A program made the position numbers and the translations under genes. Shown here one piece after another: positions 1 through 32,000 of a stretch of 32,000 bases of DNA (position 1 is the first letter of the stretch; every line of letters starts with the position of its first letter). The stretch covers positions 2,340,001 to 2,372,000 of the forward strand of contig NZ_CP011034.1 of NCBI RefSeq assembly GCF_001465295.1. Direction: 5' to 3'. This DNA is from Pseudoalteromonas translucida KMM 520 (GTDB lineage Bacteria > Pseudomonadota > Gammaproteobacteria > Enterobacterales > Alteromonadaceae). The notes under the pieces are model-generated. The model was not told the origin of the DNA and did not search any database. It saw only the letters and a program-made list of their open reading frames with translations.

Positions 1-1303
1 AGCCGTACGCTAAGCCGGCATTAAAGCTACCAGCCGACTGCTCTTTAACCGTAAAATCAACATCTACTTGGTCATCAACACCTGGGACTGGCACAACGTT
101 AAAATCAACTTTTTCCATATAAGGTAAACGCTGAATTTGTAACTTTGAACGCTCTAAGCTTTGGTTAGACAACCATGCGCCTTCAAGCTGTGTCATTTCG
201 CGACGCAGCACTTCATCAGCAGTACTTTGGTTACCACCAACAATAATACGACGCACATAAACACGCTTACCAGGGTTAACCGATAAGGTTAGTTGTACTT
301 CTTGATTTTCGTCATCAATTTGCGGAATTGTACGTACTTCGGCATTGGCATAACCAAAACGCGCTAAGTAGCTTTTTATAAATTCTTCTGAAGAGGTAAC
401 CACTGAGCCGTTATATAACTCTCCCGCTCGTAGTGGAATAACACTTTTAATTAAGTCTTCGCGGCCAAGTAAGTCACCAATAAAGTCAAAACCTTTAACT
501 TTATATTTAACCCCTTCAGTTAAGTTAGCGGTAACGTATACAGACTCACGCTCTGGGCTAACCGACACTTGGGTAGAGTCTATATTAAAACGTAGGTAAC
601 CACGGTCTAAATAAAAGCTACGAATTTTTTCTAAATCGCCTTCAATGGTTTGTTTTTGGTAGCGGTCGCTGCCCATAAACTGCCACCAAGGTAAGTCTTG
701 TTGCGACTCAGCCAGTTGTAATAGCTCTTCATTAGAAAAAAGTTCATTACCTACCAAGTTAATTTGACGAATTGATGCAGCATCACCTTCATCAAATTTT
801 AATTTAAGTTTAACCCGGTTACGCGGCAGTTTAGTGATACTAATATCTACTTTAGCGTTGTATTTACCAATACTATGGAAAAATTCAGTTAAGCCTTTTT
901 CTATATTATCAATAACGGTTTTATCTAGTGGTTCGCCTTGGCGAATATTTTGCTGATCAAGTGACTGATTAAGCTGCTCATCTTTAATATCTTTATTTCC
1001 ATCAAACTCAATAAAGCTAATTGTTGGGCGTTCAGTTACTTTAAAAACAACGTTATTACCGTCGCGTAGCGCTTTTATATTGTCAAAGTGACCTGAGCGA
1101 TAGAGAGACTTGATTGTTTTTGAAATCGTGTACTCATCAACATTATCGCCCACGTTAATAGGAATATGCGTTAATGCAGCACCCAGTGCTACACGCTGTA
1201 AACCTTCAACTTTGAGATCTTCAACAATAAAGGAGTTTTGGCCTAGGGCTGCAAAGCTTGCACCCAATAAACTTGAAACTACCAAATGTTTTTTTATAGC
1301 CAT
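1..1303 (-). CDS. bamA: Outer membrane protein assembly factor BamA, N-terminal ~434 codons (gene continues past the left window edge)
   Basis: Hand translation of the minus strand from the ATG (complement of 1301-1303) stays open to position 1. It reads MAIKKHLVVSSLLGASFAALGQNSFIVEDLKVEGLQRVALGAAL ... KEQSAGSFNAGLAYG, i.e. signal peptide, POTRA repeats and the start of the barrel. This closely resembles the E. coli BamA N-terminus. The position downstream of rseP is the conserved one. It is absent from the ORF track because it is truncated by the window. Confidence 0.9.
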   Translation of the reverse strand, partial: MAIKKHLVVSSLLGASFAALGQNSFIVEDLKVEGLQRVALGAALTHIPINVGDNVDEYTISKTIKSLYRSGHFDNIKALRDGNNVVFKVTERPTISFIEFDGNKDIKDEQLNQSLDQQNIRQGEPLDKTVIDNIEKGLTEFFHSIGKYNAKVDISITKLPRNRVKLKLKFDEGDAASIRQINLVGNELFSNEELLQLAESQQDLPWWQFMGSDRYQKQTIEGDLEKIRSFYLDRGYLRFNIDSTQVSVSPERESVYVTANLTEGVKYKVKGFDFIGDLLGREDLIKSVIPLRAGELYNGSVVTSSEEFIKSYLARFGYANAEVRTIPQIDDENQEVQLTLSVNPGKRVYVRRIIVGGNQSTADEVLRREMTQLEGAWLSNQSLERSKLQIQRLPYMEKVDFNVVPVPGVDDQVDVDFTVKEQSAGSFNAGLAYG

Positions 1304-1399
1304 TTTATTATATTTATCCTTTACAACTGTATTACCGCTTAGCATCGAAAAGTAAATTTACGAGCTGTACAATCGTGGTTCTAATTAGTCATTGTCACG

Positions 1400-2758
1400 T
1401 TAAAACGACAAACGCGATACATCATTGAACAAAGCGAAACATGTTAAAAAAATGAGTAGTAACGCACCCACTTTAAAACCAAACTCTTGTGTCTTTTCAG
1501 AGACTGGCTTTTTACGAAAAAGTTCAATTATGTAATACATTAAGTGTCCGCCATCAAGCACTGGCAAGGGTAATAAATTAAATACCCCCAAGTTAACACT
1601 GATCAGTGCTAAAAAGCTTAAAAACGCAACGAAACCGTAGCTTACGCTAGTCCCCGCGCCTACGGCAATGCCTACTGGACCACTTAAATTTTTAACCGAA
1701 ATCTGGCCTGTAATTAAATTACCTATCATATCAAAGCTAAGGGTAATTAATCGCCACGTTTCTTTACTCCCTCGCACAATACTATCGAGCGGGCCATAAT
1801 GTCTAGTTTCTATATAACCTTGCGGCCATTTTTCTACTATGGGTGCAACCCCTAAAAAGCCTTGCTCTATGCCCTGAGCGTCAACTCTACCTTGAGGTGT
1901 TACCGATATTATTTTTATAGTGTCTTGTCTTTTTACACTAAATTGTAATGATTTGTTAGCCGATTGGGTAATAAGATTAACTAATTGCTGCCAACTGCTT
2001 ATTTTTTCGCCATTTACAGCCACAATAGTATCATTTATTTTTAACCCTGCCAGCTCTGCTGCAGAGCTTTTAGTAACCGCAGCAATACTAAGTGTGGCTT
2101 GTGGTCTAAATGGTACTATACCTAGAGAGCTCAATGGTGGCACGTCTTGCTGATCAAGTTTCCAGCCGTCTAAATTGAGCATTTTTGTTTGCTGCTGATA
2201 GTTTTCGTTGCGTACAGTTACTGCAACGCTTTTATCACCTAAACTCGACATAAGCGCAAAAGTTGCGTCTTGCCAGGTGGTAATTTCATCATCACCAATT
2301 TTAATAATTTGTTGGCTCGGCATTAATCCCGCTTGCGCTGCACGACTGCCTTCAACCACACTACCAACTACAGGCTTTACCGATTGCACACCCACCATAT
2401 ACATAACGGCAAGTGCAAATATAGCAAATATAAAGTTAGCAACGGGCCCGGCAGCAACAATCGCTATACGCGCTTGTACCGACTTAGCATTAAACGATAA
2501 ATGGTGCTGATTTGCAGGTACTTCATCAACCCGCTCATCGAGCATTTTTACATAACCACCCAAAGGTATCGCAGCTATAACGTACTCGGTATCGTATTTG
2601 TCGCGCCATTTTAGCAATGGTTTACCAAAGCCGATAGAAAAGCGCAGCACTTTAACGCCGGCTTTACGCGCCACCCAAAAGTGGCCGTATTCATGTACTG
2701 TAACTAAAATGCCCAGCGCTAAAACAAATGAGCCGAGATTCCAAAAAAAATCGAACAT
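1400..2758 (-). CDS. rseP: Site-2 (RIP) zinc metalloprotease RseP
   Basis: 452-aa ORF with an HEYGHFWVA (HExxH) motif in the first TM segment, two central PDZ-like regions and a C-terminal LDGGH motif. Length matches E. coli RseP (450 aa). It lies between the cdsA/dxr block and bamA. Confidence 0.93.
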   Translation of the reverse strand: MFDFFWNLGSFVLALGILVTVHEYGHFWVARKAGVKVLRFSIGFGKPLLKWRDKYDTEYVIAAIPLGGYVKMLDERVDEVPANQHHLSFNAKSVQARIAIVAAGPVANFIFAIFALAVMYMVGVQSVKPVVGSVVEGSRAAQAGLMPSQQIIKIGDDEITTWQDATFALMSSLGDKSVAVTVRNENYQQQTKMLNLDGWKLDQQDVPPLSSLGIVPFRPQATLSIAAVTKSSAAELAGLKINDTIVAVNGEKISSWQQLVNLITQSANKSLQFSVKRQDTIKIISVTPQGRVDAQGIEQGFLGVAPIVEKWPQGYIETRHYGPLDSIVRGSKETWRLITLSFDMIGNLITGQISVKNLSGPVGIAVGAGTSVSYGFVAFLSFLALISVNLGVFNLLPLPVLDGGHLMYYIIELFRKKPVSEKTQEFGFKVGALLLIFLTCFALFNDVSRLSF

Positions 2759-2759
2759 A

Positions 2760-3965
2760 TTAATGCGTCACTTTTGCTATAAAATGCGATGCGCTTAAAC
2801 GCGCTAACCTATCGCACTCTAAAATTTCATCCAAGCTTTGCACATTGGTGTACGTGGCCGCTTCGAGAGTCTGTGCATTTATTGTGTATATATCGGTAAA
2901 ACCAATTTCACCATTTAAAAATGCACTTACCGCTATCTCGTTTGCGGCATTCACTGTCGTTGTTGCGCCTTGCCCTGAGCTACACGCATCAATCGCAAGT
3001 TGTAAGTTAGGGTAACGAGAAAAGTCAGGTTTAGTGAACGAAAAGTCACTAATATCAGAAAAATTCAACGGTTTAACCCCTGCATTTATGCGCTCAGGGT
3101 AAGCTAATGCATGGGCAATGGGGGTACGCATATCAGGATTACCCATTTGCGCTAAAATTGAGCCGTCGTGATACTGCACCATAGAATGAATAATACTCTG
3201 TGGATGAATAACCACATCAATATCACTCGGATCGCAGTTAAACAGCCATTTAGCTTCAATAAACTCAAGCCCTTTGTTCATCATAGTGGCCGAATCAACC
3301 GATATTTTTTGTCCCATAGACCAATTAGGGTGCGCCACGGCTTCTGCTATGGTTACATCTTTAAGGGTATTTATATCACGGGTTAAAAATGGGCCGCCTG
3401 AGCCGGTAAGTAATATTTTACTTACGCCATGAGATTGCAGGTGTTGATCGCCTTGCGCATTTTGTAGTGAATGCGGTAAGCATTGAAAAATAGCGTTATG
3501 TTCACTGTCTATTGGGAGCAATGTTGCTTTGTGTTGTTTTACTTTATCGATAAACAACTGACCCGACATAACTAATGATTCTTTATTGGCGAGCAGTACT
3601 TTTTTTCCAGCCTCTACTGCGCTTAGTGTCGGTAATAATCCGGCAGCGCCGACAATTGCCGACATGACAGCATCAACTTCTGGATGCGCACACAACTCGC
3701 TCATAGCCTGCTCACCATACATAACCTGCGTTTTGCATGGTGTCTTACTTAAATATAACGACAATTGCTCAGCAGCGCTTTGTGTTGCCATAACGCCATA
3801 ACGCGGCTGATGCGCAATGCATAGCTCAGCCATTTTTTTAGCATTTTGCCCAGCAGCTAATGCAAAAACACTAAACTGCTGACTATTCATTGCCACAACA
3901 TCTAAGGTATTAAGGCCAATAGAGCCTGTAGCCCCTAAAATTACCAGTTGCTGCTTTTTACTCAT
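2760..3965 (-). CDS. dxr: 1-deoxy-D-xylulose 5-phosphate reductoisomerase
   Basis: The ORF contains the GATGSIG NADPH-binding motif directly after MSKKQQLVILGATGSIG. I trimmed the ORF-track start (3989) to the ATG at 3965, which gives 401 aa (E. coli Dxr is 398 aa). This ATG overlaps the cdsA stop as ATGA. Confidence 0.92.
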   Translation of the reverse strand: MSKKQQLVILGATGSIGLNTLDVVAMNSQQFSVFALAAGQNAKKMAELCIAHQPRYGVMATQSAAEQLSLYLSKTPCKTQVMYGEQAMSELCAHPEVDAVMSAIVGAAGLLPTLSAVEAGKKVLLANKESLVMSGQLFIDKVKQHKATLLPIDSEHNAIFQCLPHSLQNAQGDQHLQSHGVSKILLTGSGGPFLTRDINTLKDVTIAEAVAHPNWSMGQKISVDSATMMNKGLEFIEAKWLFNCDPSDIDVVIHPQSIIHSMVQYHDGSILAQMGNPDMRTPIAHALAYPERINAGVKPLNFSDISDFSFTKPDFSRYPNLQLAIDACSSGQGATTTVNAANEIAVSAFLNGEIGFTDIYTINAQTLEAATYTNVQSLDEILECDRLARLSASHFIAKVTH

Positions 3966-4828
3966 AAACTCAAAGTCCACGCATAACACATTACAAACAT
4001 AGGTGCGGCTGCGGTTAGGCTATCAATACGATCTAAAATTCCGCCATGCCCTGGCAGGCAATTACCGCTGTCTTTAAGTCCTGCTTCGCGTTTAAACATA
4101 CTTTCTAGCAAATCACCCACCGCTGAAAACAAGGCAATAAACACAGTCATAATGGCGTAAATTGGCCATACGATTAAATCTACGTCGGTAAAATGACAAA
4201 ATGTAAGCACAAATATAACTGCAGCGACAACGCCGCCGGCTAAACCTTCAATAGTTTTATTTGGGCTTACTTTTGGCATGAGCTTACGCTTACCAAAACT
4301 TTTACCGGTAAAATAGGCACCAATATCGGCGCTCCATACAATTCCTAAAACCACTAAAATAAGCATAGAACCAAAATGACTAGATTCTGTATATTGCGCA
4401 CTGCGCAGCGTATTTAGGGCTAACCATAAAGGCACTAGTGTTAGTAATCCGGCAATACCGCGCATTACTATGCCTTCGTTCCATGCTTTAGCCATTTCTG
4501 GGTAGCGCCATACTAAATAACTAGCAACAATCCACCATGCAAACGACAGCGTAAATAAGTAATTTGCATCACCTACTAATTTGCCATCTTGCCAAAGTGA
4601 TTCGATTGGCCAGTGCAAGTTTAGTAACGCTAGCAAAGCGGCAACTAAAAGCACAAAAGCGCTGCGCTTAAGTTTATTGCACAGCCCCATAAAAGCAGAC
4701 CATTCCCATGCGCCCATTAATACAATTGCACCCGCAAAATAACTAAATAATGTCAGTGGGGTGTAAAAAACCAAAGCAAGCGCTAATGGTGCTAGCACGA
4801 GTGAGGTTAGAATGCGTTGTTTTAACAA
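3962..4828 (-). CDS. cdsA: Phosphatidate cytidylyltransferase (CDP-diglyceride synthase)
   Basis: Polytopic membrane protein with the C-terminal CdsA signature region (SxFKRxxGxKDSGxxLPGHGGxLDRxDS). The ORF-track N-terminal extension overlaps uppS. I propose the TTG start at 4828 (LLKQRILTSLVLAPL, compare E. coli MLKYRLISAFVLIP), giving 288 aa versus 285 aa in E. coli. The exact start is uncertain. Confidence 0.87.
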   Translation of the reverse strand: MLKQRILTSLVLAPLALALVFYTPLTLFSYFAGAIVLMGAWEWSAFMGLCNKLKRSAFVLLVAALLALLNLHWPIESLWQDGKLVGDANYLFTLSFAWWIVASYLVWRYPEMAKAWNEGIVMRGIAGLLTLVPLWLALNTLRSAQYTESSHFGSMLILVVLGIVWSADIGAYFTGKSFGKRKLMPKVSPNKTIEGLAGGVVAAVIFVLTFCHFTDVDLIVWPIYAIMTVFIALFSAVGDLLESMFKREAGLKDSGNCLPGHGGILDRIDSLTAAAPMFVMCYAWTLSL

Positions 4829-4848
4829 AATTATGACCCTTATTCTAT

Positions 4849-5610
4849 TTAGGTTTGAGCGAGTAATTGTTTTATTTGTTCGCCCGTACAACCAAATCGT
4901 CGCTCTCTGGCAACGTAACACGCTATGGCCTCAGCAAATGCTGCTTCATTAAAATCAGGCCACAGTGTGTCGGTAAAGTAAAGTTCAGCGTAAGCTGCTT
5001 GCCAGAGTAAAAAGTTACTAATTCTGACATCGCCACCAGTACGAATTAGTAAATCAGGCTCGGCCTGATCTGCCATACTCATGTACTGTGCTATACGCTC
5101 TTCTGTAATATCGGCTGGGTCTAATTGCCCCTGTGCAACTTGCTCTGCAAGTTGTTTAGCAGCATTAGCCATATCCCAACGTCCACCGTAATTTGCAGCA
5201 ACATTTAAATGCAGCCCGGTATTATTTGCTGTAAGCTTTTGAGCAGTATCTACTTTACTGCGTAAGCTTTCAGAAAACCGCGATAAGTCTCCAATAATGG
5301 TCAGTTTTACATTGTTTTTATGCAGCTTTTTAACTTCTTTACTAAGAACAAATAAAAAAAGCTCCATTAACGTTTTTACTTCGTCTTCAGGTCGACGCCA
5401 GTTCTCACTACTAAAAGCAAATAAGGTTAACGATTGTATCCCTAATTTAGTACAAAACTGTACAGATTGACGAACTGCGTCCACACCTTTTTTATGCCCA
5501 AACACACGCGGTCTATTTCTGGCTTGCGCCCAACGCCCGTTACCATCCATGATGATAGCTACATGTTTAGGTAAACATTGCTGTGAAATTGTGTCAGCAT
5601 CTAGAACCAT
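4849..5610 (-). CDS. uppS: Undecaprenyl diphosphate synthase (ditrans,polycis)
   Basis: [13 protein letters not shown] motif and conserved cis-prenyltransferase core. The long ORF-track start (5667) would read through a terminator hairpin. Plausible starts are the ATG at 5610 (253 aa, same as E. coli) or the ATG at 5628 (259 aa). Confidence 0.9.
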
Positions 5611-5628
5611 AAATATTGAGTATTCCAT

Positions 5629-5664
5629 AAAAAAACGCCGCCTAGTATACCCCAGCCGGCGTTT
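5629..5664 (-). terminator. Rho-independent-type hairpin just upstream of uppS, possibly ending the frr transcript
   Basis: On the minus strand, AAACGCCG (5664-5657) pairs with CGGCGTTT (5640-5633), an 8-bp stem followed by a T7 run (5635-5629). It lies about 130 nt downstream of the frr stop and directly abuts the uppS start candidates. Confidence 0.5.
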
Positions 5665-5793
5665 CAAAACTAATATATTTAACCTGTACTCGGGATAATA
5701 AATCTATTTCAAGTAGCTACTTTTAACGCTAACTGCGTTGAATTTACTTGCAATAGGCTAAAACTCTTAGCCCAAGTGCAGCGTATTAGTTTC

Positions 5794-6351
5794 TTAGATT
5801 TCCATCAACTCAGCTTCTTTTGCTGCTAATTGAGTATCCATTTCTTTAATGAATTTATCGGTCATCTTTTGAATTGCTTCTTCAGCTTGACGCGCTTCAT
5901 CTTCAGAAATATCTTTATCTTTCAATAAGTTTTTAAAATCGCCATTGGCGTCACGACGAATGTTACGTACTGCAACACGACCGCCTTCAACTTCACCGCG
6001 AACAATTTTAATTAAATTTTTACGACGTTCTTCAGTCAATGCTGGCAATGGTACACGAATAACTGAACCTGCCGACATAGGATTTAAACCTAAGTCAGAT
6101 GCCATTATTGCTTTTTCTACCGCTTGCGCAAGTGACTTGTCAAATACACCAATAGCCAGTGTACGTGAATCTTCAATTGTTACGTTAGCAACTTGGTTTA
6201 ACGGTGTTGGCGAGCCATAATACGACACCATAATACCATCTAGCAATGCAGGATGAGCACGACCAGTACGAATCTTAGATAACTGGCTGCCCAGTGCTGC
6301 TACACTCTTTTGCATGCGCTCTTGCGCATCTTTTTGAATATCGTTAATCAC
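5794..6351 (-). CDS. frr: Ribosome recycling factor
   Basis: 185-aa ORF, the same length as E. coli Frr and similar throughout ([17 protein letters not shown]... compare E. coli MISDIRKDAEVRMDKCV). It sits downstream of pyrH. Confidence 0.96.
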
Positions 6352-6365
6352 AGTTTAATCCTAAT

Positions 6366-7115
6366 CTATTTAATTACTTCATCTGAGGCTTGTGAAGAAA
6401 TAAGGGTTCCCTCTTCTTCACCCATAATAACACGTTTTAATGCGCCTGATTTATTCATATTAAATACGCTCAATGGCATATTATGATCGCGTGCTAATGT
6501 AAATGCCGCTAAATCCATTACTTTCAATTCTTTTTCAATTATCTCATTGTAACTTAAATGACGATAAAGTGTCGCATCTGGATTTTTAACTGGGTCATCG
6601 CTGTAAACGCCATCTACTTTAGTCGCTTTAATTACCGTATCGGCTTCAATTTCGATACCACGTAAACAGGCTGCTGAGTCGGTAGTAAAAAATGGGTTAC
6701 CCGTACCGGCTGCAAAAATAACTACGCGGCCCGTTTTTAATAAACTAATTGCTTCAGCCCAATTGTACGCATCACACATACCATGAAGTGGAATAGCCGA
6801 CATTAAACGACAGTTTACAAATGCACGGTGCAGCGCATCACGCATTGCCAAGCCGTTCATTACGGTTGCAAGCATACCCATGTGATCGCCAACAACACGA
6901 TTCATGCCTGCTTCTGCTAACGAGCCACCGCGTAAAAAATTTCCACCGCCAATAACTAAACCCACTTCTACGTCGAGCTCTACGAGCTCTTTAATTTCTT
7001 GAGCCATACGGTCTAACACTTTAGGGTCGATGCCAAAGCCTTCATCTCCCATTAAAGCTTCACCGCTTAATTTGAGAAGAACGCGTCTAAAAATAGGTTT
7101 ACGATTGATAGTCAT
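6366..7115 (-). CDS. pyrH: UMP kinase
   Basis: [23 protein letters not shown] matches the E. coli PyrH N-terminus ([23 protein letters not shown]). I trimmed the ORF-track start (7175) to the ATG at 7115, because the extension runs through the tsf terminator hairpin. Confidence 0.93.
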
Positions 7116-7147
7116 AGTATTGGGGCCAACTTTTATAAAAAATGGAT

Positions 7148-7190
7148 AAAAAATAACCGCGCTTATGTTAAACATAAAAGCGCGGTTATT
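7148..7190 (-). terminator. tsf terminator (long near-perfect hairpin + T-run)
   Basis: AATAACCGCGCTTATGTT (7152-7169) pairs with AACATA-AA-AGCGCGGTTATT (7171-7190), an 18-bp stem with a 2-nt bulge. On the minus strand it is followed by TTTTAT. It lies between the tsf stop (7273) and the pyrH start (7115). Confidence 0.65.
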
Positions 7191-7272
7191 TTAAAGAATT
7201 TCTAGCTGTGAAGCAAAAGCAAATAACACATTAATTGCATGTCTTTTTTACTCCCTACACAAATAGTTAATC

Positions 7273-8124
7273 TTATTTAGCTTTAGCAGCAGCGATTTGT
7301 GCAGCAACTTCAGCAGCAAAATCTTCTTCTTTTCTTTCGATACCTTCACCAACTTCTACACGTACGAAGCTAGTAACTGTTGCGTTTTTCTCTTTAAGAA
7401 TTTCGCCAACAGTTTTCTTAGGTTCCATGATGAAAGCTTGACCAGTAAGAGAAACCTCACCAGTGAATTTTTTCATGCGGCCAACAACCATCTTCTCAGC
7501 GATTTCAGCAGATTTGCCTTCATTCATCGCGATTTCGATTTGTACTTGTTGTTCTTTAGCTACAACATCAGCAGGAACGTCTGAAGGAGTTAAGTACTCA
7601 GGGCTTGATGCAGCAACGTGCATTGCAACGTGCTTAAGTGTTTCTTCATCAGCAACACCAGCAACAACAACACCAATACGATCGCCATGACGGTACTCAA
7701 CTAGGTTTTCACCTGTGATGTACTGTAGACGACGTACGTTAATGTTTTCGCCAATTTTAGTTACTAGCTCAACGCGTGCTTCTTCAAACTTAGCTTGTAA
7801 GTCTTCGATAGTCACAGTGTCTGCAATTGCAGCTTCTGCTACTTTATCAGCAAACGCTAAAAAGCTTACGTCTTTAGCTACGAAGTCTGTTTGACAGTTA
7901 ACTTCAACTAGCACTGCAACATTACCATTTTTCTTGATAATGATAGCGCCTTCAGCAGCGATATTGCCTGCTTTTTTAGCTGCTTTAGCCGCGCCACTTT
8001 TACGCATGTTTTCAATCGCTAACTCGATGTCGCCATCAGTTTCAGTTAACGCTTTTTTACAATCCATCATGCCAGCGCCAGTACGCTCGCGTAATTCTTT
8101 AACTAGGGCAGTAGTTACAGCCAT
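7273..8124 (-). CDS. tsf: Translation elongation factor Ts
   Basis: 283-aa ORF. The N-terminal UBA-like segment [26 protein letters not shown] is nearly identical to E. coli EF-Ts. It follows rpsB. Confidence 0.97.
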
Positions 8125-8158
8125 TAGTAATTCCTCAAATCTGAATCAGGTTTAGATA

Positions 8159-8216
8159 AGCGGGTTACCCGCTCTACAAGAATAGCAAGTCTTCACCTTT
8201 AAAAGATGAAGACTTG
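8159..8216 (-). terminator. rpsB-tsf intercistronic hairpins (candidate partial terminator/attenuator)
   Basis: Two hairpins are present. One is CAAGTCTTCA/TGAAGACTTG (8186-8195 with 8207-8216, 10 bp), followed on the minus strand by CTATTCTTG. The other is the palindrome AGCGGGT-T-ACCCGCT (8159-8173). A partial terminator between rpsB and tsf is known in E. coli. Confidence 0.35.
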
Positions 8217-8227
8217 AAGACAGCTAA

Positions 8228-8956
8228 TTACTCAGCTTCTACGAAATCGTCTTTTTCAGCTTGAGCAACAAGTGTGTTCTCACGGCCTTCAGTGATCGCA
8301 GTTGCAACAGCGTTAGTGTAAAGACTTACCGCACGGATAGCATCATCGTTACCAGGTACGATGAAATCAACGCCATCTGGGTTCGAGTTAGTATCAACAA
8401 TTGCAACAACCGGAATACCTAGGTTGTTAGCTTCACGGATAGCAATGTGCTCGTGGTCAGCATCAATAACGAAAAGCGCGTCTGGAAGACCGCCCATGTT
8501 CTTGATTCCGCCAAGGCTCTTTTCAAGCTTTTCCATTTCGCGGTTAAGCATTAACGTTTCTTTCTTAGTTAACTTCTCGAAAGTACCGTCTTGGCTTTGT
8601 ATTTCAAGGTCTTTAAGACGCTTGATTGATTGACGAACTGTTTTCCAGTTAGTCAACATGCCACCTAACCAACGGTGGTTTACATAGTACTGGTCGCTTG
8701 CGATTGCAGATTCTTTCACTGCTTCGCTTGCTGCACGCTTAGTACCAACGAAAAGAACTTTACCTTTGTTTGCAGCAGCACCAGATAAAAACTTAAGTGC
8801 AGTGTTGAACATTGGTACAGTTTGCTCAAGGTTGATGATATGTACACGGTTACGTGTGCCGAAGATGAAAGGCTTCATCTTAGGGTTCCAGTAACGTGCT
8901 TGGTGACCAAAGTGAACACCAGCTTGAAGCATATCGCGCATTGAAACGTTTGCCAT
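8228..8956 (-). CDS. rpsB: 30S ribosomal protein S2
   Basis: 242-aa [36 protein letters not shown] is almost identical to E. coli S2. Confidence 0.97.
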
Positions 8957-9110
8957 TTTATAGATCCTCTATAGTTGTTTAGGGTTAGGCCTCCACATAT
9001 CCCATAGCACCAACACCGAAGTATTTAAACTTCTAATGCACCCAAGTGTATGTGACGATACGTGTGTGTGTTAAAATAAAATTGTGTTTGCCTTAAATAC
9101 AAAAAATCAT
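8957..9110 (-). promoter_or_regulatory. Long rpsB 5' leader (candidate S2 autoregulatory leader); 5' boundary approximate
   Basis: About 270 nt separate rpsB from the divergent map gene. The minus-strand leader contains CACACACACG, GGGTGCATTAGAAG and GGTGTTGGTGCTATGGGATATGTGGAGGCC before the SD (AGAGGA). In E. coli, S2 autoregulates rpsB-tsf through a long structured 5' UTR. I did not verify the fold. Confidence 0.4.
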
Positions 9111-9227
9111 TAAAGAATTTATTTGTAAAAAGACGGCGCGCTTTATACCATATTAAAATTAAATACTCAACATCGCGTGCAAAAATTGTGCGACGATAAA
9201 TGTTCAAAACTCAACTTTGGAGCTTCA

Positions 9228-10013
9228 ATGAGCGCTATTATTAAGACCCCTGAAGAAATAGAGAAAATGCGCGTAGCTGGGCGCTTAGCGGCAGATGTAC
9301 TTGAAATGATCGGCCCATATGTAGTGCCGGGCGTGACCACCGATGAGCTAAATACAATTTGTCATGATTATATTGTTAATGTGCAACAAGCAATCCCTGC
9401 TCCATTAAATTATCATGGTTTTCCAAAATCAGTTTGTACCTCAGTAAACCATGTTATTTGCCATGGTATTCCAAACGAAAAGCCATTAAAAGATGGCGAC
9501 AGTATTAATATTGACGTTACCATAATTAAAGATGGCTACCACGGCGACACGTCTAAAATGTTCCATGTTGGTACTCCTAACATTCAAGGTAAACGCCTTG
9601 CAGAAGTGACGCAAGAAAGCTTATACCTTGCCATTAAAATGGTAAAACCAGGTGTGCGTTTAGGCGATATTGGCGAAGCGATTCAAAAATATGCCGAAAG
9701 CTTCAACTACTCAATTGTTCGTGAATACTGTGGCCATGGTATTGGCGCAGGGTTTCACGAAGAGCCACAAGTAATGCACTATGGCAAAGCAGGTACTGGT
9801 GAAGTATTAAAAGCCGGTATGTGTTTAACTATTGAGCCTATGGTCAATGCGGGCAAACGCCAATGTAAACTCCTTAAAGATGATTGGACTGTGGTTACAC
9901 GTGACCGTAGTTTGTCAGCCCAGTGGGAACATACTTTGTTAGTAACTGAAAATGGTGTTGAAATTTTAACGCTACGATCAGATGATACAATCGACAGGAT
10001 CATTGAGCATTAA
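9228..10013 (+). CDS. map: Methionine aminopeptidase type I
   Basis: MSAIIKTPEEIEKMRVAGRLAADVLEMI matches E. coli Map (MAISIKTPEDIEKMRVAGRLAAEVLEMI). I trimmed the start to the ATG at 9228, which has a TGGAG SD at 9218-9222; the ORF-track extension from 9177 is not conserved. Confidence 0.95.
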   Translation: MSAIIKTPEEIEKMRVAGRLAADVLEMIGPYVVPGVTTDELNTICHDYIVNVQQAIPAPLNYHGFPKSVCTSVNHVICHGIPNEKPLKDGDSINIDVTIIKDGYHGDTSKMFHVGTPNIQGKRLAEVTQESLYLAIKMVKPGVRLGDIGEAIQKYAESFNYSIVREYCGHGIGAGFHEEPQVMHYGKAGTGEVLKAGMCLTIEPMVNAGKRQCKLLKDDWTVVTRDRSLSAQWEHTLLVTENGVEILTLRSDDTIDRIIEH

Positions 10014-10081
10014 AATACCCGTTCAACTTGATAGCTATTTATTTATCAAAATGAACTCGTATAAATAAGGAATCAGCCCCG

Positions 10082-12700
10082 GTGGCATTACCCAACAAAG
10101 TAAAAAAGTTGCTTAGCGACGCAGAGCAACTGAGTGATTATCGCGATTGTTCTAGCTATTTTTATAAATGGCTTTTTAATGAGTTTTCTAAACAACCGGT
10201 TGGTAATTTAATTAATGCCAGGGCTGAATTCATAGATCGTTTGCTGATCAAACTGTTTCATGTTTATGATTTGGCGCACGAACCCGACCTAGCACTTATA
10301 GCCGTAGGTGGTTATGGCCGAGGTGAGTTGCACCCCTACTCCGACATCGACTTTTTACTGCTAGTAACACAGCAACCAAACGCTGAAATTAGCGAAAAAA
10401 TAGGTCAGTTTGTTACCATGCTTTGGGATCTCAATTTAGAGATTGGCCACAGTGTTCGCACTATAGCGCAAGCCATAGAGCAAAAGCGTGAAGACGTTAC
10501 CTTTGCCACCAGCTTATTAGAAAGCCGGCTTATTTTTGGTAATCATATAGAATTTGAAAAGCTAAAAAACCACATAATTGACACGCCAGTGTGGCGCTCA
10601 AATGAGTTTTTTTTAGCCAAAGTACAAGAGCAACATTTACGCCACCGAAAATGCCACGGCACAGCGTATAATCTCGAACCTAACATAAAAGAAAATCCCG
10701 GTGGCCTGCGCGATCTGCAAACCATTATTTGGGTTGCTAAAAAGCACTTTAGAGCAGAAACCCTACAAGAGCTTATTAGCCATGGCTACCTTACCCACGA
10801 AGAGTTTCAAGAGCTTTCTGAATGCCTAGAAAACTTATGGAATATTCGTTTTGCGCTGCATTTGGCTGCAGGGCGCTCAGAAAACCGCTTACTGTTTGAT
10901 CACCAACCGCAAGCCGCCGAAATTTTGGGCTTTGGTAGCGATGGTAAATCGTCGGTTGAGCGCATGATGAAACGCTTGTTCAGAATAATGAGCCGCGTAC
11001 GTGAGCTAAACCTGATGCTGCTGGCGTACTTTGAGCAAAGTATTTCGCCAAAACACCATCAACCCATTATTCAAGAGCTTGATCGCAATTTTGAGCGTAT
11101 TGGTAATCAAATTAAAGTAAAAAGCCCATCGGTATTTTTTAGACGCGATCAGCTTTTCATGTTATTTGAGCACATTGCCGACAACCCAGAAATAACGCAT
11201 ATTTACCCCAGTACTATTCGCACTATTCGCCAAGTGCGCCGCCGTTTACTAGGCGACTTACAAGATTACGCCGCCTGTCGCGAAGCTTTTTTACGTCTTA
11301 TAAAGCACCCTAATGGTATGGGCCGTGCGTTTACCTTAATGCATAAACACGGCATGCTTGCCGCTTATTTACCACAGTGGCGAAACATATTTGGGCAAAT
11401 GCAATTTGACTTATTTCATGCCTACACAGTAGATGAGCACACCCACAGATTAATAAATAATATTTATCAGTACTTTGATAAAACCGGTGTTAGCGAATTC
11501 CCTATTTGTAGCGAAATAGTCACTCGTATGGATAAACCTGAGCTGCTTTATTTAGCGGGTATATTTCATGACATAGCCAAAGGCCGTGGTGGCGACCACT
11601 CAGAGCTAGGCGCTGTTGACGCACTGGCCTTTGCAAAGTTACATGCCTTTTCTGTCGCCGATGGCAAACTAATCGCATGGCTAGTTAGTAATCATTTACT
11701 TATGTCGGTTACCGCACAACGTAAAGACATAAACGACCCTGGAGTTATTAAAGACTTTGCCACGCGAGTAAAAACAGAGCGCCAACTTGATTATTTATAT
11801 TGTTTAACGGTTGCCGATATACGTGCCACCAACGATAACTTATGGAACGATTGGAAAAACACCCTGCTGCGTGAGCTATATTTACATACGCAACACGCAC
11901 TGCGTTTAGGGCTTGAAAACCCAATGGATCAACGCGACCAAATTCGCGACAAAAAGCATCAAGCTAAACAGCGACTCCTCAACTTAGGCTACATGGAAGA
12001 CCAAATTGATTTAATTTGGAGCCGCTTTAAAGCCAATTACTTTACCGCCTTTAGCGAACAACAAATTTCATGGCACAGCCAGCATTTAGTTAATAGCCAA
12101 GATTTAAGTCAACCGAGTGTTATCGTATCAAATAAAGCGATGCACGGTGGCACCCAAGTATTCGTATACAGTCCTTACTCTGGGCCTTTATTTGCTCGCT
12201 TAGTGAGTGTAATTGGCTCTAAAAAGGCGCAAATACAACACGCGCAAGTGCTTACCACCAAAGATGGCTATGTGCTCTTTAACTTTGTTATTTTAGAAGT
12301 AAATGGCGAGCCAATTGCCAGTGGCAGAGCACAATCAATTAAACGCGCCCTAGAGCAAGCCTTGTTTGACCCGCGTAAAAAAATTCGCTTTAAAAAGAAT
12401 CGCTCGCAACGCTTTAAAGACTTTAATATAAAACCTAAAATTGTGCTGCGCCCGCATCCGCGTAAAGATCGCAGCCTAATTGAAATCCAAGCAATTGATA
12501 TACCCGGCTTATTGACTAAAATAGCCGAAGTTTTTCAAGCACACTTATTACACATACACGCTGCGCGTATCACCACAGTGGGGCAGCGCGCAGAAGATTT
12601 CTTCGTGGTCTCTAATAACGAGTACCAAGCACTTACAGACGAAGAACAAGCCAAAATTCATCAAGCATTGCGTAAAAAACTCAACGCAGAAACCGAATAA
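10082..12700 (+). CDS. glnD: Bifunctional PII uridylyltransferase/uridylyl-removing enzyme
   Basis: 872-aa ORF with a GTG start. It has the nucleotidyltransferase motif GGYGRGELHPYSDIDFLLL, the HD domain (FHDIAKGRGGDH) and two C-terminal ACT-like regions. The map-glnD-dapD order is conserved. Confidence 0.93.
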   Translation: MALPNKVKKLLSDAEQLSDYRDCSSYFYKWLFNEFSKQPVGNLINARAEFIDRLLIKLFHVYDLAHEPDLALIAVGGYGRGELHPYSDIDFLLLVTQQPNAEISEKIGQFVTMLWDLNLEIGHSVRTIAQAIEQKREDVTFATSLLESRLIFGNHIEFEKLKNHIIDTPVWRSNEFFLAKVQEQHLRHRKCHGTAYNLEPNIKENPGGLRDLQTIIWVAKKHFRAETLQELISHGYLTHEEFQELSECLENLWNIRFALHLAAGRSENRLLFDHQPQAAEILGFGSDGKSSVERMMKRLFRIMSRVRELNLMLLAYFEQSISPKHHQPIIQELDRNFERIGNQIKVKSPSVFFRRDQLFMLFEHIADNPEITHIYPSTIRTIRQVRRRLLGDLQDYAACREAFLRLIKHPNGMGRAFTLMHKHGMLAAYLPQWRNIFGQMQFDLFHAYTVDEHTHRLINNIYQYFDKTGVSEFPICSEIVTRMDKPELLYLAGIFHDIAKGRGGDHSELGAVDALAFAKLHAFSVADGKLIAWLVSNHLLMSVTAQRKDINDPGVIKDFATRVKTERQLDYLYCLTVADIRATNDNLWNDWKNTLLRELYLHTQHALRLGLENPMDQRDQIRDKKHQAKQRLLNLGYMEDQIDLIWSRFKANYFTAFSEQQISWHSQHLVNSQDLSQPSVIVSNKAMHGGTQVFVYSPYSGPLFARLVSVIGSKKAQIQHAQVLTTKDGYVLFNFVILEVNGEPIASGRAQSIKRALEQALFDPRKKIRFKKNRSQRFKDFNIKPKIVLRPHPRKDRSLIEIQAIDIPGLLTKIAEVFQAHLLHIHAARITTVGQRAEDFFVVSNNEYQALTDEEQAKIHQALRKKLNAETE

Positions 12701-12709
12701 GAGGACACT

Positions 12710-13540
12710 ATGTCAGATTTAAAAACGATGATCGAAAACGCCTGGGATAACCGCGATAGCATTAGCCCAAGCACAGTATCTGTTGAAGTAAAGCAAGCCA
12801 TTATTGACGCGCTTGACCTGCTAGACAGTGGCGCAGCACGCGTTGCTGAAAAAATATCGGGTGAATGGGTAGTACACCAATGGCTTAAAAAAGCGGTTTT
12901 ACTGTCGTTCCGTATTCGCGAAAACCAAGCAATGGACGATGGCGTAAATCAGTTTTACGACAAAGTACCACTTAAATTTAGCGACTACACGCCGGAGCAA
13001 TTTAAACAAGGCGGCATGCGCGTAGTGCCTAATGCTGTTGCGCGTAAAGGCAGCTTTGTAGGTAAAAACGTAGTACTTATGCCATCGTATGTAAACATTG
13101 GCGCATACGTTGACGACGGCACCATGGTTGATACATGGGCCACTGTAGGCTCGTGTGCACAAATTGGTAAGAACGTACACTTATCAGGTGGCGTAGGCAT
13201 AGGCGGTGTTTTAGAGCCATTACAAGCTAACCCAACCATCATCGAAGACAACTGTTTTATCGGCGCTCGCTCTGAAATTGTTGAAGGCGTAATTGTTGAA
13301 GAAGGCGCGGTAATTTCAATGGGCGTTTACATCAGCCAAAGTACCCGTATTTATGACCGTGAAACCGGCGAAATTCACTACGGCCGCGTACCAGCAGGCG
13401 CAGTAGTAGTCCCTGGCGCACTACCTTCAAAGGACGGTAGCCACAGCCTTTATGCTGCAATTATAGTGAAAAAAGTAGATAAGCAAACTCGCGAAAAAGT
13501 AGGCATCAACGCCCTGCTTCGCTCAATTGATGAAGAATAG
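12710..13540 (+). CDS. dapD: 2,3,4,5-tetrahydropyridine-2,6-dicarboxylate N-succinyltransferase
   Basis: 276-aa ORF with a [21 protein letters not shown] and the hexapeptide-repeat C-terminal half match E. coli DapD (274 aa). Confidence 0.95.
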
Positions 13541-13543
13541 CTA

Positions 13544-13577
13544 GTAGGTTGGGCTGAGTGCAACGAAACCCAACTAC
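13544..13577 (+). repeat. REP-like element (GTAG + imperfect palindrome), copy 1
   Basis: The sequence is GTAGGTTGGGCTGAGTGCAACGAAACCCAACTAC. GTAG(G)TTGGG pairs with CCCAACTAC, and the 5' GTAG is as in classical REP sequences. An inverted, diverged second copy lies at 14756-14779. Confidence 0.55.
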
Positions 13578-13620
13578 ACTTTAAAGTTAAGTGTTTTAGC
13601 TGAACTTTAATTGTATATTT

Positions 13621-13654
13621 AAAAGCTCTAGACCATTAGTCTAGAGCTTTTTTG
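13621..13654. terminator. Bidirectional terminator shared by dapD (+) and the orphan gene (-)
   Basis: In AAAAGCTCTAGAC-CATTA-GTCTAGAGCTTTTTT the arms form an 11-bp perfect stem, flanked by an A-run on one side and a T-run on the other. It ends 1 nt before the stop of the minus-strand ORF. Confidence 0.7.
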
Positions 13655-13655
13655 T

Positions 13656-14633
13656 TTAAAAATTTAAATCCATTACTGATGTATATTTAGTAGTTAAATT
13701 ATTCATCTCTTCTGCTGTATTATTTGAATTAATCAACTTAATTAGCTCTTTAAGTTCTGGAATTACACCCTGTTGGAAATTAAACTTATCTTGGTATGTT
13801 TTTAAGAATTCAAGGGTACTTAATAACTCTTTCACTTTTGTACTTTCACCAATAAAGTAACCTTTATCGTGGTGAAAATCTGTTATCTCATCAAACATTG
13901 AATTTAAATATGAGTAACCAATATGGTGGTTTTTTATTTTTTCACTTGAATTAGTAATTAGATTAGTTATCAAATTAACTTTGATTATGAGCTGAGTTTC
14001 TATCCTTGATGATAAATATTTTATTTTTTCATCTAAACTCCCTTCTGATAAGTTATGAAATAACTCTGCTTTAGAAAACCCAATTAAGCATTTGTCGCCG
14101 TATATTTTGGAATCCAAGCACCTTTCAATAACCTTCTCAGATTGTTCTATTCTTTTGAAAATATGTTCTTCATGGGCGCTTTGCTGCATAAGTCGAATTT
14201 GTTCTTCTGTTGCAGAAGCTTGCTTTTCATTAGCTGCTATTAATTTTTCAGTCAATACTCGCTGTTGCTTAGACTCATCTACTTGCAGCTCAAATGACTC
14301 TTTCGCTATTTTTTCTTGCTCTAAATTATTTTTTGCAGTTTCAGAAGCACTTTTGGCTGAATTAGCTAACTCTCTTTGCTGTAAAGCTAATGAATATATT
14401 AATAAAACCATTGTAAAAAAAGTAAGTAATGGATTTAAAACCCCACCGAAAAAATCCCCCATAGCTCCCCATTCACCTCTATTGGCAGGAGGTTTAAACC
14501 AAGAAAAAGTGCTGTTATATGTGTAGAAAGCCAAAAATGTTGCACCAAACACTATTAAAAGAGTTAGTGCTATAGCTACTTTTGAATTATTTTCGATAAA
14601 TTTAAGTAGTTGATTCTCTGTTTTTTCGTTCAT
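13656..14633 (-). CDS. Orphan inner-membrane protein: 2 TM helices + long coiled coil + unassigned helical C-terminal domain; putAbiC-like N-terminal module (candidate abortive-infection/defence effector)
   Basis: 325-aa ORF with an AAGGA SD 7 nt before the ATG. TM1 spans about residues 18-39 and TM2 about residues 61-84. The motif WGAMGDFFGGVLNPLLTFFTMVLLIYSLALQQREL precedes an E/K/Q-rich heptad region (about residues 85-165). The gene is very AT-rich compared with its neighbours. The family assignment is from memory only. Confidence 0.8.
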   Translation of the reverse strand: MNEKTENQLLKFIENNSKVAIALTLLIVFGATFLAFYTYNSTFSWFKPPANRGEWGAMGDFFGGVLNPLLTFFTMVLLIYSLALQQRELANSAKSASETAKNNLEQEKIAKESFELQVDESKQQRVLTEKLIAANEKQASATEEQIRLMQQSAHEEHIFKRIEQSEKVIERCLDSKIYGDKCLIGFSKAELFHNLSEGSLDEKIKYLSSRIETQLIIKVNLITNLITNSSEKIKNHHIGYSYLNSMFDEITDFHHDKGYFIGESTKVKELLSTLEFLKTYQDKFNFQQGVIPELKELIKLINSNNTAEEMNNLTTKYTSVMDLNF

Positions 14634-14755
14634 GTATATCCTTATAAATTTGTATTTATCTCATATTTAATAATGAGAGCGCATTTTAGTCTAGCTTTTA
14701 AAGAAATAGCCAAAAATTAAGTTGTAAGCTAAATACTATAAATAGCTAAACCATA

Positions 14756-14779
14756 GGGTTTCGCTTCACTCAACCTACG
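14756..14779 (-). repeat. REP-like element, copy 2 (inverted relative to copy 1, degenerate)
   Basis: The minus strand reads CGTAGGTTGAGTGAAGCGAAACCC. Aligned to copy 1 it matches 21 of 23 positions with one 4-nt indel (GGCT). TAGGTT can pair with AACC(C)TA. Confidence 0.5.
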
Positions 14780-14828
14780 CCGATAAAATTAACGCCGAGT
14801 TACAGCTCATCGATAGCTCGCCCTCCCT

Positions 14829-14863
14829 AAAAAGCAAAAAGGCACTTAAAAATAAGTGCCTTT
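14829..14863 (-). terminator. phhB terminator
   Basis: AAAGGCACTTA (14838-14848) pairs with TAAGTGCCTTT (14853-14863), an 11-bp stem. On the minus strand it is followed by TTTTTGCTTTTT. It lies 26 nt downstream of the phhB stop. Confidence 0.65.
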
Positions 14864-14888
14864 GTTGGGTTGCTCAATTAGTTTGGTA

Positions 14889-15233
14889 TTACAGCGCGTT
14901 AAATACGTCATCTGTTTTAGCTGCGCAAATAAAATCGTTTTTGTGTAGGCCTTTAATTGAATGGCTCCACCATGTAACCGTTACTTTGCCCCACTCGGTT
15001 AATAAACCTGGGTGATGGCCTTCGTCTTCAGCCATGTCGCCTACTTTGTTAGTAAACGCGATAGCTTGTTTAAAGTTTTTAAATTTGTAAACACGCTCAA
15101 GCTGCATAATGCCATCGCGTACTTCAGGTACCCAATCAGGGATTTTGGTAATTAATTGCGCTAGCTCTTCGTCTGATACTTTTGGCGCATCGGCATGACA
15201 GGCTTCGCATTTTTGTGCACTTAATGAAGACAT
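14889..15233 (-). CDS. phhB: Pterin-4a-carbinolamine dehydratase
   Basis: 114-aa ORF with the PCD/DCoH core [31 protein letters not shown]. It lies immediately downstream of phhA (39-nt gap), the classical phhAB pair. Confidence 0.92.
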
Positions 15234-15272
15234 TTTAAATCCTTATCTTTAGCGTTACTTTTTATATTAAAG

Positions 15273-16070
15273 TTAACTAGCTAATTTTTCTTTTGGTGAA
15301 AATTTTGGGTCGTGTAAGCCAAGTTCTTTTGCTTGTTCAACCAAAGCCATTATATCCATTTGCGATATATCAAACAGATCATGAATCGAATTTATGGTGT
15401 AGTACTGTGGTTGCATAATATCAATTCGGTACGGGGTACGCAGCACATCTAATACACTCATTGGCGTTATTTCTGGCGTGTTTGAGTATACATACTGGGT
15501 TTCTCCTGGGCTTGATAAAATACCACCGCCGTATATGCGCAAACCATTATCGGTTTGCATTAAACCAAATTCAACGGTAAACCAGTACATACGCGCTAGA
15601 TATACACGATCTTTTTTCTCTGCCGCGTAGCCAAGTTTTCCGTACTTATGCGTAAACTCTGCAAAATCAGGGTTAGTGAGCATAGCGCAGTGACCAAATA
15701 TTTCATGAAACACATCTGGTTCTTGTAGGTAATCAAACTCATCACGGCTACGAATAAAAGTCGCTACCGGAAATTGCTTGTTGGCCAGTAACCGAAAAAA
15801 CTCATCAAAGTCGATAAGTGCCGGCACTGGCGCTACTTGCCAGCCGGTAGTGGCTAGCAGCACTTCGTTTAGTTCACTAAGTTGCGGAATACGATCGTGT
15901 GGCAAGTTTATTTTTTTTAAACCTTCCATATATTCGTCACAGGCTTTGCCTTCAATGCACGCAAGTTGGCGTGCTACGAGCTCAGACCAAATTTTATTTT
16001 CTTCATCGCTCCAATGTATAACGCCATTTTCATCTGGTGTTTTGGAGGTGTATTTACTTGCTTTAGCCAT
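15273..16070 (-). CDS. phhA: Phenylalanine 4-hydroxylase (bacterial, monomeric type)
   Basis: 265-aa ORF with the aromatic amino acid hydroxylase iron-binding region (EPDVFHEIFGHCAMLTNPDFAEF ... YWFTVEFGL). Confidence 0.93.
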   Translation of the reverse strand: MAKASKYTSKTPDENGVIHWSDEENKIWSELVARQLACIEGKACDEYMEGLKKINLPHDRIPQLSELNEVLLATTGWQVAPVPALIDFDEFFRLLANKQFPVATFIRSRDEFDYLQEPDVFHEIFGHCAMLTNPDFAEFTHKYGKLGYAAEKKDRVYLARMYWFTVEFGLMQTDNGLRIYGGGILSSPGETQYVYSNTPEITPMSVLDVLRTPYRIDIMQPQYYTINSIHDLFDISQMDIMALVEQAKELGLHDPKFSPKEKLAS

Positions 16071-16213
16071 TAGTACCTTCTTTGGGGTTAACCCGAAACC
16101 GGTGTCAGGGTGATACCCAAGTAACTTGGATACCGATTGCAGCCATACTATGCAAAAGTGAACAAAAGTTTAATAGCTTGGGCTACATCTGTATTAGCCA
16201 CGATCAGTCATCT

Positions 16214-16231
16214 TGTACACTTAAAATTACA
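16214..16231. promoter_or_regulatory. Candidate TyrR/PhhR box upstream of phhA
   Basis: TGTACA-cttaaa-ATTACA matches the TyrR box consensus TGTAAA-N6-TTTACA at 10 of 12 defined positions. It lies about 145-160 nt upstream of the phhA ATG. Confidence 0.3.
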
Positions 16232-16308
16232 TGCTAGTAAATAATTCAAAACAACCTAGCAGGTACAAGCTTTAAAAGCGGACTTAACCGTACACAATTA
16301 AATACACT

Positions 16309-17490
16309 CTAAAAAATTTGAGTGAATGCCTGATGAAGATCATCAACAATATCGTTAACATCTTCAAGTCCAACCGAAAGCCTAATTAATCCATCGCTAA
16401 TACCTGCAGCGAGTCTTTCCTCTGGTGTGTAAGGTGAATGGGTCATAGAGGCTGGATGCTGAATAAGTGTTTCAGCGTCGCCTAAACTTACGGCTATTGT
16501 ACAAAGCCTCATACTATCAATAAATTGCGCCCCCTGTTGCAAGCTACCTTTTAGCTCAAAAGCAATTACACCGCCTGCCGCTTTCATTTGTTTACCAATA
16601 AATTTATATCCAGGGTGCGACTTAAGCCCAGGATAGTAAACTTTGCTTACTTGTGGGTGCGCTTCTAAGTATTCGGCAATTATTTGCGCGCTTACGCAGT
16701 GGCGCTCAATTCTTATGGCGAGGGTTTTTAAACCTCTATTAATAAGCCAAGCATCGTGCGGGCTTATAGTGGCGCCAATATCTTTAAGCACCGTCATTTT
16801 TATTAGCGTTATATGCTCCATAGATCCACATACAATGCCGGCTACCACATCGCCGTGGCCGTTTAAATATTTGGTAGCACTGTGTACTATAATATCGATA
16901 CCGTACTGCTTAGGTGATTGGAGTAATGGCGTTAAAAAGGTGTTGTCGACCACGCTAATTAAGTTGTGTTGTTTAGCAACGGCACCAATTAATGCTAAAT
17001 CGATAACCGCCATAGTGGGGTTAATAGGCGTTTCTACAAATATCATTTTTGAATTAGGTTTAATCGCAGCACGCAGTTCATCCTCGTTGGTCATATCAAC
17101 AAAGGTGACTTCTATTCCCCAGCGCGGCAACATGTGCGAGAAAAACGCAAAGGTACACCCATATAAAGCACTCGATGCAATTAAATGATCCCCTTGCGAT
17201 AAAAAGCTAAGTACTGAGGCCGATACCGCCCCCATACCGGTTGCCGTTGCTGCAGCCGCTTCACAGCCCTCTAATTGCGCTACTTTTTGCTCAAGCTCGC
17301 TAGTAGTTGGGTTGCCTAGGCGGGTATAAATATAGCCCAGCTCATCGCCTGCAAAACGTGCTGCACCCTGCGCGGCATTTTCAAAATGAAAAGTTGAGGT
17401 TTGATACAAAGGAGAAGTGAGTGCGCCGTGAGGGTCGTTTGCTTTTTGTGGGCCGTGAATACATTGGGTGTTTATATGATGCTTGCTCAT
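16309..17490 (-). CDS. Methionine gamma-lyase-type PLP enzyme (Cys/Met metabolism family)
   Basis: 393-aa ORF with the PLP-lysine motif SATKYLNGHGD. YGCTFAF and GNPT motifs are typical of methionine gamma-lyase/cystathionine gamma-synthase family enzymes. Exact substrate specificity cannot be decided from the sequence alone. Confidence 0.85.
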   Translation of the reverse strand: MSKHHINTQCIHGPQKANDPHGALTSPLYQTSTFHFENAAQGAARFAGDELGYIYTRLGNPTTSELEQKVAQLEGCEAAAATATGMGAVSASVLSFLSQGDHLIASSALYGCTFAFFSHMLPRWGIEVTFVDMTNEDELRAAIKPNSKMIFVETPINPTMAVIDLALIGAVAKQHNLISVVDNTFLTPLLQSPKQYGIDIIVHSATKYLNGHGDVVAGIVCGSMEHITLIKMTVLKDIGATISPHDAWLINRGLKTLAIRIERHCVSAQIIAEYLEAHPQVSKVYYPGLKSHPGYKFIGKQMKAAGGVIAFELKGSLQQGAQFIDSMRLCTIAVSLGDAETLIQHPASMTHSPYTPEERLAAGISDGLIRLSVGLEDVNDIVDDLHQAFTQIF

Positions 17491-17647
17491 TGAATACTCT
17501 CTTATTTTGATTGTTATTGGGTATTAGCCTTCAATCAAAACGTATGGGCATTCAAAGCACAAGCATCCCGGATGCTCAGATGGCTACTTGTGCACTATTT
17601 ATACTTTTAGCTGTACATAAATATTGCCAAGTGTTTTTTAATACTGC

Positions 17648-18673
17648 TTATTCAGTTGTCTCGGGCTTTTTACGGCTAATAATTTTACTAGCAATATTTT
17701 GTACCGTACTTTTTAATAAATTGCGTTTATTTTCAAGCCGAGGTAATGGGCGGCTTAATTCCATTGCTTTGTAGCCAATGCGCGCGGTAAATATACCGGC
17801 ACTTAAGCCCTGTGCTGCTCGCCCCGAAAGTTTACCTAATAACTCGGCGCTTAGTGCGGTTGCAGCTAAATCAGAAATAAGCTCGGCACTGCCCACAAAC
17901 ATTACTTGCTTTATTAGCATGCGGTACAATTTTATGCGACTCGCGTAACCAAAACCAATCCCGTAAATCTTCCCTATTTGTTCTATTAACTTAGTACCGC
18001 GCCACAGCACAGCCATCATATCCACCAGCGCCAGCGGGCTAAGCGCAACCAGTAACGCCGACTCGGTTGCAAAGCGATTAATGAGCTTTTTAGCTTGGGT
18101 GTCTTGCGTTATTAATAAACTATTGGCGTATAGCGTCATTATTTCTTTATCGCTGTGGTGCGTTGCAACTTGATTTTTAAAGGTTTCAAAGTTATCGAGT
18201 TGCTGGTGTTTATTTAGTTTTTCAAGCCAAGGCAGTGCGCCGCCTACTTGTTCGCTATTTAACAGTCTGTCGGCTTCATGGCGATATAACTGGTTACGTT
18301 TTAAACTGCGCAGCATTCGGTATTCGCGCCATAATAAACGCCCTATTAGCAACACCCCACTCACTACAGCGGTTAAATATATACTGCCTAAAATAATCGA
18401 CTGCTGAAAAGCCAGTACCAATGAAAAAGCAAACTCTAGCAATACCAGCACCATAAAACTAACAACAAAAATGCCTTTGAGCGTTTGCCATTTTGACTTT
18501 TTATATACTGGCGCTAGGTCAATTTCTGGCTCTAGCATTTCGTCATTATCTTCTTGGTAATCACTTTGCCCATGCTCAATTATTTTTGCAGGCGCTAATA
18601 CAGGCTCGTTTTGCTCCATACTCTGGGTATGTATACGACGCCCTGCTTGAAACTCTTGGTTTGATTCACTCAT
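17648..18673 (-). CDS. ycjF: YcjF-family inner membrane protein (UPF0283/DUF697)
   Basis: 341-aa ORF with TM helices around residues 70-115. Its start overlaps the ycjX stop by 4 nt (ATGA). The ycjX-ycjF pairing is as in enterobacteria. Confidence 0.85.
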   Translation of the reverse strand: MSESNQEFQAGRRIHTQSMEQNEPVLAPAKIIEHGQSDYQEDNDEMLEPEIDLAPVYKKSKWQTLKGIFVVSFMVLVLLEFAFSLVLAFQQSIILGSIYLTAVVSGVLLIGRLLWREYRMLRSLKRNQLYRHEADRLLNSEQVGGALPWLEKLNKHQQLDNFETFKNQVATHHSDKEIMTLYANSLLITQDTQAKKLINRFATESALLVALSPLALVDMMAVLWRGTKLIEQIGKIYGIGFGYASRIKLYRMLIKQVMFVGSAELISDLAATALSAELLGKLSGRAAQGLSAGIFTARIGYKAMELSRPLPRLENKRNLLKSTVQNIASKIISRKKPETTE

Positions 18674-20091
18674 GCTAACTTGTCTCCTAACAGGTACTGC
18701 ATCACATGATCTAATCGAATATGTTTTAACTGCTTATCTGGGCTTGGCATTGGCGAAAACGATAAAAATTCAAACCCTTGCGCTGGCCATTCACTTTTAT
18801 TAAGCATTCTATTAGGCGGCTGTGGCGGTAAGTAGGTTAGCCAATCAGGCTCGTTAAGTGGCTTGCCGTAAATGCAGTCTAGCGTTTGGCCTTTGTCGGT
18901 TACTTGGCGCGGTTGTGTTGCGGTAATTGACGACATAGCCATGGTTTCTATTTGCACACCATCAAACTTTAAATGATTACTTTGCTCGTGTACTAATGAG
19001 TCGAGCAATAGTGCTAAGTCTTTATGATGCTTAGCGGTTATATGATCTGATTTATTAGCGGCAAATAATATTTTATCTATATTAGGTTTAAATAAGCGTT
19101 TAAAAAAGCCCGATTCGCCATAACTAAAGTGCGCCAATAATTGATTAATAACGCTACTTTGCTCTTGCAAGGTTGCATGCCCTTCGTTTAAGGCACTAAG
19201 TACATCTACTAATACTATTTGGCGATCAAAATGGCGAAAGTGTTCGTTATAAAAAGGCTTTACAACTTCTTTAACGTAGGCGTTAAAGCGTTTAATTAAA
19301 TGCGCTAAGTTAGAGCCTGCAACTAGGTTATTACTATTTATCTCACCCGATACTGGAAAAAACAATAGCAATGGCGCGCCTTGTAAATCGCCTGGCATTA
19401 ACATGCGCCCAGGTTGTAGCATGGCAAGTTTGGTGTCTTTTTTAAGCCCTATCAACATGCTTTGATAAAGCTGTGCAATATGCGCAAGTGCGCTTTCATC
19501 TACCGGCGCATTTAAGTCGAGTTGCTCAACGGCTGTTAAAAACTCACTTGAGGTATGCACCCGCAAATGCTGCGTTAATAGCGGATATTGCAGCTCGCAC
19601 CACTGTGCATAACTTTGCTCCAGCATAGGTAAATCAAGCAGCCACTCGCCGGGGTAGTCAATTATATCTAAATAAAGCGTTGATTGCGGTGAAAAATGGC
19701 CACGCAGCCCAGCATTACTTTGATACTTAATAGCTAAACGCAGCGTATTTATGCGCTCGGTTGAAGGCGGCCATGTTGGCTCGCCGTCACTGGGGAGTAA
19801 CGCATTTAATGCTCGAGTATAATTAAATGTGGGCACTTTAAGCGCCTCTTGCGGCACTACTTTAGTGGCAATATGGCGGCGCTCGCGCATTACATCAAAA
19901 AAAGGCAGGTTTTTATCACTCGCTTGGCTTGTTAAGTGTTTAACTAATGCGGTAATAAACGCTGTTTTGCCGCTGCCACTCAAACCTGTTACAGCCAGTT
20001 TTACATGCTGATCTAAGCTGCGATGCAATGCTTTTTGTGCTTTGCCTTTAATACTGGTAAAGGTCTTTTTTGCAAATGAAGTACGACTCAT
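18670..20091 (-). CDS. ycjX: YcjX-family P-loop NTPase (DUF463)
   Basis: 473-aa ORF with Walker A GLSGSGKTAF near the N-terminus. Length and layout match E. coli YcjX (465 aa). It is followed by ycjF. Confidence 0.88.
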   Translation of the reverse strand: MSRTSFAKKTFTSIKGKAQKALHRSLDQHVKLAVTGLSGSGKTAFITALVKHLTSQASDKNLPFFDVMRERRHIATKVVPQEALKVPTFNYTRALNALLPSDGEPTWPPSTERINTLRLAIKYQSNAGLRGHFSPQSTLYLDIIDYPGEWLLDLPMLEQSYAQWCELQYPLLTQHLRVHTSSEFLTAVEQLDLNAPVDESALAHIAQLYQSMLIGLKKDTKLAMLQPGRMLMPGDLQGAPLLLFFPVSGEINSNNLVAGSNLAHLIKRFNAYVKEVVKPFYNEHFRHFDRQIVLVDVLSALNEGHATLQEQSSVINQLLAHFSYGESGFFKRLFKPNIDKILFAANKSDHITAKHHKDLALLLDSLVHEQSNHLKFDGVQIETMAMSSITATQPRQVTDKGQTLDCIYGKPLNEPDWLTYLPPQPPNRMLNKSEWPAQGFEFLSFSPMPSPDKQLKHIRLDHVMQYLLGDKLA

Positions 20092-20154
20092 AATGGTTTA
20101 GCACTTAGCACTTCACTTACTGTTTAATGTGTAGTTGCCGTGCTATTAAATCCT

Positions 20155-20556
20155 TTAAAGTTTGTTAATTTCACGGCTCACCGTAAATTCAGTAGAAGTA
20201 ACATAGCGTTCTATATTTTGTAGGCGCGTATCTACGCGTGTTAAACGCTCTTTTAAGTCTTGCAATGCGCGGCGCGGTGGCTCGCCTTTTTGCCATACTT
20301 TAAATTTTACTTCTAGCGGATCGCCATAGTTAGTAGAATTTGTTTTATAGGCGCTAGTGGGTTCTTTTTTATCTAAAATAAACCAGGCTGCAATATACGC
20401 TACCACAAATAAAGGGCCGCCAGTTAGTAATACCGCACTAACAAATATAATACGAACTAACCATAATTCCATATTAAAATAATCGCTTAGCCCAGCGCAT
20501 ACGCCGGCTATTTTTCCGCGCTGCGGATCTCTTAATAATTCGCGTTTGGTACTCAT
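20155..20556 (-). CDS. pspC: Phage shock protein C
   Basis: 133-aa ORF. The PspC domain GKIAGVCAGLSDYFNMELWLVRIIFV is followed by one TM helix, and the C-terminal leucine-zipper-like region contains ERYVTS (E. coli has MERYVTSDTF). It overlaps the pspB stop by 4 nt. Confidence 0.9.
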   Translation of the reverse strand: MSTKRELLRDPQRGKIAGVCAGLSDYFNMELWLVRIIFVSAVLLTGGPLFVVAYIAAWFILDKKEPTSAYKTNSTNYGDPLEVKFKVWQKGEPPRRALQDLKERLTRVDTRLQNIERYVTSTEFTVSREINKL

Positions 20557-20786
20557 ACTTTACGCCTCCACTGTGGCGACTCTTGATCAAGTAATGCTTC
20601 GAGTGTTTCGACTCGATCAGCCATTTTTTCGGCTTTTTGAGCAAGCTCTAACAACTGGCGATGCTCGTGTTCACTTAACCCTTGGCTTACTTGTTTTTTG
20701 CTACGATAGTGTAAAATTAGCCACAAAGGCGCGACAAAAATCATAAATAAAATAAATGGTGCTACGAGTATTTCTGGATCAAACAT
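20553..20786 (-). CDS. pspB: Phage shock protein B
   Basis: 77-aa ORF with a single N-terminal TM helix followed by LWLILHYRSK ... LEALLD, closely parallel to E. coli PspB (74 aa). Confidence 0.88.
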   Translation of the reverse strand: MFDPEILVAPFILFMIFVAPLWLILHYRSKKQVSQGLSEHEHRQLLELAQKAEKMADRVETLEALLDQESPQWRRKV

Positions 20787-20822
20787 AACCCTCTCCTGAC
20801 TATCCGTATTGATGTTTTAAGT

Positions 20823-20840
20823 AGGGGCACATGGGCCCCT
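20823..20840 (-). promoter_or_regulatory. GC-rich hairpin in the pspA-pspB spacer (candidate attenuator/processing-protection hairpin)
   Basis: AGGGGC (20823-20828) pairs with GCCCCT (20835-20840). There is no clear T-run. It lies 32 nt downstream of the pspA stop. Confidence 0.3.
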
Positions 20841-20871
20841 TATATTATTATTGGTATGCGTTAGCTATACG

Positions 20872-21531
20872 TTACTTATCTGCTAACTTCTTTTTAAGCT
20901 CTGCTAACTCATCGTCTACTTTTTCGTTTTTTTGCAGTTCGGCAATTTCATCTGCTAAGGTTTTTTTGCCTAAATCGTACGACTCTATTTGAGATTCTAG
21001 TCCATCTATTTTAGTTTCGTAACGCTCAAAACGATTAAGTGCATCTTCTACCTTTGAGCTATCAAGTGCTTTTTTAACTTCAAGGCGCGACTCAGCCGAA
21101 CGTTGACGTAATATAATCGCTTTTTGACGAGCTTTAGCATCTGCTAGCTTTTCTTGTAGCGTGGTTACTTCTTGTTGTAACTTTTCGATGTGTGAGCCTA
21201 CATGCTCAAGTTCACCCTCGACTGAAGCTACAGCTTCGGCTGACTTTTGCTTTTCGAGTAAAGCGGCACGTGCTAAATCGTCACGATCTTTGCTTAGCGC
21301 TAGTTCAGCTTTGTCTTGCCAATCATTCATTTGCGCTTTAAGTGTATCAACGCGACGTACTAATTCTTTTCGCTCAGCGAGTGTTTTAGCTGACGTAGAG
21401 CGAACCTCTACCAAGGTGTCTTCCATTTCTTGAATAATCAGACGAACCATTTTTTCTGGGTCTTCTGCTTTATCTAAAATGGCATTGATATTAGAATTAA
21501 CAATGTCTGCAAAACGTGAAAAAATTCCCAT
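20872..21531 (-). CDS. pspA: Phage shock protein A (PspA/IM30)
   Basis: 219-aa ORF. MGIFSRFADIVNSNINAILDKAEDPEKMVRLIIQEMEDTLVEVRSTSAK is nearly identical to the E. coli PspA N-terminus. The rest is coiled coil. Confidence 0.95.
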   Translation of the reverse strand: MGIFSRFADIVNSNINAILDKAEDPEKMVRLIIQEMEDTLVEVRSTSAKTLAERKELVRRVDTLKAQMNDWQDKAELALSKDRDDLARAALLEKQKSAEAVASVEGELEHVGSHIEKLQQEVTTLQEKLADAKARQKAIILRQRSAESRLEVKKALDSSKVEDALNRFERYETKIDGLESQIESYDLGKKTLADEIAELQKNEKVDDELAELKKKLADK

Positions 21532-21578
21532 AACATTTACCTCTATAATTTAAACTTAGTTTGTCTGCTATAACTGTA

Positions 21579-21593
21579 TCAATATGCTTGCCA
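21579..21593 (-). promoter_or_regulatory. sigma54 (-24/-12) promoter of pspA
   Basis: The minus strand reads TGGCAA-GCATA-TTGA, against the consensus TGGCAC-N5-TTGC: 8 of 10 defined positions with correct spacing. It lies 48-62 nt upstream of the pspA ATG, and the divergent activator gene pspF is adjacent. Confidence 0.6.
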
Positions 21594-21615
21594 ACTTTAT
21601 AAAAGTTAAAATACA

Positions 21616-21628
21616 TAATTTATTCATA
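21616..21628 (-). promoter_or_regulatory. IHF-like site between the pspA promoter and upstream repeats
   Basis: The minus strand reads TATGAATAAATTA, which differs from WATCAANNNNTTR at one position. It sits at about -48 to -60 relative to the inferred start site, in an AT-rich tract. Confidence 0.3.
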
Positions 21629-21649
21629 GAGTTAAACTCAAATTACAAA

Positions 21650-21694
21650 TTACTTTAGTTATCTCTCATTATGAAATACACTAACTGTTAGTAA
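21650..21694. promoter_or_regulatory. Candidate PspF upstream activating sequences (pair of TTACT-N2/3-AGTTA-type sites)
   Basis: TTACTTTAGTTA (21650-21661) and TAACTGTTAGTAA (21682-21694) are mutually inverted. They lie at roughly -82 to -126 from the inferred pspA start, the interval occupied by the PspF UAS in E. coli. They overlap the pspF promoter region. Confidence 0.3.
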
Positions 21695-21716
21695 AAATGA
21701 CTAAGAGTTAGGAAAT

Positions 21717-22799
21717 ATGAGCCAATATCGCCAACAAGATAACTTACTCGGCCAATCTGATAGCTTTTTATCGGTACTTGATCAGGTATCGCAGCTAGCT
21801 AACCTAGATAAACCTGTGCTTATTATTGGTGAGCGTGGCACAGGTAAAGAGTTAATTGCAGCACGTTTACACTTTTTATCTAAACGTTGGGATCAAAACT
21901 ATGTAAAGCTCAACTGTGCGGCGCTTAACGAAAACCTGCTCGAAAGTGAATTATTTGGCCATGAAAGTGGTGCTTTTACTGGCGCTAGCAAACGCCACGA
22001 AGGCCGCTTTGAACGTGCAAACAGCGGTACTTTATTTTTAGATGAATTGGCAAACACCTCCGAAATGGTACAAGAAAAACTGCTTCGCGTAATAGAGTAC
22101 GGTGAATTTGAGCGTGTCGGCGGTAAACAAACAATAAAAGTAGATACGCGTTTAGTGTGCGCTACTAACGAAGATTTACCTTATTTAGCACAGCAAGGTG
22201 AGTTTAGAAGCGATTTGCTCGACCGCCTGGCTTTTGATGTAATAACCCTTCCCCCCCTGCGTGAACGCCAAGGCGATATAATGCTGCTTGCAGAGCAGTT
22301 TGCAATGAATATGGCGCGCGATTTAGAGTGGCAATTGTTTAGCGGTTTTACCCGTAGCGCCACAGAAACACTGCTGAGTTATGATTGGCCAGGTAATATT
22401 CGTGAGTTGAAAAATGTGGTTGAGCGCAGTTTGTATCGCCATGGAAGTGAACAGATCCCCGTTCATCAGATTATTTTAGACCCATTTGAAAGCCGTTTTA
22501 GGCCAAAACCACGGGTAAAGCCTGCTGCTTTGATTAATAACACTAGCATTCCTGAGCCAGCGGTTGCCGCAGCACCGGTTGCTCAAGCAGCACCAAGTAC
22601 AGCGGCTATTAATACTGAATTTCCGTGTAGCTTAAAAAAACTCTCTAACGACTTTGAAATTTTAATGATTAACAAAGCCTTAGAACATAGCCAATTTAAC
22701 CAAAAGAAAACTGCAGAAGTACTGGGTTTAACGTATCATCAATTACGTGGCTATCTGAAAAAATATAACTTGCTATACCCAAGCGACACCAAGGGGTGA
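21717..22799 (+). CDS. pspF: psp operon transcriptional activator PspF (sigma54 enhancer-binding protein without a receiver domain)
   Basis: 360-aa ORF. The AAA+ domain starts almost at the N-terminus (Walker A GERGTGKE, GAFTGA loop ESGAFTGA) and there is a C-terminal HTH (KKTAEVLGLTYHQLRGYLKKY). It is divergent from pspA. Confidence 0.93.
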   Translation: MSQYRQQDNLLGQSDSFLSVLDQVSQLANLDKPVLIIGERGTGKELIAARLHFLSKRWDQNYVKLNCAALNENLLESELFGHESGAFTGASKRHEGRFERANSGTLFLDELANTSEMVQEKLLRVIEYGEFERVGGKQTIKVDTRLVCATNEDLPYLAQQGEFRSDLLDRLAFDVITLPPLRERQGDIMLLAEQFAMNMARDLEWQLFSGFTRSATETLLSYDWPGNIRELKNVVERSLYRHGSEQIPVHQIILDPFESRFRPKPRVKPAALINNTSIPEPAVAAAPVAQAAPSTAAINTEFPCSLKKLSNDFEILMINKALEHSQFNQKKTAEVLGLTYHQLRGYLKKYNLLYPSDTKG

Positions 22800-22847
22800 G
22801 TTTCTGTTTACTTAGTTATAGTTCAATAATAGTTAGAGGTTACGCAG

Positions 22848-24455
22848 GTGCATAAATTATTACTTGCTTTGCTATCAACCAGCCTTATAGGGTGCATAGA
22901 TAGTAAAGAAGAAATCTTAAAAGAAAAAAACCAAGGCTTAGTTTATTGCGCTGAAGCAAACCCTGTGTCGTTTAATCCGCAGGTAACTACAACAGGCTCA
23001 ACTATAGATATTATTGCCAATCAATTATACGACCGCCTAATTAGTATTGACCCTGTTACAGCTGAATTTCAAAGTGAATTAGCCACCGATTGGAAAACGA
23101 GTAAAGACGGTAAGTCGGTTACTTTCACCTTGCGCAAAGGCGTAAAATTTCATACCACGGCCTATTTTACGCCGTCGCGGGATTTTAACGCCGACGATGT
23201 TATTTTTACTTTTAGCCGCTTATTTGATGTTTATAATCCGTATCACTTTATTGGCGATGCTAATTACCCTTACTTTCAGAGCGTAGGAATTGATCAGCTT
23301 ATTCGTAAAATTGTACGTGTGTCTGACTATCAAGTACGATTTGAGTTGTTTAATGCCGAAAGTAGCTTTTTAGCCAATATGGCCACCGATTTTGCGGTTG
23401 TATTGTCACAAGAATACGCCATGCAACTAAAAGCCAGCGAACAAACTAATTTGTTTGATCACTACCCAGTTGGCACAGGCCCGTATATTTATAAAGAGTA
23501 TAGGCGCGACCATTTAGTACGTTTTTATAAAAATCCAGCCTATTGGAAACACGACGTGGTACTGGAGCAATTGGTTTACGACATTACCCCTAACGGCACC
23601 ACGCGTATAGCTAAAATGCTCACCAAAGAATGTGATGTAACCGCTCATCCAAGTAGCGCGCAATTGAGTATTTTAGCCCAGCGCGACGACATTAATGTAG
23701 AAAAAGAAACCAACTTAAATATTGGCTACTGGGCATTTAATACTGAGCGCCCTCCTTTTGACGATATACGAGTACGCCAAGCACTCGCCCATGCAATTGA
23801 TGTAGATAAAATAATGCAGGCGGTATATTACGGCAATGGTATTCGCGCTCAATCAATTTTACCCCCCACCTCGTGGGCGTTTGAACCACAAGCTAACATT
23901 CCAAATTTTGACCCAGCTTTAGCCAAAAAATTACTTATTGAAGCAGGGCTACCTAATGGCTTTAACATGAACATTTGGGCCATGCCGGTCAGTCGTATTT
24001 ATAATCCTAATGCCCGTAAAATGGCCGAGCTAATGCAAAGCGATTTACGTAAAATAGGGGTTAAAGTGAGTATTATAGAATACGAATGGAATACCTTTAT
24101 TCAACGTGTTGGCGAGCACCGACATGACAGCGTACTGCTTGGCTGGGCTGCTGATACGCCCGACCCTGATAACTTTTTTAGCCCTTTGCTAAGTTGCACA
24201 GCCACTTTTAGTGGTAAAAATGCCGCAAATTGGTGTAATCCACAATTTGACTCTTTACTTAACCAAGCGCTCAGCACAACCGATATAGCAATGCGCAAAC
24301 AGTATTATGATGCCGCACAAAGCATGATTATCAATGAGCTGCCTTTAATACCAATAGCTCACGGCATGCGTTTTCAGGCAAGCAGTGCTGATGTAGAGGG
24401 CATAACGCTGGGGCCTTTTGGTGCTATTTCGCTTGCTAATGCGAGGAAAAAATAA
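22848..24455 (+). CDS. sapA: Peptide ABC transporter substrate-binding protein SapA (family 5 SBP), predicted lipoprotein
   Basis: 535-aa ORF with a GTG start and an AGAGG SD. The signal peptide ends in the lipobox-like LIGC. It is the first gene of a five-gene sapABCDF-type operon whose permease subunits align closely with E. coli SapB/SapC. Confidence 0.85.
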   Translation: MHKLLLALLSTSLIGCIDSKEEILKEKNQGLVYCAEANPVSFNPQVTTTGSTIDIIANQLYDRLISIDPVTAEFQSELATDWKTSKDGKSVTFTLRKGVKFHTTAYFTPSRDFNADDVIFTFSRLFDVYNPYHFIGDANYPYFQSVGIDQLIRKIVRVSDYQVRFELFNAESSFLANMATDFAVVLSQEYAMQLKASEQTNLFDHYPVGTGPYIYKEYRRDHLVRFYKNPAYWKHDVVLEQLVYDITPNGTTRIAKMLTKECDVTAHPSSAQLSILAQRDDINVEKETNLNIGYWAFNTERPPFDDIRVRQALAHAIDVDKIMQAVYYGNGIRAQSILPPTSWAFEPQANIPNFDPALAKKLLIEAGLPNGFNMNIWAMPVSRIYNPNARKMAELMQSDLRKIGVKVSIIEYEWNTFIQRVGEHRHDSVLLGWAADTPDPDNFFSPLLSCTATFSGKNAANWCNPQFDSLLNQALSTTDIAMRKQYYDAAQSMIINELPLIPIAHGMRFQASSADVEGITLGPFGAISLANARKK

Positions 24456-25489
24456 TGCGATTAGATTATATTTTACGCCGCATTGGTTTATTTGTTTTTA
24501 TGGTATTAATGCTTAGCGTTTTTACTTTTTTGCTGAGCTTTTTATTTCCTGGCGATGCATTAAGTAATTTAAGTGGCGTTCCCAGCAATAATTTTGCGCA
24601 ACATACCCAGCTAGAAGATAAGTATTTATATAATAGTAATTATTTTATGCAATATATCGCTTTTTTAGGGCGCATATTGCAAGGTGATTGGGGGCTGTCG
24701 TTTGCCTCTGGAGATAGCGTATTTTCGCAAATACTCGACTTAATACCTGCCACACTCGAGCTTAGTATATACGCGCTGTTTGTTTCGGTTGTTATTGGTG
24801 TTCCTACGGGCATATTAGCCTCTGCTTATTATAAACAATGGCCCGATAAGCTTATTTCCTCTACCACTATGATAGGCTATTCCATGCCTATTTTTTGGTT
24901 AGCATTATTACTCATTATGCTATTTTCATTACAACTGGGTTGGTTTCCAATGTCGGGAAGAATGAGCTTACTCTATGAAATACCACCCACTACAGGTTTT
25001 ATTTTAATTGATATTAGCTTGGCAAGCTTTCCGTACCAGGGCATGGCTTTTATTGACGCCTTACACCACCTTACCTTGCCTACCATAGTATTGGCTATGT
25101 ACCCCACTACGGTATTGATACGCTTTACTCGCGAATCTATGCTTAAAGTAATGGATCAAAACTTTATTAAAACAGCGCGCGCAAAAGGCCTTAATCGCAG
25201 GCAACTTATAATGCACCATGCGCTGCGTAATGCATTGTTACCGGTAATTAAGCAAATTGGTTTACAATTTAGCACGCTTATTACGCTGGCAATGATCACT
25301 GAGATTATTTTTTCGTGGCCTGGGATTGGCCGCTGGTTAATTGATAGTATTTATCAGCGTGATTACCCCGCTATACAAGGTGGCTTAATGGCGGTGTCTT
25401 TATTTATTATTTTTGCCACCATCATCGCAGAGCTAATTTATACTCTATTCGACCCACTCTCACGGAACCAAGCTCATGGCAAAGTTTAA
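24455..25489 (+). CDS. sapB: Peptide ABC transporter permease SapB
   Basis: 344-aa polytopic ORF. FSWPGIGRWLIDSIYQRDYPAIQGG compares with E. coli SapB [25 protein letters not shown]. The start overlaps the sapA stop (TAATG). Confidence 0.87.
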   Translation: MRLDYILRRIGLFVFMVLMLSVFTFLLSFLFPGDALSNLSGVPSNNFAQHTQLEDKYLYNSNYFMQYIAFLGRILQGDWGLSFASGDSVFSQILDLIPATLELSIYALFVSVVIGVPTGILASAYYKQWPDKLISSTTMIGYSMPIFWLALLLIMLFSLQLGWFPMSGRMSLLYEIPPTTGFILIDISLASFPYQGMAFIDALHHLTLPTIVLAMYPTTVLIRFTRESMLKVMDQNFIKTARAKGLNRRQLIMHHALRNALLPVIKQIGLQFSTLITLAMITEIIFSWPGIGRWLIDSIYQRDYPAIQGGLMAVSLFIIFATIIAELIYTLFDPLSRNQAHGKV

Positions 25490-26369
25490 CTTATTTTCTG
25501 AAGAGTCGAATAAATCGCCCCTAGCACGGCTGTGGCGAAAATTTAAAACCAACCACCCTGCACTTGTTGGTTTATGGGTGTTTATTGCTTTTGCTTTACT
25601 GGCTGCCAGTGCGCCTTTTTTAGCCCCTTATGGGGTTAATCAGCAGCATAGTGATGCCTTACTTATTCCGCCATCGTGGCGCGAAATGGGTGACGTACGT
25701 TTTCTTTTAGGCACCGACGATTTAGGCCGCGATGTACTTTCTAGATTAATGAACGGCGCAACGTATACATTTGGCTTGTCAATTATTGCAGCGTTTTTAA
25801 CCACTGTCATTGGCTTACTCGTAGGCACTTTCGCTGGTATTAGTCGCGGGCTTCGCTCCAGTTTTTTAAATCACTTACTGGATATAACGCTTTCTATTCC
25901 GTCGTTGTTGCTGGCAATTATTATTATAGCCATATTAGGCCCTGGTTTAATGAATACCGTATGGGCAATTATTTTGGCACTGCTGCCGCAATTTATTCAC
26001 TCTATTCGCAACCTAATTGTCGATGAGCTGAGTAAAGATTACATCACCGCTTATCGGCTCGATGGCGCCTCTAATTGGCATATATTGTCGCGAGGGATTT
26101 ACCCCAATATATATGAATATATAGTGGTTATTTTTACCATGGCGCTCTCTACTGCTATTTTAGATATAGCCGCTTTAGGATTTTTAAAATTAGGGGCGCA
26201 ACCACCTACAACCGAATGGGGCGCAATTTTAGCCGAAAACCTCGGGCTTATATATTTAGCTCCCTGGACTGTAGCCCTACCAGGCGTACTGTTGTTTTTA
26301 GCTGTACTGTCAACAAACTTAGTAGGCGATGGACTTCGCCAAGTTTTACAAGCGCGTAAGGCTGATTAA
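25476..26369 (+). CDS. sapC: Peptide ABC transporter permease SapC
   Basis: 297-aa ORF. FLLGTDDLGRDVLSRLMNGA and YRLDGAS motifs parallel E. coli SapC. It overlaps the sapB end by 14 nt. Confidence 0.87.
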   Translation: MAKFNLFSEESNKSPLARLWRKFKTNHPALVGLWVFIAFALLAASAPFLAPYGVNQQHSDALLIPPSWREMGDVRFLLGTDDLGRDVLSRLMNGATYTFGLSIIAAFLTTVIGLLVGTFAGISRGLRSSFLNHLLDITLSIPSLLLAIIIIAILGPGLMNTVWAIILALLPQFIHSIRNLIVDELSKDYITAYRLDGASNWHILSRGIYPNIYEYIVVIFTMALSTAILDIAALGFLKLGAQPPTTEWGAILAENLGLIYLAPWTVALPGVLLFLAVLSTNLVGDGLRQVLQARKAD

Positions 26370-27362
26370 ATGCAATTACTTGATGTTCGAAACTTAACCA
26401 TTGAATTACACACCTCTGAAACCGTTATTAGAGCTGTAGACAGAGTGAGCTTTAGTTTAAAAGAAGGCGAAGTACATGCTTTAGTGGGTGAATCGGGTTC
26501 TGGTAAAAGCTTAATCGCCAAAGCAATTGTAGGAGTGCTTAATGAACGCTGGGTAATAACAGCTGATAGAGTGCATTGGCGCGGGGTAGACTTAATGCGT
26601 TTAACCCCAGAGCAACGCCGAAAAGTAGTGAGCCAAGATATAGCAATGATTTATCAAGATCCGAGTCGCTGCCTTGACCCAACCGCTAAAATATTTGATC
26701 AAATAGCCGAAACTTTACCTGAAGTAGCAAGTAAAGGGTTTTTCTTAAAGCGCAATCGCGAGCGCAAAGACAGAGTAAAAGCACTTATTCATAAAGTAGG
26801 TATTAAAAACCACGAAGAAATACTTAGCAGCTATCCCCATGAGCTTTCAGAAGGGGTGTGCCAAAAAGTAATGATTGCCATGGCAATTGCGCGTACGCCA
26901 AAATTATTAATTGCAGATGAGCCCACCACCGCACTTGAAAGCACCACCCGTGCACAAGTATTTAGATTGTTAAAAAGCTTAAATCAGTTAAAAAACATGT
27001 CTATTTTAATGATTTCTCACGAGCTAGAAGAAATTGTTAACTGGTCGCATACTATTCATGTTTTATATTGCGGACAAATGGTAGAAGCAGGCCCAACGCA
27101 TCGTATTTTTAGCCAGCCACGCCACCCTTATACACAAGCACTACTAAAAAGCCTACCCGATTACGAACATGGTTTGGCGCATAAAGAGCCTTTTTACGCG
27201 CTTAAAGGCACTATTCCTACGCTGCAACATTTACCAATTGGTTGTCGACTAGGGCCGCGTTGCCCGCAAGCACAAAGAGAGTGTGTTATTGCGCCAAAGC
27301 TAACCAAACACCAAGGGCATAGTTATGCGTGTCATTTTCCGCTGATCAAGGAGATGAAATAG
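26370..27362 (+). CDS. sapD: Peptide ABC transporter ATP-binding protein SapD
   Basis: 330-aa ORF with Walker [12 protein letters not shown] signature LSEGVCQK, Walker B LLIADEPT and the C-terminal oligopeptide-ABC extension. Confidence 0.88.
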
Positions 27363-28123
27363 TGCAACCCTTACTAAAAGTACAAGCATTATCAAAAAGC
27401 TTTAATTTACGGGCTGGATTATTTAGCCGAAAAAAATTTGCGGTACTTAAAAATATTTCGTTTAGTGTTGGTAAAGGCGAAACCATAGCCATAATTGGTG
27501 AAACGGGTGCCGGGAAAAGCACCCTAGCAAAATTACTTGCTGGAGCCGATAGCGCTGATAGCGGGCAAATTTTACTCGAAAACAACATAATCGAAAATAA
27601 CGGTATTCGCGATCCACAATGTCGCCATATCAGAATGATTTTTCAAGACTCAGCAACCTCGCTAAACCCGGCACTGACTATTGCCGACATGCTCGATGAT
27701 TGCCTGCAATTTAATACCGATTTTGACAAACAACAACGCGCCGAAAAAATTGACAGCACCATGTTAAAAGTCGGGTTGTTAGTAGATCATCAACAATATT
27801 ACCCGCACATGTTTAGCATAGGGCAATTACAGCGTGTAGCGCTCGCTCGCGCGCTTATATTAGATCCTAAGGTTGTTGTGCTCGACGAAGCACTTTCATC
27901 TTTAGATCCCTCTGTACGCGCACAAATAGTTAATTTATTACTTAAGCTACAACTAGAAACCGGATTAACCTATATATTAATAACCCATCATCTTAGCTTA
28001 GTACGCCATATTAGCGACCAACTGGTCGTGTTAGAGCGCGGCGAAATTGTTGAGTACGGCCCCACCGAAGCGATATTCCAAAATCCCCAATCGAAAATAA
28101 CACAAAAATTATTGAGTTGTTGA
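27362..28123 (+). CDS. sapF: Peptide ABC transporter ATP-binding protein SapF
   Basis: Walker A GETGAGKS, signature region SIGQLQR and Walker B VVVLDEA. I prefer the GTG at 27362, which has an AAGGAG SD 8 nt upstream and overlaps the sapD stop as TAGTG. It gives [14 protein letters not shown], aligned to E. coli SapF MIETLLEVRNLSKTF. The ORF-track start at 27329 is an alternative. Confidence 0.86.
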   Translation: MQPLLKVQALSKSFNLRAGLFSRKKFAVLKNISFSVGKGETIAIIGETGAGKSTLAKLLAGADSADSGQILLENNIIENNGIRDPQCRHIRMIFQDSATSLNPALTIADMLDDCLQFNTDFDKQQRAEKIDSTMLKVGLLVDHQQYYPHMFSIGQLQRVALARALILDPKVVVLDEALSSLDPSVRAQIVNLLLKLQLETGLTYILITHHLSLVRHISDQLVVLERGEIVEYGPTEAIFQNPQSKITQKLLSC

Positions 28124-28171
28124 TGAGGAAGCTCAAAAAAAACTAACATCAATACGTAAAAGAGTACGCGT

Positions 28172-28291
28172 TTAGGTTTGATTAGTAAAATGGTCTACGC
28201 CGCATAAAAATGCACGGCGTACACAGCGCGAAATACAGTGGTAGTATTTTGTATCGACCAAACTTACCTGACGTTTTCTTGCGATAGCCAT
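28172..28291 (-). pseudogene. 39-codon N-terminal relic of a Y1/HUH (COG1943, RAYT-like) transposase
   Basis: The minus-strand ORF reads [39 protein letters not shown]. From memory, the (T/K)YYHC(I/V)[11 protein letters not shown](E/V)D stretch is the conserved N-terminus of ~320-aa transposase-like proteins of Vibrio/Shewanella/Alteromonadales. No continuation exists in any frame before sapF (28123). Confidence 0.45.
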
Positions 28292-28357
28292 GTGTCACCT
28301 TGCTTAATTATCGTACTAGCTAGAGCTTAGTTAATTACACTGATATTATAAATATTA

Positions 28358-28415
28358 GAATGGGTGTCTTTATTGAAAATATTTTAAAATGGGTGTCTGC
28401 ATTAAAAATATTTCA
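28358..28415. repeat. Two tandem 29-nt direct repeats
   Basis: GAATGGGTGTCTTTATTGAAAATATTTTA (28358-28386) and AAATGGGTGTCTGCATTAAAAATATTTCA (28387-28415) share 24 of 29 identical positions by hand alignment. Confidence 0.85.
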
Positions 28416-28474
28416 ACTGTAAACCTAAATACCAAGTTTGGTTAATCACTTACTGATATCTGGCACCTTATTTT

Positions 28475-28538
28475 ACTAATAACTGCTCTTACTCATAACT
28501 ACTTTTCTTAATAACTACTTTTCCTAATAGCTGCTTTT
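28475..28538. repeat. Four tandem 16-nt repeats (consensus nCTAATAACTnCTTTT)
   Basis: The units are ACTAATAACTGCTCTT, ACTCATAACTACTTTT, CTTAATAACTACTTTT and CCTAATAGCTGCTTTT, exactly head to tail from 28475 to 28538. Stops occur in all frames. Confidence 0.85.
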
Positions 28539-28542
28539 TTAC

Positions 28543-28574
28543 AAACAAAAAAGGCGCTTTAAAAAGCGCCTTTT
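28543..28574 (-). terminator. ppiD terminator (bidirectional hairpin)
   Basis: AAGGCGCTTT (28551-28560) pairs with AAAGCGCCTT (28563-28572), a 10-bp stem. It is followed by TTTTTTGTTTGT on the minus strand and TTTTAATTATTTT on the plus strand. It lies about 20 nt downstream of the ppiD stop. Confidence 0.7.
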
Positions 28575-28593
28575 AATTATTTTATTACGAATT

Positions 28594-30495
28594 TTACTCT
28601 GCGACTTGCGCTACATTTGGTAAGTTAATTTTCGCTTGAGCTTTTAACGACTCAATAAACACCATGTAGTTTTTGTTTGCTTGTGCCATGGTAATGTTTT
28701 GCTGAATTTGCGGGTCAATATTATCTGCAACTTCAGCGTTCGTTACCGATTTAAGCGCAACAATCGCAGCATCACCATTATTTAAATTAACTAGCTCAAC
28801 GATTGCTGAATCAGTTGGATGAGCCATTTTAAATGTTTGCGTCACAATAGCTGGTGAAACAGTGTAGCTCTGACGCGTTAACTGCGCTTCTTGGCGAACT
28901 GTTAGGCTTTGCTCAGCGGCAACGTCATTTAAACTCTTTCCTGCTTGTACTTCTGCAAAAAGTGTACGGGCTTTTTCTTTAGCAAGCGCTGATGTTTTTT
29001 CGTTAACTAAGCTGGCTTTAATTTGCTCGCTTACATCGCTCAGTGCTTTAGTCGCAGCTGGCTCATGTTCGTTAACACGCACCACAATAACATGCTCATT
29101 ACCTAACTCAATCAGCTCTGAGTTTACTTTATCTTCAAGTAAATCAACTGATGTTAATGCTGTAATAACTGCAGGGCTGTTTAACGGCTCTGGTAGCTCA
29201 TTTAGCGCTACAAGTGGTGTAGACTTAACCTCTACACCCGCGGCTTCTGCTGCATCAACCAAGCGGTCTGAAATTTCAAACGCAAGCGCGGCCATTTCTG
29301 TTTGCTTTTCGTAAAATGCATCTACTTTTTCAGCTTTTTCTAGTTCTGCACGTAAATCTGCTTTTACATCATCGTAGGCTTTTACTTGCTGCGCCTGTAG
29401 GTCGGTTAGTTTAATAATGTGGTAACCAAATTCTGATGCTACAACGTCTGAGTAGTCACCTTTATTTTCGAGCGCAAATGCAGCGTCTTCAAAAACAGGA
29501 TCCATTACATCACGTTCTATCCACTCTAAATCGCCACCCATTTCGCCACTTACAATATCATCAGACGATGATTCTGCTAGCTCGGCAAAATCTGCACCTT
29601 GATTTAATTGCGCTAATAAAGACTCTGCTTTTGCTTTAGCTGCATCATCGTCTTCACTGTTATCAATTAAAATATGCGAAACACGGCGCTTTTCAGGCTC
29701 AACGTATTGCGCTTTACTTTGTTCGTAATAGGCTTTTACGTCATCTTCAGTTACTGAAGCAACTGTAATGTCTTGCGCTTTTAGCTCTATGTAATTAACC
29801 GATAAACGCTCAGGAGATAAAAACTGGCCGCTGTTTAATTCATAGTAATCAGCTATTTCTTGCTCACTCACTTCAACGCTGTCTTGCATTGCTTCTTTAT
29901 TAACTACTAGGTAGTCAATGCTGCGCGTTTGTTGTTGTAGGGCAATGGCACTCTCAAGTTCATTTTTTAGCGCAAAATCACTTCCCGCAACAGCAGATAC
30001 AAGCTGGCTGCGTGTCATGTCTTTACGTAAGTACTCGCGAAATGAGTCTGGTTGAAAGTTCATTTGACGAATAACTTGCAAGTAACGGTCGTTGTTAAAG
30101 CTTTCACCAATTTTAAAATAAGGTAATTCTAAAATGGTTTGTCTTACACTTTCATCGCTTACACGAAGGCCTAACTCTGCCGCTAGTTGAGTTTGCAGTT
30201 CTTGTTGTACTAAACGGTCAATTACACCTTGGCGTATTTGCGCCATGTAATTTGGATCGGCTGCAATTTGGGTAAAGTATTCACCAAACTGTTGCTCTAA
30301 TCGGCCTCGTTCATTTTGAAACGCACGATTAAATTCGGTTTGACTAATTTTAATACCATTTACTTCAGCAACAGGTTGTTCTGTGGTTTGACCTAGGTAA
30401 CTACCAATTCCTGCTAAAGCAAAAGATAAAATCACGGCGCCTAAAATTACTTTGGCTATAGGTCCTTGCGAACCTTCTCTGATTTTCTCAAGCAT
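28594..30495 (-). CDS. ppiD: Periplasmic chaperone / peptidyl-prolyl isomerase PpiD
   Basis: 633-aa ORF with an N-terminal membrane anchor (ILGAVILSFALAGIGSY), a SurA-like N-domain and a parvulin domain (GGDLEWIERD ... EFGYHIIKL). The lon-hupB-ppiD order is conserved. Confidence 0.92.
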   Translation of the reverse strand: MLEKIREGSQGPIAKVILGAVILSFALAGIGSYLGQTTEQPVAEVNGIKISQTEFNRAFQNERGRLEQQFGEYFTQIAADPNYMAQIRQGVIDRLVQQELQTQLAAELGLRVSDESVRQTILELPYFKIGESFNNDRYLQVIRQMNFQPDSFREYLRKDMTRSQLVSAVAGSDFALKNELESAIALQQQTRSIDYLVVNKEAMQDSVEVSEQEIADYYELNSGQFLSPERLSVNYIELKAQDITVASVTEDDVKAYYEQSKAQYVEPEKRRVSHILIDNSEDDDAAKAKAESLLAQLNQGADFAELAESSSDDIVSGEMGGDLEWIERDVMDPVFEDAAFALENKGDYSDVVASEFGYHIIKLTDLQAQQVKAYDDVKADLRAELEKAEKVDAFYEKQTEMAALAFEISDRLVDAAEAAGVEVKSTPLVALNELPEPLNSPAVITALTSVDLLEDKVNSELIELGNEHVIVVRVNEHEPAATKALSDVSEQIKASLVNEKTSALAKEKARTLFAEVQAGKSLNDVAAEQSLTVRQEAQLTRQSYTVSPAIVTQTFKMAHPTDSAIVELVNLNNGDAAIVALKSVTNAEVADNIDPQIQQNITMAQANKNYMVFIESLKAQAKINLPNVAQVAE

Positions 30496-30539
30496 TTGTT
30501 TATCTCTTTTCTGAGCAAGGTTTTTACCTTGTCATATGT

Positions 30540-30571
30540 AAAAAAAGCGTATCTTACCAGATACGCTTTTT
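30540..30571 (-). terminator. hupB terminator
   Basis: AGCGTATCT (30546-30554) pairs with AGATACGCT (30559-30567), a 9-bp stem with a 4-nt loop. It is followed on the minus strand by a T6-7 run. Confidence 0.7.
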
Positions 30572-30666
30572 CACTTGAAGTAACTGGCGGTAAAGTTACT
30601 TAATTCATCTTCTGTGGTAATTAAGTATTTTTACACTCGCCACAACTAATGTGTTTAAAACAGCGA

Positions 30667-30939
30667 TTAGTTTACTGCGTCTTTTAGTGCTTTACCTGCT
30701 TTAAATGCAGGGATAGTTGCAGCAGCAATTTGAATTGTTTCGCCAGTTTGTGGGTTACGGCCTGAACGTGCAGCACGGTCACGAACTGAAAAAGTACCAA
30801 AACCAACAAGTGCAACTGAGTCGCCTTCTTTAAGTGCGCCAGTAACTGATTCGATAAATGAATCTAGTGCACGACCTGCAGCCGCTTTAGAAATGTCAGC
30901 ATCAGCTGCGATTTGATCGATTAATTGAGATTTATTCAC
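30667..30939 (-). CDS. hupB: DNA-binding protein HU-beta
   Basis: From the GTG at 30939 (AGAGGA SD) the 90-aa product reads (M)[49 protein letters not shown]..., almost identical to E. coli HupB. The ORF-track start at 30969 adds 10 non-conserved residues. Confidence 0.94.
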
Positions 30940-31145
30940 AATATCATCCTCTTTAATTGTTGTTATCAAGAGCGATTGTTTTTTACTAACATCACTGTTT
31001 TGAAAATTTAGAGCAAACTATTATGCTCATACGATTATATTTTTCTTAAGCCTAGTAACCATAAGGGCTAGGCTTGAAAACCAGTGCTTAACTTATCATA
31101 CCGTTTAGATTTGAAAAGCCCCTAAAAGCACTTTTTTAGCGTTTT

Positions 31146-32000
31146 TTATCGGTTTTTCGGCGTTTCGACTGAAAAACTATCAACTGGGTGCACTAAAGCA
31201 AGTTTTAATACTTCATCAATCCATGTAACTGGGTGAATATCGAGGCCAGCCAATACGTTGTCTGGGATCTCTTTTAGGTCACGTTCGTTAATTTTTGGAA
31301 TAATAACCGTTTTAATACCGCCGCGATGCGCCGCTAATAATTTCTCTTTTAAGCCACCAATTGGTAGTACTTCGCCACGCAATGTAATTTCGCCTGTCAT
31401 GGCAACATCGGCACGTACCGGATTACCAGTTAAGCTCGACACTAAACCAGTTACCATAGCAGCACCTGCACTTGGGCCATCTTTAGGTGTTGCGCCTTCT
31501 GGTACGTGTACATGAATATCGCGCTTTTCATAAAAATCACTGTTAATACGAAACTCTTCCGCTCGGTTTCGTACTACTGTCATGGCTGCTTGTATCGACT
31601 CTTGCATTACATCACCTAATGAGCCGGTATAGCTAAGCTTACCTTTACCTGGTACTGCGGCACATTCAATAGTTAGCAAGTCGCCACCCACTTCAGTCCA
31701 TGCAAGACCGGTAACTTGGCCAATACGGTCGCCGTCTTCTGCTTTACCGTAATCAAAGCGTTGCACACCTAAAAAGTCCTCTAGGTTGTGCTCATCAATA
31801 GTGACTGTTGTGGTGCCTTTTTCGATTAAAATATTTTTAACCGCTTTACGACATAGTTTAGATATTTCGCGCTCTAAATTACGTACACCCGCTTCACGCG
31901 TGTAATAACGAATAATGCCAGTAATGGCGCTATCTGCTATCTCAATTTCATGCTCTTTTAAGCCATTACGCTTAACTTGCTTGGTAATTAAGTGCTGTTT
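31146..32000 (-). CDS. lon: ATP-dependent Lon protease, C-terminal part (gene continues past the right window edge)
   Basis: The frame is open from position 32000. It reads [14 protein letters not shown]...[23 protein letters not shown]...[36 protein letters not shown]...PKDGPSAG (catalytic Ser)...[14 protein letters not shown] (catalytic Lys), near-identical to E. coli Lon. The ORF-track start at 31766 is an internal GTG. Confidence 0.96.

What the first reader, a model, noticed from the sequence alone, without database searches (positions are those of the whole stretch)
13544..14779. AT-rich one-gene insertion between dapD and phhB, bracketed by two inverted REP-like elements
This is the only part of the window that looks accessory. 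I counted G+C by hand in 60-nt lines. Inside the gene it is 13/60 (13681-13740) and 21/60 (14221-14280). In dapD it is 29/60 (13141-13200) and in phhB 28/60 (14941-15000). The segment is bounded by GTAGGTTGGGCTGAGTGCAACGAAACCCAACTAC (13544-13577, plus strand) and, in inverted orientation, GTAGGTTGAGTGAAGCGAAACCC (14779-14757, minus strand). Each element is a GTAG tetranucleotide followed by an imperfect hairpin, which is the REP architecture. Pairs of inverted REPs normally flank RAYT transposase genes or form short REPINs. Here they enclose about 1.2 kb carrying an unrelated orphan gene with its own SD and a bidirectional terminator. This suggests a horizontally acquired or REP-mediated cassette dropped into a conserved intergenic slot.
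Basis: partly seen in the sequence, partly recalled or inferred. Interest (0 to 1): 0.7.

Follow-up and report, generated by a model that had tools for sequence, protein, structure and literature searches.

The report
Abi-like gene flanked by REPs
An AT-rich, strain-variable gene for a membrane-anchored protein related to phage abortive-infection proteins sits between two core genes of Pseudoalteromonas translucida. The two REP hairpins beside it are real, but they look like old landmarks of the site rather than the ends of a mobile cassette, so this is a fairly ordinary accessory islet.

Summary
A 325-aa ORF (13656-14633, minus strand, GC 0.305 against 0.409 for the window) lies between convergent dapD and phhB. 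A GTAG-tagged REP hairpin sits on one side (13544-13577) and a decayed inverted copy on the other (14756-14778, one base off the reported coordinates).

The repeats belong to a widespread REP family that is RAYT-associated and has a covarying stem. The gene is accessory. Relatives with ~96.5% identical flanks carry a BCCT transporter plus a 201-aa ORF instead. Others carry an unrelated 210-aa gene, extra genes, or nothing.

The "recent, REP-mediated cassette" reading is not supported:
- Every homologue with readable flanks lies in this same slot.
- The gene is as diverged from those homologues as the flanking core genes are.
- The left REP is present whatever the cargo, and the conserved dapD terminator separates it from the cargo.
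- The right REP is decaying in a different way in each lineage.

The protein shares its two-helix membrane module (WGxxGDFFGGxLNP) with AbiC/AbiP-type abortive-infection proteins but lacks their putAbiC domain. Its only full-length outside relative is an accessory gene in a Mu-like prophage. It is probably a single-gene phage-exclusion protein in a recombination-variable islet. Interest is modest.

The parts
12710..13540 (+). dapD (tetrahydrodipicolinate N-succinyltransferase), the conserved left flank
   Evidence: TIGR00965 equivalog, E 1e-145; 87-99% aa identity in other Pseudoalteromonas loci
13544..13577 (+). REP_L: a GTAG-tagged REP hairpin 3 nt after the dapD stop codon, inside the dapD 3' UTR. 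It is an old fixed feature of the site.
   Evidence: Sequence; RNAfold -10.2 kcal/mol. Present at the same place with every cargo type: L001, L004, L081, L204-L212, L214, L218, L221. A possible remnant survives in the empty-site locus L002.
13621..13651 (.). Bidirectional intrinsic terminator for dapD (+) and for the Abi-like gene (-). It marks the left edge of the variable segment.
   Evidence: 13-bp stem with a T-run. Its position and the upstream 'aactttaattgtatat' are conserved in all slot variants including the empty L002, with different stem sequences in each lineage. Homology to the nearest relatives ends at 13652.
13656..14633 (-). 325-aa accessory gene (PTRA_a2506). It encodes a two-helix membrane anchor with a WGxxGDFFGGxLNP motif, a long coiled-coil stalk and a family-specific helical C-terminal domain. 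Putative abortive-infection or phage-exclusion protein.
   Evidence: ORF; GC 0.305; dN/dS 0.12-0.20; N-terminal module homology; AF2 model with pLDDT 76; prophage relatives
14639..14643 (-). Shine-Dalgarno AAGGA, 5 nt upstream of the ATG at 14633-14631
   Evidence: Read from the sequence; 'ataaggatat(a/g)catg' is conserved in L081, L218 and L220
14756..14778 (-). REP_R: a degenerate inverted REP copy about 120 nt upstream of the gene's start codon
   Evidence: (I2). Intact at the homologous position in L001 and L004. Decayed differently in L081, L218 and L220.
14779..14823 (-). Conserved tail on the 5' side of REP_R ('...gagct..ctcggcgttaattttatcggc-GTAGG'). It is the right-hand part of the variable segment.
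   Evidence: Unit alignment. Homology to the nearest relatives resumes at 14824.
14838..14863 (-). phhB terminator, part of the conserved right flank
   Evidence: 11-bp stem with a T-run; 99% identical in L204
14889..15233 (-). phhB (pterin-4a-carbinolamine dehydratase), the conserved right flank
   Evidence: NF002016 equivalog, E 4e-60

Best explanation
The segment 13653-14823 is one allele of a recombination-variable islet that lies between the terminators of the convergent core genes dapD and phhB in Pseudoalteromonas.

What the gene encodes. Its single gene encodes a membrane-anchored protein. It has two N-terminal transmembrane helices of the AbiC/AbiP type, with the invariant G59, D60, G64 and P68 (motif WGxxGDFFGGxLNP) at the start of helix 2. 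A cytoplasmic coiled-coil stalk of about 90 residues follows, then a helical C-terminal domain found only in this family.

How it most likely works. It is most likely a single-gene abortive-infection or phage-exclusion protein. The inferred mechanism is that it sits inactive in the inner membrane, that a phage product is sensed by the C-terminal domain, and that the membrane module then compromises the membrane or blocks phage development. This mechanism is an analogy with AbiP, AbiC and PdpSau, not something shown here.

How long it has been there. The gene is an old resident of this slot and has been co-inherited with its flanks. It has been lost or replaced in some lineages, including the closest sampled relatives, by exchange of the whole inter-terminator segment.

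What the REPs are. Both are genuine copies of a RAYT-type REP family. REP_L is a fixed element of the dapD 3' UTR. By analogy with E. coli REPs it may act as an mRNA 3'-end stabiliser or as an attenuator close to the stop codon. REP_R with its tail is a decaying relic at the phhB-proximal edge of the slot alleles that carry an AbiC/P-like gene. Neither is acting as the end of a transposable cassette today.
For: Accessory status and slot variability:
- The window matches L204 at ~96.5% nucleotide identity up to 13652 and again from 14824. In between, L204 has a 201-aa ORF plus a BCCT transporter.
- L001 and L004 carry a different 210-aa gene on the other strand. L002 is empty. L081 adds TPR and BCCT genes. 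L220 has an ABC-efflux operon. L211 has an IS.

Old residence:
- Every homologue with readable flanks is next to dapD in this slot: L081-83, L214-217, L218, L220/221.
- The window and L218 are colinear over 6.2 kb at 84%, with the gene at 79-91% per 100 nt and glnD at 75-89%. Against L081 the gene is 81% identical and the flanks 82%.
- dS is 0.65-0.78 for the gene, against 0.5-1.05 for dapD and 1.5-2.3 for glnD. dN/dS is 0.12-0.20.

REPs as landmarks:
- REP_L is present with all cargo types, and the terminator lies between it and the cargo.
- REP_R is mutated differently in the window, L081, L218 and L220.

REP family:
- At least 120 metagenome contigs and 157 copies.
- Stem pairs 11/25, 15/21 and 16/20 covary, being paired in 89/89, 86/89 and 83/89 distinct copies.
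- RAYT genes lie beside copies in 5 loci.

Protein:
- The profile search found 3068 relatives, nearly all matching only the N-terminal ~110 residues.
- Of the 109 nearest, 23 have PF16872 putAbiC, 9 hit PADLOC AbiP and 5 hit AbiC.
- hhalign of residues 7-176 against the putAbiC-bearing relatives gives probability 99.8%.
- The full-length relative P0013 (34% identity) is an AT-rich accessory gene between the morphogenesis and protease genes of a Mu-like prophage. A Shewanella Mu-like phage has a relative at the same hot spot, beside a reverse transcriptase.
- UniRef already names the protein 'Phage abortive i...'.
- Background on AbiC/AbiP and PdpSau comes from PMC13064643 and PMC10127798.
Against: - The protein itself gives no hit to PF16872, to the PADLOC AbiC/AbiP models or to NCBIfam. 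Its C-terminal half has no detectable relative in PDB or BFVD. The defence role therefore rests on the shared membrane module and on the genomic context of relatives.
- No neighbouring defence genes occur in the window.
- REP_R and its tail lie inside the segment that differs from the nearest relatives. They accompany both AbiC/P-like cargo types, so some role of REP units in exchanging the cargo cannot be excluded.
- L081 has a third tail-REP unit, so its TPR gene is flanked by direct repeats of the unit.
- A second low-GC islet bracketed by REPs exists in P. shioyasakiensis.
- The genome-wide REP copy number and the presence of a RAYT in this strain could not be checked.
Confidence: 0.6

Rival explanations
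1. REP-mediated gene capture. The two tail-REP units are the arms of a REPIN-like element, or are recombination sites. Cargo genes are inserted or swapped at these sites, either by a RAYT acting in trans or by REP-REP recombination.
For: - The pair has the same '+ then -' polarity as the family's short doublets (24 of 27 adjacent pairs) and as a true REPtron (L155, REP-RAYT-REP).
- The L and R units share about 55 nt of 5' tail beyond the REP itself.
- Two different AbiC/P-like genes occupy the same REP-bracketed position in opposite orientations.
- In L081 the TPR gene plus terminator is flanked by direct repeats of the tail-REP unit, as a single crossover at that unit would produce.
- A second REP(+)...REP(-) pair encloses a low-GC 2-kb gene cluster in P. 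shioyasakiensis.
Against: - REP_L is present with non-Abi cargo and without any REP_R (L204-L212).
- The conserved dapD terminator lies between REP_L and the cargo.
- Against the nearest relatives the junctions fall at the two terminators, not at the REPs.
- REP_R is decaying.
- The gene has never been seen outside this slot, and its divergence equals that of its flanks.
- No RAYT occurs in the window or in any Pseudoalteromonas locus fetched.
- In L224 both outer REPs sit 7-16 nt after the stop codons of convergent core genes. This suggests that brackets arise passively from REPs placed in 3' UTRs.
Confidence: 0.15
2. A recent horizontally acquired islet. The AT-rich gene was imported into strain KMM 520 from outside the genus, and its composition has not yet drifted towards that of the host.
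For: - GC is 0.305 against 0.409 for the window.
- The gene is absent from relatives with ~96.5% identical flanks.
- Relatives of the protein are phage- and plasmid-borne.
Against: - Orthologues at 75-90% aa identity lie in the same slot in several Pseudoalteromonas lineages, with divergence equal to that of their flanks.
- They have the same low GC (L081 orthologue 0.303), so the composition is a stable property of the gene.
- There is no integrase, tRNA or direct repeat at the junctions.
- An ultimate phage origin long ago is not excluded.
Confidence: 0.1
3. The gene is a real membrane protein with a role unrelated to phage. It shares only a generic two-helix anchor with Abi proteins.
For: - It gives no hit to any curated defence model.
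- The C-terminal domain has no known relative.
- There are no adjacent defence genes.
- Other alleles of the slot carry transporters and small membrane proteins with no defence signature.
Against: - The shared module is not generic. It carries an invariant G-D...G...P signature (G59, D60, G64, P68).
- About a fifth to a quarter of its nearest relatives carry putAbiC domains (23 of 109 by Pfam; 45 of 161 by iterated search), and others hit the PADLOC AbiP and AbiC models.
- The only full-length outside relative and a partial one sit in the accessory hot spot of Mu-like phages, one of them beside a reverse transcriptase.
- Presence varies between strains, and purifying selection is relaxed but real. 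Both are typical of defence genes.
Confidence: 0.25

Closest known systems
Lactococcal AbiC/AbiP group (Pfam PF16872 putAbiC; PADLOC AbiC and AbiP)
   Same: It is a single-gene, membrane-anchored protein of similar size. The N-terminal module (two helices, WGxxGDFxGGxLNP, then a Q-x-x-E-L helix) aligns with putAbiC-bearing proteins at hhalign probability 99.8%. AbiC also has two TM helices (PMC13064643).
   Different: The extra-membrane putAbiC domain is absent. In its place are a coiled-coil insertion of about 32 residues within a long stalk, and a helical domain with no known relative. The PADLOC AbiC and AbiP models do not hit it. No phenotype is known.
PdpSau, the prophage-encoded membrane-anchored abortive-infection protein of S. 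aureus (PMC10127798)
   Same: It has a membrane anchor plus a cytoplasmic domain and acts as a single gene. It is prophage-associated, as are the relatives P0013 and MuM16-1 p31. It offers a model in which the membrane is compromised on infection.
   Different: PdpSau has one TM helix and an OB-fold-like domain. No sequence relationship to PdpSau was tested or shown here.
REP / REPIN-RAYT systems (REPtrons)
   Same: The elements have a GTAG tag plus an imperfect palindrome. The stem covaries. Short inverted doublets and BIME-like arrays exist elsewhere (L141). RAYT genes are flanked by the same REPs (L155).
   Different: In the window the two copies are 1.18 kb apart and enclose a non-transposase gene plus a terminator. 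One copy is degenerate. No RAYT is nearby. Copy number in Pseudoalteromonas appears low, with 2 copies in 32 kb here and 3 in the 8 kb fetched around the hit in a P. shioyasakiensis replicon.
Variable defence or accessory islets between convergent core genes, and accessory-gene hot spots of Mu-like phages
   Same: Alternative cargo sits at a fixed chromosomal address bounded by conserved genes and terminators. The cargo is low in GC and its presence varies between strains. Relatives of the gene occupy the hot spot between the Mu virion-morphogenesis and protease genes.
   Different: The islet is very small, with one gene here, and only some of its alleles carry an Abi-like gene. No recombinase is associated.

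Membership tests
Pfam PF16872 putAbiC / AbiC-AbiP group | Presence of the ~80-aa putAbiC extra-membrane domain | tested here: not met
   hmmscan at E<=1 gives no PF16872 hit. An iterated search seeded with the P0011 domain finds 45 of 161 relatives but not P0001 or P0013. hhalign of residues 150-325 against the putAbiC set gives probability 0.1%.
Pfam PF16872 putAbiC / AbiC-AbiP group | N-terminal two-helix membrane anchor with the conserved WGxxGDFxGGxLNP motif shared by family members | tested here: met
   A profile built without the query scores it 108 bits. hhalign gives probability 99.8%, E 5e-29. G59, D60, G64 and P68 are invariant in 110 sequences. 23 of the 109 nearest relatives carry PF16872.
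PADLOC AbiC / AbiP | Hit to the PADLOC AbiC or AbiP HMM | tested here: not met
   0 families at E<=1 for the window protein. 9 of its N-terminal relatives hit AbiP and 5 hit AbiC.
Abortive-infection / phage-exclusion proteins (functional class) | Reduces phage yield on infection, with or without death of the infected cell | not testable with these tools
   Only context is available: relatives in Mu-like prophage and phage accessory hot spots and on plasmids and phages.
REP (GTAG-tagged repetitive extragenic palindromes) | GTAG tetranucleotide followed by an imperfect palindrome in an extragenic position | tested here: met
   REP_L meets this fully. REP_R keeps the GTAG and the 5' arm only. Family stem covariation: pairs 11/25, 15/21 and 16/20 are paired in 89/89, 86/89 and 83/89 distinct copies.
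REP (GTAG-tagged repetitive extragenic palindromes) | Many copies dispersed in the same genome | tested here: inconclusive
   Only 2 copies occur in the 32-kb window, both in this slot. The rest of the genome was not available. The family has at least 157 copies in at least 120 metagenome contigs and 3 copies in the 8 kb fetched from a P. shioyasakiensis replicon. Only 5 plasmid records match.
REP (GTAG-tagged repetitive extragenic palindromes) | Association of the family with a RAYT (Y1/HUH transposase) | tested here: met
   L155 has REP(+)-181-aa Y1_Tnp ORF-REP(-). RAYT homologues lie beside REPs in L134, L165, L156 and L091. NCBI names their homologues 'REP-associated tyrosine transposase'. 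No RAYT is in the window or the Pseudoalteromonas loci.
REPIN | Two inverted REPs separated by a short spacer, forming one long hairpin | tested here: not met
   The copies are 1.18 kb apart and enclose a gene and a terminator. Only the polarity (+ then -) matches the family's doublets of under 150 nt.
REPtron | An inverted REP pair flanks a RAYT gene | tested here: not met
   The enclosed ORF has no Y1_Tnp domain and no tblastn similarity to the L155 RAYT.
Integron gene cassette | attC site (RYYYAAC...GTTRRRY), cassettes in direct orientation, integrase nearby | tested here: not met
   The core-like motifs are in the reverse order (GTTGGGC...ACCCAAC). The two elements are inverted, not direct. 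No integrase-like ORF is in the region.
Recently acquired genomic island | Deviant composition and absence from close relatives | tested here: met
   GC 0.305 against 0.409; absent from L204-L212, whose flanks are ~96.5% identical.
Recently acquired genomic island | Divergence from its homologues much lower than that of the flanks, or mobility genes, tRNA or direct repeats at the borders | tested here: not met
   The gene's identity to L218 and L081 equals that of the flanks, and its dS is within the range of the flanks. The junctions are plain terminators.

The most novel reading that the evidence does not exclude
The ~90-nt tail-REP units on both sides of the slot are the two arms of a REPIN-like element whose spacer has been opened. 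This element serves as a reusable landing pad where AbiC/P-like defence genes are inserted, inverted or exchanged, by REP-REP recombination or by a RAYT acting in trans. REP pairs would then mark a previously unrecognised class of small gene-capture sites in Pseudoalteromonas. The second REP-bracketed low-GC islet in P. shioyasakiensis and the tail-REP duplication around the TPR gene in L081 would be further examples.
Probability: 0.1. Interest if true: 0.65.

Novelty: new member of a known kind. Interest (0 to 1): 0.3.

Why it matters
If the protein is shown to block phages, it would add a subfamily to the AbiC/AbiP group. This subfamily comes from marine Gammaproteobacteria and Mu-like prophages. 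It keeps the conserved membrane module but carries a different cytoplasmic domain. That would help separate what the membrane module does, as the presumed effector, from what the variable domain does, as the presumed sensor.

The locus also gives a clean natural series of alleles at one address: empty, two different Abi-like genes, transporter-containing versions and an IS-disrupted version. This series is useful for studying how very small accessory islets turn over.

It is also a caution. Low GC and flanking repeats do not by themselves indicate a recent or repeat-mediated insertion.

Tried and rejected
- Integron cassette/attC reading. The GTTGGGC/ACCCAAC motifs look like attC core sites, but they are in the wrong order and the two elements are inverted. 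Rejected.
- Structure-based function. The AF2 model (pLDDT 76, all-helical) gave no Foldseek match with E<0.04 in PDB or BFVD.
- Rfam scan of 13400-15000. Only a chance-level BsrG hit, E 0.84.
- Recombination breakpoint inside dapD. Identity to L204 declines only gently towards the slot (100 to 93% per 100 nt, then 87% in the REP/terminator stretch) and shows no clear break. Inconclusive.
- Rule that REPs lie in the sense orientation after stop codons. In metagenome loci with GC<=0.50, 9 copies were sense and 4 antisense out of 75. Too weak to use.
- REP_R remnant in the empty-site locus L002. Only a 9-mer matches, which I treated as chance.
- Relatedness of the two cargo proteins beyond the N-terminal motif. 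hhalign aligns only residues 45-81.
- Other slot ORFs (201, 195, 193, 123 aa and the TPR protein). None matches the Abi-type module or any PADLOC model.
- RAYT in Pseudoalteromonas. Not found in any fetched locus. A protein search with a low-GC RAYT returned named hits only from cyanobacteria, Deltaproteobacteria-type MAGs and an Anaerolineae MAG among its top 120.
- A fuzzy-regex REP scan timed out and was replaced by blastn-short and mismatch scans.
Full report
**What is there**

The window comes from Pseudoalteromonas translucida KMM 520. The ORF product is 100% identical to PTRA_a2506.

The local order is as follows:
- glnD, 10082-12700, plus strand
- dapD, 12710-13540, plus strand
- a GTAG-tagged hairpin, REP_L, 13544-13577
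- a 13-bp terminator hairpin, 13621-13651
- a 325-aa ORF on the minus strand, 13656-14633
- a degenerate inverted copy of the repeat, REP_R, 14778 to 14756 on the minus strand
- a conserved tail of about 45 nt, to 14823
- the phhB terminator, 14838-14863
- phhB, 14889-15233, minus strand
- phhA, 15273-16070, minus strand

The ORF has GC 0.305 against 0.409 for the window. The SD (AAGGA, 5 nt before the ATG) and the shared bidirectional terminator are as described. The right element's coordinates are one base off, and that copy has lost 3 nt and its 3' stem arm.

Within the window alone the repeat pair is not beyond chance. Its reality comes from comparison with other loci.

**The repeats are a genuine REP family**

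These held 157 copies (89 distinct) from hosts of 35-69% GC.

The free stem positions covary:
- Pair 11/25 is T-A 48, C-G 32 and T-G 9, and is never unpaired.
- Pairs 15/21 and 16/20 are paired in 86/89 and 83/89 distinct copies.
- A tandem G·A/A·G sits between them.

Adjacent copies are mostly "+ then -" doublets less than 150 nt apart (24 of 27), and there are BIME-like arrays such as L141.

In L155 a REP(+)...REP(-) pair encloses a 181-aa Y1/HUH transposase. RAYT homologues lie beside REPs in four more loci. Their database relatives are named "REP-associated tyrosine transposase".

The window's arrangement therefore has the polarity of a REPtron or REPIN. However, its copies are 1.18 kb apart, it contains no RAYT, and one arm is decayed. 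In Pseudoalteromonas the family appears to be low-copy. There are two copies in this 32 kb, and three in the 8 kb fetched from the 899-kb P. shioyasakiensis replicon. The genome-wide count for this strain could not be obtained.

**The slot is variable and the gene is accessory**

dapD loci from other species, and loci that encode the identical phhB protein, show many alleles between the two terminators:

| Locus | Cargo between dapD and phhB |
|---|---|
| L002 (sp. MMG010) | empty, about 290 bp |
| L001, L004 | an unrelated 210-aa gene on the plus strand, with both REPs intact |
| L204-L212 | a 146- to 201-aa membrane ORF (L206 also has a 123-aa ORF) plus a BCCT transporter, REP_L only |
| L211 | as above, plus an IS |
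| L006 | a 195-aa ORF plus BCCT, no REP |
| L081, L214, L215 | TPR gene, an orthologue of the window's gene, and BCCT |
| L220, L221 | an ABC-efflux operon plus an orthologue |
| L218 | same layout as the window |

The L204 group is about 96.5% identical to the window at the DNA level. That identity runs right up to 13652 and resumes at 14824. The segment that differs is therefore 13653-14823, bounded by the two terminators and not by the two REPs.

**It is not a recent or REP-delimited insertion**

- Every homologue whose flanks can be read lies in this same slot next to dapD.
- The window and L218 are colinear over 6.2 kb at 84%. The gene is as diverged (79-91% per 100 nt) as glnD (75-89%). 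Against L081 the gene is 81% identical and the flanks 82%.
- dS of the gene is 0.65-0.78. This lies within the range set by dapD (0.5-1.05) and glnD (1.5-2.3). dN/dS is 0.12-0.20, so it is a real gene under moderately relaxed purifying selection.
- The orthologues have the same low GC (0.303), so the composition is a stable property of the gene and not a sign of recent arrival.
- REP_L is present with every cargo type in this clade, and a possible remnant survives in the empty site. The conserved dapD terminator and its upstream motif lie between REP_L and the cargo.
- REP_R with its tail occurs only in alleles that carry an AbiC/P-like gene. It is decaying differently in each lineage: a deletion in the window, truncation in L218, and substitutions in L081 and L220.

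**Points that keep a REP-recombination role open**

- The L and R units share about 55 nt of tail beyond the REP.
- L081 has a third unit, so its TPR gene and terminator are flanked by direct repeats of the unit.
- In P. shioyasakiensis another REP(+)...REP(-) pair encloses a 2-kb low-GC cluster of small membrane genes. There, both outer REPs sit 7-16 nt after the stop codons of convergent core genes. This suggests that such brackets can arise passively from REPs residing in 3' UTRs.
- A test of that orientation rule in metagenome loci was too weak to decide.

**The protein**

No Pfam, NCBIfam or PADLOC model hits it. Two PHROGs of unknown function match residues 16-106.

An exhaustive profile search found 3068 cluster representatives, almost all matching only the first ~110 residues. 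Among the 109 nearest, 23 carry PF16872 putAbiC, 9 hit PADLOC AbiP and 5 hit AbiC.

hhalign of residues 7-176 against the putAbiC-bearing relatives gives probability 99.8%. The C-terminal half shows no relation to the putAbiC domain. G59, D60, G64 and P68 are invariant.

The AF2 model (pLDDT 76) has the following parts:
- helix 3-39, which is TM1
- one very long helix, 52-174, which is TM2 plus a stalk
- a helical bundle, 188-324

The model has no significant match in PDB or BFVD.

The 210-aa alternative cargo of L001 and L004 carries the same N-terminal module (E 1e-15 against a profile built without either protein) but nothing else in common.

The only full-length relative outside the family, P0013 (34% identity), lies in an AT-rich accessory block between the morphogenesis and protease genes of a Mu-like prophage. 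Shewanella phage MuM16-1 has a partial relative at the same hot spot, next to a reverse transcriptase. The module also occurs on ~40-kb enterobacterial plasmids and in Leptospira and Klebsiella phages.

From the literature:
- AbiC has two TM helices and AbiP has one. Both TM and nucleic-acid-binding domains of AbiP are needed for its phenotype.
- AbiC and AbiP are grouped as AbiC/P.
- PdpSau is a prophage membrane-anchored Abi that depolarises infected cells.

**Most likely mechanism**

What is shown:
- a conserved, selected gene
- a predicted two-helix anchor with a conserved motif
- homology of that module to AbiC/P-type proteins
- prophage hot-spot context of relatives
- presence that varies between strains

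What is inferred:
- The protein sits inactive in the inner membrane with its C-terminal domain in the cytoplasm.
- A phage component is sensed by that domain.
- The membrane module then disturbs the membrane or blocks phage development, aborting the infection.

Separately, REP_L starts 3 nt after the dapD stop codon and lies upstream of the terminator, so it is part of the dapD mRNA. By analogy with E. coli REPs (established knowledge, not tested here) it may stabilise the 3' end or attenuate translation termination.

**Verdict**

The gene is accessory and the REPs are real, but this is an old allele of a recombination-variable islet and not a freshly inserted REP-bounded cassette. The gene is a new, uncharacterised member of the broad AbiC/AbiP-related set of membrane proteins, and UniRef already labels it "Phage abortive i...". 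Interest is modest. The most novel reading not excluded, REP units acting as gene-capture sites, has a probability of about 0.1.

Noticed in passing
L081 7019-7090 and 8295-8375 (also L214, L215, L216, L217): A third, degenerate tail-REP unit (REP_M) lies between the Abi-like gene and a TPR_12 gene. As a result the TPR gene plus the dapD terminator is flanked by direct repeats of the ~90-nt tail-REP unit. A single crossover at that unit, or a local duplication, would leave this pattern.
   Followed up: partly
L224 (P. shioyasakiensis NZ_CP077771.1) 3857-6011: A second REP(+)...REP(-) bracket in the genus. Three REP copies enclose a 2-kb block of GC 0.33-0.38 (flanks 0.43-0.46) carrying 70-aa, 127-aa and DUF998 membrane ORFs. 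The outer REPs lie 16 and 7 nt after the stop codons of a convergent methyltransferase gene and ggt.
   Followed up: partly
L225 6600-9000; L226 (Shewanella phage MuM16-1) 1451-4277: Relatives of the protein occupy the hot spot between the Mu virion-morphogenesis and protease genes. In the prophage the relative shares an AT-rich block with an unannotated 405-aa ORF. In MuM16-1 it sits next to an RNA-directed DNA polymerase and a regulator.
   Followed up: partly
L141 12733-13056; L145 5052-11386: L141 holds a BIME-like tandem array of six REPs in alternating orientation, with a period of about 117 nt. L145 holds five same-strand copies in a repeating 212/2525-nt pattern. This shows that the same REP family is actively amplified in other organisms.
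   Followed up: no
window 13621-13651 and homologous positions in L001, L002, L081, L204: The dapD terminator keeps its position and its upstream 'aactttaattgtatat' motif, but each lineage has a different stem sequence that still pairs, so the stems have changed by compensatory turnover.
   Followed up: no
L211 8574-9323: An IS with a DDE_Tnp_1 transposase is inserted in the same slot between the BCCT gene and the 201-aa ORF. This is further evidence that the slot tolerates insertions.
   Followed up: no
L223 156-1133: The closest known allele (90% aa, P0002) sits on a 1.2-kb contig whose stored DNA does not translate to the listed protein because of an in-frame TAG. It is either a pseudogene or a variant assembly.
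   Followed up: no
window 28124-28593 and 21532-21716: The other sub-0.34 GC windows (500-nt windows starting at 21301-21401 and 28101-28301) centre on these intergenic gaps. One is a 470-nt gap before the ppiD-like gene. The other is the divergent region between a pspA-like gene and a pspF-like sigma-54 activator gene (names are my reading of the translations; PspA and the adjacent psp genes are supported by Pfam in related loci). Neither contains an ORF of 90 aa or more.
   Followed up: partly
window 13554 and 13568 (REP_L positions 11 and 25): The window's REP_L has C at position 11 and A at position 25. This combination is absent from all 89 distinct metagenome copies, which always pair at these positions. 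Even the 'intact' copy has therefore begun to drift.
   Followed up: yes

Follow-up and report, generated by a model that had tools for sequence, protein, structure and literature searches.

The PTRA_a2506 gene of Pseudoalteromonas translucida KMM 520 belongs to a gene family that otherwise rides the accessory slot of Pseudoalteromonas Mu-like prophages, and the 1.17-kb low-GC cassette that carries it reached a strain-variable chromosomal slot by horizontal transfer. Sequence comparison shows homology between its module of two transmembrane helices (2TM) and the N-terminal part of many proteins bearing the Pfam domain putAbiC (PF16872) or matching models of the abortive infection (Abi) proteins AbiP and AbiC. 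We give about even weight to the reading that PTRA_a2506 is a membrane-anchored single-polypeptide phage-exclusion protein, acting by abortive infection or superinfection exclusion, with an AbiC/AbiP-like build and a different soluble domain.

The window that we analysed is a stretch of 32,000 nucleotides (contig NZ_CP011034.1, positions 2,340,001 to 2,372,000). A first-pass annotation had placed a 325-amino-acid (aa) open reading frame (ORF) at 13656-14633; these coordinates proved exact, and the frame runs from ATG to TAA on the minus strand, which the annotation had left unstated. We annotated the following features:

13621-13651, unstranded: perfect hairpin with a 13-bp stem, flanked on both sides by T and A runs, 3' of the PTRA_a2506 stop codon

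13653-14823, unstranded: strain-specific cassette of 1.17 kb, from comparison with strains bearing other genes in the slot

13656-14633, minus strand: complete coding sequence, 325 aa plus TAA (PTRA_a2506), from the ORF call, database identity, hydropathy and dN/dS

13659-14111, minus strand: all-helical C-terminal domain, aa 175-325, starting SKIYGDKCLIGF and ending MDLNF, from the structure model and searches for relatives

14112-14366, minus strand: E/K/Q-rich stalk, aa 90-174, one predicted helix continuous with TM2, from hydropathy, the AlphaFold2 model, heptad counts and dN/dS

14367-14474, minus strand: conserved motif and TM2, aa 54-89, EWGAMGDFFGGVLNPLLTFFTMVLLIYSLALQQREL (EWGAMGDFFGGVLNP...LQQREL), from the phrog_8999 match and the alignment of 150 relatives

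14517-14582, minus strand: TM1, KVAIALTLLIVFGATFLAFYTY, aa 18-39, from hydropathy and model helix 3-39

14634-14733, minus strand: 5' region that accompanies the gene and holds its AAGGA ribosome-binding site; two orthologous loci, L001 and L004, share it at about 81% identity

PTRA_a2506 is a real gene, as established by the identity of its product to a database entry (100% to ALS33588.1/WP_058373793.1), by its orthologues (eight full-length proteins at 75-90% identity, plus two truncated or variant entries), by a dN/dS of 0.18 against the orthologue in L001, which indicates purifying selection, by the ribosome-binding site at 14639-14643, 5 nt ahead of the ATG, and by the terminator hairpin. 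The UniRef label of the protein is already 'Phage abortive infection protein'. GC content is 30.5% across the coding sequence and 23.6% at third codon positions. From its sequence and position, the hairpin would serve dapD (plus strand) and PTRA_a2506 (minus strand) jointly as a bidirectional terminator; a scan of the 14634-14733 region found no consensus sigma-70 promoter. We took the antisense ORF at 14092-14526 (plus strand) as spurious because it is nested in the gene and known proteins match the minus-strand frame only. The intergenic regions flanking PTRA_a2506 held no hidden small partner ORF and no known RNA (Rfam), and a match to BsrG there (E = 0.84) was dismissed as noise.

The anatomy proposed by the first-pass annotation, with TM1, a motif leading into TM2 and a helical C-terminal domain, is borne out: all quoted peptides are present, and hydropathy and AlphaFold2 agree. 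Kyte-Doolittle windows exceed 1.4 at aa 16-40 and 60-86 only, and the AlphaFold2 model (mean pLDDT 77.6) contains helices 3-39 and 52-174 and a helical bundle at 188-324. A near-invariant WGxxGDFFGGxLNP motif opens TM2. This arrangement suggests that the N- and C-termini both lie in the cytoplasm, with a short external loop at aa 40-58. The E/K/Q-rich segment had been described as a coiled coil; a long continuous helix is indeed predicted, but heptad periodicity is weak (hydrophobic a/d positions 5/8 at best), and heptad counting does not support a canonical coiled coil. This stalk is the most conserved part of the protein among orthologues (dN/dS about 0.1), and the tail at aa 291-325 is hypervariable (dN/dS 0.4-0.5). 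The soluble part is acidic (pI 5.6).

An exhaustive profile search (E <= 1e-3) showed that the 2TM module defines a superfamily with 3057 representative clusters, and almost all of the alignments are confined to aa 15-125 of PTRA_a2506. In an alignment of 150 distant relatives, whose overall identity is about 20-25%, residues G59, D60, G64 and P68 never vary, and by this measure the module appears too conserved to be a passive anchor. A GDxxGGxLNP-type motif is found in 158/161 collected proteins (median start, residue 59). PTRA_a2506 itself both matches the module profile and carries the invariant G-D...G...P about 60 residues from its N-terminus, the two features that delimit the superfamily, and two phage protein families, phrog_8999 (5.3e-17) and phrog_33781 (2.8e-11), match it over aa 16-105.

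The link to Abi proteins runs through these relatives. Among the best 150 of the 3057, PF16872 occurs in 37, and PADLOC models for AbiP, the commonest PADLOC match of these relatives, and AbiC match 14 and 7, respectively; one relative (P0042) is collinear over aa 17-247 with positions 5-233 of the AbiC profile. The PADLOC matches fall in the soluble region after the membrane helices. Likewise, PF16872 is a soluble domain about 100 residues past TM2 and separate from the transmembrane motif, as seen in the positive control P0011, in which the motif spans aa 71-100 and PF16872 spans aa 194-272 (65 bits; gathering score for membership, 22 bits). The first-pass annotation had called the N-terminal module putAbiC-like. 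Its 2TM homology to PF16872/AbiP/AbiC-type proteins holds, but the protein has no match to PF16872, which models the domain after TM2: neither the full sequence nor aa 1-112 or aa 175-325 gave a hit even at E <= 10.

Other profile and fold searches were equally negative. PTRA_a2506 matched none of the PADLOC families at E <= 10, the AbiC and AbiP models (PDLC02343 and PDLC02351) included, and the full-length relatives P0013, P0162 and P0164 had no PADLOC match either. NCBIfam and Pfam scans of the full protein returned nothing significant, nor did Pfam for each half, in keeping with the earlier remark that no named system is matched; weak sub-cut-off matches to DYNC2H1_AAA_dom, Elf4, MMU163, DUF4153 and MAD3 reflected composition. 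A search of PDB sequences gave no match at E <= 1, and Foldseek found nothing at E <= 0.001 when PDB and BFVD were searched with the full model or PDB with the C-terminal domain model. Designed helical repeats and unrelated bundles ranked highest among the Foldseek matches. The C-terminal domain (aa 175-325) was seen in Pseudoalteromonas only; a search for relatives that share this domain alone yielded nothing new, and we found no sequence or fold relative of it. We considered a divergent putAbiC domain here, taking as reference the extra-membrane region over which AbiC and AbiP can be superimposed, the counterpart of putAbiC. This was rejected: an iterated jackhmmer profile of that domain found 46/161 collected proteins with PTRA_a2506 unlisted at E <= 10, and hhalign of the soluble region against it gave a probability of 0.2%.

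AbiC and AbiP of Lactococcus lactis, which have two and one transmembrane helices, respectively (essential in AbiP), are Abi proteins with experimental proof; AbiP acts through its soluble domain, which binds nucleic acid (PMC13064643). AbiC (Prf; PF16872/PDLC02343) resembles PTRA_a2506 in being a single-gene product, roughly 300 aa long, whose two N-terminal transmembrane helices precede a helical extra-membrane part. Many PF16872 proteins carry a GDxxGGxLNP 2TM module like that of PTRA_a2506; lactococcal AbiC itself is likened by description, and tblastn of PLSDB with the N-terminal module and P0042 as queries gave no match in Lactococcus. Unlike AbiC, PTRA_a2506 has a stalk of about 90 residues, no PF16872 or AbiC-model match and a soluble region dissimilar to the putAbiC domain. 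AbiP (PDLC02351) is similar in build as a membrane-anchored single-gene Abi protein, but it has one transmembrane helix and a nucleic-acid-binding domain, whereas PTRA_a2506 has two helices, an acidic soluble part and no AbiP-model match. In short, PTRA_a2506 shows the N-terminal membrane anchor and helical extra-membrane region of the AbiC/AbiP group, and profile comparison finds the shared putAbiC domain absent. We found no paper in the literature on 'putAbiC' or 'PF16872'. The two-helix membrane modules of SLATT and PDC-S42 effectors, attached to or encoded beside a sensor, are alike in concept: 3/150 relatives weakly match PADLOC RTasSLATT (E about 3e-4 to 9e-4) and 1/150 matches PDC-S42, and Pfam SLATT models match neither PTRA_a2506 nor its 150 relatives at E <= 0.001.

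All distant full-length relatives belong to Mu-like prophages, with Mu G on one side and the head protease (protease I) on the other, and among the best 80 homologues in IMG/VR the gene lies between G and I in 18/18 loci where both were detected (at least 18 of the 80). This region is the anti-CRISPR and accessory locus of Mu-like phages (PMC3993853; PMC4378225). Shewanella phage MuM16-1 carries p31, a 'two helix-containing protein' 32.5% identical to PTRA_a2506 over aa 23-181, in the same slot. It belongs to the phrog_8999/phrog_33781 group, whose similarity to PTRA_a2506 is confined to the 2TM module and the first part of the stalk and whose C-terminal parts differ. Co-cargo of the slot comprises two Ser/Thr kinases (mad6/PD-T4-6, 5e-60), a type II methyltransferase (4e-34), PDC-M18A (3e-43), PDC-S42 (5e-27; encoded adjacent to the N-module gene in L038 and L041) and a type VI retron reverse transcriptase (RT; 3e-96) with its HTH protein (7e-36), a pairing seen only beside the MuM16-1 homologue. 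No retron RT or HTH gene adjoins PTRA_a2506, whose neighbours are dapD and phhB.

The G/I slot is home to counter-defence genes as well, so a gene carried there is not necessarily defensive. PTRA_a2506 could be a domesticated moron of a Mu-like prophage with a role in counter-defence, in the timing of lysis or assembly at the membrane or in modulation of the host envelope, and the chromosomal copy a relic, stranded and retained for some host function at the membrane. The relatives do lie among the head-morphogenesis genes, often sharing the strand of the late genes; both matched PHROG families are annotated as of unknown function, and PTRA_a2506 itself matches no defence profile. We nevertheless consider this account unlikely: the neighbours in the slot are defence rather than counter-defence genes, the 2TM module is common to PF16872/AbiP/AbiC-type proteins, homologues are also plasmid-borne, and the chromosomal clade is under purifying selection with no surrounding prophage.

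The earlier statement that no partner gene is adjacent holds in the window but not among relatives. In the prophages a coiled-coil protein of 405-426 aa with two C-terminal transmembrane helices is encoded 2-46 nt upstream of the relative, and some chromosomal orthologues have a tetratricopeptide repeat (TPR) gene next downstream. PTRA_a2506 might come from a two-gene membrane system and have lost the other gene, with the solitary chromosomal copy inactive or reliant on an unlinked partner. Tight gene pairs in four Pseudoalteromonas Mu-like prophages (L021, L022, L023 and L028) and three viral contigs (L033, L044 and L089) favour such a loss, as do an N-module gene on an IncX1 plasmid that overlaps the upstream ORF and the position of p31 beside the type VI retron, where it has been discussed together with the small auxiliary genes found with retrons of this type (PMC8541194). 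We judge it distinctly improbable, given that many N-module genes stand alone in the Mu slot, that AbiC and AbiP act singly (PMC13064643), that partnerless orthologues persist in several genomes (dN/dS 0.18) and that tblastn detected no remnant of the prophage partner or the TPR gene in the window.

The chromosomal slot lies between dapD and phhB and varies among strains. Sequence outside the cassette (13400-13652 and 14824-15000) is 89-97% common to strains with alternative content, which comprises a BCCT transporter along with an orphan gene of 201 aa; tblastn found no BCCT remnant in the window. The cassette has a GC content of about 30%, against 41-47% (about 43%) in its surroundings. A lineage-specific inner-membrane protein of an ordinary sort, which serves housekeeping or a niche, has nothing to do with phages and sits among metabolic genes by chance, would fit the immediate neighbours (glnD, dapD, phhB, phhA and a PF01053 gene for a PLP enzyme of Cys/Met metabolism), the syntenic position in several Pseudoalteromonas genomes and the lack of a defence profile match, but it is very improbable for a gene that is missing, with others in its place, from strains with an identical PhhB, lies 12 GC points below its flanks, evolves about five times faster at the protein level than its neighbours (dN 0.138 versus 0.02-0.05) and has its relatives overwhelmingly on phages, prophages and plasmids. 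As for the context of the homologues, which the first-pass annotation had named as informative, the phage accessory slot holds known defence genes and the chromosomal gene is a strain-variable low-GC insertion; the chromosomal slot yielded no recognised defence gene (Pfam matched none of the orphans called there, and PADLOC did not match the TPR gene).

An anti-phage role for PTRA_a2506 is plausible because its 2TM module is common to AbiC/AbiP-type proteins and recurs in the Mu slot, although its tail domain is unique. As a phage-exclusion protein, it might use the C-terminal domain, chiefly the fast-evolving tail, to recognise either a protein of the phage or a state induced by infection. 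The stalk would relay the signal, probably within an oligomer, to the conserved 2TM module, which may perturb the inner membrane through an ion leak or loss of proton-motive force; alternatively, the module may block a membrane-linked step of infection, and either way phage development would halt. We purely infer that the C-terminal domain acts as a sensor, since the soluble part is neither related to the putAbiC domain nor matched by any fold. Counted against the anti-phage reading are the lack of a direct Abi or defence profile match in Pfam, PADLOC and NCBIfam, the contrast between AbiP, which works through nucleic-acid binding, and the acidic soluble part of PTRA_a2506, and the missing counterpart of the conserved upstream partner of the prophage relatives, in a chromosomal slot with no recognised defence gene.

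We put forward a broader proposal tentatively and regard it as somewhat doubtful: the GDxxGGxLNP 2TM module may be a dedicated and very widespread membrane effector cassette, present in thousands of protein clusters from phages, plasmids and chromosomes, coupled by evolution to interchangeable cytoplasmic sensors of which putAbiC is just one, and a signature cargo of the Mu G/I slot. PTRA_a2506 would then define both a new sensor domain and an unnamed single-gene defence family, which Pseudoalteromonas chromosomes acquired from Mu-like prophages. If it has no phage phenotype, PTRA_a2506 is another lineage-specific membrane orphan. If the anti-phage reading is true, AbiC and AbiP, lactococcal systems known for 30 years, would be two samples of a far larger modular superfamily whose conserved part is the 2TM membrane module and not the Pfam putAbiC domain used by current detection tools, and searches of the DefenseFinder or PADLOC type would overlook most members, PTRA_a2506 among them. 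Mutagenesis of the effector step can start directly from the four invariant residues (G, D, G and P), and specificity can be approached through the hypervariable C-terminal tail. These results extend the known role of the G/I slot past anti-CRISPRs: Mu-like phages of marine gammaproteobacteria carry such membrane proteins there, along with retrons, kinases and restriction-modification genes.

The gene that the first-pass annotation had placed at 13656-14633 is present exactly there, on the minus strand, and all of the peptide strings quoted from it are found in the translation. Its product is 100% identical to PTRA_a2506 (ALS33588.1/WP_058373793.1) of Pseudoalteromonas translucida KMM 520.

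PTRA_a2506 and its flanking genes
12710-13540, plus strand, dapD
13656-14633, minus strand, PTRA_a2506, coding sequence read from ATG to TAA, 325 aa
14889-15233, minus strand, phhB

PTRA_a2506 is a genuine gene. An AAGGA ribosome-binding site precedes it, a terminator (a perfect 13-bp hairpin) lies directly 3' of the stop codon, and it has eight full-length orthologues of 75-90% identity as well as two truncated or variant entries; dN/dS against the orthologue at comparison locus L001 is 0.18. By eye, we also observed an inverted repeat (TCTCAT-N8-ATGAGA, 14659-14678) in the 5' UTR, flanked by the ribosome-binding site and a block of conserved sequence further upstream; it may serve as an operator or fold into an RNA hairpin.

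The first-pass annotation had linked the motif behind the first transmembrane (TM) helix to putAbiC (PF16872) proteins. The motif is indeed common to P0011, a PF16872 protein that carries it at aa 71-100 and is 39% identical to aa 53-128 of PTRA_a2506, but the PF16872 match of P0011 falls at aa 194-272 and not over the motif. As the two are separate, PF16872 models a soluble domain that follows the membrane hairpin. PTRA_a2506 has no PF16872 match even at E <= 10, and the searches proposed against Pfam and PADLOC, together with NCBIfam, matched it to no family. It does match phrog_8999 (5e-17) and phrog_33781 (3e-11), two PHROG families lacking assigned function. When a profile of the putAbiC domain was iterated, it recovered 46 of 161 collected proteins with PTRA_a2506 unlisted at E <= 10, and hhalign of the soluble region of its family against that domain gave a probability of 0.2%.

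A profile search run exhaustively against 1.84 billion representatives yielded 3,057 matches at E <= 1e-3, nearly all covering just aa 15-125. When the best 150 of these were aligned (~20-25% identity), G59, D60, G64 and P68 were invariant and G56, G63, L66, N67 and L78 near-invariant, with the consensus WGxFGDFFGGxLNP...LQxxEL; across the collected proteins with this N-terminal module, the median start of the motif is residue 59. The two-TM module is far too conserved for a mere anchor. PF16872 is present in 37 of the 150, and PADLOC matched AbiP in 14 and AbiC in 7. In the ten PF16872-positive relatives examined, the AbiP/AbiC matches fall in the soluble region after the TM segments, except in P0042, aa 17-247 of which align with positions 5-233 of the AbiC profile. 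As judged from these alignments, the module is homologous to the N termini of AbiC/AbiP-type proteins and forms the shared N terminus of a superfamily of modular build, whose C-terminal options are several and include the AbiC/AbiP-type soluble domain.

According to a 2026 review (PMC13064643), there are two TM helices in AbiC and a single one in AbiP; their extra-membrane parts superimpose, AbiP binds RNA and ssDNA and requires its TM segment, and the mechanism of both is unresolved. PTRA_a2506 is built like both but fails the tests that define them, having neither a match to PF16872 or the PADLOC HMMs nor the soluble domain that the two share, and so ought not to be classed as AbiC. It fits best as a member of an unnamed, phrog_8999-like GDxxGGxLNP two-TM superfamily, and one whose C-terminal domain had not been described before.

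Only two segments reach TM-grade hydropathy, aa 16-40 and aa 60-86, in agreement with the two helices originally read. An AlphaFold2 model from an alignment of 12 family sequences (mean pLDDT 77.6, pTM 0.55) has a helix at 3-39, a disordered loop at 39-44, a single unbroken helix at 52-174, in which TM2 passes directly into a stalk of ~90 residues, and a helical bundle at 188-324; modelled separately, the C-terminal domain reached pLDDT 80.4 and pTM 0.79. The stalk, first described as an E/K/Q-rich coiled coil, is a long helix of that composition (81 residues with 12 K+R, 15 D+E and 11 Q), but its heptad periodicity is weak and the coiled-coil label is thus not established. The entire soluble part is acidic (pI 5.6). 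The C-terminal domain had been called helical with no known motif, and is predicted to be an orphan all-alpha bundle: a PDB sequence search found no relative, and Foldseek found no match at E <= 0.001 for either the full or the domain model. Full-length relatives were found in Pseudoalteromonas only (P0013, 34% identity; P0162 and P0163, 37-38%; P0164, 29%). Among orthologues, constraint is strongest in the stalk and the core of the C-terminal domain (dN/dS about 0.1). The last 35 residues (aa 291-325, window 13659-13763) are only ~50% identical (dN/dS 0.4-0.5) and occur in two distinct versions, …KLIKSNNTAEEKSNLVAKYNSITDLMF vs …ELIELNNTQTEQDKLLDKYKSLMDGWV; because these do not track overall orthologue identity, recombination or diversifying selection in the tail is suggested.

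We hold with evenly balanced confidence that PTRA_a2506 is a putative anti-phage factor, acting by abortive infection or exclusion. The two-TM module would serve as the effector or as an indispensable device for membrane coupling, with the stalk mediating oligomerization or signal transmission and the orphan C-terminal domain, above all its variable tail, recognizing the trigger.

The distant full-length relatives all reside in Mu-like prophages of Pseudoalteromonas, each between a Mu G homologue (PF05069) and the Mu-like head protease (I). The best match in the phage collection, p31 of the Shewanella Mu-like phage MuM16-1, occupies the same slot and adjoins a complete type VI retron (RT_VI 3e-96, HTH_VI 7e-36), an element noted by the authors of that phage (PMC8541194). 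Scanning IMG/VR with the pattern GD[FY]xGGxLNP confirmed 229 genes. Recognizable Mu head-module genes were present at 29 of the best 80 loci, and wherever both G and I were detected among these 80 (18/18) the module gene lay between them; at several further IMG/VR loci it directly adjoins G. This slot is a low-GC region of genomic plasticity in Mu-like phages (PMC4378225). Known for anti-CRISPRs, it holds defence-type cargo in marine Mu-like phages. Tandem paralogues of the module in the slot (L109 and L111, 5929-6807 and 6866-7723; L091, 509-862 and 1281-2105) suggest in-place duplication or diversification of this gene type. PADLOC identified the following neighbours.

Defence-type genes at loci with the module
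L018 2951-4193, type VI retron (RT_VI and HTH_VI)
L038 1961-2890, PDC-S42 (5e-27)
L039 2437-5655, two Ser/Thr kinases (mad6 5e-60, PD-T4-6 9e-53), with a 361-aa gene alongside
L046 3341-5746, type II methyltransferase (4e-34), next to a putative restriction enzyme (weak REase match)
L067 3626-4705, PDC-M18A (3e-43)

The family is thus recurrently resident in a phage accessory hot spot, alongside bona fide defence genes. Such residence would also suit a prophage moron with a role other than defence, which, given the company these genes keep, we regard as unlikely. The module is also present on 33 plasmids. On one of them, the E. coli IncX1 plasmid pEC213_3 (L115, 4156-5711), a 242-aa module gene shares 4 nt with a hypothetical 276-aa gene upstream of it; the accessory region around this pair also encodes type I toxins of the DinQ type and a NACHT-domain protein, and ~12 similar enterobacterial plasmids (38-51 kb) match the module as well.

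Each prophage relative is preceded, 2-46 nt upstream, by a gene for a 405-426-aa protein whose N-terminal part is a long coiled coil and whose C-terminal part carries two TM helices. This protein matches phrog_29215 (a PHROG family lacking assigned function) and has no significant Pfam match and no PADLOC match.

Genes for the 405-426-aa protein
L021 8737-9954
L022 8760-9980
L023 8754-9998
L028 6730-7959

The pair possibly constitutes a two-gene membrane cassette. The earlier statement that no partner is adjacent therefore stands for the window, where we found no partner ORF, known RNA or remnant of partner genes at the locus, but not for the prophage relatives. That PTRA_a2506 is half of a two-gene membrane system with its partner missing seems improbable.

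The chromosomal neighbourhood of PTRA_a2506 is housekeeping (glnD, phhA and a Cys/Met-metabolism PLP enzyme gene, PF01053). By synteny with L008-L017 (identical gene lengths), a phage-shock/envelope-stress cluster (pspA, pspB, pspC, then DUF463 and DUF697 genes; 17648-21531) lies ~3 kb away. GC is 26-34% across the gene vs 41-47% in the flanks (coding sequence 30.5%, GC3 23.6%). In strains with identical PhhB, other genes occupy the slot: either a BCCT transporter gene with the 201-aa membrane orphan, or the 193-aa and 123-aa orphans, or an IS element.

Alternative occupants of the slot in other strains, all adjoining a BCCT transporter gene that is missing from the window
L001 9078-10160, 360-aa TPR_12 protein
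L008 8800-9405, 201-aa multi-TM orphan
L010 8830-9411 and 9461-9832, 193-aa orphan and 123-aa single-TM orphan
L015 8574-9323, IS transposase

The dapD-phhB interval behaves like a minor hot spot where membrane orphans replace one another. Orthologues of 75% identity share the slot, alongside BCCT and the TPR_12 gene; an orthologue of 85% identity has the bare layout of the window, in that dapD follows it immediately and a 108-aa gene that is probably the end of phhB precedes it. Nucleotide alignment with other strains placed the cassette limits at 13653-14823, and ~100 bp of 5' sequence moves together with the gene. Two related REP-like hairpin elements in inverted orientation (GTAGGTTGGGCTGAGTGCAACGAAACCCAAC and GTAGGTTGAGTGAAGCGAAACCC) flank the low-GC cassette, at 13544-13577, within sequence common to strains without the gene, and at 14752-14780, within the strain-specific part. 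The protein evolves ~5x faster than its neighbours (dN 0.138 vs 0.02-0.05). PTRA_a2506 is horizontally acquired, strain-variable and fast-evolving yet under selection; an ordinary lineage-specific membrane protein, as the housekeeping surroundings might suggest, is very improbable.

The idea of a defence role for this putative anti-phage factor is not new, as UniRef already names PTRA_a2506 'Phage abortive infection protein'. What is added here is a correction of what PF16872 really covers, the size and modularity of the GDxxGGxLNP two-TM superfamily, and the link of this superfamily to the Mu G/I slot.
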